The position numbers were made by a program, and so were the translations under genes. 64,000 nucleotides of DNA from Blepharisma stoltei ATCC 30299 (lineage: Eukaryota; Protista; Ciliophora). This document shows positions 1 to 64,000 of the stretch, in pieces. The notes beneath the pieces are model-generated. The model was given only the letters and a program-made list of their open reading frames with translations. It searched no databases and had not been told where the DNA came from. Numbering within the stretch: the stretch's first letter is position 1; each line of letters begins with the position of its first letter. The DNA lies in contig CBFDEM010000027.1 of NCBI GenBank assembly GCA_965603825.1, positions 434,001 through 498,000 of the forward strand, read 5' to 3'.

Positions 1-3000
1 TATTTCAGCTTAGAAATTATAGAATATATAATAAGTCGGCTTCACATTAAGGTTTCCAATGTACAATTAAGCATTAGACATCAAACTTGTATATCGGCAA
101 ATGATATTAGTATTGATAAAATTGATAAAGCTGAGGAAAAGAAAGATATAGACACAACCTCAAAAGATAGAATCAAAATGGGAAGAGGTAGTATTGATAA
201 AATTGAAAATAGTGTGGAAAAAATAGAAAGAGACTGAATCCCAAAAGATAGAATCAAAACGGGAAGAGATAGTATTGATAAAATTGAAAAAAGTGAGGAA
301 AAAATACAAATAGACACAACCCCAAAAGATAGAATCAAAACGGAGAAAGATAAACAGCTTGAAATCAGCCGAGAACTGTTTCTTTCGATTGGAAAATTTA
401 GTATAATTCCGACTGATGAGCTGTTTGAACCAATATACGACGAATATGAAAACTGGGTTTGGAGTAAACTGGAATCATTGAGGCTCTTTGGGAAAAGATT
501 AGAAGGAAACGAACGACTGATGTCACAAAGTGCAATTCAATTTAAAATTATAAGCTTTACTGATATTGAAGTAAAATGGGCTTTTTCACATGAAAAAATC
601 CCCAGAAAAGTGGCTAATCTTGTTGAATCATTTGACATTCAAATAAAATGGAGCTCAAAAAATATCAGATTGCTAGCAAAATCCTCTGAGCACGTAGATA
701 TTGATTTAAATGTCGAAGTATCAAATATTCACTTAACTGCAGATGAAGAAGCTTTAAGGACAGCTATCACTTTTATAAATTCAATATCCTCAAGCAAAAG
801 TCCTTTATCAGCCTACCAGCATGTATCAGGAAAAGACAAATGGGCAATAATTAAAGACAAAATTGTTGAAAAAGTGAGACTGAGATCGTGGTGATTTCTA
901 ACAAGAAAAGTCCTTTGAAAAAGTGTTTACCAAAAATTATATGCAAAACACCATCTAGGAATCATTGAAAGCTCTGAAAATGCCCAAGAACAAGAAGATT
1001 TCAACGATCCAATACCTGACCAGTCAGCAAATAACTTTTCTTCACTTTCTTCAGTATCTCCAAAAGAGCTCTTAGATCGTATGCAAAGCATTGACAAAAC
1101 TTCATTGCAACGATTAAGCTCTAGAAGTGATGAAGATAGCGTCTCCTCAGGCCTACGGCAAATGAAAAACATGTGAAGATCAGCTTTAGAAAAAAAACCT
1201 AAAAGGTCTGATGATTTTTCTACAAGCACTATTTCTCTTAAAAAAGTTAAAAGCAAAATTATTCCTGCTATCCATTTCAACAGCAATTGCCCACCTGCTT
1301 TACTAGAAAAAGCATTAATGGTCGATCTAGAAAGGCATCTTTCTCTTGATGAAATATTAATGTATCGGCAAGAAATGCTGGATAAGCTTACTTATGAAGA
1401 ATTTAAACGAAGTATTGATGAAGAAGCTTCTAAAACTTCCTCATTTACCAATATTTTGAATTATTTTATGAAAAAAGGAGGAATTGAAATAGTAAATGCA
1501 ACTAACCGAATAGCCAATTTAGAAGTTAAATTAATTATAGAGTCTATTGGCTTTACATTGCAAAGACGAATTAGCGCAAAGGATAGCCAGAGTAATCCAT
1601 TTCTGAAGTTTTTAATTACAAGGCTTGAGCTCAATGGAAGTATCCAAAGCTCAGAGCCAAGGATAAAAATCAGAGAATCTGAGTATGAAAGTACTGTCTT
1701 ATTCACAATTTTGACAAGAAAAATAGAACTGAATGATGTGCAGAATTGTTCGCAGTCATCTTTAGTTAAACCTATATTAAAGATTAAGAAAGGAGCCAGC
1801 CTTGAGTTTGAACAGAAATATAAACAAGTATTAGTTAAGCAAATTTTAGATATCCAGGAAGAAACCTCAATTTCTGTCATGATACCTTGGATTGACTTCA
1901 TCATAGTTCCACAAACAATTCATGACATAAAGCTGTTTGCTCAAGCTCTTATTATGGTAAAGCCTAGCAAATATGAAAATACATGCTCGTTTCTGGATTT
2001 GATGGAGTGTTTCCAACGGACTCATCTAAAGCCATATGCATCGCCAAATATAAAATGTAAAATGAATATAAAAACTTTAAATTTAGTTTTTCCTAAAGAA
2101 TACTCAGAAGAGCCGACATATTCAATTAGATTTGAAATTGCTGATATAATTATGAATCATGCTTTTAGTGTACACGAGTTCGAGATTAAGTATATTGAAG
2201 TACAAACTGGATTGCTACCTCTATTCAAGCTCAAAGAGGTACCACCACTGTTTTCACTGATGAGAACAAAATATTTGAGTATTAAAATAATTTTCCAAGA
2301 GCCCATCAAAAAGCTGCTAAAACCCGAAAAAATGAAAATTGAAGATATTTATCTAAAACCATTAGAGATCAGCATTTCTGGAGGAATTATTGATGTGGAC
2401 ATCAAGCTTGAACATATATTCCAGACAAGCAGAATTTTTGAAGCATGGAAGCGTTTGAGCTCAGACTCTTATGAATATAAATACGACAAATCAAATTTCC
2501 CCTTAGGTCTTAAAAATACTTATATGGACTTCAATTTGCGTCGGTCGGTTATCGTGTGCTTACAAAGGCAACAGGTAATTTCTGCAAATTTCAATGCAAT
2601 TTGCATAAAATTGTATACAGATTCTAACCAGTTTGCTTTGATCATAAAACAGCCTGCACTAAGCCTAACTTCTTTCTTTTTTGACCACTACCTGATTTTT
2701 AGATCTAAAGAAGTTACAATAGTTGAGCATTCAAAACTTGACCAGACCCCAAAAACCATCTTGTATATGAGAGCAATGTTCCCTATTGACAGTCTTGCCA
2801 ATGGGGATAAATTGAAAGCTTATGATTTATTTGGGAAACAAGAACCTGGGATATTTGTATTTATGAAAACTCATGATGCCAAATCTCAAAACTTCAGGAA
2901 CATTGAGCAGGAAATCGAATTGGGACTAGGCCAAGTTGATGCCTCTATCAGTATTCCTATGATTAAACACATCATGAGCATTGTGAGTGAATGCTCTCAA

Positions 3001-6000
3001 TGTGTGTCAAGCTCACCAACCTACTCAATACAAGCCCCTGATTTCTTTAAAGACAAGCATCCTCATATTTTAAATAAATTACTAGTGAATACAAGTACCC
3101 TCAATTTACTTTTTTATAAAGATAATCAGCCTTATTATACAGTTCTAGCCAAGAGATTTTTATGCTCGATAGACAGTTACTCAAATAAAATGCAAGCAAG
3201 ATTGAGCGTGATAGATCCCTGCTTATTAGACATATCACTTGTAAGCTCCTACAATCCTGTGATTCTCGGTCCAGCGACCTCTGTCACTCCAAGAATTGAC
3301 ATTAATTTTATTTCTTACAGCAAACTCCCTAAGAACACTACAACTCAAACCTTGTTTGAGCTCAGGGCATCAGATATAAAGCTCACTTTTCTTAACCGAG
3401 TTTTGCTAGAACTCATAAACTATTTTTATGATGGCATATATAGTACTTTGCTCCCAGACTCAGAGCCCTCAACCGAAAGCCAAGGACGAACTGAAGTTTC
3501 ATTAATTTTTCTGAATTCCACTATATTTATGCCAAGGAATTCTATATCAAATGATGGGATAGTTGCTAGAATTACCTCACTGACCTTCGGAAATAATGAA
3601 AACTCTCAATCTATAGCCACAAAAAAATTCTATTACGAATTAGACTTAGCCCAGAGGAATGATAAAGCTGAAAAATCAGAAGGTAAACAAACACCACCTG
3701 TAACAAATGATGAGTTATTAAGACTAGAAAGAGTGAGCTCATCAGGACTTTTCCAGAAAAAATTGAGAGAAGGAACCTCAAACAAATCTAGACAAGAATC
3801 AATTAAAAAATTACTGAGAAAAACCATAAAATTTGAAGGTTTCGCAGAAGCACCTGCACAGCCGTGTGTAGTTGATAACTTTGAAGTCTATTTTTACGAC
3901 CCTGACTCAAGTTTAGTTCAAGATTGCGATCGAGAATCGTTGCCCAAAATTACACATCCAGCAGAAATTGACAGCAAAGATGAAGAAAAAGAAGACCAAA
4001 AAGAAGAAAAACAGCTGCAAAACATGCTGAGGACCAGAAATCTTCCGATCCCACTTGAAGATATAAATGACGAATCAGCTAAAAGTTTTGAATCAGAACA
4101 GTTTGACCAAATAGACTCAGAAGAAATGCCCTGCACTTATTTAGGGCGAGCAAGCAGCAGCGTGATTAAATATTGGCCCACGGGTGACCATTTAGAAGAT
4201 GAACTAGAGGAGGACGACAAAAAGCATGCCAATAGAAATGTTGCAGATCAGGATTATATTTTGCATGTCCTTGAATTTGATATTGTTGACACACAAAATA
4301 CCAAAATTACGACCAATACAATTGACTTCGACCTATGTCTTCATTTTTCTGTTGTAAGGCTTGGTCTACTTGAAATAAGCCTTAATTTCACTTACCAAAG
4401 CATTGTTATAGACCTATTTAGGGACCAATACAATTTGCTAATGAAAATATTTACTGAAAACTTTTTTGAGCTTCCTAATTATCCGCCTTCATCCATTGAT
4501 AGTAGCAATAATGAGAATTGGCTTGAAATGAAGATAAAAATCAGTGAACTTGTCCTGTATATCATTGATGGAAACACTGAAGAGATGTTTTCTGAAAAAA
4601 GGCCTTTTGAAATTTATTATAGCACAAATCTCCTTTGCAGCTTAGCTTGCCAGTCTTTAGATATTTATTTTGAGCTCAAAGGGAATGGACAAAAAAATAT
4701 ATCAATTAAAATCCAATGAATAGAAATTGATGATAAGCGAGAAACCAGAATTTTAGACACGGATCATTTATATCCTATAGTTTGCAGTCTTTCGTATATC
4801 AGATCACATAGAAATGAAAGTGAAAATGAAGGGCCTGATCATTATGATGGCTTGACAAACAGCCCACAGATTGAAACAACTATTTTTATGAAGGGTAAAA
4901 AAATTATTGACGTTACCATAAATGACACAGCGACCTATATAATTGTTGATTTCTTGACTTCAGTCAGTGGGTTTTTCCAATGCGCGTTTAATGCAACTGA
5001 ATTTCCAGTCCCAGACAATATAAAATACATACACGATTCAGATCCTCCTGGGATGGAGCTGAAGCTAAGAATCATTGACTGAAGCTTGATTTTTTTGACT
5101 TCTTATGAGAGTCCAGAGGATCCAGCAGTTTTACTAAAAATCGGATCCATGGTGTTAGATGTTAATTGAGATAAAGACTGCTTTATTGGACCAGGGTCAT
5201 TAACATTTAAACAAGTTATAGAATTTGAAAATGCTTATCTCGTTAAAGGAAATGACATTGACTCAACAGAAGCTAGAAATTTTAAGCCTATTTTAGAGCC
5301 TTTTACACTCTTAGTTGATTATATGTTTTATAAGCCAAAATATATGGGGAAGTGAGTAACAACTCAAGTCAACATAAGATCGCTAAAGGAAGATAATTCT
5401 GACTGAATTTTCCATTTAAGTTTTTCAGTTATAAAATCATTCAAAGAAATATCTAAACTTCTCAGCAGACCTACAGCTACTCCAACTCTACGGATAATCA
5501 AAGCTAAAACTGAACCAATCCCTGAAACAGCAAAACTCGAGCTTCCAGATATGCTTAAAAGAGTCAGTTCCTTAGCAGTAGACTCTGAATGTCAGCCTCC
5601 AGGAGAAGAAGAAAAAAATGAATCCTTGAATATCGCCTTGTACGGAGCATGCATAAATATCATGAATGACCAAACGCAGCCAATCTTTAGACTAATTCTT
5701 AAAGAAACTTTAGGAGCAATCCAACATGATATACAAGAAGAGGCAAAAGTTGCATGCTTTTTCTGTGTACTCGAGCTCGATTATTTTAACCAAAGACTAA
5801 TGACGTGAGAACCTCTTATTGAGCCTTGGGGTGTTGAGATACAGTTATCAAGCACAAAAGACTCTGTGAGTGTTGACTTGAAGGAGTATAGCAATTCTTT
5901 GCAGGTGAATATTAGTTATGCACTTATAGAATCTTTAGGATACATTTATCCAGAGTGAAGCGCTTTAGATGATATAAGAGAAAGCCCAACTCTCGTAGGG

Positions 6001-9000
6001 AATCCTTACTGTTTTGTAAATCAAACTGGTCTTCCTATTAAAGTTGATATAAAGCAAGCTACCTCAAGTAATACCGTTTCAAGAGAAATTGCTGATGGCG
6101 AATCCAAAGATTTTAATAGTGATGAGTTTGACTATAGTGCAAGACTGGTTCACTCTAAAAATATAAAACACATTTTGAGTGACAGAAAATCTATAGATAT
6201 TGACGTTAACCCATTAGAGAGCAACCAAGGAAGCAGAAAAAAATTCACACTTCGGTTCAAGAAGATTACAGGTATAGAAATTGATACCCCAGATACTCAT
6301 ATTTTCTTGCTTGACTATCTAAATGAAAATTCGAAAGGTGTAGAAATCAAAACAAAAAAAACGAACCAAAACCAATCTAAGCTTAATTTCTTTAAAAAGT
6401 TCGAAGCTTTTTTCATCGAGGAAGAAGACATGAAAAAGTATAACGAAGAAGAAATTGACATATCTGCTTGCTTTAAGTGCCTTAGACCCAAAAAAAAGAG
6501 AAAGAAAGCTCCAAAGCAGATGGAGTCAACCATGGATAAAGATTACCATAATATTGTGCTATTAGTTGCTGAAATACTTTGAAACCAAGAATTGGCCCAG
6601 AAAACGATAATCATTAGATCATCTATTACTTTGGTTAATAATCTGCCAACCCCTCTGATAGTATCATTTACAAGAGACGAAAACTTGCAAAACCCACTTA
6701 AAGAAGCAGAAGTTGAGCCAATGGGGAAATTGTCGGTTCCTATTGTAGCGGTAAATAAAGGCCAAATGTTTGTTAGGCCTAGAGGGAAATATGAAGTGTC
6801 AAGGGTTATTGGGAAAATTGCTAGTGGGAATACTAGCATTGACAGTAGTGAAATAACAAGCGCAAGTGTTATAGAAACAAAAAACGTCACTTTGTCAGGT
6901 CTTAAAGGAATAGTTGATGAGAATCTGCTTTGCAGACCTATTATGAGCTTTGAAAATAAAGAAGAAACTTATTTAGACCTCAAATTTATTCCTTTATATT
7001 GCAAAAATCAAGACGAACACCTAAATGAACATTTCTTTTGTGCATTGACAGTAAAAGAATTGCCAAACCGCACTCCAGTCAGGAAGAGTCAATCTGCTAT
7101 GAATGATCAGCCTGAAATAAAAAAAGAAAACAGAGGTATCATAGGCTATAAAAATAAAATAGAAAGTCAAGGTAAAAGATATAAACCTGGCGATGAAACT
7201 CTTGATAGCTTAGAATTAAAAAAAGAAATAGACCTCAGAGATGCAATACATGAAAACGAACTAGTGATTACCTCAGCTGTTAGCTTTACTAATGCTCTCC
7301 CTATGTTTTGTATGATGTCTACCTGAATTGATAATATGAAACTAAGAGAAATTACAGTAAGACAAGGCGAAACCTCTCATTTATTTTACCTTCCATTTTT
7401 CGACAGCCGTATAAAAATAAAGGTTAGGCTTCCAGGCTGTGAATGGTCACGGGAATTATGGCTGAATTTAATGGACATTGAAAAAGAGGAAAGAATCCCA
7501 TTCAGGATGACTGACAAAAACGATGTAGATAGCGCTCTTTACTTGTGGCTAAGAGTGCTTAAAGACGATTATGGGTGCTTTAGGCTTACTTTGTATTCAC
7601 CATATTGGATTATCAATAAAACCTCATTAAAACTGCAATACGCTGAGCCTTCATTAATAATGGGAAATAAAATCAGCCAGAATATTGATAAAGAAGATGA
7701 ACAAGCAAAAATTGAGAAGGATGCGATGTCGTCGCCATTAAGCAGGGATGATGATATTGACGAAGAAGAAATAAAAAAAGCTGAATCAAAGTCAGCTCAA
7801 AATCAAAAAAAAGAAGACGAATTAAAAAGAGTCAGGCTAACCAAAAGCTCAAGACCAAAAGAAGGAGATTTGCAAGTGAAATTTTTGGATACGTATACTA
7901 TGGGAGGCGGCACTGGAGGAGAATTTATGACTTGTCAATCAGAAGGTCCCAGAAATAACAGTGAAAGGTCTGCTGACTATCCGATCCCGAGAAATCCGAA
8001 ACGAGAAGGAAGCATCATCTCACATTTTACACACAATCCTAATGCGAAGTGGAAGCAGATCGAGCTGTTTTCGACATCTAAACAAATGTCAAAGTTAAAA
8101 GTGGCTATATTAGATAGCGAAACTGAGGTCATTACATCACATTGGTCACCCAATTTCTCGCTAATTAACTCAGGGACTTCTGGAGAAATAAGCATTGTAA
8201 AGTATGATGACGGCCAGTGTGACCTTGGAGTTACTATAGAAAAAGGAACAGGTATTTTCCAGCTCACCAACGTGATTACGTTCCGCCCTTCAATTCTGCT
8301 TAAAAATTTGCATCAGAGAGAGTTTTTAGTGCAGCAGCAGGGGGCTGCCCAGGATGATTTTATTACGCTGAAAGTTAACCAAACTATACCGTTTTGGTGG
8401 TCTCATGCAAAATTGGAAAAAATATTGAGGCTCTCTGCAGATGTTGCTCCTTCTACTGGAGTTGCAAGAAAATGGTCGGGAGGATTCAGGATACATGAGC
8501 TTGGAGAATATTTTATTCGGCTCCCAACAGAAAATAAGCTTAAAACTCATGAAAAAGATTATGTTCAAATTTCAGTCGTCAGTAGTGATCCTATGATTAT
8601 AGTGCAGTTTGTGAACACAACTCAATCCCTTCCTTACAAATTTGAAAATCACACAGATCACGACATTGAATATGCCCAAATCATTGGTATGAACAGTTCT
8701 ATGCAAGAAAAGCGGAGGACACTTAAGCGAATGACAGACGGTGTGCCAACTTGCGAATTTTATACCTGGGATGAAGAAATTTCTCCTCATTTTATTCAAA
8801 TCTATATAAATGATGTCAAAAGGGAATATGAAATCGACCGAATTGCTACATATACTATAAACATTGGTAAAGAGGCCTGAAAAGAAGCATTAGAAAGAAA
8901 CATAGAAAAAGTCGGAGAAATCTACGTGAAGACTTCAAGAGTAATGAAAAGCAAAAGAGTGACTGCGAAACTTGCTGATAAATGGCTAATTCTGGAAGGG

Positions 9001-11205
9001 GCAGGCAAAATCAATCTAGAGTTCAACTGCACCAAGCTAATTTATCACTCAGATAGAAGGTTCGAGATTAGGTCGTGCATTAAATCTTATTTATTTAAAG
9101 GGATTGACGCTAACGATGCTATGGCTTGGTATGATAAAATAGAGGCTGCGTTTAAAGCTCCAAAGCAAGGCACCCAACAGTATATTTACGTCCAGGTCGA
9201 GTTGAAATCAGCAACCCATATCATGAAATTTCAGAACTGCCCAGATTCACTTATAAACAAAGCTGAAAAACATGACGATAAATGCAAGGTTGGTAAAAAG
9301 AATGAGTTTGAAAACCAGAATGATGAGCCTGAAGTAATTCCTGTGCTTTCATTGCAGCTTATGATAAAAGAAATAGGGATATCCCTCATTGACTCTGCTC
9401 CTCAAGAGCTTCTTTACTTATACTTGTGCGGCCTTTCCATGAGATATGATAAATTTAAAGACATGACAACCATGCTAGAAATTTTGTTGTCTATGATGAA
9501 ACTAGATAACCAACAAGAAGATGCCCCGATGCCAGTTGTAATAAATCCATATTTTCCTAACTCAAAAGCAAGAGAGCAGGAAAACACTTTTTATTTCCAA
9601 ATAGTCAAAGAGGCAGTTAAGGAAATTGATAATGTGATCAGTATATTTTTCTCACTATCGCCATTAGAAATACAGATGGACGAGGCTTTAATTATTGATA
9701 TGCTGGGATTTATTAATTTTGTGAAACAAAGCTTTAGAACTGGATCTGATTCAAATGAAACGATTATTGAAAATGCTCCGACAATTATAGGTGATAATGG
9801 AAACAATTTAATGAGATGCTGCTCATATGATACTAGCGCAAAAATTATGCTGGAAAAAGCAGAAGCACCACTACTGCTAGACTCAGAAAAAGACTTGCTG
9901 TCAGATAAAAGAATTTTCATACAAAAAATCCAGATAAATCCTTTAGAATTCTGTGTCACTATTGATAAAAATCATTATAATCGAAAATCTAAGGCGACAC
10001 AAACGAATATTATACAGATTTTAGCAGATTTAGGCTTTGCACTTACATCAATAGAATCAACTGAGCTTAAACTTGCAGGATACTATATGACCAATATTTA
10101 CCAGCCAAAATCTCAATTTTTTAACTCAATGTTCAATCATTATCGTTCTCAAGCTATAAGGGAACTCTATAAAATAGTAGGCTCTGTAGAGCTGCTTGGA
10201 AACCCAGCTGCATTGATTAATTCTCTAAAAGCAGGAGTCACTGAAATGCTTCTTTACCCTACTGTTGCCTTATTTACGTCACAAAAGCAATTTGTGCCAA
10301 CTCTACTTAAAGGGGGTGTTGGGTTCGTCAGACATACTATGCATGGACTGTTTAAGAGTTTTGGCAACTTAAGTGGTGGAATTGGAAAAGTCCTGACTGC
10401 TTTAACACTTGATAGAAATTTCCAAAATGCCATGAGAGCTATGAAAGCAAAAAAAAAGAAAAATTTGGGTGATAGGATTGGGCAAGGGTTTAAACAGATT
10501 TCTTATGGATTTTTAAATGGGATTACTGGGATTATTACCTCTCCTATAAAAGGAGCTACACAAGGAGGATTGCAAGGATTGCTAACTGGCATTGGAAAAG
10601 GGATTATTGGGACTGTTACAAAGCCTGCAGCTGTCATTGTGGGGACTATGAGTGATGCCTTCTCTGGGATAGGAAATTTTGCAAAGAAGAAACATAAGCT
10701 GAGACTTCAAGGGAGAATTAGGTTCCCTAGACCTTTTTATAAAGACAAAGTCTTGTATCCTTATGAGCCTATTAATGCTATGGGGCAATTTGCAATGAGG
10801 AAATACAATAAATTATATCAATTCGAGCAAATTTATTTTTACTCAGAAGTCAGGTATAGAAAAATTAAATTTTTCTTGATTGTTTGCCAAATTGGGATCT
10901 TCATTATAAAAGAAAAAGATTACTATGGGGTAAGACTGCTAGCAAAAGATATTGTTGGAGTTCCTGCAATTGATAATAAATATATATCAATTACTTCCAC
11001 AAGCAAACCTTACTCGAAGCAGGAAAGAATACTTAAAGAGTGTGCAATTTCATATAGATCTCTTGAATCAAGAAGCCCTCATAAAATATATCAAATTCAA
11101 ATAAATATTGGGGGAATCATGGGTGGAGTTGAGCAATTGATTGAAGCACTTATGGATCTTAAGAAAGAAAACACTTCAGGAGAAACTTATTCTCCAAGAG
11201 ATTAA
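1..11205 (+). CDS. VPS13: VPS13-family bridge-like lipid transfer protein (5' end outside window; TGA=Trp)
   Basis: ORF fragments 478, 1318, 4852, 5551, 6175, 6592, 7336 and 8926 are all in frame +1 and each ends at TGA; the frame is open from base 1 and ends at TAA 11203-11205. VPS13 motifs: T[TGA]EPLIEPW, LYSPYWIINKT (VAB/SHR-BD), IGISLID..PQELLY, KLDNQ, GSVELLGNP, Gly-rich ATG2_C-like helices, RIRFPR. Confidence 0.92.
109..351 (+). repeat. Three imperfect 81-bp (27-aa) tandem repeats within VPS13 coding sequence
   Basis: AGTATTGATAAAATTGA...AAAAGATAGAATCAAAA recurs at 109, 190 and 271. Confidence 0.9.
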
Positions 11206-11626
11206 ATTTTATTGAAATAAGACTATTTGATTATTGGCTGTTATGCTTATATTTAGATTTTATAGGTATTATATTATTCTTTTGATAATTTTAGATTAGG
11301 GCTTTAAGATGAAGCATGCCGCATATAAATATTAATAAATTCAATAAATTTTCTACTCTTAGGTTGTCGTTTGATTAAGAATGTGTGCCTTTCTTCTCAT
11401 CTGCGGAGTTTTTTAGCCTTAATTTAAGTAGCAATCAATTTATGAAAAGATATAACTGCCCGAAACTAGATTAAATCTTAGAAAATGCATATTAATTTGA
11501 ATCTTGCATTAATTTATGATTTTTATTTCTAAATTTAATTTTGAAGCTTATTCTTTAGATAACCCTTAATTTCCAGAAATTCTAAAGACATAAGTAATTT
11601 AATATCCCTAAATTATAATAATAAAA

Positions 11627-12022
11627 ATGCCAAGAAAATCAGGAGGTATGAAATCAAGTGGCTTTTCAAGAAGCTCTGGGCCAACTAGATCTGCAAAAAC
11701 AGCTCAAGCTCCTCAGCAAACATATCAAGCCCCACCTATGCAGCAAAGCCCAGGGATGGTTGGCTCACTAGCAGGAACATTGATGCAAGGAGTGGCCTTT
11801 GGAGCAGGAAGCGAGGTAGCTCACCAAGCAGTTCGAGGACTCATGGGAAGCGGTAGCAGTCACGCTCAAGAAGCTCAGGTCCAGTCTCAGCCTCAACAAA
11901 TCCAAGAGCCATGCTCCCAACATAACCAAGACTTCTTAAACTGCCTTCAATTCAATAAAAATGAGATTGGAATGTGCCAAAGTTATCTTGACTTATATAA
12001 GCAATGCAAAGGCCAATTCTAA
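11627..12022 (+). CDS. CHCHD2/Mix17-like mitochondrial twin-CX9C protein
   Basis: Basic N-terminus, GVAFGAGSEVAHQAV segment, C-terminal CX9C-CX9C (CSQHNQDFLNC...CQSYLDLYKQC). Confidence 0.9.
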   Translation: MPRKSGGMKSSGFSRSSGPTRSAKTAQAPQQTYQAPPMQQSPGMVGSLAGTLMQGVAFGAGSEVAHQAVRGLMGSGSSHAQEAQVQSQPQQIQEPCSQHNQDFLNCLQFNKNEIGMCQSYLDLYKQCKGQF

Positions 12023-12149
12023 CACCTATTAACTTTTATTTTTAAAACCATTTGCTATTACCAAATAATTTTAATGTTAAAATTTTGTAAAATTCAGCTC
12101 TATTTAAAACTGATCATGATTATTAAGAATTAATAAAATTTTATTTTAT

Positions 12150-13310
12150 TTAGCGATAAAGTAACCACAAAAAGATAGTAGTCCATAATGGCATCATAAA
12201 AACTGCGAATCCATACACGAAAACGACTACTTTTGACATGTTTTCTTCTTGGTTTTTTCTGCTTTCACATATAACCAGCAGTTGAAGCGAGCTTGGAGCA
12301 GCAAAAATTATCATCATCATCAAGGTGAAAATTCTCCCCTAAATAAAGCTTACAATGGCTTCGAGATAATAAAGCCCACCAACTACGCCTAGGCCTATAA
12401 AAGGCATAATAATCAATTTGCCAGCTACTATAACCGCTATATGTAGGCTAAATAATTGTTACCTGCTAATATCAGCAGTTATAGGGTATCCATAGCTTAA
12501 ATTTGAACCCAAAATAAATGAAATTAATGGGGATGCACATCCACCAAAAGAAGACATTGCTTGGAATAAATTTTTCTTTAAGAGGGATCCTGAGCCTGTC
12601 CAAAGGTATTTTTGACTTAAGGGAATAAATGCAAAAGGAATTGCAAAAACTGCAGCCCATATCGGAGGAGTCATGCCTTTCTTTATTTTCCATAATAGAT
12701 ACTCGCCTCTTCCAAGATCTTCAGGTGTTATGTCAGAACTGTTTATTACTTCAGCTCCAGGTAGTCTTGGTAACTTTCTCTGCATCATTACTCTAAATAG
12801 GGATTACTCATAGCCGATTGTCCACTTAAAGATAATAATAAATATGGTATATATCAACACGTATTCTGTAGCCTTATCATTAAAATCCTTATCCGATTTC
12901 GTAACACTATCTCCTCCTAGGACAATTGCATATGCCAAAGGGTAGGCTGTTGTGTCCTGAAACCCTATACAACACATAATTAGCCTTCTAATGTCCCTTT
13001 TCGCCCCAGTTAATTTGGCTAAAATTCATCCCAACCCACAGCCCACGAGAGCGTGAAAGGTGGCAAGGCAAAATGCTATGCCAAAGTTTTTCATCTCTGA
13101 GATGTCAACATAGAGCAGCATGTTAGTGAATAGGAGACAAGGAAGGAGCAAGTAAATGATGATTTTCCCAAAAGTCTCGGTTCCATTCCGATCGAGAATC
13201 TATATGATAAATACCTTTGCACGGGTTAATATGACACCTGCACCAGCAATAAAAGACACTAAAACCGTGCCGTCAATTGCAGCTATGATTGAACTTAGAA
13301 TACCTGACAT
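12150..13310 (-). CDS. Auxin efflux carrier / PIN-LIKES (Mem_trans) family multi-pass transporter, 5 exons, about 366 aa
   Basis: ATG at 13310. Removing four 15-nt introns and reading one TGA as Trp gives MSGILSSIIAAI...LLLPCLLFTNM...MTPPIWAAVFAI...GGCASPLISFILGSNL...KLIIMPFIG...FAAPSSLQLLVIC..., stop TAA at 12150-12152. These motifs are typical of PILS/AEC proteins. Confidence 0.85.
12339..12353 (-). other. 15-nt spliceosomal intron (GTAAGCTTTATTTAG)
   Basis: GT-AG, A at position 10; removal deletes an in-frame TAG. Confidence 0.85.
12448..12462 (-). other. 15-nt spliceosomal intron (GTAACAATTATTTAG)
   Basis: GT-AG, A at position 10; removal deletes the TAA ending ORF 12459..12788. Confidence 0.85.
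12793..12807 (-). other. 15-nt spliceosomal intron (GTAATCCCTATTTAG)
   Basis: GT-AG, A at position 10; removal joins KWTIGY-E-VMMQRK. Confidence 0.85.
13200..13214 (-). other. 15-nt spliceosomal intron (GTATTTATCATATAG)
   Basis: GT-AG, A at position 10; removal joins LTRAK-ILDRNG. Confidence 0.85.
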
Positions 13311-13878
13311 ATTTAGTTTCTTTCAACAATTGCCTGAATGGAATGGCTATTAAGAGGGTTTTTAATTAGATCCAATAAAGTTATACACTTTTAATTAGTG
13401 TGATTATATTGGATTTTTAGATTTCTGAAAATTTCATATAAAAATTGAAGTTATTGGTTATTTTATTTTGTCCTTTTATTTAATTCAACATTTGTATTTG
13501 GACCTAAGAAGTGTCGTCTAAACTCAAATTTATGAATTTACTATTAAATTTTTGCGTTGGATAAGAAGATAGACAAATTTGAAATGAGAAATTCCCTAAA
13601 ATACCAAAGAAATAGAATTTTGACAGGATTGCTATGACTAGAATTGGATGATTTAATTTTCGACTGTTTAAATAATTAATGGTATAAATAATTGTATAAA
13701 TCGAATTAAGACTAAATGTCAAGAACAAGGTAAATAGTCTTCGTGGCCATTTTTAAATCATTGGAGGCTAAAAATTGAGGAGAAACAATTAATCAAATTC
13801 CGCATTCCATCTACTTATTTTCAAAATAAATAAATTTCAATCTCTTCGATAAATTAATCCAAAAATTATTAAATTAAT

Positions 13879-15000
13879 TTAATTTTTTCGCTGAACTTTT
13901 TGATATAATAGAGAAAGTATTTCTTCCTGCGTAGTTAATTTGTCAATTAACTCTTGTTTAACAAGTTCAGCTTTATTTTTGGATTTATCTTTACAGTTGA
14001 CTAATTGTTTTTTAACACTATCTATGCATGTTTGTATTACATTTTCAATTTCATTTTTGCTTTGCAGCTCTCGTATATATGCAGTTCTAGCTGCTCTTAA
14101 GCTGCTTTTCTGGTCCCTTACTGACTTCTTGAGTTTTTCTATTACCAATTGATATCTGGCATCAGTCGATTCTTCTGCTGAGCGATTTGGCGAGATAAAT
14201 GATTTAATTCTAGACCCAGGAGATACAGGTGGAGATGTGAGTATACTTGGCGCAGAAGTAGGAGAAATAATTGATCGAGGTGAAGCAAGTCTGGGTTTTG
14301 ATTTTGTTAATTTCATTTCAAAAAGTCGATGCTCTAGTATATCATACTCAGTTTTCAACTGTTTTAATTCTCCTTTAAGCCTCTTATTCTCTACTTCCAA
14401 AAATGAGTTTTTAGCTTCAACTAATTCAACTGAGCCTTTGAGGAGCCCTAATTCTTTGACTGAGTTGCTTTCTCTTTCTGCTAAATTTTCAATATACTCC
14501 AATTTCTCTTTTTTTTCATTTTCCAATTCATTAGAAATTTCTTGCAGCCTTGCATTAAAAACAGCTACTAGAGTGATTTCTTTGCTTACCAGCATGTCAT
14601 TGATTCTTTCTTGAAGCTGCTTAATGCATCCATATACTTTGTCATAAGCATCGGTAATGACAGAAAGATTTTTTTCTGATTCTTCAGTTGGCATTTTGGA
14701 TGGTAATAGTGGCGGTTTTGATAGTTCTTGCTGATATGTTCTTATGAGCTGTTTGTATTGGATTTCTGCTTTGATTGATTCTTTTTCTTTTTTACGCAAA
14801 TGATGGATTTCACTTTTCAGCTCTGATATCTCATTTTTTAAAATTTCGGTTTCTTTTTGGCATTCTAGCAATTTTGCAGGGTCATAATTTGATCGTAGGA
14901 CTGGCAAAGGAGGGCTTTCGCAGCCTCTCATTGGTTGTACTGAAAAATATGCTTTATTCATTAAAAAAATGATTTTATCCAAATTCTTTTGGCCATGCAA
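13879..15000 (-). CDS. Coiled-coil protein of unknown function (true start may be the downstream MNKAY)
   Basis: 373-aa ORF ending TAA, with long heptad-rich E/K/L segments around an S/P-rich linker. Confidence 0.75.
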   Translation of the reverse strand: MHGQKNLDKIIFLMNKAYFSVQPMRGCESPPLPVLRSNYDPAKLLECQKETEILKNEISELKSEIHHLRKKEKESIKAEIQYKQLIRTYQQELSKPPLLPSKMPTEESEKNLSVITDAYDKVYGCIKQLQERINDMLVSKEITLVAVFNARLQEISNELENEKKEKLEYIENLAERESNSVKELGLLKGSVELVEAKNSFLEVENKRLKGELKQLKTEYDILEHRLFEMKLTKSKPRLASPRSIISPTSAPSILTSPPVSPGSRIKSFISPNRSAEESTDARYQLVIEKLKKSVRDQKSSLRAARTAYIRELQSKNEIENVIQTCIDSVKKQLVNCKDKSKNKAELVKQELIDKLTTQEEILSLLYQKVQRKN

Positions 15001-15136
15001 AGAGGTTATGAAGCACTTGCTATGGAAAGTGATTTATTTATATTTATTTTGGACATATCATAATTCTTTCCAAATTATATAGGTAATTCCTTTTTATTAA
15101 GCATTTGAAAAGTCTTTAATCTAAAACAAGTAAAGA

Positions 15137-16420
15137 TTATATTTTTAATCCAGCCCTTAAAGACGTTCTTGAATTTGGCATAGGTGGTGGATATTCCACA
15201 CCTGTAATAGGGTTAAATCTTTTTCTGTCTCCATACTCTCTTGACTTTCTCACATCAGGAACTGAGCTATCTGCCCCAAAGAAATTTTTCGCATTTTCGT
15301 CGTATGATAAATTTTTTGTTGTAAACGAGCTTTGCGGCTTCAATATTTCATTCGCTCCTCTTTGGAATCTTTTTCCTCCAATTGATTCATCCAAAATTCC
15401 TTTATTCATCACTTTCTCAGCTTCTGACAGCTTAAACTGGCTCATTCTCAAGTCATTATTCATTGACATTTGCATTGCAAGCTGCTCCCGATATAACTGC
15501 TTTTGCAAAGCCTTTTGGTTTTCTCTTTCTTGCTCCAGCTTTCTGCTGATTTCTATTCTCTGTGTCACCTCATCTTGCATTCTTTTAAATTCTTCTTGAG
15601 CATATTGTTTTTGCATTTCTTTAGTTTCAATTTGTGATTTAAGAGTCTGATTTAATGATCGCGAGTTCATATTCCTTATTTGTCGCTCGTATTCTTCTTT
15701 TCTGGCAAGCTGCTGGTTGTATGAATCCACATTTTTATTGATTCATTGGTTTCTTTCGATGTCTTTTTCTGACTGTTTTTGTAAAGCTTGACTAAAAGCT
15801 TTAGCTCGGTTAAGTTGGTTATCGTTTAGCCTTCTGTAGTATTCTCGGTAATCCTGCTCTTTTTGCTCTTCTCTTTCTTTTCTCTGTCGCTGAAGCTCGA
15901 CATCTACCATTTTTTGGTTCATTTCAGCTTGATTTTTCTGCTGTTCTTGATATTCACGGAACTGCATCATTGCTTGCTGCTCCTGCTGCCACTGCATTTT
16001 CTTTTCAAGCTTTCGCTTAGCTTCTTCTTCAAGGTTCCTTTGGGCAATGCGGATTCTTTCCTGCTCTTCCATAAGGATGCGGTTTTTTTCTTCGATTTCT
16101 CTTTGTTTAAGTAAATTTTGGTGATTCAGGAGGTCGTCAGCCATTTGCTTTTTTATCATTGCTTCTTGTTGTTTTTTGGTGTTTTCTTGATCTTTAAACC
16201 AATTAGCCCTTAAAGATACTTCGCGCGCCTCACGGTCTCTTTCTTCCTGCTCCTGCCTTTTCTGGAGATCTCTGAGTTGCTGCTGATATTCTAAGCCTCT
16301 GCGGAGATCTTCTTGGTCTTGGAGATACTTGTTTTTCTGTTCCATTTCGTGAAGTTTATTGTACTCAGCTTGCTTCTGCAAGATCAAGGTCCACTCATCA
16401 ACTGGTTTCCTTACGGCCAT
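15137..16420 (-). CDS. E/Q/K/R-rich coiled-coil (trichohyalin-like) protein, about 427 aa
   Basis: ORFs 15743..16420 and 15137..15730 are in frame, joined through TGA (ERNQ-W-INKNVDSY). Confidence 0.8.
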
Positions 16421-16731
16421 CTTAAATATAACTGTCGGAGTTTTTGAAAGGGAAGTTATTGATTGTCAATAATTGATGGCTGAATAATAACAAAGATTTT
16501 TGGGATTAAATACATGTATAGTCTATGCATTAAGGCTAAATAAATAATTTTAATTATGAACCCCGATATTAATAAAGATTTATCAATTAGAATATGAAAT
16601 TTTCGATTCAACAAACAATAAAATTTTTAAGCAAAAATATATTGTTCTAATTTAAGAAAAAATGACAATTCTTTAAACTAAATAGCCAGAAATTAATAAA
16701 TAATTCTGCCTTAATTTATTCAAAAAAGAAT

Positions 16732-18597
16732 TTAACTTCTTTGATTAGGGTTTGAACTATAAGGCGGATATGCAGTAAAAGAAGTTGGCTGCTGAGCACT
16801 TGATGCAGGAGTAGGAATGTAAGGTCCTTGAGGTTGCCCAGGATATTGTCCAGGCTGAGAAGGCAAGCTTTGTGGGGGATAAGGTGCATATCCATATGGC
16901 GGCTGATAGGTTGGCTGAGAAGGATATTGAGCATTCTGATATACTTGCTGAGAGGAACCAGGATATTGAGGATAAGGAAAATTCTGCTGATAAGCTCCAG
17001 GTGGATAGCTTTGAGTTGTAGGATAAATAGGTTGAGGAGGATAGCCTGGCTGGCCTGAAATATTTGGATTATACCCAGATGGCATTCCAGCACTAAGATT
17101 TGAAGGAATTTGCTGAGGAGGATAATTGGATTGCATTGGGATCTGTCCTTGCTGATTTTGTGGGAAGCATGGTGGCGGTAATGGCTGGTGAGGTTGATAT
17201 GACTGCGGAATTTGAGGGTTTTGATATTGTTGGCTTAAATTTTGGTAAGGCTGGCCTGGGCTTTGATAAGGCTGACAAGGGCTTTGATATGGTTGGCTGG
17301 TATTTGGATATGATTGGCTAACTTGTTGATATGGTTGCTGAGGGATTTGTGAATAAGGTTGGCCTCCTTGCTGGTAAGGTTGACTACTTTGATTAGGACT
17401 AGGCTGATATGGCTGATTATAGTATTGAGATGGTTGTTGATAAGGTTGGCCATACTGTCCAGGCATTTGAGGTTGATAATATTGAGGCATTTGAGTATAT
17501 GGTTGCCCCGCCATTTGTGGCCCAGTTGGGTAAGCCTCAGCAGGAGTTGACTGTACAGCAGGCTGAGTAGGAGTTTGAGGACCAGATTGAAAGATTTGTC
17601 CCTGATTTTCAGAGCTCTGTTGAGAAGTTTGGCCTTCAGTTGTCTGCAAATGAGTTTGATAAGGCTGGGCTGAAACTTCTGTGCTAGCTTGAGGAATTGG
17701 ATGTCCCTCAACCTGAGGACTTTGGGAGATTTGAGTATTCGCCTCAGAAGATTGATTTTGCATTAGAGGATGCGGAATTTCTTGTAAATTTGGCTGAGAA
17801 GGCTGACTTGAAACTTGTTGTGGATAGTATTGCCCAGAAAACATAGAAGGTTGATTCTGAATTGGATCTTGATGATATTGGGTAGAGCTTTGAGTAGCTG
17901 AAGTTTGATAAGGATCACTGAGTGGTGCCTGATAATATATTCCTGAAAGATTTTGAGGCTCAGTTGGGGGTCTTATAATTTGTCTTGATTCTTCAGGAGG
18001 AATGAACTTCTCTTCAACTATATTTTCAGAAGCTACAATCTCAGGAGGCTTTGTTTGAGGGCTTTTTGACTGCAAAACTTCCCAATCATGATCAGCCTCT
18101 GCACTTTTAGCTTCAATTTGAGATTGTTCGACATCAGTCACCGGCGGATTAACTATTTCATGTGTTTCCACTTTGGACTTCTGCTCTCTTATAACTTCTG
18201 GTAACACTTCAGTCTTAATTTCTTCCACTTTAGGAATTATTAACGACAGACCTAGTTTTACTTCTCCTACTCTTTCTTCGTCTCTAATCAATGGAATTCA
18301 TTGTTCAGTTTGTCCTTCCCCCAAGCTGAACAATTGAAATTCCCCTTTTCCAATCATGACTTCTTCTTTATCTTCTTCCCACAACGACACATTAAGCAAT
18401 TCTCCTGTCTTAAATTGAAATTCAATTTCGTCATTCCAGAATAGCAGATTGCCATTTTCACATTTAGAAGATTTTTGAAGATGGTCGCAGATTGCGAGTT
18501 GGCAGAAAAATTTCTTGTTGACTTCTGTTTCATTTAGCTTTGTTAGATTTGCGCATAAAGGTCTTATTCTTAGAATTTTCGCTGTAGGCTCGACCAT
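16732..18597 (-). CDS. N-terminal C2-like domain protein with long P/Q/Y-rich low-complexity C-terminus
   Basis: ORFs 18298..18597 and 16732..18291 are joined through TGA (TEQ-W-IPLIRD..RVGEVKL). The pattern WNDEIEF...VSLWEED...IGKG...W.PL is C2-like. Confidence 0.8.
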
Positions 18598-18676
18598 ATT
18601 TTATTACTACCAGAATTAAGTCTAATATAAATAGCTATTAAAGGATGATTATTATGGAAAAATATTAGTAATAATT

Positions 18677-19246
18677 ATGGTTGAAGAAGCCAAGATACAA
18701 CCGCAAGAAGAAATTTCTCCTGAAGAAAAAATACTTGAGCATATAAGCAAAGCTGAAGCGTTTAAAATTGAAGGAAATGAACTATTTAAGCAAGGCAATT
18801 ACAAGGATGCATTAAAAAAATACGCGAAAGTGTTTTTATACACTGAAGGCTTAATTTCAAAGTCAGGAGCACTATCGCAATATGCAAAGGTTTGCTTAAC
18901 TGATCAGCAAGAGGCTCAAGTTAACGAAATAAGGTTTTCCACATATTCGAATATGACAGCTGTACACCTTAAAGAAGGAAATTATGAACGCACCATCTTA
19001 AAAGCTAATAAAGCACTCGAAATTAATGAGAGCTCTAAAGTTTTATATCGGCGTGGAATGGCTTATCTTCAGCTTAATGATCTTGATCGAGCAAAATCTG
19101 ATTTTGACAAAGCTAACGAGAAAACACCTGGAGATCCTTCAATTCAGGCTGCTTATAAGTTATGGAATAAGAAAATGAAGGAATCCGAAGAGAGAGACAG
19201 AAGACACTTCAAAGGGATGTTTGAAAGGATGAATCTTGAAAATTAA
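18677..19246 (+). CDS. TPR-repeat protein (TTC9/FKBP-TPR-like)
   Basis: KIEGNELFKQGNYKDALKKY, YSNMTAVHLK, KVLYRRGMAYLQL..DRAKSDF TPR motifs. Confidence 0.88.
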   Translation: MVEEAKIQPQEEISPEEKILEHISKAEAFKIEGNELFKQGNYKDALKKYAKVFLYTEGLISKSGALSQYAKVCLTDQQEAQVNEIRFSTYSNMTAVHLKEGNYERTILKANKALEINESSKVLYRRGMAYLQLNDLDRAKSDFDKANEKTPGDPSIQAAYKLWNKKMKESEERDRRHFKGMFERMNLEN

Positions 19247-19273
19247 ATAATTCTTTACTTATGTGATCCTAAT

Positions 19274-21172
19274 TTACCAGATTCCTACACATATTTGTTG
19301 ATAAATATCATACCATCTCGTACGCCAGTTATCACATGCTCTTTCTATTAAAGAAAGCATCAAATGCTTGCATTGGTGTTTGCTCATTTCTGGTGCAAAT
19401 CTGGCGTTTAACGCTTCTATTAGAGCTTCCCCATCTTCAAAGCATTGAAGTTTCGACGTCTGCATACAAATTTCTACGAATCTCACAATCTTATACCTAT
19501 GCTCTCGCAGAGCTAAGAAGCCTTGAATTATAAGTTTTTTGAATTCTAAGAAAAGCCACGAACTTTGGCCTCCCATGACTTCTAAGTACTCAGCAGTTAG
19601 CTTAAATGGGGCTGACTCAAAATTGACAGATCCTGGCGTCCTTGAAAGCATATAGCCAAAATCTATGTCTATTATATGCCCTTCACTATCTATCAAGATA
19701 TTTCCGTTGTTTCTGTCTTTGACTTGGAATAAGTAGCAGAATAATGAATAGCCAGCTAAGCTCTCTATAAAGTTTTTAGTAGCTTTTGCAAAGCGGTCTG
19801 AGTTTTCTGGTCCAAAAGTGTCGATAAAGTATGTTCTAAGACTAACAAAGCTATCGTCAAACTTTTTCAGCCTGTCTATTGAAATTGCGTTATCAATGGT
19901 TTCAATAATTCCTCCGTTTTGGCTGACAGGAATTACTAGAAAATCTCTTACCCATAGCTTCAGCTTACTTTGAGAGAAAATTGTTTTGAACATAAACACA
20001 AGCTGAGAAGCAAATTGCTCTTGTCTGATGTCGTCATTAGCTTTGATAATTAAAGAAATTAGCTTCACTTCTGGCTCTGATTGCTGAACGTGCTCTTCGA
20101 TTTCTTTCAGTGAGGTTTCTCCAAATAGTCCTCTTGGCTTTTTTCTTAAATAAAATAAAGATTTTTGCTTCTCTTTGCTATTCTTGAAGCACGAAATACA
20201 AGTTTTAGGCTGTGTAGCAGATTTGTTGTCAATAAGAGACACTTCTTCTTCATCAACTCCACTATCTTCTAGTAGATCTGGGTCAATTTCTGTAAGATTT
20301 AATCGATTCAAACTTCTATTTATCAGCTTTTGCTCTATAATTTCATGGTCTTCATTGCAGTTAAATCTTCAATTAGCTTCATTTTCAATCGTTCCGATAG
20401 TTATTTGAAAAGGTACCCTTTCTTTAGTGCTAAGCGGAAATGAATACTCCCTATAAATTTTGTATAAATATCTTCTTTCTTGTCCCTTAAAAGGCAGACT
20501 TATGAATTTCGAAGGTAAAAATTCTTCATCAATTTCGAGGAGCATCTTATCCAAGGCAATTTTTCTCATGTCTTTTGGGACAGAAATGAGTTTTTGTGAG
20601 GCATCCACCAATTTTTGAACAAAATCAATTGTTTTAAAGAAGTTTCTGCTTTCTAAGTTCCCTGTTCCACCAGTGTCTTCACTGGAGAGATGTTTGAACG
20701 CTGCAGAAGAGGCTGTTGAAACTTTGTTTGCTATGGCAATAATTCGTGAACTAGATCTCAAACGAGGGTTAATTTGATTCATGAACTGCCAGTAAACTGC
20801 ATGGGCAAAAGAAGTGCTCTGCTTGCATTTTGCCAGTAAAAACTCATTTAGTAATCTTCTTGAGAAATCTGATATAGAAAACGAAATATAGCTGCATATT
20901 TGTGGTAGGTATTGCTCGATGAGACTGTGGTTTATCATATAAACCATGTGCAAATCTTCTATAACGTCTTCATCCTCGTATATTAGCATCACCTGAGATA
21001 GAATTAACTCATGTGTGGCTAGCTTTTCTTTATTGGAATTTGTTGTGTCTAAATATTTAGCATTTATTATGTGAACTAATGCACGTCATCGATCTTTGAG
21101 TCTTGAAGTAATTGGCCTTTTAGCAGCTTTATAGCAAGGACAAATGCTAATTAAATCCAATTTGCCAGCCAT
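19274..21172 (-). CDS. Phosphatidylinositol 4-kinase type III beta (Pik1-like)
   Basis: ATG at 21172 is in frame through TGAs with ORFs 20369..20992 and 19274..20311. Motifs: YLPQI helical domain, STKERVPF, IIKANDDIRQEQFA, SLAGYSL..Y..QVKDR.NGNILID, DFG, FESAPFKLT. Confidence 0.9.
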
Positions 21173-21625
21173 TTTTATGTTGGTTTAAAAAAATTATCAT
21201 TGTTCAACTGTGACTTCGATTGTGATTCATGCTATATGCAAATTCTATAACTGTAACTAGTTTTCATTATGTATTATAATTTTACTATCTCTTCATTTCT
21301 TTAATTGAAAGAATGAAAAATTAATTAAGCAGTTTTTTATTCTTATCACATTTATTTTTGGTTTTAAACAGCCTTAAACTTGCGAAAGGACTATATCTAT
21401 ACTTATATTTCTTCTCATATAAATATTTCTTTACTTCTTGCCTTATCAGATAACTTAGAGAAAATTCATATTTCATGTAACGGGCACAAATTAATAAAAT
21501 TCAGAATATCAATGCTAATAAACTCTAAATCAATAAAATTCATCTATTCTTTAAATTAAAGTATAGATTAAGCCAATTCTCACTTTTCTTTCTTTTCATA
21601 ATGCGCAACGAAATAAATTAATAAA

Positions 21626-22459
21626 ATGTCTCGAAACGACAGCTGTTTTAGCAAGAATCATTGGTGAGTTTTGATTATTATACTACTCTTTTCAATCATC
21701 TCACTCGAGCTTCTATCTATTCTTTCAGAAAACTGATTCTTCCGGTCTATGAAGTCTTATGAGTGGCACGGAGGACTATTGTACCCAAATTCAAACTTTG
21801 GAAATTATTCAACAAGTCAAAGCTATCTAGATATATGAAATGACTGTGACAAAAGTGGAGCATCAAGCCCTCTCAGCAGTGATGAATGCTCAATGTTCAA
21901 GTCTTTGTACATTGGAGGCATTATATACGTTACACTTGAAAGCTTGTCTATAATGCTAGCACTAGTTACTACAATATTTTTGATCATTGATATTTTCCAT
22001 AATATAAAGCGGTTATGAATTTCGATACCGCTATTTTGGATCATGTTCGCTACTCACTTAATAGGATTCTGAATATGGTCTGGGTATAGCTCACTTTTTT
22101 ACTCATCAGATTGCGAAGATAACGACTGGAAGGCTAATGATATTTCATCAAATGTATGTGCTGAAGAAGGAGCGATAGCTTCTTTGGTGTGTGTATTGTG
22201 AATTCCTTTAGTCGGGTCAATACAACTTATTGCTTATTATAGCTTGAAGTTAAAAGTGAGGTTCAGAGAAAGAACTACAGCAATTTTGGATAATATTAAA
22301 GTTGATAAAGAGAATAGAATAGAGTCTCAAAATAACGATGAACATTGTATGAACAAGAGCTTTGGTATTGGAGCAAATACTGGAAAAGATGATATTGATC
22401 TAAATGAATTATTCCCTATTCAAGAAGAGAGGACAGATAATATAGCGAAAGTAAATTAA
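21626..22459 (+). CDS. Four-TM membrane protein with claudin/PMP22-like layout, about 277 aa (mostly missed by ORF track)
   Basis: ATG 21626 is in frame with ORF 22244..22459 through about 6 TGA codons. Layout: TM1, W...WHGGLL loop with two Cys, three further hydrophobic helices, charged tail. Confidence 0.75.
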
Positions 22460-22871
22460 TGGTTACCTCCGTGCTAATAATAATTTTTTATCTGGATTCA
22501 ATTCCTAAGTATTTCAGTTGCTCTTGCTTTTAATTAATATTTCTCTTTCTTATTTTTTATAATTCCTCTTAATTTTAGATGCGAAATAAGTTGCTTTCTC
22601 TATTTAGCTATTAAAATGATACAGAATTTTGCTCAGCCAATCTAAAACCTCCTAAGAACTTAATCCATCACAAGCTTCCAAAAAGTTGACATTTATGGAC
22701 ATTTTTGGATAATAAAATATAATTTTTGGCAGCTTTTAAAAAAATCATTTTCAATTTTCTTTGCTAAAGCATAATTAAATGCTAATTATAATTTGTTTAA
22801 GCTATTTTTGCATAAATTTATAATACTTAAATGATTAAGAATCTTTATAATCGATTAAAAATTTGCAATTT

Positions 22872-23007
22872 ATGAAACCGTTTGATCTGAAGCAAGATGG
22901 TTTATGAAAACTTTTCAATCAATGAATCGAACAAAATTCATGAAGCCTATTGATCTGAATTAAGATATTTTATGGAATTTTTTTAATTATGATTTAAACC
23001 AAATTCA
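22872..23007. repeat. Degenerate intergenic direct repeat, two units of about 68 bp
   Basis: ATGAA.CC..TTGATCTGAA..AAGAT..TTTATG.AA...AAATTC at 22872 and 22940. Confidence 0.6.
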
Positions 23008-23286
23008 TAAATATTAATCTATGAATTTTTTAAAGCGTTTTAATTATATATCCACTCTTCAACTTAGACTATTATAAGCATTATCAAAATTATTTTAAAT
23101 TAGTATTCTTTCAGATTCGAATATTCAATAGGCACTTTATTCAAATCTGGCAGGAAATGTACTTATTCAGTGATTTTGAGGAAACTAGATTTTGATTTTT
23201 CCATTTCCTTAAATAAAGCATAGTTTAAATGCAAATCTTATAAATAAATTTTATGGAATGAAACCCATAATAATTTTATTTAGATA

Positions 23287-23859
23287 ATGTCTCTGATAAG
23301 ATTCATAGCCCGAGGATTTGCATACAAACCCATTCAAAAGCCAATATTTGTAAACGGTAAGTGCAAGCTCTACGAAAGTATTGAAGGAAATGGACCTCAT
23401 TATGCCACATCTATATGAGCAGCATTAACAGCTTACGTCACAAGAAGTGTGATACTTAACCATTCTTCATTTGGCTGGCTTCACTTGATTGGAGATATGA
23501 TAGCTATCAGTTTAGGTTCATTCGAAGTCTTTAGGAGAACTACGTATACAAGACATACGGTCAAAGAGCTGTCTCTTCTAGAAAATGGTAAAGATCTTGA
23601 AGTAATAACACAGGGAGCATTTTTTGTGAGTCAGAAAAAGATTGTGAGCATTAAAAGCATAATTGATCCTGAATTTGATAAAATGAACCAGTTTTGGATT
23701 AAAACTTTTGAGGCTTGAATCATGATCACTAAAAATAAGGAAAAGTTTATGATCTATCCTACAGGGAACATTATTCATAAGGAGATTCTTTCGCAGGTTA
23801 TTATTGCCAATGAAATTATCGTGAGTGGGCATGATGATAGTAAAATAATTGATGTTTAG
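23287..23859 (+). CDS. Probable mitochondrial inner-membrane protein (TMEM70/186/223-like), 190 aa
   Basis: MSLIRFIARGFAY presequence-like start, two TGA read as Trp, two moderately hydrophobic helices then VKELSLLENGKDLEV, stop TAG. Family assignment is tentative. Confidence 0.65.
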
Positions 23860-24001
23860 ATTTTAAATTAGTTTATCGTAATTATTTTCCTAAGCTATTA
23901 AAATAATGAAATGATGAAAGTATTTCTAATTAGATACTTTTGCATCATCTTTATAATGATAGATTTATTATTCATTTGCAAATTAATAAGAGTGTTGAAT
24001 T

Positions 24002-26203
24002 ATGGAGAGAAGTGTAAGAAGAAGAGTCAATTTTCTCCTTCTTCTGGTAATTATTATGATATTTACAGTGCTGCTATGAAGCTTTATTTTACACTATAAA
24101 AGTGCCCCACAAGAAATTACAGTACGCGTTATCGAATATCATAGAGATATGGATGCAGCCACTATAGAAATCAAAAGGAAATTGCCATCTCCACCGCTAC
24201 AAAACTCAATAGAGCTGTTAAGCACTAATAATTCATTTTCCAATTCTTTTTCAAGCTATCCGCTTCTCCAATTCCCTGATCTTTCAGATACTAAAAATGC
24301 TACCTGCGTTCCGAACAATTTTGGGTTTTCAGATGAGGATGCAAAAGTCTTATTTGACCAAAACAGGCGTTTTGTGGATTGCCTATTTAGATTAACAGAA
24401 GATCTCCATATAATTGACAATAAATTAACTATTGACTGTGAAAAACAATATAAAGCAGAATATGTAATGGGATCTAAGCCAGAAGAAGAGCTGCTAGGAG
24501 AAGTTGATTTCAAATTTCAATGAAAGTATTATTCTGAGCCTGTAGACTTGGAAGACAGAGAATTCGCTTTTTCTAGGTGCATGAGATCTAAAAAGCAGGC
24601 AGTTCTGATTAATAAATTCAAAAAATCAGCCTCTGAGAGAGCTTTGAATAAAACGAAATCAATTTCTGAGGATCTTAAAATGACTGAAACCCCAAGACCT
24701 ATGACTGTTTTATTAGTTCTTTTTGATTCACTTTCAAGACAACATGCATATAGAAATTTACCTAAAACTATGGAATATCTAAACTCATTTGCGGATAGCT
24801 CTAGCAGCTATGCAATATATGATTTCCTTATAAATAATGCTCATGGGCCTAACACACAACCTAATATGGTTCCGCTTTTATATGGATATGATAGGGCATC
24901 TCACGAAAAACGGCTTGAAAGTTTTTCAATACAAAATCAGGGAGACTGGTGAAAATTTAGGGAGCTTCAGTCTGAGTCGATCTGAAAATTTTATGAAAAT
25001 CTCGGCTATGTAACAATGCTTGGTTATGACACAGTATGAGACTTTGTTTCATTCATAACAGGCCGGGAAATTTTAACAGACCATGTCGCTACAAATTTCT
25101 GACATGCTGCTCGAAAAATCTTTGGGTATCTTGATTTTCTTGAAAGGCAGCGCTGTCTAGGCACACATCATTCTCATTGATATTTATTAAATTATGCTTC
25201 TCAATTTATGAAAAATTATAAAGGTCACAATAGATTTGGGTACATTCATCTTTCGCCAGCTCATGAGTCAACAGGAACTGTTATTAGAACAGCTGATAGT
25301 GATTTAAAAGACTTTTTTGTGAACATTTTTGAATATTTTAAAAACCATCCAGAAGAAGATTTTGCAATTCATTTAATGTCTGATCATGGAAAACATTCGA
25401 GGGAGTGAGATAAGTACGATGAAGGATTTAGAGAAAATCAGCTCCCTTTGCATATACTAATAGCAAATAAAGATTTGATATCAAGACTGGGAGAGAAAAC
25501 TGATGAAATATTAAAGCACAACACAAAAAGACTTGTAAGCAGACTTGACTGATATTTAACTTTTAAAAATCTTGCTTTGTCGCCTTATGGTAAATTATCT
25601 TCCAACTCTGAACTTTATAATTTTTGAAAATCTCAAAATAGTCCGCCATCAGCTCTTTCCCTTTTACTTGAAAAAATAAATGATAAAAGAATATGTGAAG
25701 ACGTTGATATTCCTGCTTATTTTTGTTCCTGCATTGACTATGTAGACATTCCTTTAGAAAAAGCTAGGGCCGATCCTGAAGTAAAGCTTCTAATAGCATT
25801 AGGGTTGCAATCAATAATAAGAAAAATAGCAATTGATGTCTCAGGCCAATATTGCCATAATCCAACTCTCAAAAATTTGCTAACTGTTCAAGAAAAGCAA
25901 TTAAAGCCATATGATGAAGGAGGAAACAAGAAAATAAAAGCAAGTTTATCAATCAATGAAAGCATAAGTGCTGTTTTTGAATTCATAGGATACGTAGTAA
26001 GTGATGATGAAAGTTTCAAATTTTTTAAAAGTAATGAAGATGGTTTGCATCCGATAGGAAATTATACACTTGTGTCTGATATCGAAAGAACTCCTATGCA
26101 GCTACAAATTCAAAGCGTTACAAGATTAGATATCGATGAAAAATGTTTATCAGTTTCAAAAGAAGTGCATGCAGATTATAACACCTGCATCTGCAAATTA
26201 TAG
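24002..26203 (+). CDS. DUF229-family (alkaline phosphatase/sulfatase-like) type II membrane protein, about 733 aa
   Basis: ATG 24002 followed by an N-terminal TM. ORFs 24149, 24548, 25208 and 25805 share one frame through TGA. Motifs: FDSLSRQHAYRNLPKT, HGPNTQPN, MSDHG, ENQLP, N.KRLVS..D. Confidence 0.85.
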
Positions 26204-26345
26204 CAATTTTTAAATAAGATATAAGGTTACTATAACTGTTTTCCAATTCAATATTATAAGAAGCTAGGTAATTCACACTGAAACTTAATAAAATAAATAT
26301 TCTCCAAAATATATCAGATCCTAATTATTAATAAATATAAATTTC

Positions 26346-27071
26346 ATGTTATCTCAAACTCCACAGCCACGTCGAAGAATAGGCTACTCAAACAAAATTG
26401 ATCTTAACAGTCCTAGAGCTCTTTCTCCAGCAAGCCCCACTTTTCGGTCACGTTCTCCAAACACCCTTCGTGTAGAAGATATAGTCCCAACTTTTTCTGG
26501 CTCTCCAGTCATGCCAACCAAAAAAGGGAAAACAGCTGATCTTCCCTTTGAAATAAGAGGGAGCGATTTCGCGAATATCAGCACAATGCGCAGCTCTGCA
26601 GGTTCTCCATTAATAGGCAGAGCTTCTGCAGACACTACAGCTTCAAATTCTGTAAACGTCAGCTTTTCTAAGTTTGGCTCCAAGATCCAAAAAAAGCTGC
26701 TAGAGCTTAGAGAGGAATTTGAAGGGTTAACGTCACAAGAACCTAAGGAGTCTAAACTGGAGGTCAGAATCCCAGCAGCATTTAAATTAGATGATTCGAA
26801 AGGAGTCAAAATGGCCATACCTATTGAAGAAAGTTCTAAAGACCCATATGAATTAAACCTTACATCAAGCATCCCACAGTTAAGATATTGTGCGTTTTGC
26901 AGAGCAGAGGTTGTGAGTGAAATCGAGTATGTGAATGACTCGAAAACTTTCTGGTCTGCCATTGGGATATTTGCACTTGGAGGAGTATTCGGGTGTTTTA
27001 TGATTCCTTATATGATGAACTCTTGTAAAGGGAGGAAACTCAGATGCAGAAAATGTAAAAGGTATTTTTAG
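26346..27071 (+). CDS. LITAF-like zinc-ribbon domain protein
   Basis: C-terminal CAFC...hydrophobic stretch with GCFMIPY...CRKC; S/P-rich N-terminus. Confidence 0.85.
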   Translation: MLSQTPQPRRRIGYSNKIDLNSPRALSPASPTFRSRSPNTLRVEDIVPTFSGSPVMPTKKGKTADLPFEIRGSDFANISTMRSSAGSPLIGRASADTTASNSVNVSFSKFGSKIQKKLLELREEFEGLTSQEPKESKLEVRIPAAFKLDDSKGVKMAIPIEESSKDPYELNLTSSIPQLRYCAFCRAEVVSEIEYVNDSKTFWSAIGIFALGGVFGCFMIPYMMNSCKGRKLRCRKCKRYF

Positions 27072-27209
27072 AGTAATTAATTCAATTAATTAAATTATTT
27101 TTAAATGTTTTTGTTGATTTCTTGAATACCTTATTTGAAAACTAATATCATAATTATTTGTTTTTAAGAATATAAAATAATTTAAATGCTCGAATAATAA
27201 TTTAAAGAT

Positions 27210-28376
27210 ATGAAGATCAGCATAAGAAAAGCTTTTGGAAACGTTTTTGTGCTGGTGGTTTTCTTTTTGATGATGACTATTTACTATACATTTGTTTTTG
27301 TCTATTGCCTTCCCAACATCAAAGGTAAATTCCATGCAGAAAAGAAATTATCACCAATAATCCTTTATTTGTTCCATTTAGTGGTGTTTATGCTTTTTTG
27401 GAGTTTTATTCAAGCAGCCTCTTCTGATCCAGGGAAGGTTCCACCATACTGGGTATCAAATATTTAGGGTTTCTATATGGGAGATGCTGAATATAAAAGG
27501 AAGAGATATTGCTTAATGTGCCATGTTTTTAAACCTGAAAGATGTCATCATTGCTCAGTCTGTGGGATCTGCATCCTTAATATGGACCACCATTGCCGTA
27601 TTTTATAAACAGCTTGAATTAACAACTGCATAGGATTCAACAACCGAAAAATTTTTATGCTGATGCTTTTTTATTCGCTTGTAACATCATATTATGTTCT
27701 TTTATCTTTGGTTTCACAAATTTATGACTCTCTGCTATATTTACTTGATGACAGTGTAAGGGTTTCTCTATACCCTCACTTATTGTACATCGCTATTTTC
27801 TTATTACTTTCTGCACTTGCATTTATTTTAACAAAATTCACGAAATTTCATGTGGATTTAGTGCTTAATAACTCAACTACAATTGAATGCTTGGAAAAAT
27901 CAACTGTAAACTATAGTATAAGCCCTCTAAGAAATTGGCAACAGGTTTTTGGTAAAAATCCGTGGCTCTGGCCATTCCCGATATATAGACAGTCAGGAAG
28001 GCCAATAGGAGATGGGGTGTTTTGGCCTCAAACGCAACTAACTGAAAACAATCAGCATGATATCAATGTAGAGTCAGAAGTAAACCGTGAAGGAACACAT
28101 GCGAACCCACCAATCGTGCCGTCTTTAAGCGCATCTGCATCAAAAAAGCCTTTAGATGTGTCTTCGTCTTCCCAAGATGCTTCATTTGATGCGCTAAATG
28201 AAAAAAATTCAGTCCTCTACTTAAGGCCTGATAGGGCAAGCACTCCTTACGCTTCAGAAATTGACACAGAAACAACGATGATGAGAGCAAGGGAAGAGTC
28301 TTCCTTGAACATTTCAGCCGAGCCGATTTTGAAATCTTCTGTTTTAGAAATAAACCTAAGAGAGCAAAATGAATAG
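27210..28376 (+). CDS. DHHC palmitoyltransferase (at least 2 introns)
   Basis: [39 protein letters not shown]-[TGA][11 protein letters not shown] after removing two 15-nt introns; NSTTIE motif; NWQQVFG. Confidence 0.95.
27453..27467 (+). other. 15-nt spliceosomal intron (GTATCAAATATTTAG)
   Basis: Removal joins PPYW-GFYMGD; the intron ends in an in-frame TAG. Confidence 0.9.
27598..27612 (+). other. 15-nt spliceosomal intron (GTATTTTATAAACAG)
   Basis: Removal restores DHHC-P-W-INNC exactly. Confidence 0.93.
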
Positions 28377-28488
28377 GATACTCTAAGAAAGTTTTAAATT
28401 ACTATATTTCCTTCATAAAATAAGAATGTGGTTTTTTCGCTCCAGTTTAAATGATTCATCAAGTATGGCTATATAAATTTTCTGAAAA

Positions 28489-29538
28489 ATGCTGCTTCCG
28501 TCTGTTAGAAACCCAAACAATACAATCGTATTGGCACCAAAGTTCAATTTTGAAAATCTTACCCCGAAGCCTCCTTCAAGGGAGCTCCCAAGAATTTACA
28601 AGTCTTTTGAAAGAAAACGCAATCGATATTCAAATGGCCGAGATAGCAGTTTTTCAAACGGTATAAGAAGTGATCATAGTCCCACTATGTTGCGTACACC
28701 TTTGTCTGTTAAAAATCATTCAAAAAAGTTCATTGAGCTTGCTAATCTGAAAGAGCGACTCAAGAGAAGAATTGAAACAAGGGAAAGAAAAACTGAACTC
28801 TCGGCTAAACTAGGAAAGCAATATGGCATAGTTTTTGATAAATTATCATTATTAAAATATACAGAAGAAGAAATGATTGAAAAAGCAGTAAAGTATCATA
28901 AAAAAGTTACATGTGAAAATGCTTCGAAATTAATTCAACATACATGGAGAAAATATAGAGTAAAGCAAAATATTGCTTTCGAAAAACTAAAAGTAAGGGT
29001 CGCTGCTAGAAAAATCCAGAGTTGCTGAATAAAGTATCTTACACAAGTTTTAATACCAAAAAAACAAAAAATGATATATAATAAAGCTGCTGTTACAATA
29101 CAAAAAAATTATCGAGGATATTCTGTGAGAAGGAAATATAAACTGATTTTTCAAGGGCTAAAGCTCAAACGGGCTTTAAAGTATTTTGAAGATCTCCAGA
29201 GAAAAATGAATCAAGAAAGTGCAAAAATAATACTAAAAAATTGGAAATCATATAAGCTTAGAAAGGCTATAAAGAAAAAGATTGATGACAAAGCCGCTAA
29301 AAAGAGAGCTGAAAAATTGGAATCTTTGAGAGTTAATTTACCGCTTCCAGCACGAAAAAATTCTGATAATTTTAGAGAAATGCTGAAAAACAATCAAGAT
29401 TTCGACCCAGATGCTCCACCTGAAAGAATTAGAAGCAGAACAAGGGTTGATCATTCATTCCAGGACCGAAGGCATTTCTTTAACACACAAACTAGATCAT
29501 TCATCGTTTCAGTGCAAGACACAATAGCTGAAGTTTAA
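28489..29538 (+). CDS. IQ-motif (calmodulin-binding) protein
   Basis: ORFs joined through TGA 29026-29028. IQ motifs: IQHTWRKY, IQSC[W]IKY, IQKNYRGYSVRR, ILKNWKSY. Confidence 0.85.
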
Positions 29539-29980
29539 ATAAAACAAATGCCAACTAAATATGATATGTTAAAGTATTTAATTTAAGTATAAATGTTGCA
29601 AATAATTTACAGTTGAAAAGAAATTGTTTATTTCTTGGAATAATTTTACTGCTTTCGATTATAAATTATATTGCTAAGCCCTGAATGAAATATAAAGCGG
29701 TTTTTATAGGGGTTTTTTGCTTAAAAGTCTTGTATTTTAGTAAATAAATTTCTTTAAAATTAAAAATAAAAAAACTTCCTTTTCTATTATACTGAATACT
29801 TAAAATCTGTCGGCAATAATTATTTATTTTGTATTTCTATTATCTCCATTATATTTTGTAAACTCCATTTTTTACAGTTTAAAATACTGCATCTTTTCTA
29901 CTGCACTGTCGAGTATTTATAAACGCTTTGTCTCTTTCGATATTAAAAGCAGATAGACACTGTTCGATTAAAAATAAATA

Positions 29981-32512
29981 ATGGCTGGCTTTAGAGCACA
30001 ATTTGAGAATGAGCTTCGGCAAAGACTAAGTCAAAAGTCGACAGCCCACGTATCGGAAGAAACAATCCTTCTCAGAGCTTTCAAGTACTTTGACTTAGAC
30101 AACACTGAAACAGTTGACTTCCCTGAGTTCTGCAAGGCCTTAGAGAAGGTGGGAATGGTCGTTAATCCTGAGCAGGTCCAACAGCTCTTCAACGTCTATG
30201 ACACTGACGGCTCAGGCTCCCTCGACTACAAAGAATTCACTTCAGTAGTCTTTGACCAAGACACTTCTGCCAAGAAATCCCCTTCAAAAGGAATTTCTTC
30301 AAGCCAAGTAAGAGAAGGAGAAGAAGCCCTTGAAAAACTCCGCCAAAAATTAGCCTCCAGAGGCGGAAGAGGGATTATTGGGCTAGCCAGACAATTCAAG
30401 ATTATTGATGATGATAACTCAAAGTCCTTGGACCTCCAAGAATTCACAAAAGCTATGAGGGACTTTAGAGTCGAAATTTCACAAGGTGATATTCAGGCAC
30501 TTTTTAACCTTGTCGATAGAGATAGATCTGGACAAATTGATTATGACGAGTTCTTAAGGGCACTTGCTGGGCCTATGAACTCCTTTAGAAAAGCCTTAGT
30601 CAATCAGGCGTTTAATAAGCTTGACAGAGACAATTCAGGGATTTTGGATATTGAGGATATCAGAAACGTGTATAATGCTAAAGGCCACCCTGATGTGAGA
30701 AGCGGAAGGAAGACTGAGGAGGCTGTATTAGGAGAGTTCTTGGAAACCTTTGAAATGCATCATAACATTGGTGGTGCGAGAGATCAAAGAGTTACAAGAG
30801 AAGAGTTCGAAGAGTATTATAACAACATTTCTTGCAGCATTGACAATGATCAATATTTCGAACTTATGATGAACAACACCTGGAAACTCAGCGAAGCTCC
30901 AGCTTACACTAAAAACAAAGCTTGGAAAGGTGAAGAATCTGGCGCTGGAAGAAGACCAGCTTCTAAAGGAGGACGTGAGACAGAAAAAGCTCCAGAGCGT
31001 GCCCCTGAAAGAGATACAAAAGGCGCCACCCCTGCTCTAACCAGGACTGGTGAAGCTTTATGTGAAAAATTCAGAGAAAGACTTGCAGCCCGAGGGACCA
31101 GAGGAATAATTGGAATTCAACGCCAGTTCAAGATCATGGACGACGATGGCTCCAAAAATATTTCAGTTGACGAATTCAAGAAAGCTTGTCACGATTTTAG
31201 AGTCGATATTGAAGACCGAGACATTGAAAGACTCTTCCAAGCTTTGGATAGAGACAGAAGTGGAACTATTGACTATGATGAACTAATAAGAGCAGTCAGA
31301 GGGCCTATGAATAATGCTCGCAAAGCTTTAGTCAAGCAAGCTTGGGATAAACTTGATAGAGATGGAAGTGGAATCATTGATATCAACGATGTCAGAGGCG
31401 TTTATGACGCTAGAGGACACCCTGATGTAAAATCTGGCAAGAAGACTGAAGACGAAATCCTTGGAGAATTCTTGGAAACTTTTGAAACCCACCACAACAT
31501 CAGTGATCTTTCTCAGAGAGACAGAAGAGTCTCAAAAGAAGAGTTTGAAGAGTACTATAACAATGTTTCAGCAAGCATTGATGACGATAGATACTTTGAG
31601 CTTATGATGACTAATGCTTGGAAATTAGGACAGCAAGCACCTAAAAGAGAAGCATGGGCTGGAGAAGTTGGAGGGAGATCTGCTAGAAATCAGCCACCAT
31701 CAAGAGGAGGGCAAGTTCCATATGCAGGCTCTGTCAACAAAAGAGACGCAGCTGCCAAAACTCCTTGGGGAACTTCAAGTGACCCAGTCGATTACAGCAC
31801 AAGCAATAGGCCTGCAAGCAGACAAGCTGAGCCAGCTTCATCCACAAGACCAACTGCTGGAGGTCCAGTCGAAGGACTTTTAACTGCTCTGAAAGAAAGA
31901 CTTGCCTCAAGAGGTGCAAGAGGTTTCATTGGACTTTCAAGAAGCTTCAAAATCATGGATGACGATGGGTCAAAGAGCTTAGATGCCCAGGAATTCGCAA
32001 AAGCTATGAGAGACTTTAGAGTTGACATCAATGAGTCTGATACCAGAAGACTGTTCAACTATATGGATGCTGATCATAGTGGAACAATTGACTATGAAGA
32101 GTTCATGCATAGACTGAGAGGAGAACTGAACCCATTCAGAAGGAATCTTATATCTATGGCTTTCAGTAAGCTTGATAAGAACGGAAATGGGATTGTTGAA
32201 ATTGATGATATTAAAGGAGTCTACAATGCTACCAGACACCCAGACGTTATTTCAGGCAAGAAAACCGAAGACGATATTCTTTGTGAATTCTTAGATACCT
32301 TTGAAACCCATCATGCAGTCTATAAAGAAAACACCAGAGACTTCAGAGTGACAATGGACGAGTTTCTAGAATATTACTCCCATGTTTCTGCTTCCATTGA
32401 TGATGATAGATATTTCGAACTTATGATGAAGAATAGCTGGAATTTCGAAGGAAAAACCTACCAGAAGGGCTGGGGATCTGATATGACCTCTCCTGCCAAG
32501 AGAGTCAGATAA
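29981..32512 (+). CDS. Multi-EF-hand protein: N-terminal EF-hand pair plus three tandem calcyphosin-like modules
   Basis: Three copies of L..RG.RG.IG..R.FKI.DDD.SK...HPDV.SG.KTE...EFL.TFE...S.SID.D.YFELMM.N.W. Confidence 0.92.
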   Translation: MAGFRAQFENELRQRLSQKSTAHVSEETILLRAFKYFDLDNTETVDFPEFCKALEKVGMVVNPEQVQQLFNVYDTDGSGSLDYKEFTSVVFDQDTSAKKSPSKGISSSQVREGEEALEKLRQKLASRGGRGIIGLARQFKIIDDDNSKSLDLQEFTKAMRDFRVEISQGDIQALFNLVDRDRSGQIDYDEFLRALAGPMNSFRKALVNQAFNKLDRDNSGILDIEDIRNVYNAKGHPDVRSGRKTEEAVLGEFLETFEMHHNIGGARDQRVTREEFEEYYNNISCSIDNDQYFELMMNNTWKLSEAPAYTKNKAWKGEESGAGRRPASKGGRETEKAPERAPERDTKGATPALTRTGEALCEKFRERLAARGTRGIIGIQRQFKIMDDDGSKNISVDEFKKACHDFRVDIEDRDIERLFQALDRDRSGTIDYDELIRAVRGPMNNARKALVKQAWDKLDRDGSGIIDINDVRGVYDARGHPDVKSGKKTEDEILGEFLETFETHHNISDLSQRDRRVSKEEFEEYYNNVSASIDDDRYFELMMTNAWKLGQQAPKREAWAGEVGGRSARNQPPSRGGQVPYAGSVNKRDAAAKTPWGTSSDPVDYSTSNRPASRQAEPASSTRPTAGGPVEGLLTALKERLASRGARGFIGLSRSFKIMDDDGSKSLDAQEFAKAMRDFRVDINESDTRRLFNYMDADHSGTIDYEEFMHRLRGELNPFRRNLISMAFSKLDKNGNGIVEIDDIKGVYNATRHPDVISGKKTEDDILCEFLDTFETHHAVYKENTRDFRVTMDEFLEYYSHVSASIDDDRYFELMMKNSWNFEGKTYQKGWGSDMTSPAKRVR

Positions 32513-32547
32513 CTAATTTAACTTCTTCTTAATAATTTTTCATATAA

Positions 32548-35430
32548 ATGTCAATACAAGATTTTGACTTGTTAAACAAGCTGGGAGATGGAGCTTTTTC
32601 CAGTGTTTACAAGGTAGGGAGAAAATCTGATGGGCAGATTTACGCTTTAAAGAAAGTCAAGATGGGTGTTCTTAAACAAAAGGAAAAAGAAAACGCATTG
32701 AATGAAGTAAGAATTATGGCTTCCTACCATCATCCAAATATAATAGCCTTTAAAGAAGCTTTTCTCGACGAAGGCAGCAACTCTTTATGCATTGTAATGG
32801 AACTAGCTGAAGGTGGTGACTTATTAAAAAAAATTGAGACCCACAAACTGAACCGAACTCGATTTCCTGAATCTGAAATATGGGAAGCTCTCATCCAAAT
32901 TACAAGAGGCTTAAAAGCTCTTCATGAGAGAAATATTCTCCACCGAGACTTAAAATGCGCAAATGTATTCATAGGGAGTGACGGAGTTTTCAAGCTAGGA
33001 GATCTCAATGTTTCAAAGGTAAACAAGCGTGGAATGGCAGTCACACAGACAGGGACACCTTACTATGCAAGTCCTGAGGTGTGAAAAGACATGCCTTACA
33101 ACTCAAGCTCTGATATATGATCGTTAGGATGTGTTATATACGAAATGGCTGCTTTAAATCCTCCATTTACTGGTGTCGACATGCAAAGCTTATATAGCAA
33201 AATCATCAAAGGAACTTATCCAAATATCCCAGGAATTTATTCGCAAGACCTGTCTAGCGTTATCAGATCTATGCTCCAGGTAAACCCAAATGCAAGGCCA
33301 ACGTGCCAGAAATTATTGGAGCTGCCTAGTGTTCAAAGATATGCAGCAAAGCTGGGAAATGGAGGAGAAGAAATCAATAGCAACTTGCTAGGGACCATTA
33401 AATTTGAAGGATTTCATGCGCTAAAAAATAAACTTCCTGAATCAAATTATGGAGACTCTGAGAGAGTTGCGAGTGCGAGACCAGCGAAAAGAGAGGATCT
33501 TGATATTGTGAAAGAAAGGGTGATTTCTACAGCGAAAGGAGCCAGACCTCCAGTTTCACATATGAAGCCAATGATAAATGACTTAAGAGCTCCTGTGCCA
33601 ATTATTGAAGAATATATACCCAAATCAACACCTGCCAAACATGAAAATAGCAGAATTAGACCTTTGCTTGACCAAGCGAAAGCTGGGAATAATATTTCAA
33701 AAGCTGCTGTAAAACCTAAGGGAAATGAAGAAGGAAGAAATTTAATTCGTCAGCATAAGCCTGAAACAAATCAAATATCTGAAATCCAAAAGCTGCAAGA
33801 TATGCTAAATAATCCACAAAAATACGAAATAAACAATCTTTATAGCGATAAAGCTCCAAATAGCAATCGTGCTCCTTTAAAAGCTCAAGCAAAAGATATA
33901 TTGTCCCCAAAAGCATCATCAAGGCCTCTTTCAAGAGAAAACAGCAATAAACTGGACTACAAATATCCTTCACAACACGATTTATATAAAGCACCTAATA
34001 AAGAAGAAAAGAAAATCGTAAATGATCCGGTCCAACAATATAAAGCGTTAATAAAAGAAGAACGAAAAATAATAGATTCAGCGAAGCAGCACTTAATCCC
34101 AGTTCGTGAAGATAAAAAAGTAAATGATTTATATAAGCCGAGCCCAAGAGAAGAAAAAAAGGATCCATTGCAACAGTATAGGCCTAGTTCGAGAGAAAAA
34201 ATTCCAAGCGCATCACAAATTGGAGAGGATAAAAAAATCACTGATTTGTATAAGCCGAGTCCAAGAGTCGAAGAAAAAAAAGATTTATATCAGCAATATA
34301 GGCTAAGCTCAAAAGAAAAGATTCCAGGGCCTGATTCTTATCAGCAATACAGGCCGAGCTCGAAGGAAAAACTGTCAGGTGTTGATTCATATCAGCAATA
34401 TAGGCCAAGCTCAAGAGAAAAATTACCAGCAGCTGATGCATATCAACAGTATAGGCCAAGTTCACGAGAAAAGCCATCAGGTGTCGACTCATATCAGCAA
34501 TATAGGCCAAACTCCAGAGAAAAACAGTCAGGTATTGATTCATATCAACAATATAGACCAAGCTCTAGAGAAAAATTACCAGCTGCTGATTCATATCAGC
34601 AATACAAAGCCAAAGAAAACGGCGCCATGAATATAGATTCACAATATCAAATCCCCCCAACCAATCTTAACTCTTATGATCAATATAAACCTCAGCCACA
34701 AAAGGAATATCGGCCAGAACTCTACCAAAAATACATTACTCCAACACAAGAAAGAAGAGCTTTAGACCAAAACATTGCCAAACTCCAGTTAAAAGAAGAA
34801 AAAAAAGCTATTGACAATTTTCAGCAGCAGTATAAATCTCCCTACAGTCAAGATCGGAAAACTCCTAATGAAGCAAAAAGAGATTCAATAAATTACTACG
34901 AAAAAAAAAGTGACTCCCAGCCTTACAAATCTCCTATTATTGACACAAAAGATCAATATCGGCCATCATCAAGAGAAGACAAAAAAGGGATTTTAGATGG
35001 GTATAACAATTATAAAATAAGAGAAGAAAGCCAAAGGAATATAGATTCATACCAAAATTACAGAGTTCCTTCAAGAGAAGCTAAGGACCCACGGAGCCTT
35101 ATAAAAGATGATAAAATCCCTATTTCAGAAATGTACCCATCTTCTAGGGGTGAATCAAGAGATGACCCTAGGGTGAATCCTTTGTTGAGGAAGCCTTCTT
35201 ATCAGTCAAATAACCCAGTTGTCCCTCAAGTTGTGAGCAGAGAAGCTTCTGCCAGAAAAGTAGGATTAATGATTGCTTCACCAAGAGTCAAGCCTGACCC
35301 ATTGCCAAGCTACAGCAGCAATAACAATCAACTTAAAGCACAATATGATAGACTTCAAAACGGCTTGGCTCAACAAAGAAATATAGGGTCACAAAAACGA
35401 GTTGAGCCAAAGCCAATTTGGTGGAGCTAG
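32548..35430 (+). CDS. NIMA-related (NEK) Ser/Thr kinase with long repeat-containing tail
   Basis: LGDGAFSSV, ALKKV, HRDLKCAN, DLN, GTPYYASPEV[TGA]KD.PY...SDI[TGA]SLGC; in frame with ORF 33145..35430. Confidence 0.95.
34288..34605 (+). repeat. About six 51-bp tandem repeats encoding YQQYRPSSREK(L/I)xxxDS
   Basis: TATCA(G/A)CA(A/G)TA recurs at 34288, 34339, 34390, 34441, 34492, 34543 and 34594. Confidence 0.9.
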
Positions 35431-35448
35431 TGTAATTAATTACAATTA

Positions 35449-36861
35449 TTAATATTCTTCAGACTTGCAAAAACAGCACAAGTATTTTTTCCAAAAACTT
35501 TTAGGCTTGCCCTCAGTTTGTGTACATTTAGCTTCAAAAAGGCCTCTTTCCTCAGTTTCAGTTACCTGGCTTTTTAAGTAATCTTCTTTTTTCACACATA
35601 AAGCTTCCATTTCTTGAGATTCAGGGCTTAAATAAGAGCTTGCACTATGCGAATTTGCAGCATAGACTGATGAAAACTCTCCAGACCCTCCTGAGTTTTC
35701 GGGGATAAAAAAAGGTGTAAGTTTATTGACAATGTTTCGACTATTACTTGAGTCTAAAAACCCAGAGTCTGTTATGATGTATTTATTAACACCTTCTTCC
35801 TGGGATGAGCTGGAACCTATTATTGCTTTTATTTCGCTTTCAGCGTTTCATTCACTAGAAGACTCGTCTTTCTTTAATAAAAATCCTGATTTGATAGGAC
35901 TAAGATTTTGGTTGAAAAGTGAAGGATTATCAATAGTAAAGTCAGGGTTACTAAAGGAAAAAGCACTATTATCTTCAGACGATTTTGAATCTTTAATAGA
36001 AGATATCGATTCAATTTGCATTTTTTCTGGAGAATTGAGAAGGAGTTTGCTGCGAAAATTGTAAAAGTTTTTAGATGTAATAGTTTTCGGTGATATTTGT
36101 GGAGATAATAACGATTTTGATATATTTGGTGAAGAAATCTCGAAGGATTTTGGTATAAACCTTAAGTTTTCTTCTTCTATTTCTTTCTTCTTAAGCTCAT
36201 TAATAAAATGCCTTAGCTCTTTCTGTATACTTTCAATTTTCATATCTAGATTTGAGCCGTCAACTCCACTATTCCCTTTAATTACAGCTTGCAAATTTTC
36301 ACTTAAATATTTATTGTCTGGAATCATTGAATTCAAGTTCGGCTTAAAAAATTCTTGGGTTGTGTCTTCTCCTTCTGATTCAGAATTTGCATCCGTGGGG
36401 CGCGAGATTATTTGCCCCGTCGTTTCTTCTTCGTTAATTGATGAAAAGACTGCATTGAGTCGTGAGTTCGGTATCATATTCAGCTGCAATAAGAACTTTT
36501 TAGACAGAGAATCTACTATCTCAGTCAAGTATTTAATTTTTACATCATTTTCCTGCTTCAAAAACGCTTTGAATTGCTAATTAACACTTACAATTATTGA
36601 ACTATTCCTACACTTTATATCAGTGGCCCACTGTTTTCTTGACTCTTCTAAGAACTCTTTGTAATCATGGCTTTGTTTTTTTAGTTTTAAGCATTTCAAT
36701 ACAATTCTCGATTTCCTTTGATCATTTTCTTTCCTCAGCTCTAGTTCTTTTGTTTTATTTCTATTTTTGGCCTCTTGTATTTCTTTTTTTATTTCAGCAA
36801 TTTGTCGTTGTAAGCTGTCTTTGACTGAATTATCGATGTCTAAGTCACTGACATTGGCCAT
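35449..36861 (-). CDS. Hypothetical protein: N-terminal coiled coil, Ser-rich middle, C-terminal FWKKYLCCFC motif; 1 intron
   Basis: ORF 36577..36861, a 15-nt intron, ORF 35848..36561, then read-through of TGA to TAA at 35449-35451. Confidence 0.75.
36577..36591 (-). other. 15-nt spliceosomal intron (GTAAGTGTTAATTAG)
   Basis: GT-AG, A at position 10; joins SSII-QFKAFLKQEND. Confidence 0.85.
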
Positions 36862-36883
36862 TTTACTACTAAGACTCTATTAT

Positions 36884-38359
36884 TTAACTGTAAAGGTTAT
36901 GGAAATTATCATTGAAGGCTTTGAACCTGTTCAAAAGATCAATTAGCTTGTCTTCTTGAACTAGTGTGGTGATTCTAAAATGATATGTGTCAGGCCTTTG
37001 GCCAAACCCTGACCCTGGGACAAGGACTATTCCGGTTTCTTCTAAAGCTCGGAAAACATAGAATTTGTCGACTGGCATGTTTTTCTTCTTAGCCTCTCTT
37101 ATAGCTTTAGCGGAGAATTTTACTTCTGGGAAAGCGTACATGGCACCTTCCACAAAATTGCATTGAACGTTAACCATTTCGTTTAGAAGCTTATGGATCA
37201 GCTGGGATTTTCTTTTGAGAGCTCCCATAATGGCATTTTTTTCAGCTGTATAAGTGTCATACGATGGGCTTCCTGGCTGTGGAGGGTTTACCATAAGCTC
37301 CATTGCACATTGAGCGACACTGTTGCTGCAAAGACTAATTGATGCAAGTTTCAAAATTTGATCCTTTACCTGTGTTTCAAAGTTGTGGAGTTCCATATAC
37401 CCGCCTCTCAGTCCGCATTCTCCATGATACCCTTTGGATATAGAGTTCAGTGAAGCGATTTCGATGGGTGAATTCATTTCTTGTGAAACTTTTTTAAAGG
37501 AATGAAACTGTGTAGAATCTGTGTAAATATTATGCTGATAAACCTCGTCAGCAATCAGCATCAAATCGTGCTCATCACAAAACTCAATTACCTGTCTCAT
37601 GTTTTCTTTTCGTAAAACTTGTCCAGTTGGGTTTCCAGGATTTATAACAACAAGACATCGGGTTCTGATTCCTTTTAGTTTTGAAGCTTCTAGAGCTTTT
37701 TCCATTTCTTTTATTGAGACTTCCCAGTGTCCTTTGCTTGAGTTAATATAATATCCTACATCTGAGCCTCCTTGTAAAGCTATTAAAGCATTATAAAGTG
37801 GATACTGAGGAATTGGCACCAAAACACCGTCTTTTTCGCTTGAAATAATAATTTTGAATAGAAACTCAACAGCTCCACTCGCCCCACTCGTTAAATAGAT
37901 ATTATTTGGGTCAACTTCTCCCATCTCATCACGTTTTTCTATAAATTTTGCAATGCTATTTCTCACTACTGGGAGCCCTTGACTCATTGTGTAAGCTCCG
38001 ACACCTCCTGTTGTCCCATTCAATAGAATTTGAGCTCTTTCAATAACGTCTGATGCATAAATTTGGCTGATTCCTGGTAAAGTCAATAATTTTGGATTTA
38101 CAATCAGAGATAAAACCTCCCTGACAAATGTAAGTGGATTCTGACCGAGACTTTGAGGGTTTCCTATGTTGCACGGGATTATTTCTGTAAAGGGATATTT
38201 AACGCCGTCTTTTAATTTAGCTTCCATCTCCATTGATTTAAGCACAACATCGCCTCTGACTGCGTATTCAGCTCTAATGACTTTTGGTGATATGCTTTCG
38301 AGTCGTAGATTTTTTGGCTTGACTTTTGTGCTGAATTGACGGAGTATTCTCCTCCACAT
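36884..38359 (-). CDS. Alanine aminotransferase (PLP-dependent), probably mitochondrial
   Basis: EYAVRG, NIGNPQ, PIPQYPLY, INPGNPTGQ, ADEVYQ, SISKGYHGECGLRGG, VPGSGFGQ, HFRIT; MWRRILRQFST presequence-like start. Confidence 0.96.
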   Translation of the reverse strand: MWRRILRQFSTKVKPKNLRLESISPKVIRAEYAVRGDVVLKSMEMEAKLKDGVKYPFTEIIPCNIGNPQSLGQNPLTFVREVLSLIVNPKLLTLPGISQIYASDVIERAQILLNGTTGGVGAYTMSQGLPVVRNSIAKFIEKRDEMGEVDPNNIYLTSGASGAVEFLFKIIISSEKDGVLVPIPQYPLYNALIALQGGSDVGYYINSSKGHWEVSIKEMEKALEASKLKGIRTRCLVVINPGNPTGQVLRKENMRQVIEFCDEHDLMLIADEVYQHNIYTDSTQFHSFKKVSQEMNSPIEIASLNSISKGYHGECGLRGGYMELHNFETQVKDQILKLASISLCSNSVAQCAMELMVNPPQPGSPSYDTYTAEKNAIMGALKRKSQLIHKLLNEMVNVQCNFVEGAMYAFPEVKFSAKAIREAKKKNMPVDKFYVFRALEETGIVLVPGSGFGQRPDTYHFRITTLVQEDKLIDLLNRFKAFNDNFHNLYS

Positions 38360-38492
38360 GAATTTTTTAATATGGAATTAGAAAATGGTTAGTTGGTGAA
38401 AGATTTAATGGATTTTTTAGCAATAAAACGTAAAAATGACAAGAAAAATTTGAAAAATAATAAATTAATAAATTTGCTATATAGTTAGCTTT

Positions 38493-38954
38493 TTATTTAA
38501 CTTTTTTCTTTCCGAGTAGCCCGTCTAGTAGTTCATCAAGACTTAAAACTCCATCTCCATTTGTATCAAATTCTTCAATGATTGACTGAGCTTCTTCTTT
38601 AGTTAAGGGATCATCTCCTGTCATTAAAATCTCCATAAGTTCATTAGCATCAACATGACCATCTTCATTTTTGTCAAGTCTTTTAAATTGTGTTTTAACT
38701 TCCTCTTCAGTAACAACAGAGGTTTTAAGGCACTTAATATACACATTTTTGAACTCTTCTAGAGTAAGGCCACCTGTTTGATCTTCATCAAATTCTGCTA
38801 TAAATGCTCGGATTTCAGCTTCAGTTGGATTTAAGCCTAAACCTCTTAACCCATTCCCTAGTTCTTGAAAATCAAGAGTTCCACTCCCATCACGATCTAG
38901 AAGAGTAAAAATATCTTGACAGTCTTCCCACTCCTGTGCAGTTAGTTTGGCCAT
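38493..38954 (-). CDS. Calmodulin-like four-EF-hand protein (paralog 1)
   Basis: DRDGSGTLDFQEL, LGLNPTEAE, DKNEDGHVDANEL, DTNGDGVLSLDEL. Confidence 0.9.
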   Translation of the reverse strand: MAKLTAQEWEDCQDIFTLLDRDGSGTLDFQELGNGLRGLGLNPTEAEIRAFIAEFDEDQTGGLTLEEFKNVYIKCLKTSVVTEEEVKTQFKRLDKNEDGHVDANELMEILMTGDDPLTKEEAQSIIEEFDTNGDGVLSLDELLDGLLGKKKVK

Positions 38955-39016
38955 ATTAGTCTTAGAAAAATTATTATCTTTTAAGTTGAAAGTTTAAATA
39001 TTATCCTGGCCTATAT

Positions 39017-39469
39017 TTATTGACGTCCCAGCAGGCCGTTCACAAATTCATCAATGCTTAAAACTCCATCTCCATTAACATCAAAATCTGCAATAAGCGC
39101 ATCAGCTTCTTCTCTTGTCAAGGGCTCTTCTCCACCAATTAAAATATCCTTAAGCTCTCTTGCATCTAAAGTTCCATCTCCATTCTTGTCGAGTTTTTTA
39201 AATTGAGCTCTGATTTCTTCTTCAGTAACAGAAGAGGAGCTGAGACATCTTTGATAGACACTTTCGAATTCTTCTAAACTGAGACCATTGTTGCGGTCTC
39301 TGTCGTAATCTGCCATGTATTTACGAACTTCTCCTTCTGATGGATTTAGGCCAAGACCTCGTAAACCTTTCCCCAGCTCTCCAAGGTCAAGGATCTGGTT
39401 TTTATTATGATCTAAAAGGTGGAAAATATCTTGGCAGTCTTCTTCCTCTTGACTTGTTAGGCGAGCCAT
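39017..39469 (-). CDS. Calmodulin-like four-EF-hand protein (paralog 2)
   Basis: GLRGLGLNPSEGE, DKNGDGTLDAREL, DVNGDGVLSIDEF; collinear with the neighbouring gene. Confidence 0.9.
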   Translation of the reverse strand: MARLTSQEEEDCQDIFHLLDHNKNQILDLGELGKGLRGLGLNPSEGEVRKYMADYDRDRNNGLSLEEFESVYQRCLSSSSVTEEEIRAQFKKLDKNGDGTLDARELKDILIGGEEPLTREEADALIADFDVNGDGVLSIDEFVNGLLGRQ

Positions 39470-39620
39470 GTTATTATTTCTAACCGTTTAAAATTAGACT
39501 ATTAATAGTAAATCAATTTCTCCTAATGAAAAAAGCTATATTTCATGTGCTCAGTTTAATTAATTAAAAATAAAATGATTTTAACTTGGAGCTATTGGTT
39601 GACAGCATGATTGATTAAAT

Positions 39621-40307
39621 ATGGGAAATTCTTTATGCTGCCAAGATGTAGGGCGTTTTGTTGAAGCTAATAATGATATCGTAATTTACAAAGGAAGCGA
39701 CTTAAGAGACATATATGCTTTGTATCATCAAAGAATGAATGATGAAACAAGAGTTCTATATAAACAAGTAATTCGAGGAAATGCAGATGCAATAGAAAGA
39801 ATTCAAATTATATCCGCTGACTTAGATGACCCAGAATCTCGATTTTTAGGCTTTATATTAGCAGAATTATTTAATTTACAAAAGTTAATTTTGAAAGAAA
39901 ACAAACTCAGCTTTAATGGGCTTATGAATATTACAGTTGGTCTAGAAAATTGCTATGAGCTAAAAGTTCTTGTGATTTCTAGTAATCGAATAGGAAAAGA
40001 TGAACTAAAAGTGCTCTGCGAGTCTATTTCTTCACTAAAAAAACTTGAAAAAATAGAGTTAGCAGACAATGATCTTAATGATGAAGACATGAATATACTT
40101 ATGAAGACTCTGAGTGATTTTTCAGCTTTGAAGAGCCTTGATATCCATAAAAATAATATCAGCTATCGAGGATTATATCCACTTGCATCTGTTTTAAAGA
40201 ATCTCTCTGCTTTTGAAGAGCTTTCATTATCTGCAAACGATCTAACACATGACGAAATAGGAAAAATTACTACTTTAATACCCAAGATCAATATAATTAA
40301 TACTTAG
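39621..40307 (+). CDS. RNase-inhibitor-like LRR protein with MGNSLCC N-acylation signal
   Basis: LxxLxLxxNxL repeats at about 28-aa spacing; Gly2 plus a Cys pair. Confidence 0.85.
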   Translation: MGNSLCCQDVGRFVEANNDIVIYKGSDLRDIYALYHQRMNDETRVLYKQVIRGNADAIERIQIISADLDDPESRFLGFILAELFNLQKLILKENKLSFNGLMNITVGLENCYELKVLVISSNRIGKDELKVLCESISSLKKLEKIELADNDLNDEDMNILMKTLSDFSALKSLDIHKNNISYRGLYPLASVLKNLSAFEELSLSANDLTHDEIGKITTLIPKINIINT

Positions 40308-40491
40308 CTAGCTCTTAAATTAAAACTCTATCATTTACTATTAATCACTATTTTGCAAAAATTTTTATTTATACAGAACTTTTCCTATATTTTTCTCAAT
40401 AAAAATGCAATTTTTATAATAAAAAATAGGATAATAAATTTAGCGCTCTTTAACTAAAATACAATTTTATATATCAAAATGCTAATTATTA

Positions 40492-41292
40492 CTAAATTTG
40501 TTTCAGAGCGGAAAAAGGTCCTTGAAGATCTCTGAAGAAATCAGTTGGGTGATGAGGTGCTCTTTCTTTATGAGATACAGCATATTTTTTATCATCAGCA
40601 TTAAAGCTCTCATCACTGTCTACTGTTACACTATGGCCATTTGCATTGAACTGAACAGGCAAATGCTTTAAAAATCGTTTTTCTTTCAAAGAAATGTCGT
40701 GGGTAGTATTTGTTGAGCTTATGTCAAGCCCATTTAGCTTCAAGTATTGTTTCGATTTTGGAGAGAGTAAAGCAGTCTTTCATAGTTTGCAGGCTTCTGT
40801 GTCTCTCATTCCATCCTGCTTTAGCCTCATCCCAGCCTTTTTTGGCTGAACCCGGCCAATTTCATGCTTTGTAGTGGATTCTTCTTCAGCAATATCTTCT
40901 AAGGACCCTGACAGTTTTGAATTATTTTTAGATTCGTCAATATGCTTCATTACATTTTCTTCGTTAGGAGTCACTTCATTAGATTTCTCAATAATTTGGA
41001 CTTTCAAATGATCGCCTGGAAAAATCCCAATTTCTTCCAGAGTTGCATTAAAATCGAGGATTTCTAAATTTCCCCTCAGTAAAGCTAGATTATCGAGGTC
41101 AATTTTGGGGTATTTTGATGTGATTTCGTTAATTATATAAGAAACTGGCTTTTTGGAATGATAATCAAAGGTAAGCGAAAAATGTGGATTTTTGCAATTA
41201 ACTTTGATTTGCTTGATAACTTTTGGGGGCTCTTCTTGTGGTTTTGGTTTGGGTGGAGGGTTATTTTCTTTGGTTGCACAGCAATTTCCCAT
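40492..41292 (-). CDS. MGNCC-type N-acylated protein with ubiquitin-like domain
   Basis: ORFs 40780..41292 and 40492..40743 are in frame through TGA. IKVNC...LALLRGNLEILDFNATLEEIGIFPGDHLKV resembles a Ubl fold. Confidence 0.7.
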
Positions 41293-41408
41293 TTAATATA
41301 TTATTAACTATATTAGTCCTATTATGCCATATACTCAATATCTAATTGCATTAATTTTTGATGCTGCATTTTCCTTATTATTGACTTTTTTCTCAAATTT
41401 CTTTATAA

Positions 41409-42560
41409 ATGGACAAATCATTCGAAAAAGAATTGAATATTTTTAAAGAGAGATATATCTCACCCAAAAATAAAACTCTACAATCTCAGCAGAACCCTGA
41501 ATTTACTATTTATAGCCCTGTTCTCCGATATGAAACTACTCCAAGCCCGCTTCTAGATATGAAACTATCAAATCTTGAAGATAAAAAAGCGAACTCAAAG
41601 GCAGTGGCAAACTGTATAAGAGCGATTACAGATAAACTAGCTTATCTTGAAAAAGAAAACCAAGCTTTGAGAAGACAAATGATTGGAGGAAACCAGCAAG
41701 TGCAACAAGATAAGGAAAACCTCAGCAGAAGAATGGAAGAGGATCAACAAGCCTTAGAAAATGCGAAGAGAAAGATAATTGATTATGAAAATGAAATTAA
41801 AGGCTATAGGAATAAATTATTAGTGCTTGAAGATCAAAATAGGCAGCTAGCCTCAGAAAATGATCGAATTTTGCAAGAATCAAATGTATTGAAGAAAGAT
41901 TTAGAATATGAAACTTCAAAAACCCAGAAATTAGAAAATACGTTTAGCAAAATTAAAAGTGAAGTTAAAGAAAATGAAGAATGGAGCAGCAATATTGAGT
42001 CTGAAAACAGTCAGCTGAAAAAAGAACTTGAAGAGTCAAAAGCATTGAATTCACAGCTTCAAAAAGAAATTTCTTTATTCCAAGGATCAGATAAGCAAAA
42101 GAAAACATTTTTTGAAAGTCAGAAAGTAAAAGAGCTGGAATATAAGAATAAATTCTTACAAGATTTAGCTGATACCCAACAAAAAGAAATTGAGCAACTA
42201 AGGAAAGAAATAGAAATTTTGAGATCTACTGTAACCCAATTAGAAAACACAAAAGATTTACTAATGGAACAAAATTCTCAAAATGAGCAATACTTAAAAG
42301 ATATAACAGAAATACATGAGCATCGAAAAGAGAAGAAAAAGCCTGGAGAGTCCCATAATCATTTGAAAAAATCAGCTCACTCTCACAGCCATCACTCAAA
42401 AAAACAAGCAAATACCAGAAGTCTAGAAAAGGAAATTGAGGAAATCGATAGGAGATACCAGAGCTTAATGAATTCTCCAAAATTTTCGAAAGGAGATCTC
42501 AATCAGCTGTCTTTTTCAAAAGATAAAGCTGCACTAAATTCTTATAAGCCATTTAACTAA
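41409..42560 (+). CDS. Coiled-coil protein of unknown function
   Basis: 383-aa ORF ending TAA with a continuous heptad pattern. Confidence 0.75.
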   Translation: MDKSFEKELNIFKERYISPKNKTLQSQQNPEFTIYSPVLRYETTPSPLLDMKLSNLEDKKANSKAVANCIRAITDKLAYLEKENQALRRQMIGGNQQVQQDKENLSRRMEEDQQALENAKRKIIDYENEIKGYRNKLLVLEDQNRQLASENDRILQESNVLKKDLEYETSKTQKLENTFSKIKSEVKENEEWSSNIESENSQLKKELEESKALNSQLQKEISLFQGSDKQKKTFFESQKVKELEYKNKFLQDLADTQQKEIEQLRKEIEILRSTVTQLENTKDLLMEQNSQNEQYLKDITEIHEHRKEKKKPGESHNHLKKSAHSHSHHSKKQANTRSLEKEIEEIDRRYQSLMNSPKFSKGDLNQLSFSKDKAALNSYKPFN

Positions 42561-42571
42561 TATAATTAGCC

Positions 42572-43381
42572 ATGCCTTTAATTCTTCTTTGTGGAATCCC
42601 TCAATCTGGTAAAACACAATTTGCGCTTCAACTTAAACAATTTTTAGAGCAGCAGCAGCAATGGGAAGTAGTTCTTATCAATGAAGAATCTTTATCAATC
42701 AATAAAGCTGAAGCATATTCCTCATCATTTACAGAAAAAAATTTAAGGGCATTGATAAAATCAACTGTTGAGCGAGAGCTTTCACAGTCAAAAGTCGTGA
42801 TTTGTGACTCTCTGAATTACATTAAAGGTTACAGATATGAATTGCATTGCATTGTAAAAACAGTGAAAACTACACATTGCGTGGTCTATTTCGAGATCCC
42901 AGTAGATATCGCTTTACAAAGAAATCAAATTTATCCTCCAGAGTTACTAAGAGATCTAGCTAATAGGATGGAAGTTCCTCAAGAAAAAAATCGATGGGAC
43001 CATCCCTTGATTGTAATCCGTGAAAACCAGGAAATTTCATTTGAAGACATTTTAAACTCTCTTATCACAACAAGACAACTTCCAGATCCAGTTGCAACGA
43101 AAGGACAAAAAATTCAAGTTCCTGATTACGTGTATCAAGTCGATAGAGTCACTCAAAATACCATTGAATTTATCTTAAATGCACAAGAATTATACCCAGA
43201 AGGCTCAGAGGTGCCTATCCCAGACTCAACCCTTCTATACCCTTATTCCCAAAAGCTTACCTCTCTTCAGCTACGTAAAGCTCGAAAGCAGTTTTTACAG
43301 ATGAACAAACACATCCCTACAAATCTTGAAAGCATCCAAGAAGCGTTTCTTGAATATCTTAGAACGTCATTATCATTATAA
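42572..43381 (+). CDS. KTI12: KTI12 (Elongator-associated, PSTK-like P-loop protein)
   Basis: MPLILLCGIPQSGKT, EKNLR, DSLNYIKGYRYELHC, RME.P...NRWD.P. Confidence 0.93.
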   Translation: MPLILLCGIPQSGKTQFALQLKQFLEQQQQWEVVLINEESLSINKAEAYSSSFTEKNLRALIKSTVERELSQSKVVICDSLNYIKGYRYELHCIVKTVKTTHCVVYFEIPVDIALQRNQIYPPELLRDLANRMEVPQEKNRWDHPLIVIRENQEISFEDILNSLITTRQLPDPVATKGQKIQVPDYVYQVDRVTQNTIEFILNAQELYPEGSEVPIPDSTLLYPYSQKLTSLQLRKARKQFLQMNKHIPTNLESIQEAFLEYLRTSLSL

Positions 43382-43398
43382 ATAATTAGGCTAAGTTT

Positions 43399-43935
43399 TT
43401 AACTTATTTGACTGATAGCTCCTGCAGAAATAGCTTTGCCAGCTTGTCCGTCAACAAGACTTTCATCATTTCTCCCATATCCAAGATCATCAGGATTTTC
43501 ATGAATTGCAATGATTTTTCCAATAACAGAGAACTTCCCACTCAGTTTTATGTAAGGATCAGAAATTGTGTAGGCTCCTTCACCTTTTTCATCTCCTTTG
43601 ATATTTCCTATGTCTCCTACTTTTCGTTCTGTACTCCAGGGACCACCATGCTTTCTTGCAAATGGGTTAAAAATTTCAGCAGCTTGTCCATCTTTGGTAA
43701 GCTCATGAATTTGGAGACCATGGGATTTATTAGGGTTAAGACCAGTTGCCTTGATTTTGATTTCAGTGTTTAAAGTATAACGAGGCTGAAAGAACTCAGC
43801 TTCTCCAGAAACGAGATTTCCTGATAAACTTGCTTTAGCTTTTACTTCTGTATTGGCTCTTTCATTGGAGGATTTTAAAGTTGAAGAAGTAAACAAGAAA
43901 GTGAAGCCTGCAGCGATTCGAGTTAATACGGCCAT
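43399..43935 (-). CDS. Cu/Zn superoxide dismutase-fold protein lacking several metal ligands
   Basis: GL.PNKSHGLQIHE, FNPFARKHGGP..TERKVGDIGNI, IKLSG..SVIGK...IHENPDDLG, G.AG. Confidence 0.85.
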   Translation of the reverse strand: MAVLTRIAAGFTFLFTSSTLKSSNERANTEVKAKASLSGNLVSGEAEFFQPRYTLNTEIKIKATGLNPNKSHGLQIHELTKDGQAAEIFNPFARKHGGPWSTERKVGDIGNIKGDEKGEGAYTISDPYIKLSGKFSVIGKIIAIHENPDDLGYGRNDESLVDGQAGKAISAGAISQIS

Positions 43936-44000
43936 TTTATTTAATCCACTAATTAAAGCTTTTTCATTTCAAGGTTTACTTAAAATTTATATTGTATTCT

Positions 44001-45200
44001 TTATTTTTTGGTGCTTGGTGGCCTGTAGTCAAGCATATCAGAAGAAGTTTCTGAGTATTCATACTTTTTGTCAGGGTTGAAGCCCAGAGTGTCAAGATCT
44101 TTTCCATCATGGGTTTCAGTTCCATGACCTGCAGCTGCAGCTCGATGCTTCTCTACTGCTTCTTTGAATCCCCACCATGGCAAGATAAGGACTTCGTTAT
44201 ATACAGTTGTTCCTATAACAAGTAACGCGAATCCTATAAGTTGAAGCCACTCAAATTGTTCCCATCCTACAGCCATACTAAATACCCAAACAATGAGAGT
44301 CCTGCTTGTATCAATAGTTGATCTTGCAAGTGCGCTTGCGTATTTTGTCGTAGAAATCCCAGTGAAGTTGAAAAATGCGATGCTAAACATGGTTCCCCAC
44401 CAACAAAGCATAAGAATCCAGTTTGTGCCGATCTGGTAAAAAGCGTTGATTGAGTCCTCAACTCTTCCATGGGAGCATAAATTGTCGTTTGAGCATGGTA
44501 TGAAGTACATGACAGGTAATAAAATAAAGTAATAAATCAGCCCAGCAGATCCTTCAATACCAACTGCTTGCATTGGATGCACTGTGATCTTGCCTAAAAA
44601 TTTTTCTTCTGATACAAACACACCTCCAGCAAAGAATTGGCCCAAAATCAAGAAAATCATTCCTAGGATAGGACTTTTTGCAGAGCTTGACTCAAAGAGA
44701 ACAGCAGATATCCCGACAACGACCACACCTAAGAATGCAAAGCAAACTCCAAATACTTGATGCCTGTACAAAGTTCTTTTAAGAAAGACTATTGAGTATA
44801 TAGCTACGACGACTATAATAAACCCTCTTACCATTTGATATACAGAAGCTGCTGAAAGAACAAGACCAATAAACATCATAGTTGAACCACACGTATCGAA
44901 GAATGCTGGGATAAAGAAAATTAGCGGTCCAGCTTTAGCAACAAGACCCTCTTTAGGTGCTGCAGGCTTGGCCTGCACAAGATTTTGTGCAGCTGGGCTA
45001 GCTTTGCGTTTTTCATTCCATCTCATGATACCGAATGCGATTAAGCACATAAACTCCCCAGCAAACATTGTTGCACATTGAAAATATGGGTGTTCAAAAT
45101 CTTCAAGATCCATTGCTTTGGATATCAGTGTGTTTGCTGAGCCAAACGCCAGCATTCCAATCATTAAGGTATAGACGAAAACTCTACTTACTTGAGCCAT
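44001..45200 (-). CDS. SLC35F6-like drug/metabolite transporter
   Basis: FEHPYFQ...MFAGE..CL, ASVYQMVRG, EEK, VGIEG, SIAFFNF.G...TK..SA..R..ID..RT, GWEQF..LQ. Confidence 0.9.
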   Translation of the reverse strand: MAQVSRVFVYTLMIGMLAFGSANTLISKAMDLEDFEHPYFQCATMFAGEFMCLIAFGIMRWNEKRKASPAAQNLVQAKPAAPKEGLVAKAGPLIFFIPAFFDTCGSTMMFIGLVLSAASVYQMVRGFIIVVVAIYSIVFLKRTLYRHQVFGVCFAFLGVVVVGISAVLFESSSAKSPILGMIFLILGQFFAGGVFVSEEKFLGKITVHPMQAVGIEGSAGLIYYFILLPVMYFIPCSNDNLCSHGRVEDSINAFYQIGTNWILMLCWWGTMFSIAFFNFTGISTTKYASALARSTIDTSRTLIVWVFSMAVGWEQFEWLQLIGFALLVIGTTVYNEVLILPWWGFKEAVEKHRAAAAGHGTETHDGKDLDTLGFNPDKKYEYSETSSDMLDYRPPSTKK

Positions 45201-45535
45201 TTATTATTTCACCATGCTTTTAGATTTCCCTAATTTCTTATCTCATTCAATTAAAATAACAGTGGTTTGCGATAATAAAGCTAACTAACAAGCCGATATT
45301 TATGAGAAACTGGTGGTCGCATTTGCTAATTTTAAAAGAGAAAAAATTAAGACCAGCGGATAGATATTTTGATTTTTCTTTAAAATAAGGTAAATATAAC
45401 TGCTTTTTATTCTAATTATATTTTCACCATGATTATTGTTTATCAAAAATGCCGAATTCTGCTTTCAAAGCTTCAGTATAAAAATTTCTGCTTTATGATG
45501 CAAAATTTATAAATTTGATGTATTAATTATCTAAA

Positions 45536-45596
45536 CTTGCTCTATCCTCAGAAGTCACTAAACTTTAAGTAACCCCTTCACATAGATATTGAGAAG
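45536..45596 (-). promoter_or_regulatory. Putative SECIS element in the 3' UTR of the SelW-like gene
   Basis: mRNA 5'-UAUCUAU GUGAA GGGGUUACU UAAAGUUU AGUGACUUC UGAG GAUAGAG-3': UGAA/UGAG non-Watson-Crick core, 9-bp upper helix with three or more G-U pairs, AAA in the apical loop, lower helix UAUC/GAUA. Confidence 0.8.
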
Positions 45597-45857
45597 TTAG
45601 AAATACTTTCTTACTGCCTCTACAATTTCCATAGGTGCGTGTCTTGGGAAAAAGTTTCCTCCTTTTCTGTTGATGACCGTAATTGATTGTCCATTGATGA
45701 TAACGTCCACTTTGAGTTGGGTCATTTCTCCTGGAATGCACTCTATTTGAGAGTCTCGCAGATTTAATTCTTGTATTAAAGCTTGTTTGGTTAAATTGAC
45801 TTTACTCCAGTAGCCTCAAGATCCACAAATCCATACCCGAACCTTTTTACTTTCCAT
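45597..45857 (-). CDS. SelW-like / Rdx-family selenoprotein, 86 aa (codon 14 TGA = Sec)
   Basis: MESKKVRVWICGS[TGA]GYWSKVNLTKQALIQEL...IECIPGEMTQLKVDVIINGQSITVINRKGGNFFPRHAPMEIVEAVRKYF-TAA. CxxU-GY matches the SelW signature, and a SECIS-like hairpin follows immediately downstream. Confidence 0.85.
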
Positions 45858-46039
45858 ATTGTTGGTAGGGTATGATTATAATTAGGGCTTTTAATATGAT
45901 TTGGCGATTCCTATTTAAGGGAAATTATGATTTAAAAATATTGTTAAAATACTTATGCAGAAATCCAGGTCAAGAGTTTTAAATTTATTTAAATTCAAGT
46001 TTATAATAATCTTAATTCATATTTTACGCATAAATCGTA

Positions 46040-47110
46040 TTATAAAGCTACTACTTCTATGTTATTATGTTGGCTCTTTTCTAAAACTTTTTCTTTATTT
46101 TTTCCATTGTCTTTATCAATAAAAACTTCAATATTCAAATGCTCAATAACTCCGCTCAAAATTTCATGGGTCTTTTGTATTATGACTGATGGATCAGAAC
46201 CTTCATGGATTGAAAGTTTGATGGCACCTACAAGCGAATTTGCAGTGAGCATCCAGACTTTTTCAGATTTTATTGACTGAACACCTTCAATCAATGAAAC
46301 TTCTCTTTCTTTTTTCACTAATAAATCCTTAGCCTTTCCTAATGGTGATTTGAGCAATAAAATATTCCCATTCCTGAATAAATAAGGCTTCAGCATGAAA
46401 ATTGTGCTGATTGTTCATAGAGAATTTAATAGAGGCTCTATGCAATAAAATGGAAAAATCGCCTCTTCCAAATTGAGAAATGTACTTATTAAGTACAGAG
46501 ATTCACTCACAAAGGCACTAAAGCACTGTATTGCAATAACGCCTAAGTTATCATAGATAGGAGGCCTGTTGCCATTATTATCCATAAACTTTCGTATGTT
46601 GACATATATAAAAGCTTCAAATATCACTTTAAAAAATAGTAAAAATAGTGAGTCAGTGCCTGTATGAGCTCTAGGGCCATTTGCTAGCTCATGCATTGAT
46701 TCTAATAGTTCAAAAATCCCAATAAAAAACCCAAAAATAGCATTTCCAAATGCTACAACAATTTGTGTTCGATCATAGCCAAATGTGCATTTTTTATCTG
46801 GCTTATCATGGTTCAAACCATAGGCTAAACCAATCAATCCAGCGTAGACACTAAGCCCATGGAACCCGCTGCGAAATCCATCAGATACTAAACGACTATC
46901 ACTGTTAAATGTCCCACTTGCAATTTCGAATATGCATGATCCAATTAAAACACATACAAATGTAATCAATAGTTTGCCTTCGGGGTGATTCCATGCTTTA
47001 GCTGCATAAGTAAAAGTTCATGTAAAGGATAAAGCATCACCATGATGGTGGTGATGGTGATCGTGCCCATGACCGTGCCCATGTCCATGATCGTGCTTGT
47101 GCTCAGTCAT
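46040..47110 (-). CDS. Cation diffusion facilitator (ZnT/SLC30-like) with His-rich N-terminus
   Basis: ATG 47110: MTEHKHDHGHGHGHGHDHHHHHHG...; in frame through two TGAs. Motifs: L.SDGF, TFGYDR.Q...AFGNA, ILLLKSP, and a C-terminal domain (IEGV....KVW.L..N..VG.IKL). Confidence 0.85.
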
Positions 47111-47470
47111 ATTTATCTGCAAATGCCTTACAAAATTAAATTATTAGTAAGAAACACATGGAAATTAGCTTATACAATTTTAGTTTGCCGATATATTATA
47201 TAATTTGACGCTGAGTTCCTGAGCAGGACCTTTATTATTGCCTTCATTTTCTTTTTGTTTTAAGTTTCATTATAAGAAGAAAATTCAAAGGTCAATGGAA
47301 CTATCCACATGCAACCTATCATAAAAACTAATAGTTAAGAGGATATATTTCTCTATATTAATGATGCCAGGGATATTAGATTTTAAATATTCCCTCTAAA
47401 AAATCAAACTAGCCAATAAGCTCCATGCCACCAGTTGTTTGCAAATATGAAGTAATAAAATTAGAACTCT

Positions 47471-48631
47471 ATGGTGTCAAAAAGCAGGATAAGCACAACA
47501 AGCTTATATATCTTATCTGCTGTAATAAGATTTGCCCTTCTTATCTACGGGGAATGGCAAGACAGAACGATGGAGCTAAAATACACAGACATAGATTACA
47601 AAGTTTATTCAGATGCAGCAAATTATGTATATGAAGGAAATAGTCCTTATCTGAGACATACATATAGGTATACACCACTTCTCGCCTATATCCTTATTCC
47701 TAATGTACTGGTTCCTTTCTTTGGAAAAATTTTATTTATTGTTGGAGATTTGGTGTCTGGCTGTTTCTTAATAAAACTACTTAAGCTTGAAAACGAAAAC
47801 CCATTATGGAGCGCAACACTTTTGCTTAATCCGATTGCTATTAATGTATCAACGAGAGGCTCATCAGATTCTCTTACAAGTGTTTTATTATTAGGGGCAA
47901 TCTATTTTCTTAAAACAAATAAAATCGAACTGGCAGGAATTCTATACGGTCTTTCAGTTCATCTCAGAATTTATCCGATTATTTACTGTCTAAGTTTTTA
48001 TTTGTGGATTGATAAAGAAAAATCATCGTTTTTCACCTATAAAAGGATAAAATTCACACTCATAAGTGGAGGATTATTTTTAGCACTCATAGCAGTGTTT
48101 TGGAAAATATACGGCTGGGAATTTTTATATGAAACTTATTTATACCATTTCATCAGAAAGGACAACAGGCACAATTTTTCACTGTATTTCTATATGCTTT
48201 ATCTAACTTTTCAATCAGCAGCTAAAGTTCTTGGCCTTCTGGCATTTATTCCACAATGGGGACTTATTGCTTACTTGGGATTCTTTATGACTAAGAAAAA
48301 TTTGTATACAACTCTTATTGCAGAAACCTTTATTTTTGTAATATTCAATAAAGTTTGCACAGCTCAATACTTTCTATGATATATGATCTTGATCCCGCTT
48401 TTGCTTCCAAAATTTAATATTTCATTAAAGAGAATAACAGTTTTGCTTACTTGCTGGGTTGCTTCAGAACTGTTTTGGAATTACTGGTGCTATCGCTTGG
48501 AGTATTTAGGTGAAAACAAGTTTTTAGAAATATGGATAGCGAGCGCACTATTTTTTATGACAAATGCATGGATTCTTCGTGAAATAATAGTTGCATCACC
48601 TGTCATCCCAATCAAGATGCTAGAAGATTAG
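47471..48631 (+). CDS. PIGM: GPI mannosyltransferase I catalytic subunit (PIG-M/Gpi14)
   Basis: KYTDIDY, SPY.RHTYRYTPLLAY, NVSTRGSSD, HL.IYPIIY, RKDNRHNFSLYFY, FNKVCTAQYFL[TGA]Y. Confidence 0.95.
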
Positions 48632-48884
48632 TTCTTATCTAAATAAAACTTACAAATATTCAATTATAATTTTTTATACGTTTTACGATAAAAGAAGAAC
48701 TTGTTTTACCTTAAAAGAAATATGCCAATATTAAAAAATCAATTCGAAAATTATTTCATAGCAAAATGTTGTTATTCAAACACATAGAAATAAATTAAGC
48801 ATTTTTTTGTATTAGCTCTACAGAAGAATGGTAATTGTTCATAGAAAATCCTTAAAATAAAATTTATCTCTTCAAAATATAAAA

Positions 48885-49751
48885 ATGGCCGTAGTTCTTC
48901 CAGCCTTAAAAACAGTCACAAGCTCTCCATTATCAAATATCAGCATTACATTAGACAGCATTATTGACGATTGCACTACTCTCCAAGCTTCATCCTCCAG
49001 TGACTGAGAAGAAGCTCAAAATTTTGGCTTAAAAAAGCTCCAAGAGTCATGTGGAATTCTGCAAGAAGTAAGCAAAGTTCAAATTCTATCGGGTTTCAAC
49101 TCCCACCGTGAAAGCACCCATAAGCGAACAATCGATGAATATATCAACCGAAAATATGGGAAAAAATACACAAGTAGCCATTCAAAAGTTGTCAGAATTT
49201 TAACTGGGAAGTTTAACAAAGGTTGTGAGGAAAACAAGCTGAGTTTTGGAGATGTCAACAATTCTGAAACATTTGAGGTTATTAAAAACACCAAAAGAAA
49301 ATTTGGAAAAGTCTGGCATGGTATGAAGAGGCCATCAATTAATATGTCTCTTATAGAGGAAATACCACGGCCTACCTATTTAAATAGGGAAGAAACAGAG
49401 ATTAGTCACAAAAGAAATGAAAGCTTAGAGTCTCCGAGAGTAAAATTCATGAAAAGAATTTCGAAAGACTTTATAGAAAAGCAGCTAGGGATCAAAAATA
49501 ATGATCAACTAAGCCCTCTTTTAAGTCCTCGAAAAGAAAAAATAAGAAAAGAAGCTTTAAGGCCTGTTAAAGCTACCCATAAAGAAATATTGCAGGTGAT
49601 TGATGGAGGTTTAGAAGAAAAACATTTCAATGACTTTAATTCAGAAATTATCAATTATAAAGGCGACTGCAATAGTCAATTAAAATTCGAAAAAATGAAG
49701 AGAAATATGGAAAGGCGTAAGACTATGGCTGAAAACATTATTTTGATTTAA
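48885..49751 (+). CDS. Hypothetical protein, about 288 aa
   Basis: ATG 48885 is in frame with ORF 49323..49751 through one TGA, with no TAA or TAG in between. Confidence 0.7.
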
Positions 49752-50027
49752 AACCGATTTTTAACAATTTATTTTAATTCTAAATGCCCTATTTTCATAT
49801 ATAAACCATAAAAAAACTATATATATAGATTCATGGCATATGCAACTTCTATTTTTTACATATCTTAATAGATTTTTTTTTCGAAGCTATATAGTTTCTA
49901 CACAATGTTGAGGCAAAAAAGTAACTAAAATGGCTATAAACAACTTTTTCACTTATGTGCTAACTTTAAACCCTTATTTTAACTCCCATTATTAATCTTA
50001 CCTTGAATTTTATAATCGCAGTTATAA

Positions 50028-50336
50028 ATGTCAGAAATTGAAGAAGCAATTAACAGGGTTAAAGGCCGTGTTAAAGGACTCTTAATAACTGGTCCAGATG
50101 GAAACTCAGTCAGATCCACAATGACAAAAGCAGAAGACTCGAAACTCACTGGCTACATCAATCAGCTTGTAGATAAAGCCAGAAGCGTTGTCAGAGACGT
50201 CAACCCAGCCAATGACATGACACTCTTAAGATTCACCTTGAAAAGGCATGAAATCCTCGTTACCCCTGGAAGAAATTTCCGAATTATTGTCTTGCAAGAA
50301 ATCAATAAATCTGAAGAAGGAGCCAAGCCTACCTAA
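50028..50336 (+). CDS. DYNLRB: Dynein light chain roadblock/LC7
   Basis: MSEIEE..NR....VKG, G..VRST, KARSVVRD.NP.ND.T.LR...KRHEILV.P. Confidence 0.92.
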   Translation: MSEIEEAINRVKGRVKGLLITGPDGNSVRSTMTKAEDSKLTGYINQLVDKARSVVRDVNPANDMTLLRFTLKRHEILVTPGRNFRIIVLQEINKSEEGAKPT

Positions 50337-50368
50337 ACTAAATAAATCACAGACATGTTATTAGATTA

Positions 50369-52021
50369 TTATGACGATCAATGCAGCCATGGATGTGCAA
50401 GAGCTTCACTGGCTGATGGTCTATTTGTGGGATCAATTCTTAAAAGGAGCCTTAAAAATTCATACAAAAGTGTGTCGCCTGAAGCTATTTCTTCAAGGGT
50501 TTTCATATGAATGTCGAGGCTTTCTTCTCCTTTTATAGTTCCGTCTTCATTTATATAGAGATCAACGAGTTTCCCTTCTCTTGGAACTTCTCCAGTGCAT
50601 AATTTTATTTTATAAAGAGTTTCAGGGATGTCGTCTGCCATAAATAAAATATCTCCACTTAAGATCTCTCCTATGACACAGCCAAGACTCCATATATCGA
50701 TTTTTGTATCGTATGGAGCGCCTAGCATGACCTCAGGAGATCTATAGGCTTTTGACTGAATATAAGTGGTTAGTTCATCAGTAATAAAGCAGCTGCTTCC
50801 AAAGTCAACTAGTCTTATTTCAAGCTTTGGCTGACGATTGGACTGTTTTCTTATCTTTTTTGTTAGTAAAATGTTTTCTGGCTTGATATCAGCATGAATA
50901 ATGCCTTGTGAGTGAATAAAATCTAAACCAGTTAAAATTTGTCTGACAATTCTTTTTAGTCTTTCACCTTGTAGTAAATATGATAGGTCAGGGTGGGAAT
51001 TTATCACAAACAAATTTTCTCCAAGGATTTCATAGACAATAAACAAGCATTGCCGGAAGTAAAAGAAATCAAGCATCTTCACGATAAATTTTCCTTCGAG
51101 GTCTCCATTGCAAACTTTATCCAAAGTCTTCATCACTTTAATTTCATCAAGTCCTTGGTCAAATGTTTCTTTTTGGTTATTAATAATTTTCAAACAAACT
51201 TGCTTTCTTTGGAACATATCATGGCATTCTGCCACAATACTGAAATTAGTTGATGCAATTATGCACTCAACTTTATATCTTTCTGCTATCACTTGGCCCA
51301 GGACCAAAGGGAAACTTTCGAAGTCTTCAAGCCCAGTTTTAGAAGGATGGTATATGTATGGGATATAGAGTTGTTCATGCTCTTCCAAGCCATCAGATTT
51401 CACACTTGACGGCATGCTTTTTTCGTGCTTTTTTAGGAATCGCTCAAATTCGATAGCATCAGGGTTGTAAGGTAGGTGGACTTCGATGTTTTCATCAATT
51501 TCTCCAAATGAAAAATTCGTAGTCTCATCACCTTCATTGTTTGAAAATGAAAAATCGCCAGGTGATCGCGAAACGCCTCTGCGCTGTGTTGGAAATGCAC
51601 CTCCAAAGCCCATGCCTGGGGTCCTCGAGGATTCTAATTTTTCGGTGATTTTGGCTTCCAGCATCGAGATTCGATTTCGTTTTTCTTCAATGGAATCGAG
51701 CTCAAGAGTTAATTGATTGAGAGCTCTTTGGAATAGAATTTCCAAACGCAGCATATGTTCTGTTTTGTCACCGTACATCATTTTCATCTGCTCAATTTCA
51801 CGTTTCAAGTTATGGTGGTCATGATGTCGGTGATTCCGGGATCGTTTAGGAATTGTCGAGGAATTCGATAGATGAGAGTGGCGATTCCCACGCAAAGAAT
51901 CAGGATAGAAATAGCCTAGATGGTCTTCAGATGGGTGAGTGCGAAGATAATTTCGTTCAAGATAGTCTATGGAGTCTTCTAAACTTTCACTACTACCTTC
52001 ATATGCAAAATGTTTTGACAT
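50369..52021 (-). CDS. DYRK-family (DYRKP/Ppk15-like) CMGC kinase
   Basis: KTGLED...FP.VLGQVIA.RY, VCLKIINNQKETFDQGLDEIK, IHADIKPENIL, DFGSSC, YIQS.AYRSPE, DIWSLGC. With TGA=Trp the true stop is TAA at 50369-50371; likely ATG at 52021. Confidence 0.9.
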
Positions 52022-52527
52022 TAATATCAAATCAAAATTAATTATATTATCGAATCAAGATAAGAAATACCGTAAGAATTAATGGGGCTGAATAGAAATT
52101 TATTGAAGGATTAAGCGATGTTTTCGAAAAATTTTAAAATTTAGAAGGAAATCTTTACTGACCTTATTAAAATATGTGCTTAATGTAATATGGATTAGTA
52201 TGAAGTAGAGATATTGAATGAGAAATGGCATATTTAAATTAAATGGTTTTATTGAGATAAATTCTTGAAAAAAAAATAATTATTGTGAACTCTTTTTGTT
52301 CTTTTGAATTTCCATCCCTATTAACTTAGAACTAGTAAATTTTATTATGATAAATGTAATAGCTATTAGTGAATCTGATTTTCTGCATCAATGAATAGCG
52401 TCTTATAAATACTATTAATTACTTTTAATAGTCGCTGTATTTATTAACTTAGAAATTATAAAATAATAAATACTAAAATAAATTTTATACGCCTTTAAGC
52501 TTAATAAAGTGTATAATGTAAAAGCAT

Positions 52528-52863
52528 TTATTCATAAATTTTATTTTTCCAAGCCACAAGGGCGTCAACAAGAGTATCTTCCGGATGAATTGAATGCCTG
52601 TCTAGAATATTTAAGAGCTTGTGGGTCACATATCTATTATTATCAAGAAATGGTACTTTTAAACCTTCAGCTTTCGCAGCGTCCTCAAGTTTTTGCATCA
52701 TTTCCATTAGCTCTTTTCTTTCTTTTTTGCCAAAATAATAAGATTTATCCATATCGATGTCGCCTTTCCAAATTGCTCTACCACCAAACATATCATCGTT
52801 CACTATTGTTCTTATAGATGCTTTAATAAGCACAAAAGTTTTCCTTGTTTTGCAAGCTAGCAT
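52528..52863 (-). CDS. Small hypothetical protein, possibly mitochondrial
   Basis: 111-aa ATG-to-TAA ORF; N-terminus basic and lacking acidic residues. Confidence 0.65.
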   Translation of the reverse strand: MLACKTRKTFVLIKASIRTIVNDDMFGGRAIWKGDIDMDKSYYFGKKERKELMEMMQKLEDAAKAEGLKVPFLDNNRYVTHKLLNILDRHSIHPEDTLVDALVAWKNKIYE

Positions 52864-52870
52864 TTATTTA

Positions 52871-53968
52871 TTAATTATTAGGCTTAATAGCTGTAAAGAA
52901 AATGCATTTATATGTGATTTCTAGCATTGGATTTGCCTCTGCTGCATATCATGAAGGCTTGGTATTTTCATTTTCTAATGTAAACCCGAACTGAAGTATG
53001 ACGTGTCTGAACTCTTCCCAAGTCAGATCGATAGAAACTTCTTCGTCTGAGTTGGAATAATGATAGAGAAGAGGCCCAAAATTGATCCAAGCTCCACCCG
53101 GCTTTAATGCTTCGTAAATTATTTCTATATATTGCATTATGTTATTAGCTGTGTCCATAAAAAAACAAGTCACGATGCAGTCCCACTGAGATTTTTGTTG
53201 AGAATAAATTTCGATGAAATCACCAGCTACCATTGAAAAATCGCTTCCTTCTTTTAGCTCTTCTCCTGGGCATATATCTGGAATTTTTACCGGTCGAAAA
53301 ATTTCATTTAATGTAAATACATTGGAAAAATCATGGATAAAAGGGAAAACTGTGAACTGATTTGACGTCTTTGTATTATTGAGTATATAATCTGAAACCA
53401 GTAGCATAAAATAAGAAAACTCATTACCCTGTGACTTATACCCATGCTTGGCAATTTCGAATGAAAGCCTGCCTAGCCCTGCTCCTGGGGTTAATATCGA
53501 AATCAGCTCTCCTTCTTCATTTTTCACGTTTGGAAAAACGCGTTTGATTTCATCTAAAATTACGGTAAAGCACATCTCTCGCTCTTTTTCGCCTTCTATG
53601 GCTCAGTCTCGTACAAGCTGCCTAAGAGTGCTACGGACTTTACTTATATTTTTGCCAGAAACATTGAGGTTTTCTATTTGGAGTCGACCATCGGGAAGCA
53701 TTGTGTGACTGAAAAGATCGATATAAGGATGCACTATATGAGTTAAAAAATAATAGTTTGCAGCTGTCCCATCCTTCATTTTTTGGGTACGAATCTCAAT
53801 TGGTTCTTTAAGTTTACTTAGATGCTCTGGCTTGAGACTTGAAAAATTTTTTTCTATCCTAAATATATCAACTAATGAGTCTACTTGATAATTAAAAAAT
53901 GCTCCACAAACTGCTTTGAAGTGTTCTCTTTCATGAGGATCTTCAAGAAATTTTGAGTCATTTTCCAT
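52871..53968 (-). CDS. CARNMT1: Carnosine N-methyltransferase (N2227-like / CARNMT1 family)
   Basis: KVRSTLRQLVRD[TGA]AIEGEKER, ILTPGAGLGRL, QGNEFSYFML, MVAGDF, TCFFMDTANN, WINFGPLLYH. Stop TAA at 52871-52873; start 53968 (alternative ATG at 53992). Confidence 0.92.
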
Positions 53969-54238
53969 TTTTGATAAAATTATTATGGCCACGCAGAATT
54001 CACATGGAGATTTTTCTAGTTTTGAATTAGATTTTTCTTATGCATTTTTATAATTTATTTTATAAAATAAGTAAAGCATGATTTTTCAGCTATATTTAAT
54101 AATTTAAAAGGACACATTTTCAATAATTCTCTATTGAATTCTATTTTATCGAGAATTTTCTTTGTTTATTTTTGGATTAATCTCAACCACTCAAATGAAA
54201 ATGGTTTTTTAATAATAATAATAATTTAATTATTTTTC

Positions 54239-54898
54239 ATGATAGCTATTAAATTAAATATGCAAAAGGTGATAGCTGAAGATAGTTTTCGAGATTTATT
54301 TCAGTTTTTGATTCGGCTATCATCAGATTCCAGCTCACTTATTGATTTAGCCAATGAAATTGAGCTGAACAAGCCGCCATTTTATATCAATGAAACCCAA
54401 CAAAAATTGATCAGTGTGACAGCAGAAGACTTAGGAATTGATAAGGCCTCTTGTTTTTATCCTAAATTTATTACATATATTGAGGTTTTTGAGAACAGAA
54501 ACCTGTCTATAGGAATTTTCGCTATGAGCAAAGGATCAGCCTTTCCGATTCATGATCATCCACATATGATAGGAATCACATACTTGATCTTTGGCGAAAT
54601 TTCCTTAATAAACAGGGACATCATTTCAATAAACAGTTCTGGAATTGTGACAACGAGGGTTCTTAAGGAAGAGGTCGCAGTAGGACCTCAAATTTTTTAT
54701 TTAACAGCAAACAGTGGTAATTTGCATGAAATTCACGCGCATGAAGATTCTCTTATACTTGATATTTTCCTGCCTAGCTATTCAGAAGACGAAAGGCCTT
54801 GCACTTATTATAAAGAAATCAGACCTAATCTTCTTATTCGGTATAACCCAAATCTATTTTTTAGAAATATGCAATATTTAGGAAAGACTTTTAACTAA
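54239..54898 (+). CDS. Cysteamine dioxygenase / plant cysteine oxidase (ADO/PCO) family cupin
   Basis: SIGIF, PIHDHPHM.G, GNLHEI, ILDI..PSY...RPC.YY. Start may be the second ATG at 54260. Confidence 0.9.
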   Translation: MIAIKLNMQKVIAEDSFRDLFQFLIRLSSDSSSLIDLANEIELNKPPFYINETQQKLISVTAEDLGIDKASCFYPKFITYIEVFENRNLSIGIFAMSKGSAFPIHDHPHMIGITYLIFGEISLINRDIISINSSGIVTTRVLKEEVAVGPQIFYLTANSGNLHEIHAHEDSLILDIFLPSYSEDERPCTYYKEIRPNLLIRYNPNLFFRNMQYLGKTFN

Positions 54899-55492
54899 GT
54901 AAATTTATTAAAAATTATTACCTAAATAAATTCAAGCATTAGTCAAGAAGGTGTCTTTTTTGAGATACAGAAGATCATTTATTGAGGTTTTATTAATTAA
55001 AAAAGGTCTTAATTAAATGAAATAATTTGAATACTTTCAAGGTCATTATAATCTGATAAAAAATAGAATCCATATTATTTAAACCAAAGATTTGATTGAT
55101 TTTAATTTAAATTATAAAATAAATTAATCAAGCAATAAAGAGATGTGGGAAAGCTTTATAATTAAACATTTAAAATATTTAAGACTAAGTCATTTACATT
55201 AAAGGAGATTTCCCTTCAGCAAAAATCTTTCTATTTCGAGACTAAGAAGACAATTTCTTTTATGTTATTATTAGTTTCATCTATTGCTTAACTTTATATA
55301 TACTCCAATTTTTATCGCAATATCATGTTTAAGCTGCCGCTCTTTAAAAATTTGTTCCTGCATCTACAACCTCTTGTATTAATAAATTTTTTTCATTATG
55401 CAACTCAACCTCTTATATTAATAAATTTAAATATTCTTCATTATATTTATTTTATTGGATATAAATTCAAGGGTTTAGAACAATAGACAATA

Positions 55493-55564
55493 GGTTCTAT
55501 AGTGTAGTGGTTATCACATAGGACTCTGAATCCTGTAACCCGAGTTCAAATCTCGGTAGAACCT
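55493..55564 (+). tRNA. tRNA-Gln, anticodon CTG
   Basis: Acceptor stem GGTTCTA/TAGAACC; D-arm GTGTAGTGGTTATCAC; anticodon arm TAGGA-CTCTGAA-TCCTG; T-arm CCGAG-TTCAAAT-CTCGG; followed by a T-run (Pol III terminator). Confidence 0.96.
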
Positions 55565-55896
55565 CTTTTTTAATAAACTAGCCAATCATTTTGCATATTA
55601 GTATCTCAAATTGCATGAGCATTTCACTTACCTGCAACTTCTTAATAGAATATTTTTAATTCTCAGATAATAATAGTAAATTTATTATTTGATTTTTATT
55701 GATTTTGGATCCGTTTTTGTTGGCATTCATACAAATTTATATCATAAATTAAGAGTTATATATTTAATTCCTTATAATTCTAAAGAGTCATGAATTGAAT
55801 GATAGAAAGCTTATAGAGTTTATCATTGATAAAACTCTAATTATCAAGAAGAAATTGTGGATCATACTTACCTATTCATATTTTAAATCATTCAAA

Positions 55897-56502
55897 TTAA
55901 CTTAAAAAATTTTGTCTTGAATATAGTTTGCTTCTTAATCTTATTGGCCTGCTTAAATCTAAATGCTTAGAGTTCACTTTGTAGACTTGAGATTGGATTT
56001 CAGATAGAGACTGCCGCCTTTTAGTTGCAGAAAATGGTCTACGAAAAGTGTTTAAAGCAGAAACTTGTTTTGGAGATATATTAGTTTTATTTGTATAAGA
56101 ATTTATGGTACTTGAAGGAATAAAAACATCTTTTGGTGTATATGAAGAGGAATGTTGGTTATCAAAGGATGTAAAAGCAGTTTCACCTTGATCCATTTCA
56201 GTTTCTTCATCCCATTTTGGCTGGGCAATCATTATTTCTAATTTTCTTCGATTCGAATAAGCAGTTTTAACTTTCCGTTCGAATTCCTCTGGCTTTTTCC
56301 TTAATTTTATCTCAGCATTAAACTCAAAAATATCTTCTTTTGTTGCATGCCCTGCGTATATTTTTGTAAGGATATCACATTTAAGCACTTCACTCCTATT
56401 GAGTTTCCTTTTATTATGAAGTAAAAGTCTTTGCTGGAGTGGAGATATTGATTGGGCTTTGGTTGTATTAGAGCGAAAGCTATAGAATCGATCTCTTTTC
56501 AT
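55897..56502 (-). CDS. Basic hypothetical protein
   Basis: 201-aa ATG-to-TAA ORF with no recognised motif. Confidence 0.65.
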   Translation of the reverse strand: MKRDRFYSFRSNTTKAQSISPLQQRLLLHNKRKLNRSEVLKCDILTKIYAGHATKEDIFEFNAEIKLRKKPEEFERKVKTAYSNRRKLEIMIAQPKWDEETEMDQGETAFTSFDNQHSSSYTPKDVFIPSSTINSYTNKTNISPKQVSALNTFRRPFSATKRRQSLSEIQSQVYKVNSKHLDLSRPIRLRSKLYSRQNFLS

Positions 56503-56680
56503 GTATATTTAGCATAAGAATCATATAATTTTCTGTATAATCTTTTAAAGAAATATTCCTTAGTCATAAGGGAACATGAGAATTTAAAATTATGCAGTTA
56601 ATTATTTCTTTGCATTTTTTATTTATTTAATTAAATAAGTAAATCATTTTTCCTCTGGCTTTTTTTGTGAGATTTTAATT

Positions 56681-57520
56681 ATGGAAGGTGAAGCAAATGA
56701 CCACCAGCTTAAACAGCAAGAAAAAAAAGCTGAAAAAGCATTTGCTGTCCTTCCAGAAGAAATCAAAACTCCAATGCGAACTGTTCTTAACTTACAAAAG
56801 CAAAGAAATTCTTTGTATTTTGAGTTTGAAAAAGAGCTTCAAGCACTTCATAATAAGTATGATACCCAGTACGGTCCGATTTTCTTGGAAAGATCTTCAC
56901 ACATAAAATCCATTGAAAATTTCTGGCTTAAGGTACTACAGAATAGTGATGAAGCTTCTTCATTTATATATGAGCAAGATCTCCCTCTTTTACAACATTT
57001 AATTGATATTCAATATCATCAATCTGCTGACCATGATAGTTTTAAAGTTGATTTCGAATTTTCTGCCAATGATTACATAGAAAACACAGTTTTATCCAAA
57101 GAATTCGTTATAAAAAACGATGTTTTAGAAAAATCAGTTGGCACAGAAATTTTGTGAAAAGGAAGAAATAGTTTCACAAAAAAAACAAAGCAAGTGAAAA
57201 AGGGTAAAAAAGGAAAAGCTATGACTAAAACTGTTGATATTCCAAGTTTTTTCAGGATTTTTCAAACTAGAAGTCCTGAAGATGAAGAAGATATTCCAAG
57301 CGACGAAGAAGATATTGATGCTGATCCATTTGAAGATGAAATGAATTTAGGATATGAGTTAAGAGATGAAATTATTCCAAATGCACTATATTATTATCTA
57401 GGAATTAGAGGAAAAGAAGAAGATGAAGATAGTGATGAAGACGAAAAAGGGCAAAAGAAACCATCCGAAGTAAAAGTTGATGGGTCAGGACAAGAAAAGC
57501 AAGAATGCAAACAGCAGTAA
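56681..57520 (+). CDS. Nucleosome assembly protein (NAP1/SET family)
   Basis: NFWLKVLQN, F.FS.NDY..NTVLSKEF, GTEIL[TGA]KG, PSFFRIF, LRDEIIPNALYYY, ECKQQ C-terminus. Confidence 0.93.
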
Positions 57521-57911
57521 AAATAAATTAATATATCTTGGACACCCTAGTTATGATTTATTAAATATTTATTTCAATTAAAGCTATTAAAATTTTAATA
57601 CTTTAAGAAAATTGTTACCAAAGCGTCTTCGATTTTATATTTTTATATCGTTATTCAATATTAAAACAAGTTTTCATAAAATAAAACTAAACATTTTTGA
57701 ATTAATCTATATTTTTTGCTAGGTAAATAATAGATTTAAATTATAATTCACTATAATACCATAAGCTTTTAAATATTGCATTGTGAAATATCAGTTCTTA
57801 CTGAATTTATTTCAATACAGCACTTTTTAGTAATAAAAATAGCTTTCTATTATGCCTCTATTCTATAATTCACGTAGATCTCATAATTTTTAATTACTTT
57901 GATAAATATTT

Positions 57912-58565
57912 ATGCTTTTTCCTCTAATCTCAGAATATAAAACTTCTCATGATCAGATTAATAAAAATAAAATGGACCCTCATTTTTACAATTATTACAA
58001 CAATGACCTCCAGCCTGCAAAAAAAGGTCTTATATCTATCTCACTTTCATTTATCGCTCTATTTTTGGCAGCGGTTTGCCTTATAGTAGTGGTACTTTCA
58101 GTCATAAGTGATGATACTGATAAAGACTTGTTTGAGCTACTTCTTATGCTTTATTTTGTACCAATCTTAATCCTTGGCCTAGGAGGACTCATAACTATTC
58201 CTTGTTCATGGTTTATTTACCTCTATTATGCTCTTCTCAAACTTGGTGTGTTTTACTCTTTAATCGGGATCTCTTTTTCTGCTTACATGCTGGTAAGCAT
58301 TTTATCTGAGAATGGACATATTGAGTATTGGGAAGCTATGACCTTATCTGTATTGACTGGATTTTCAGTTACAACGTACGCGCTGATAAGCAAGGCTACT
58401 AAATTGGTTATAAAAATACTGGAAAATTCCAAGGAAAACAAGAATAACAATTATGGAACTCAGCTGATTGATGGAAGCCATATGATAAGAAATCAATATT
58501 TTTCAGCTCAAGGGATGGCATATGGAGGAAACTCTCAAGTTTATAATCAAAGATATTACCCTTAA
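57912..58565 (+). CDS. Four-TM membrane protein of unknown function
   Basis: Four hydrophobic stretches and a Q/Y/G-rich tail; start may be the later MDPHF. Confidence 0.7.
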   Translation: MLFPLISEYKTSHDQINKNKMDPHFYNYYNNDLQPAKKGLISISLSFIALFLAAVCLIVVVLSVISDDTDKDLFELLLMLYFVPILILGLGGLITIPCSWFIYLYYALLKLGVFYSLIGISFSAYMLVSILSENGHIEYWEAMTLSVLTGFSVTTYALISKATKLVIKILENSKENKNNNYGTQLIDGSHMIRNQYFSAQGMAYGGNSQVYNQRYYP

Positions 58566-58738
58566 TCTTTAAGAAATTATCTTATAGAACAATTATTGAA
58601 TTAACTATTTTCATTTTTTCTTTATAACTTAAAAATATTATGATAATACTTTTTTTAGATTTTATATTAATTTTTGAGATCTAATTAATTTAGAGTTAAG
58701 ATTCGATTGCTAAGCATAAATCTTGATTATAATTATTT

Positions 58739-59795
58739 ATGGAAAAATCCAAGAAAGAACTTAGAGAAAGGGCGTTTAAAGAAATTGATAAATTTCTTGA
58801 GTCTTCCATCAGCAAATTGGATAATTTCTGTAAATTATATCAAAGATCGAACAGAAGAAGAGTTGTCAAAAACAGTTTCAGAATGCAATATAATTATTTC
58901 TGAACTTGAAAACTCATTATTGAATATTGAATCGGAAGAGCCAAGAGAAGCTTTATTGCGAACCCCAAGATGTTTTTCATCATTTAATTTCTCTCGTTCT
59001 ATATCTTCCTATTTAGAATCGATTTCTATTAGTATTAATTCAAAAAAATCAAGACAACTATTCGATATCTACGAAGAAAAACTAAAAATATTTGATGCAA
59101 AAACAAAGCTAATTCAAACATTCGCTCTCTCATTTCCATCTTACTATGGTTCATCTATTGTTTTATTAGAAAATAATCATATTTTGATAACTGGAGGTTT
59201 TGATTATAAAGATTGAGTGCCTTCTTCAAGAGTGCTATACTTAAATTTAATGAATTGTTTATGTGAAAATAAGCCTGATTTAATAGTATCAAGAGGAAAT
59301 CATACAATGCAAAAATTCAATGAACTGGTTTTTGTTATTGGAGGGTGAGGTCTTACTAGCCCTGCACTAGCAGAAATTGAATGTTTTAACCTTAGGCTCC
59401 AATCTTGAGAAAAAGTTTGTGATTTAGTTAAACCTAGACAATATCATAGCAGTTGCTTATTTGAAGGGAAAATCTATATTATAGGAGATGATGATGCTAT
59501 TGAAATTTTTGACCCAGCATATAATCAAACAAAAATAGTAGAGCTTGAAGGTATCGTTCTTTATATGAATTTCATATTGATTTTTCGAAAAGAAGTAGTA
59601 CAAGAGTATTATCCTGAAGAAAATAGAATAATTGAGCATGGAAAACTATTAACTGATAGCATTGAAACCGGTGGAATAATTCAAAGCATTGTATATGAAA
59701 ATAAGATTTATATAAGAAGAGATGATCTAGGCTTTTGAGTCTATGACTATGATATTAATAGCTTAAATATCATTCATGATAACTCTTATAGATAG
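58739..59795 (+). CDS. Kelch-repeat protein (5' end needs an atypical 16-nt intron or a frameshift; possible pseudogene)
   Basis: ILITGGFD, SRGNH....NELVFVIGG, ECFNL...S[TGA]EKV.DL..PRQYHSS..FEGKIYIIG, stop TAG 59793-59795. The ATG at 58739 is in a different frame. Confidence 0.7.
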
Positions 59796-60606
59796 GAACT
59801 GATCAGAATTAGGAGATCTTACTTTAAAAATATCAATTTTATTAATAAAACAATTAATATAGTCCAACTCTTTTTAATTAAGCTTTCAGTTCTAAGATTG
59901 GTTAGTCATACTTTGTAGCAAGTCAAGTCTCGAGTTACAAATATAACTGATCAAAAACCTTTATTTTGCTTTTAGATATACTCTCTTTCAATTATAAAGT
60001 TTTTTAATTCAATTAGCCAAAAGAAAATAAATTTGAATATAAACGGATAATTTCATTATAAAAATGCAATTTACAATAAGTTTTCGATGTTTTTATGAAT
60101 AAACTGATTCTCGAAAAATTAAATATAATAAAATTTTTGCCTTTTATCAAAGATCAACAAAAAATAAATTTATGAAATGAATTCATTATCTCTTAAATAA
60201 TGCAAGGTAATGATAGTTAAAACATGAAATTCATGAAACTCAATCATATCGCTTTATTTTCTTTCATATTCTTAAGAATTTATTAAACGTACTCGCCATA
60301 AAACATTGCTATATTTGAGATTGCTCACCTAATGCGGCTTATTTTTATTAGTTTATAGATAAAGCTCAAAACTAAGAACAAATTGAAGTAGTGTTTAGTC
60401 ATATATAGTAATCAGAGATCAAAAATTAATGATAGTTTAAGCATAATTTTAATCTAAATTAATTCAAAAGAGAAAAAAAGAACTACTCGATTAAGATAAT
60501 GTTTTCAAAGAATTTTTGACTGCTAAATTATAAAATTTGAAAATTTTATTAATTAAAACTTCCTAAATCCTATAGTTTCCAGTTGATTAATAATACAATA
60601 CTATAA

Positions 60607-63600
60607 ATGTGAATTTGTATCAGAATTTTGCTTTCCTTAATTATTCTTACTGAAAGCTTGAAATCAATAAAAATACCAAGAACTGATACTCCTCCAAATA
60701 CAAGAAAATTTTCATCATCTACTTATGACAAAATTCATAACCGAATGATTATTTTTGCTGGCTCTTCAGACCAAAGGGAGTATTACAATGACATTTGATG
60801 CTATCAATTTAATAGCTCTGAATGATTGCAACTAAACCCAGCAACACCTATTTTTCCAGCTCCACGCATCAGCCCAGCTCTTTTTTATGATCAAAATGAA
60901 AATCGTATATTTATATTTGGGGGAAAAACCTACCTAGGTATCGCATCAGATTTTTGAAGCTTCAATTTAGATTATTTTATTGTAAGTTTTATATAGTGGG
61001 AGCAGATATCTTTAAAAGGGTCAACAATTAGCCCAACATCATTTGCCGCTTATTGTTCCTTTGTTTGAAATAATAAACATTATCATGCAATATTTGGAGG
61101 TGAATCTACTGACTCTGTGCATACTCGATTATACTTGTAATTATGATTTAGACTTGAATTTGAAAACTTGACTAGTTCGCTTATGCCAAATAATGGAAAC
61201 CCTCCTACTACAACACAAAATCAAATGGCTTTTTATAAGGATTCTATTTACATATGAGGAGGATCTGGAAATAAATTTTTATATGACACAGATCTCTATG
61301 CTTATAACTTAACTTCTCAGGAATGGAATATTATTAAAATAGATGGAAGCATTCCTTCAGGAAGAATTTTTCATTCCATCGGAGTGTATTCTATTTTTTT
61401 ATACATTTTCCCCGGGTTTAATTATAATTACGACCATGACGTAGTAGACATATGAAGAATTAATTTAAATAGTCTAAAAAACTGAGAGTTAGTAAATTAC
61501 ACCTCAAATTCTGATACAATTCCAAGAGGATCTGCTATAAGCATTTTTGTTGACTCTATGGTATATCAATTTAGTGGATCCACCATAACAAATGACTTGA
61601 TTTCTATTGATTTATCTTTATCCACCCCTCATTTTACTACAATTTCTGCTAATTGAGTTTCTCCCCCTGCAAGGATGCGGTTTTCAATGGCTTTAGTGAA
61701 TACAAATATTGTTGTTTTTGGAGGGATGGGAAATAATGGAGAGCTGTAATTTTCAATTAGATATAATGACTTATGAGTGTTTGACTTAAGAAAAGAAACT
61801 TGGAAGTCTATTGAATCTTCAGGGCTACCATCAGCAAGATCAGGGCAAGCTACAGCCCAAAGTTTATTTGGCATGGCTATATTTGGAGGTGAAAATAATA
61901 ATGGCTTGCTCAATGACTTTTATATTTTTTCACTCGCATTGCAAACATGATTTTCAATTTCTATTTCTTCTACAAATTATCCTAGTCCTAGAAAAGGAGC
62001 CTGCATGTACTTTATTGATCTCTATATCATTTTATTTGGAGGGATTACAAAATCAGGCACAGTTAATGACGTATGAATGTTCAATATATATGAATTAACT
62101 TGAACGGAATTAACACCTTATGATAGCAAAGCTCCTCCTCTTGCATGGCACCAATGCATTGTTGAAGATAAAGATGAAGGCTATAATTATTATGCCTTTT
62201 TTGGACAGCTTAGTGATGGAATGCCTAATCGATACTTATATAGATTTAATATTGCTTCTCGGGATTGGATATCTATCACTTCTTTTGGTGATGAAGTTGG
62301 CATATCTCCAAGTGAAGCGACAGCAACTCTTTTTCCAAATTATATCATCATAATTGGTGGAGAATTTGGTGATTATTATGTCTCTGATTTGATTACTGCT
62401 TTTAGTATTAAAAATTTTACAGTTGTATCTAAAGAATCAATGGGAATCCGCTTATTTGCTCATCAGTCTGTATATTTTACTGATAAACTCTACATATTTG
62501 GGGGAGGTTTGGCAATAAATACCCTGCTTACTGGAAGATTGACTTCTTCCACATTATATAAAATAAGTTTTGAAGACTCAGCTATTGAATATCCATGCAG
62601 TTTAGGATCATATAAAAATAATTCTGAGTGTGTAATATGCCAGCCTGGCAGTTATTCATCAAATTATGACTCTTCTGAATGCACAAAATGTCCTGCGGGA
62701 ATTTTTCTTAACAGATATGGAGCTCAAGCTCAATCTTTATGCATCCCATGCCTCTCTGGAAGCTATTCTGATAATCCTGGGGCAATTTTATGCAAGAATT
62801 GCCCGGCTGGGATGCATTGTGAAATTGGTAGCACGAATCCAATTCCTGAATATTTTTTATTATCTACGTCTTCAAAGCAGCCATCTTCTTATAAAGGAGG
62901 AACTGGGACTGTGAACTATTGGACGACAGTTTTTGAAATTATAATTGGTGTTTTTATTTTTCTTTTAATTTTATGCTCAATACTTAACAGACCATTTTGA
63001 AACGCAATTGCAAAAGCTGATATGTTTGATACTCAGCATAATAAAGATAATGAGCCGATGTGAAAAAGAAAGACATCAATTGGAGGATTTTTCTCAATAG
63101 TTGGCAAATTTTGAGCGTTTTTTCTAGTACTTTTGTTGGTTCTGCAAAGAATTTATGACAATATTACAGAAACAACGTCCCTGATACCTATACTTAATCT
63201 TGCACAAGAAGCAGGAACAATATCAGCAGACATATTGGTAGTGGTGACGCTATATAATTATGGAGGATCTTGTGCACAAAATGGAGCTTGTGTAAATGGA
63301 GTATCATTATCTTGAGATAATACTGTTAATGATTATACTACTTTACACTGTGAACTTATAGACAAAAATTGTTTTATTTTTTCAACTTGCAAATCCTGCA
63401 GCTTATCTTCAAGTTCATATATGAAATTGGGATTATCTGAGAGCAATAGTTATGCGAGCTATTTTTCAGTGAATGTAACTTCAGATTCTTCAATTCCAGG
63501 AGAATCAAGCTCTTATGAGACTAATATATATCCTCCCAAAGGCTATTTTTTTATTGGATCAGATCCTACTTCTGTTACTTTTATTATGACTTCTAGTGTA

Positions 63601-64000
63601 ATGTATATGTAGCTGTTTTTATCTGATTCATCAGCATGAAAAAATAATCAGACTGGATATTTAGTTTCGTTTGGAAGCACAGTGCTTGGGTCAACGAAAA
63701 CGGCTGAAATGATGACTTTTAACAGATACTTCAGCATTCTTATCAATTTCAACATCGATCTTTCAGGGTTGTTAATAGTAAGAACGATCACTATGGATTT
63801 TTTGCTTTTTTTAAGCAGTGCTTTCGGGGCAGTTAGTGGACTGTTAGGATTTGTTGGATGATCTATGGAAAATTTTGAGGGGTTTTGCGATGAAAAAAAA
63901 GAAAAACTGCAAAAAAAGAATGAAAATCGAAAACTAGTCAAAAAGGGCTCTAAGTTTGTTGCAATTTTCCAAAAGCTGTATAATTATAAAAATATTAGTA
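60607..64000 (+). CDS. Large membrane protein: signal peptide, multiple kelch repeats, GCC2/GCC3-like Cys-rich repeats, three or more TM helices (runs off window end; 4 introns)
   Basis: ATG 60607; a single frame is maintained after removing four 15-nt introns and reading TGA as Trp. Repeated PxxR...(I/V)FGG....ND.W.F.....W; CQPGSYS/CPAGIF/CLSGSYS/CPAGMHC repeats; no stop before base 64000. Confidence 0.85.
60982..60996 (+). other. 15-nt spliceosomal intron (GTAAGTTTTATATAG)
   Basis: Joins LDYFI-WEQI, restoring the kelch W. Confidence 0.88.
61137..61151 (+). other. 15-nt spliceosomal intron (GTAATTATGATTTAG)
   Basis: GT-AG, A at position 10; removes an in-frame TAA. Confidence 0.85.
61746..61760 (+). 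other. 15-nt spliceosomal intron (GTAATTTTCAATTAG)
   Basis: Joins NNGEL-YNDLW, matching the kelch consensus. Confidence 0.88.
63598..63612 (+). other. 15-nt spliceosomal intron (GTAATGTATATGTAG)
   Basis: Joins MTSS-LFLSD; removes an in-frame TAG. Confidence 0.85.

Follow-up and report, generated by a model that had tools for sequence, protein, structure and literature searches.

The single UGA codon of a small SelW-like gene in the ciliate Blepharisma stoltei, a species that otherwise uses UGA for tryptophan, almost certainly encodes selenocysteine (Sec), as had been proposed from the letters of this DNA alone. The assignment is strongly supported by the conservation of the TGA, which extends to a Stentor-like host and to UxxU variants of the motif, by a covarying SECIS hairpin and by the Sec machinery encoded in the genome. 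The gene lies on the minus strand of the window, by which we mean the whole 64,000-nucleotide stretch analyzed, and comprises 86 sense codons, from a start ATG at 45855-45857 up to a stop TAA at 45597-45599. The sequence-only reading had placed its TGA at 45816-45818, and both this position and its assignment to codon 14 were confirmed. Codons 11-16 read C-G-S-TGA-G-Y, with TGG at codons 9 and 17. The main features of the locus are as follows.

45597..45857, minus strand: coding sequence of an 86-residue putative selenoprotein with SelW/Rdx fold (open reading frame, RNA contigs, paralog dN/dS, predicted fold)
45816..45818, minus strand: in-frame TGA, putative selenocysteine codon (TGA in 13 of 13 intact copies)
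45816..45827, minus strand: predicted redox motif of CxxU form, Cys11-Gly-Ser-Sec14, placed where strand 1 ends (sequence, homologs, secondary structure)
45506..45914, minus strand: one colinear, gap-free RNA contig spanning 5' leader, coding sequence and SECIS-containing 3' UTR (strand taken from the gene)

Transcript and public record of the SelW-like gene

The RNA evidence consists of contigs assembled from four runs of one study, which give neither strand, exact ends nor poly(A) site. Within the window these contigs overlie genes and spare the longer intergenic gaps. The SelW-like gene is unspliced, with no gap across either the TGA or the hairpin; because contig 45506-45914 is gap-free, the TGA must be retained in the transcript, which also includes the hairpin. 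This contig extends 91 nt past the stop codon and 41 nt beyond the SECIS core, compared with at most ~40 nt past the stop in the contigs of three neighboring genes and with median 3' UTR lengths of 21-26 nt in heterotrichs (bioRxiv 2022.04.12.488043). The 3' UTR of the SelW-like gene is thus unusually long, and the SECIS belongs to the mature mRNA. Polyadenylation ahead of the hairpin had been named as an observation that would speak against Sec; the contig passes the hairpin, although contigs of this kind do not position the poly(A) site. As a separate observation, in one contig of run X3 the sequence returns from position 45847 to 45604, the junction falling on 7 letters common to both sites; template switching or faulty assembly is the likely cause, with a circular RNA as a conceivable source.

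These data also bear on the idea that a very small intron excises the TGA or that the codon terminates a 13-codon peptide. Introns of 15 nt do occur in the genome, as seen by eye in a SelT-like gene of the Cys form (L005), and the eRF1 of Blepharisma has been reported to keep a weak residual recognition of UGA (bioRxiv 2023.10.09.561518). Against this, the RNA contigs pass codon 14 with neither a gap nor a skip joint, inspection by eye revealed no GT-AG interval of 15-16 nt across the TGA, and purifying selection is evident over codons 15-86 (dN 0.11, dS 0.89 between query and paralog). We consider both forms of this explanation highly improbable.

The gene had been described as absent from the ORF track, but it is not missing from the public records. 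It is recorded there as a tryptophan-containing protein: the protein records of both Blepharisma paralogs read CGSW, which is the misannotation that had been predicted for a translation with UGA as Trp. The flanking genes encode a cation-efflux (CDF) protein and PIG-M, and each contains in-frame TGA, the CDF gene at two sites. Nearby, a KTI12 gene, a paralog of PSTK, occupies window positions 42566-43381 on the plus strand (Pfam E 4e-75), 2.2 kb from the SelW-like gene; its closeness to a selenoprotein gene is probably a coincidence.

The SECIS hairpin and its conservation

Downstream of the stop codon, the expected hairpin, with a GUGAA/UGAG core, a 9-bp helix and an apical AAA about 15 nt past the TAA, was present and proved to covary. 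Its elements are the following.

45541..45586, minus strand: SECIS, compact type I of the GUGA type, with lower helix, core, 9-bp upper helix and AAA loop
45577..45581, minus strand: 5' strand of the SECIS core, GUGAA, located 15 nt downstream of the stop and 234 nt downstream of the UGA
45547..45550, minus strand: 3' strand of the SECIS core, UGAG
45564..45566, minus strand: apical AAA, 11 nt from GUGA

In the upper helix, 45576-45568 pairs with 45559-45551 to give 9 bp; the loop measures 8 nt and the lower helix 5 bp. The arrangement has the eukaryotic SECIS form, that is, RUGA, a spacing of 10-12 nt, AA, an NGAN core and a paired upper helix, and folds with an energy of -17.9 kcal/mol (z -2.45). 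No strong hairpin was found directly after the UGA codon itself. A search with SECIS covariance models had been suggested as a check, and its outcome depended on the model. Two home-built models, both constructed without the query hairpin and without its paralog, placed hairpin 45538-45590 at the top of the 64-kb window, at 26.4 and 27.9 bits (E 0.0007 and 0.002), whereas the Rfam SECIS models gave no match in the region scan, nor did RF00031 in the genome search. A strict SECIS descriptor, partly derived from the query hairpin, has 0.03 matches expected per window. Covariation was pronounced in the upper helix, where all nine pairs showed double changes and none of 500 shuffles reached the score, in an alignment fitted by the model with the query left out, a fit that leans towards structure. 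In a core-anchored alignment, 76 of 81 helix cells pair, as compared to 5.1 of 9 when the arms are swapped between sequences.

We also searched the 41.46-Mb genome assembly (64 contigs) for related genes. A paralog on contig C30 is 86% identical and keeps C-G-S-TGA-G-Y, with dN 0.09 and dS 0.83 between the two copies. The first 60 nt from the stop codon are identical at 57 positions, as opposed to ~50% identity at synonymous sites, and all three 3' UTR changes fall in the upper helix with pairing kept, the outcome being one A-U pair in place of G-C and one C-G pair in place of U-G. A Cu/Zn-SOD gene adjoins both copies (window 43399-43986, minus strand; L018:2319-2873), so that the two stem from one segmental duplication; the 3' flank of this gene is not conserved like the selenoprotein 3' UTR. 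Taken together, the comparison argues that TGA and SECIS are under purifying selection in both paralogs.

A genome-wide search with a SECIS word designed from known examples returned 105 matches. Inspection by eye of the 100 that were listed left four with a convincing helix, which belong to the query, its paralog, the thioredoxin reductase gene and a locus on C35, whose gene had not been among the examples. The C35 SECIS has 9 bp and is found 14 nt downstream of the stop codon of a 243-codon HMG-box protein (L100:1015-1746, minus strand, corresponding to G000:C35 about 719514-720245), and the C-terminal SelW-like domain of this protein contains C-G-S-TGA-G-Y. The fusion could possibly represent a nuclear DNA-binding selenoprotein, loosely comparable to SelH. 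A genome-wide run with the home-built SECIS model scored 150 of 40,129 candidates and missed known hairpins; its three new matches had no selenoprotein upstream.

Outside Blepharisma, profile searches matched metagenomic proteins, most of which end after the motif, in addition to Blepharisma records; no animal SELENOW and no Euplotes SelW1 or SelW2 sequence was returned by the homolog searches. TGA occupies the Sec codon in every intact copy, three from the Blepharisma genome and ten metagenomic, the homologs being mutually related and hence not fully independent events. In all ten metagenomic copies with DNA, a GUGA core follows 13-29 nt past the stop. Seven full-length copies were compared, six of them 40-45% identical to the query. 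The first motif position alternates between Cys and TGA: in L038 (116-379) and L040 (264-527) the motif is UxxU, with two TGA codons and one SECIS each. The decisive case is L046, a locus that carries two tandem gene copies with TGA and SECIS; the RPS20 of its host groups with that of Stentor coeruleus at 90%. Its 15 called genes hold 30 TGG and no TGA, and none ends at TGA; a conserved tryptophan is thus excluded in this host, which shows no sign of using UGA for Trp. Another host, a freshwater metagenome eukaryote of ~27% GC (L045, also L042 and L044), carries the gene with a SECIS and reads UGA as Trp in WD40 repeats, suggesting a second, heterotrich-like lineage with this code. Tandem duplication of the gene is seen in Stentor-like hosts (L043:957-1220 and 1450-1713; L101), and the upstream copy of L101 has a UxxU-like start and appears frameshifted.

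The ortholog comparison, for which U or C rather than Trp had been anticipated, therefore came out as expected: TGA in all intact copies, TGG in none. That codon 14 is an ordinary tryptophan, giving CGSW next to an unrelated or vestigial hairpin, would fit the frequent use of UGA for Trp, which makes up ~36-38% of Trp codons in the long ORFs of the window (50 TGA against 80 TGG) and in a published genome-wide count, as well as the W in the public proteins. Yet the lack of TGG at the site, the alternation of Cys and TGA at the first motif position, the persistence of TGA in a Stentor-like host without UGA=Trp and the compensatory selection on the hairpin all contradict it. The orthologs thus largely refute a plain Trp codon, and we give it a negligible probability. 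A different argument for Sec did not hold. Both ordinary Trp codons of the gene are indeed TGG, as the earlier reading had stressed, but 14 non-seleno redox genes likewise contain 20 TGG and 0 TGA, depriving the observation of diagnostic value.

Decoding of UGA in Blepharisma

The use of UGA for Trp had been read from the flanking CDF and PIG-M genes. The identities of these genes were confirmed by Pfam, and TGA 48377-48379 of PIG-M falls in a motif that we take to contain Trp; the assignment for the genome comes from paralogs, as an MsrA sequence GCY-TGA-G aligns with GCF-TGG-G, and in paralogous Rdx domains TGA falls opposite Trp encoded by TGG. The published genome-wide count for B. stoltei is 44,087 TGA versus 78,535 TGG (bioRxiv 2023.10.09.561518). 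The tRNA-Trp genes examined are multicopy, with a CCA anticodon and the 4-bp anticodon stem also reported for Blepharisma in that study. The sole cognate UGA tRNA found in the genome is tRNA-Sec(UCA), represented by one gene (75.6 bits, 9/4 fold) and already figured for B. stoltei in bioRxiv 2023.10.09.561518. Of the further Sec machinery looked for, SepSecS, eEFSec (E 1.6e-132 against human eEFSec), SBP2 (E 1.2e-20) and a Cys-type selenophosphate synthetase (SelD) are encoded, while PSTK is represented by a candidate below the cut-off (G000:C5:584527-585162, minus strand, 249-codon frame, TIGR03574 E 4.5e-12); the best match of both PSTK models is the KTI12 gene.

Based on the established eukaryotic pathway and the components found, we infer that SBP2, once bound to the SECIS core, enables eEFSec to bring Sec-tRNA(UCA) to codon 14, where it would override the default, near-cognate Trp-tRNA(CCA). 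UGAs on mRNAs without a SECIS would be read by this near-cognate tRNA with its 4-bp anticodon stem. Failure to insert Sec should accordingly yield CxxW protein of full length and not a truncated one, with some termination possible in view of the weak UGA activity reported for eRF1. The proposal that Sec-tRNA competes with Trp-tRNA and not with release factor is thus likely correct in its main part, but the contest may not be exclusive. By analogy to what is thought for SelW, the product would most likely work in the cytosol as a small thiol/selenol oxidoreductase whose partners are proteins.

Sec insertion is inefficient in other systems. Sec might hence be encoded while the near-cognate Trp-tRNA mostly wins, making CxxW the main product and the selenoprotein a minor or selenium-dependent one. 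In favor of such an outcome, the 4-bp-stem tRNA-Trp is multicopy, compared to one tRNA-Sec gene found, and Sec insertion directed by a type I SECIS has been reported to be position-restricted in Euplotes (PMC3737529). However, the Trp reader is no more than near-cognate, and in both paralogs TGA and SECIS alike are under purifying selection, implying that it is the Sec-containing protein that selection maintains. We therefore regard a predominance of Trp as very improbable and Sec as very probably the product under selection at codon 14.

Other genes provide an internal comparison. Among eight GPx loci, one has TGA where most others hold the catalytic Cys, with a matching SECIS in the one checked; thioredoxin reductase ends in G-C-TGA-G-TAG and has a type II SECIS; and a SelM/Sep15-like gene combines TGA with a SECIS-like hairpin. 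In these three loci (L025, L029 and L066, respectively) the GUGA-type SECIS lies 13-27 nt past the stop, and all three would be annotated with Trp at Sec. In contrast, no SECIS-type hairpin follows the MsrA gene, whose TGA stands where Trp is expected. Genome searches for SelO and SelK were blank, the one for SelK lacking a positive control.

The dual use of UGA for Trp and Sec is not new as a concept, having been published by inference, and the SelW-like gene reveals no new principle. UGA serves as Trp, stop and Sec in Condylostoma and Parduczia (Swart et al. 2016, PMC4967479), and as Trp and Sec in Amoebophrya (PMC6394959) and, within one gene, in Blastocrithidia (PMC12153298). With Condylostoma magnum and the other three, Blepharisma would share the Trp default, the assignment of Sec by a SECIS, likewise deduced from sequence, and the location of the SECIS near the stop in short 3' UTRs. 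It differs from Condylostoma and Parduczia, where UGA is also a stop, in that its UGA is described as unambiguous Trp, and the contest should therefore be mainly two-way. In Euplotes crassus, according to PMC3737529 (citing Turanov et al. 2009), UGA specifies Cys and Sec, with Sec insertion demonstrated by 75Se labelling, which bears out the experimental precedent that had been invoked. Both ciliates would have one sense codon for two amino acids, a 3' UTR SECIS that chooses between them and a UGA that is not a stop; the default is Cys in Euplotes, as compared to a putative Trp default via a near-cognate 4-bp-stem tRNA in Blepharisma.

In a literature composed mostly of papers outside subscription, we found no description of Blepharisma selenoproteins except for tRNA-Sec, and none of the SelW-like group to which the query belongs. 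The findings correct a class of annotation, namely selenoproteins silently recorded with Trp in UGA=Trp genomes, and in standard-code relatives recorded as truncated fragments; all metagenomic matches were Trp-read or truncated. The Trp/Sec papers cited here infer the competition between Sec and Trp from sequence alone, and this small, intron-free, single-UGA gene in a culturable ciliate offers a substrate for measuring SECIS-driven Sec-tRNA against Trp-tRNA at a sense codon. More speculatively, selenium shortage might convert every Blepharisma selenoprotein from CxxU to a stable, full-length CxxW form, and the genes might define an undescribed heterotrich Rdx-fold subfamily. We hold this combined proposal to be doubtful. 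If true, it would provide a selenium-regulated amino-acid switch where truncation or decay of the product would otherwise be the outcome, and a subfamily with CxxU, UxxU and HMG-box-fused forms whose compact SECIS is missed by Rfam.

Fold and family of the predicted protein

The full-length scans and the folding used the records P0001/P0002, with W at position 14. The structure model, resting on a two-sequence alignment with W at this position, has a pLDDT of 80 and a pTM of 0.69 and predicts the order strand-helix-strand-strand-strand-helix, with the motif after strand 1. In Foldseek, the top 18 rows were all SelW-family entries including mouse SelW 2NPB (E 1.5e-3 to 1.6e-2, TM ~0.6); the top VIA-align match was a SelW-related protein (Z 7.7, a range termed middling by the tool, 79 aligned, rmsd 3.1), and an Atlas structure matched with TM 0.67. 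Sequence matches in the PDB reflected chance leucine-rich-repeat similarity alone and were discarded.

Profile scores were low, again with W at position 14. For PF10262 the paralog reached 12.2 bits against a cut-off of 22.6 and the query gave no score, and TIGR02174 yielded 12.4 and 15.7 bits against a cut-off of 34.2. The genome searches with these two models did not pick up the query gene, and Pfam returned nothing for a 72-residue piece of it. The G-x-F-E-(I/V) motif of other Rdx domains in the genome is replaced in the SelW-like group by G-E-x-x-x-L-K-V-(D/E)-V. The SelW/Rdx identity put forward earlier is consequently backed by the predicted fold and the CxxU-GY motif but not by the curated profile cut-offs or a GxFEV motif, so that the models place the query as SelW-like rather than as a formal PF10262/SELENOW member.

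In comparison with the SELENOW/Rdx family (SelW, SelT, SelH, SelV, MIEN1/Rdx12), the protein has the same size of ~86 residues and the same strand-CxxU-GY-helix start, with the N-terminal CxxU after the first strand as the family requires, and its predicted thioredoxin-like fold resembles mouse SelW and bacterial SelW-like proteins. UxxU variants are also known for SelW (PMC7539508). It differs in the sub-cut-off HMM scores, the replaced GxFEV, the HMG-box-fused paralog and the confinement of the group to Blepharisma and environmental contigs, at least one of them Stentor-like. The genome also encodes larger Rdx-domain proteins with CxxC/CxxH-type motifs (L001-L004, L006-L010), some with introns of 15-16 nt at the motif.
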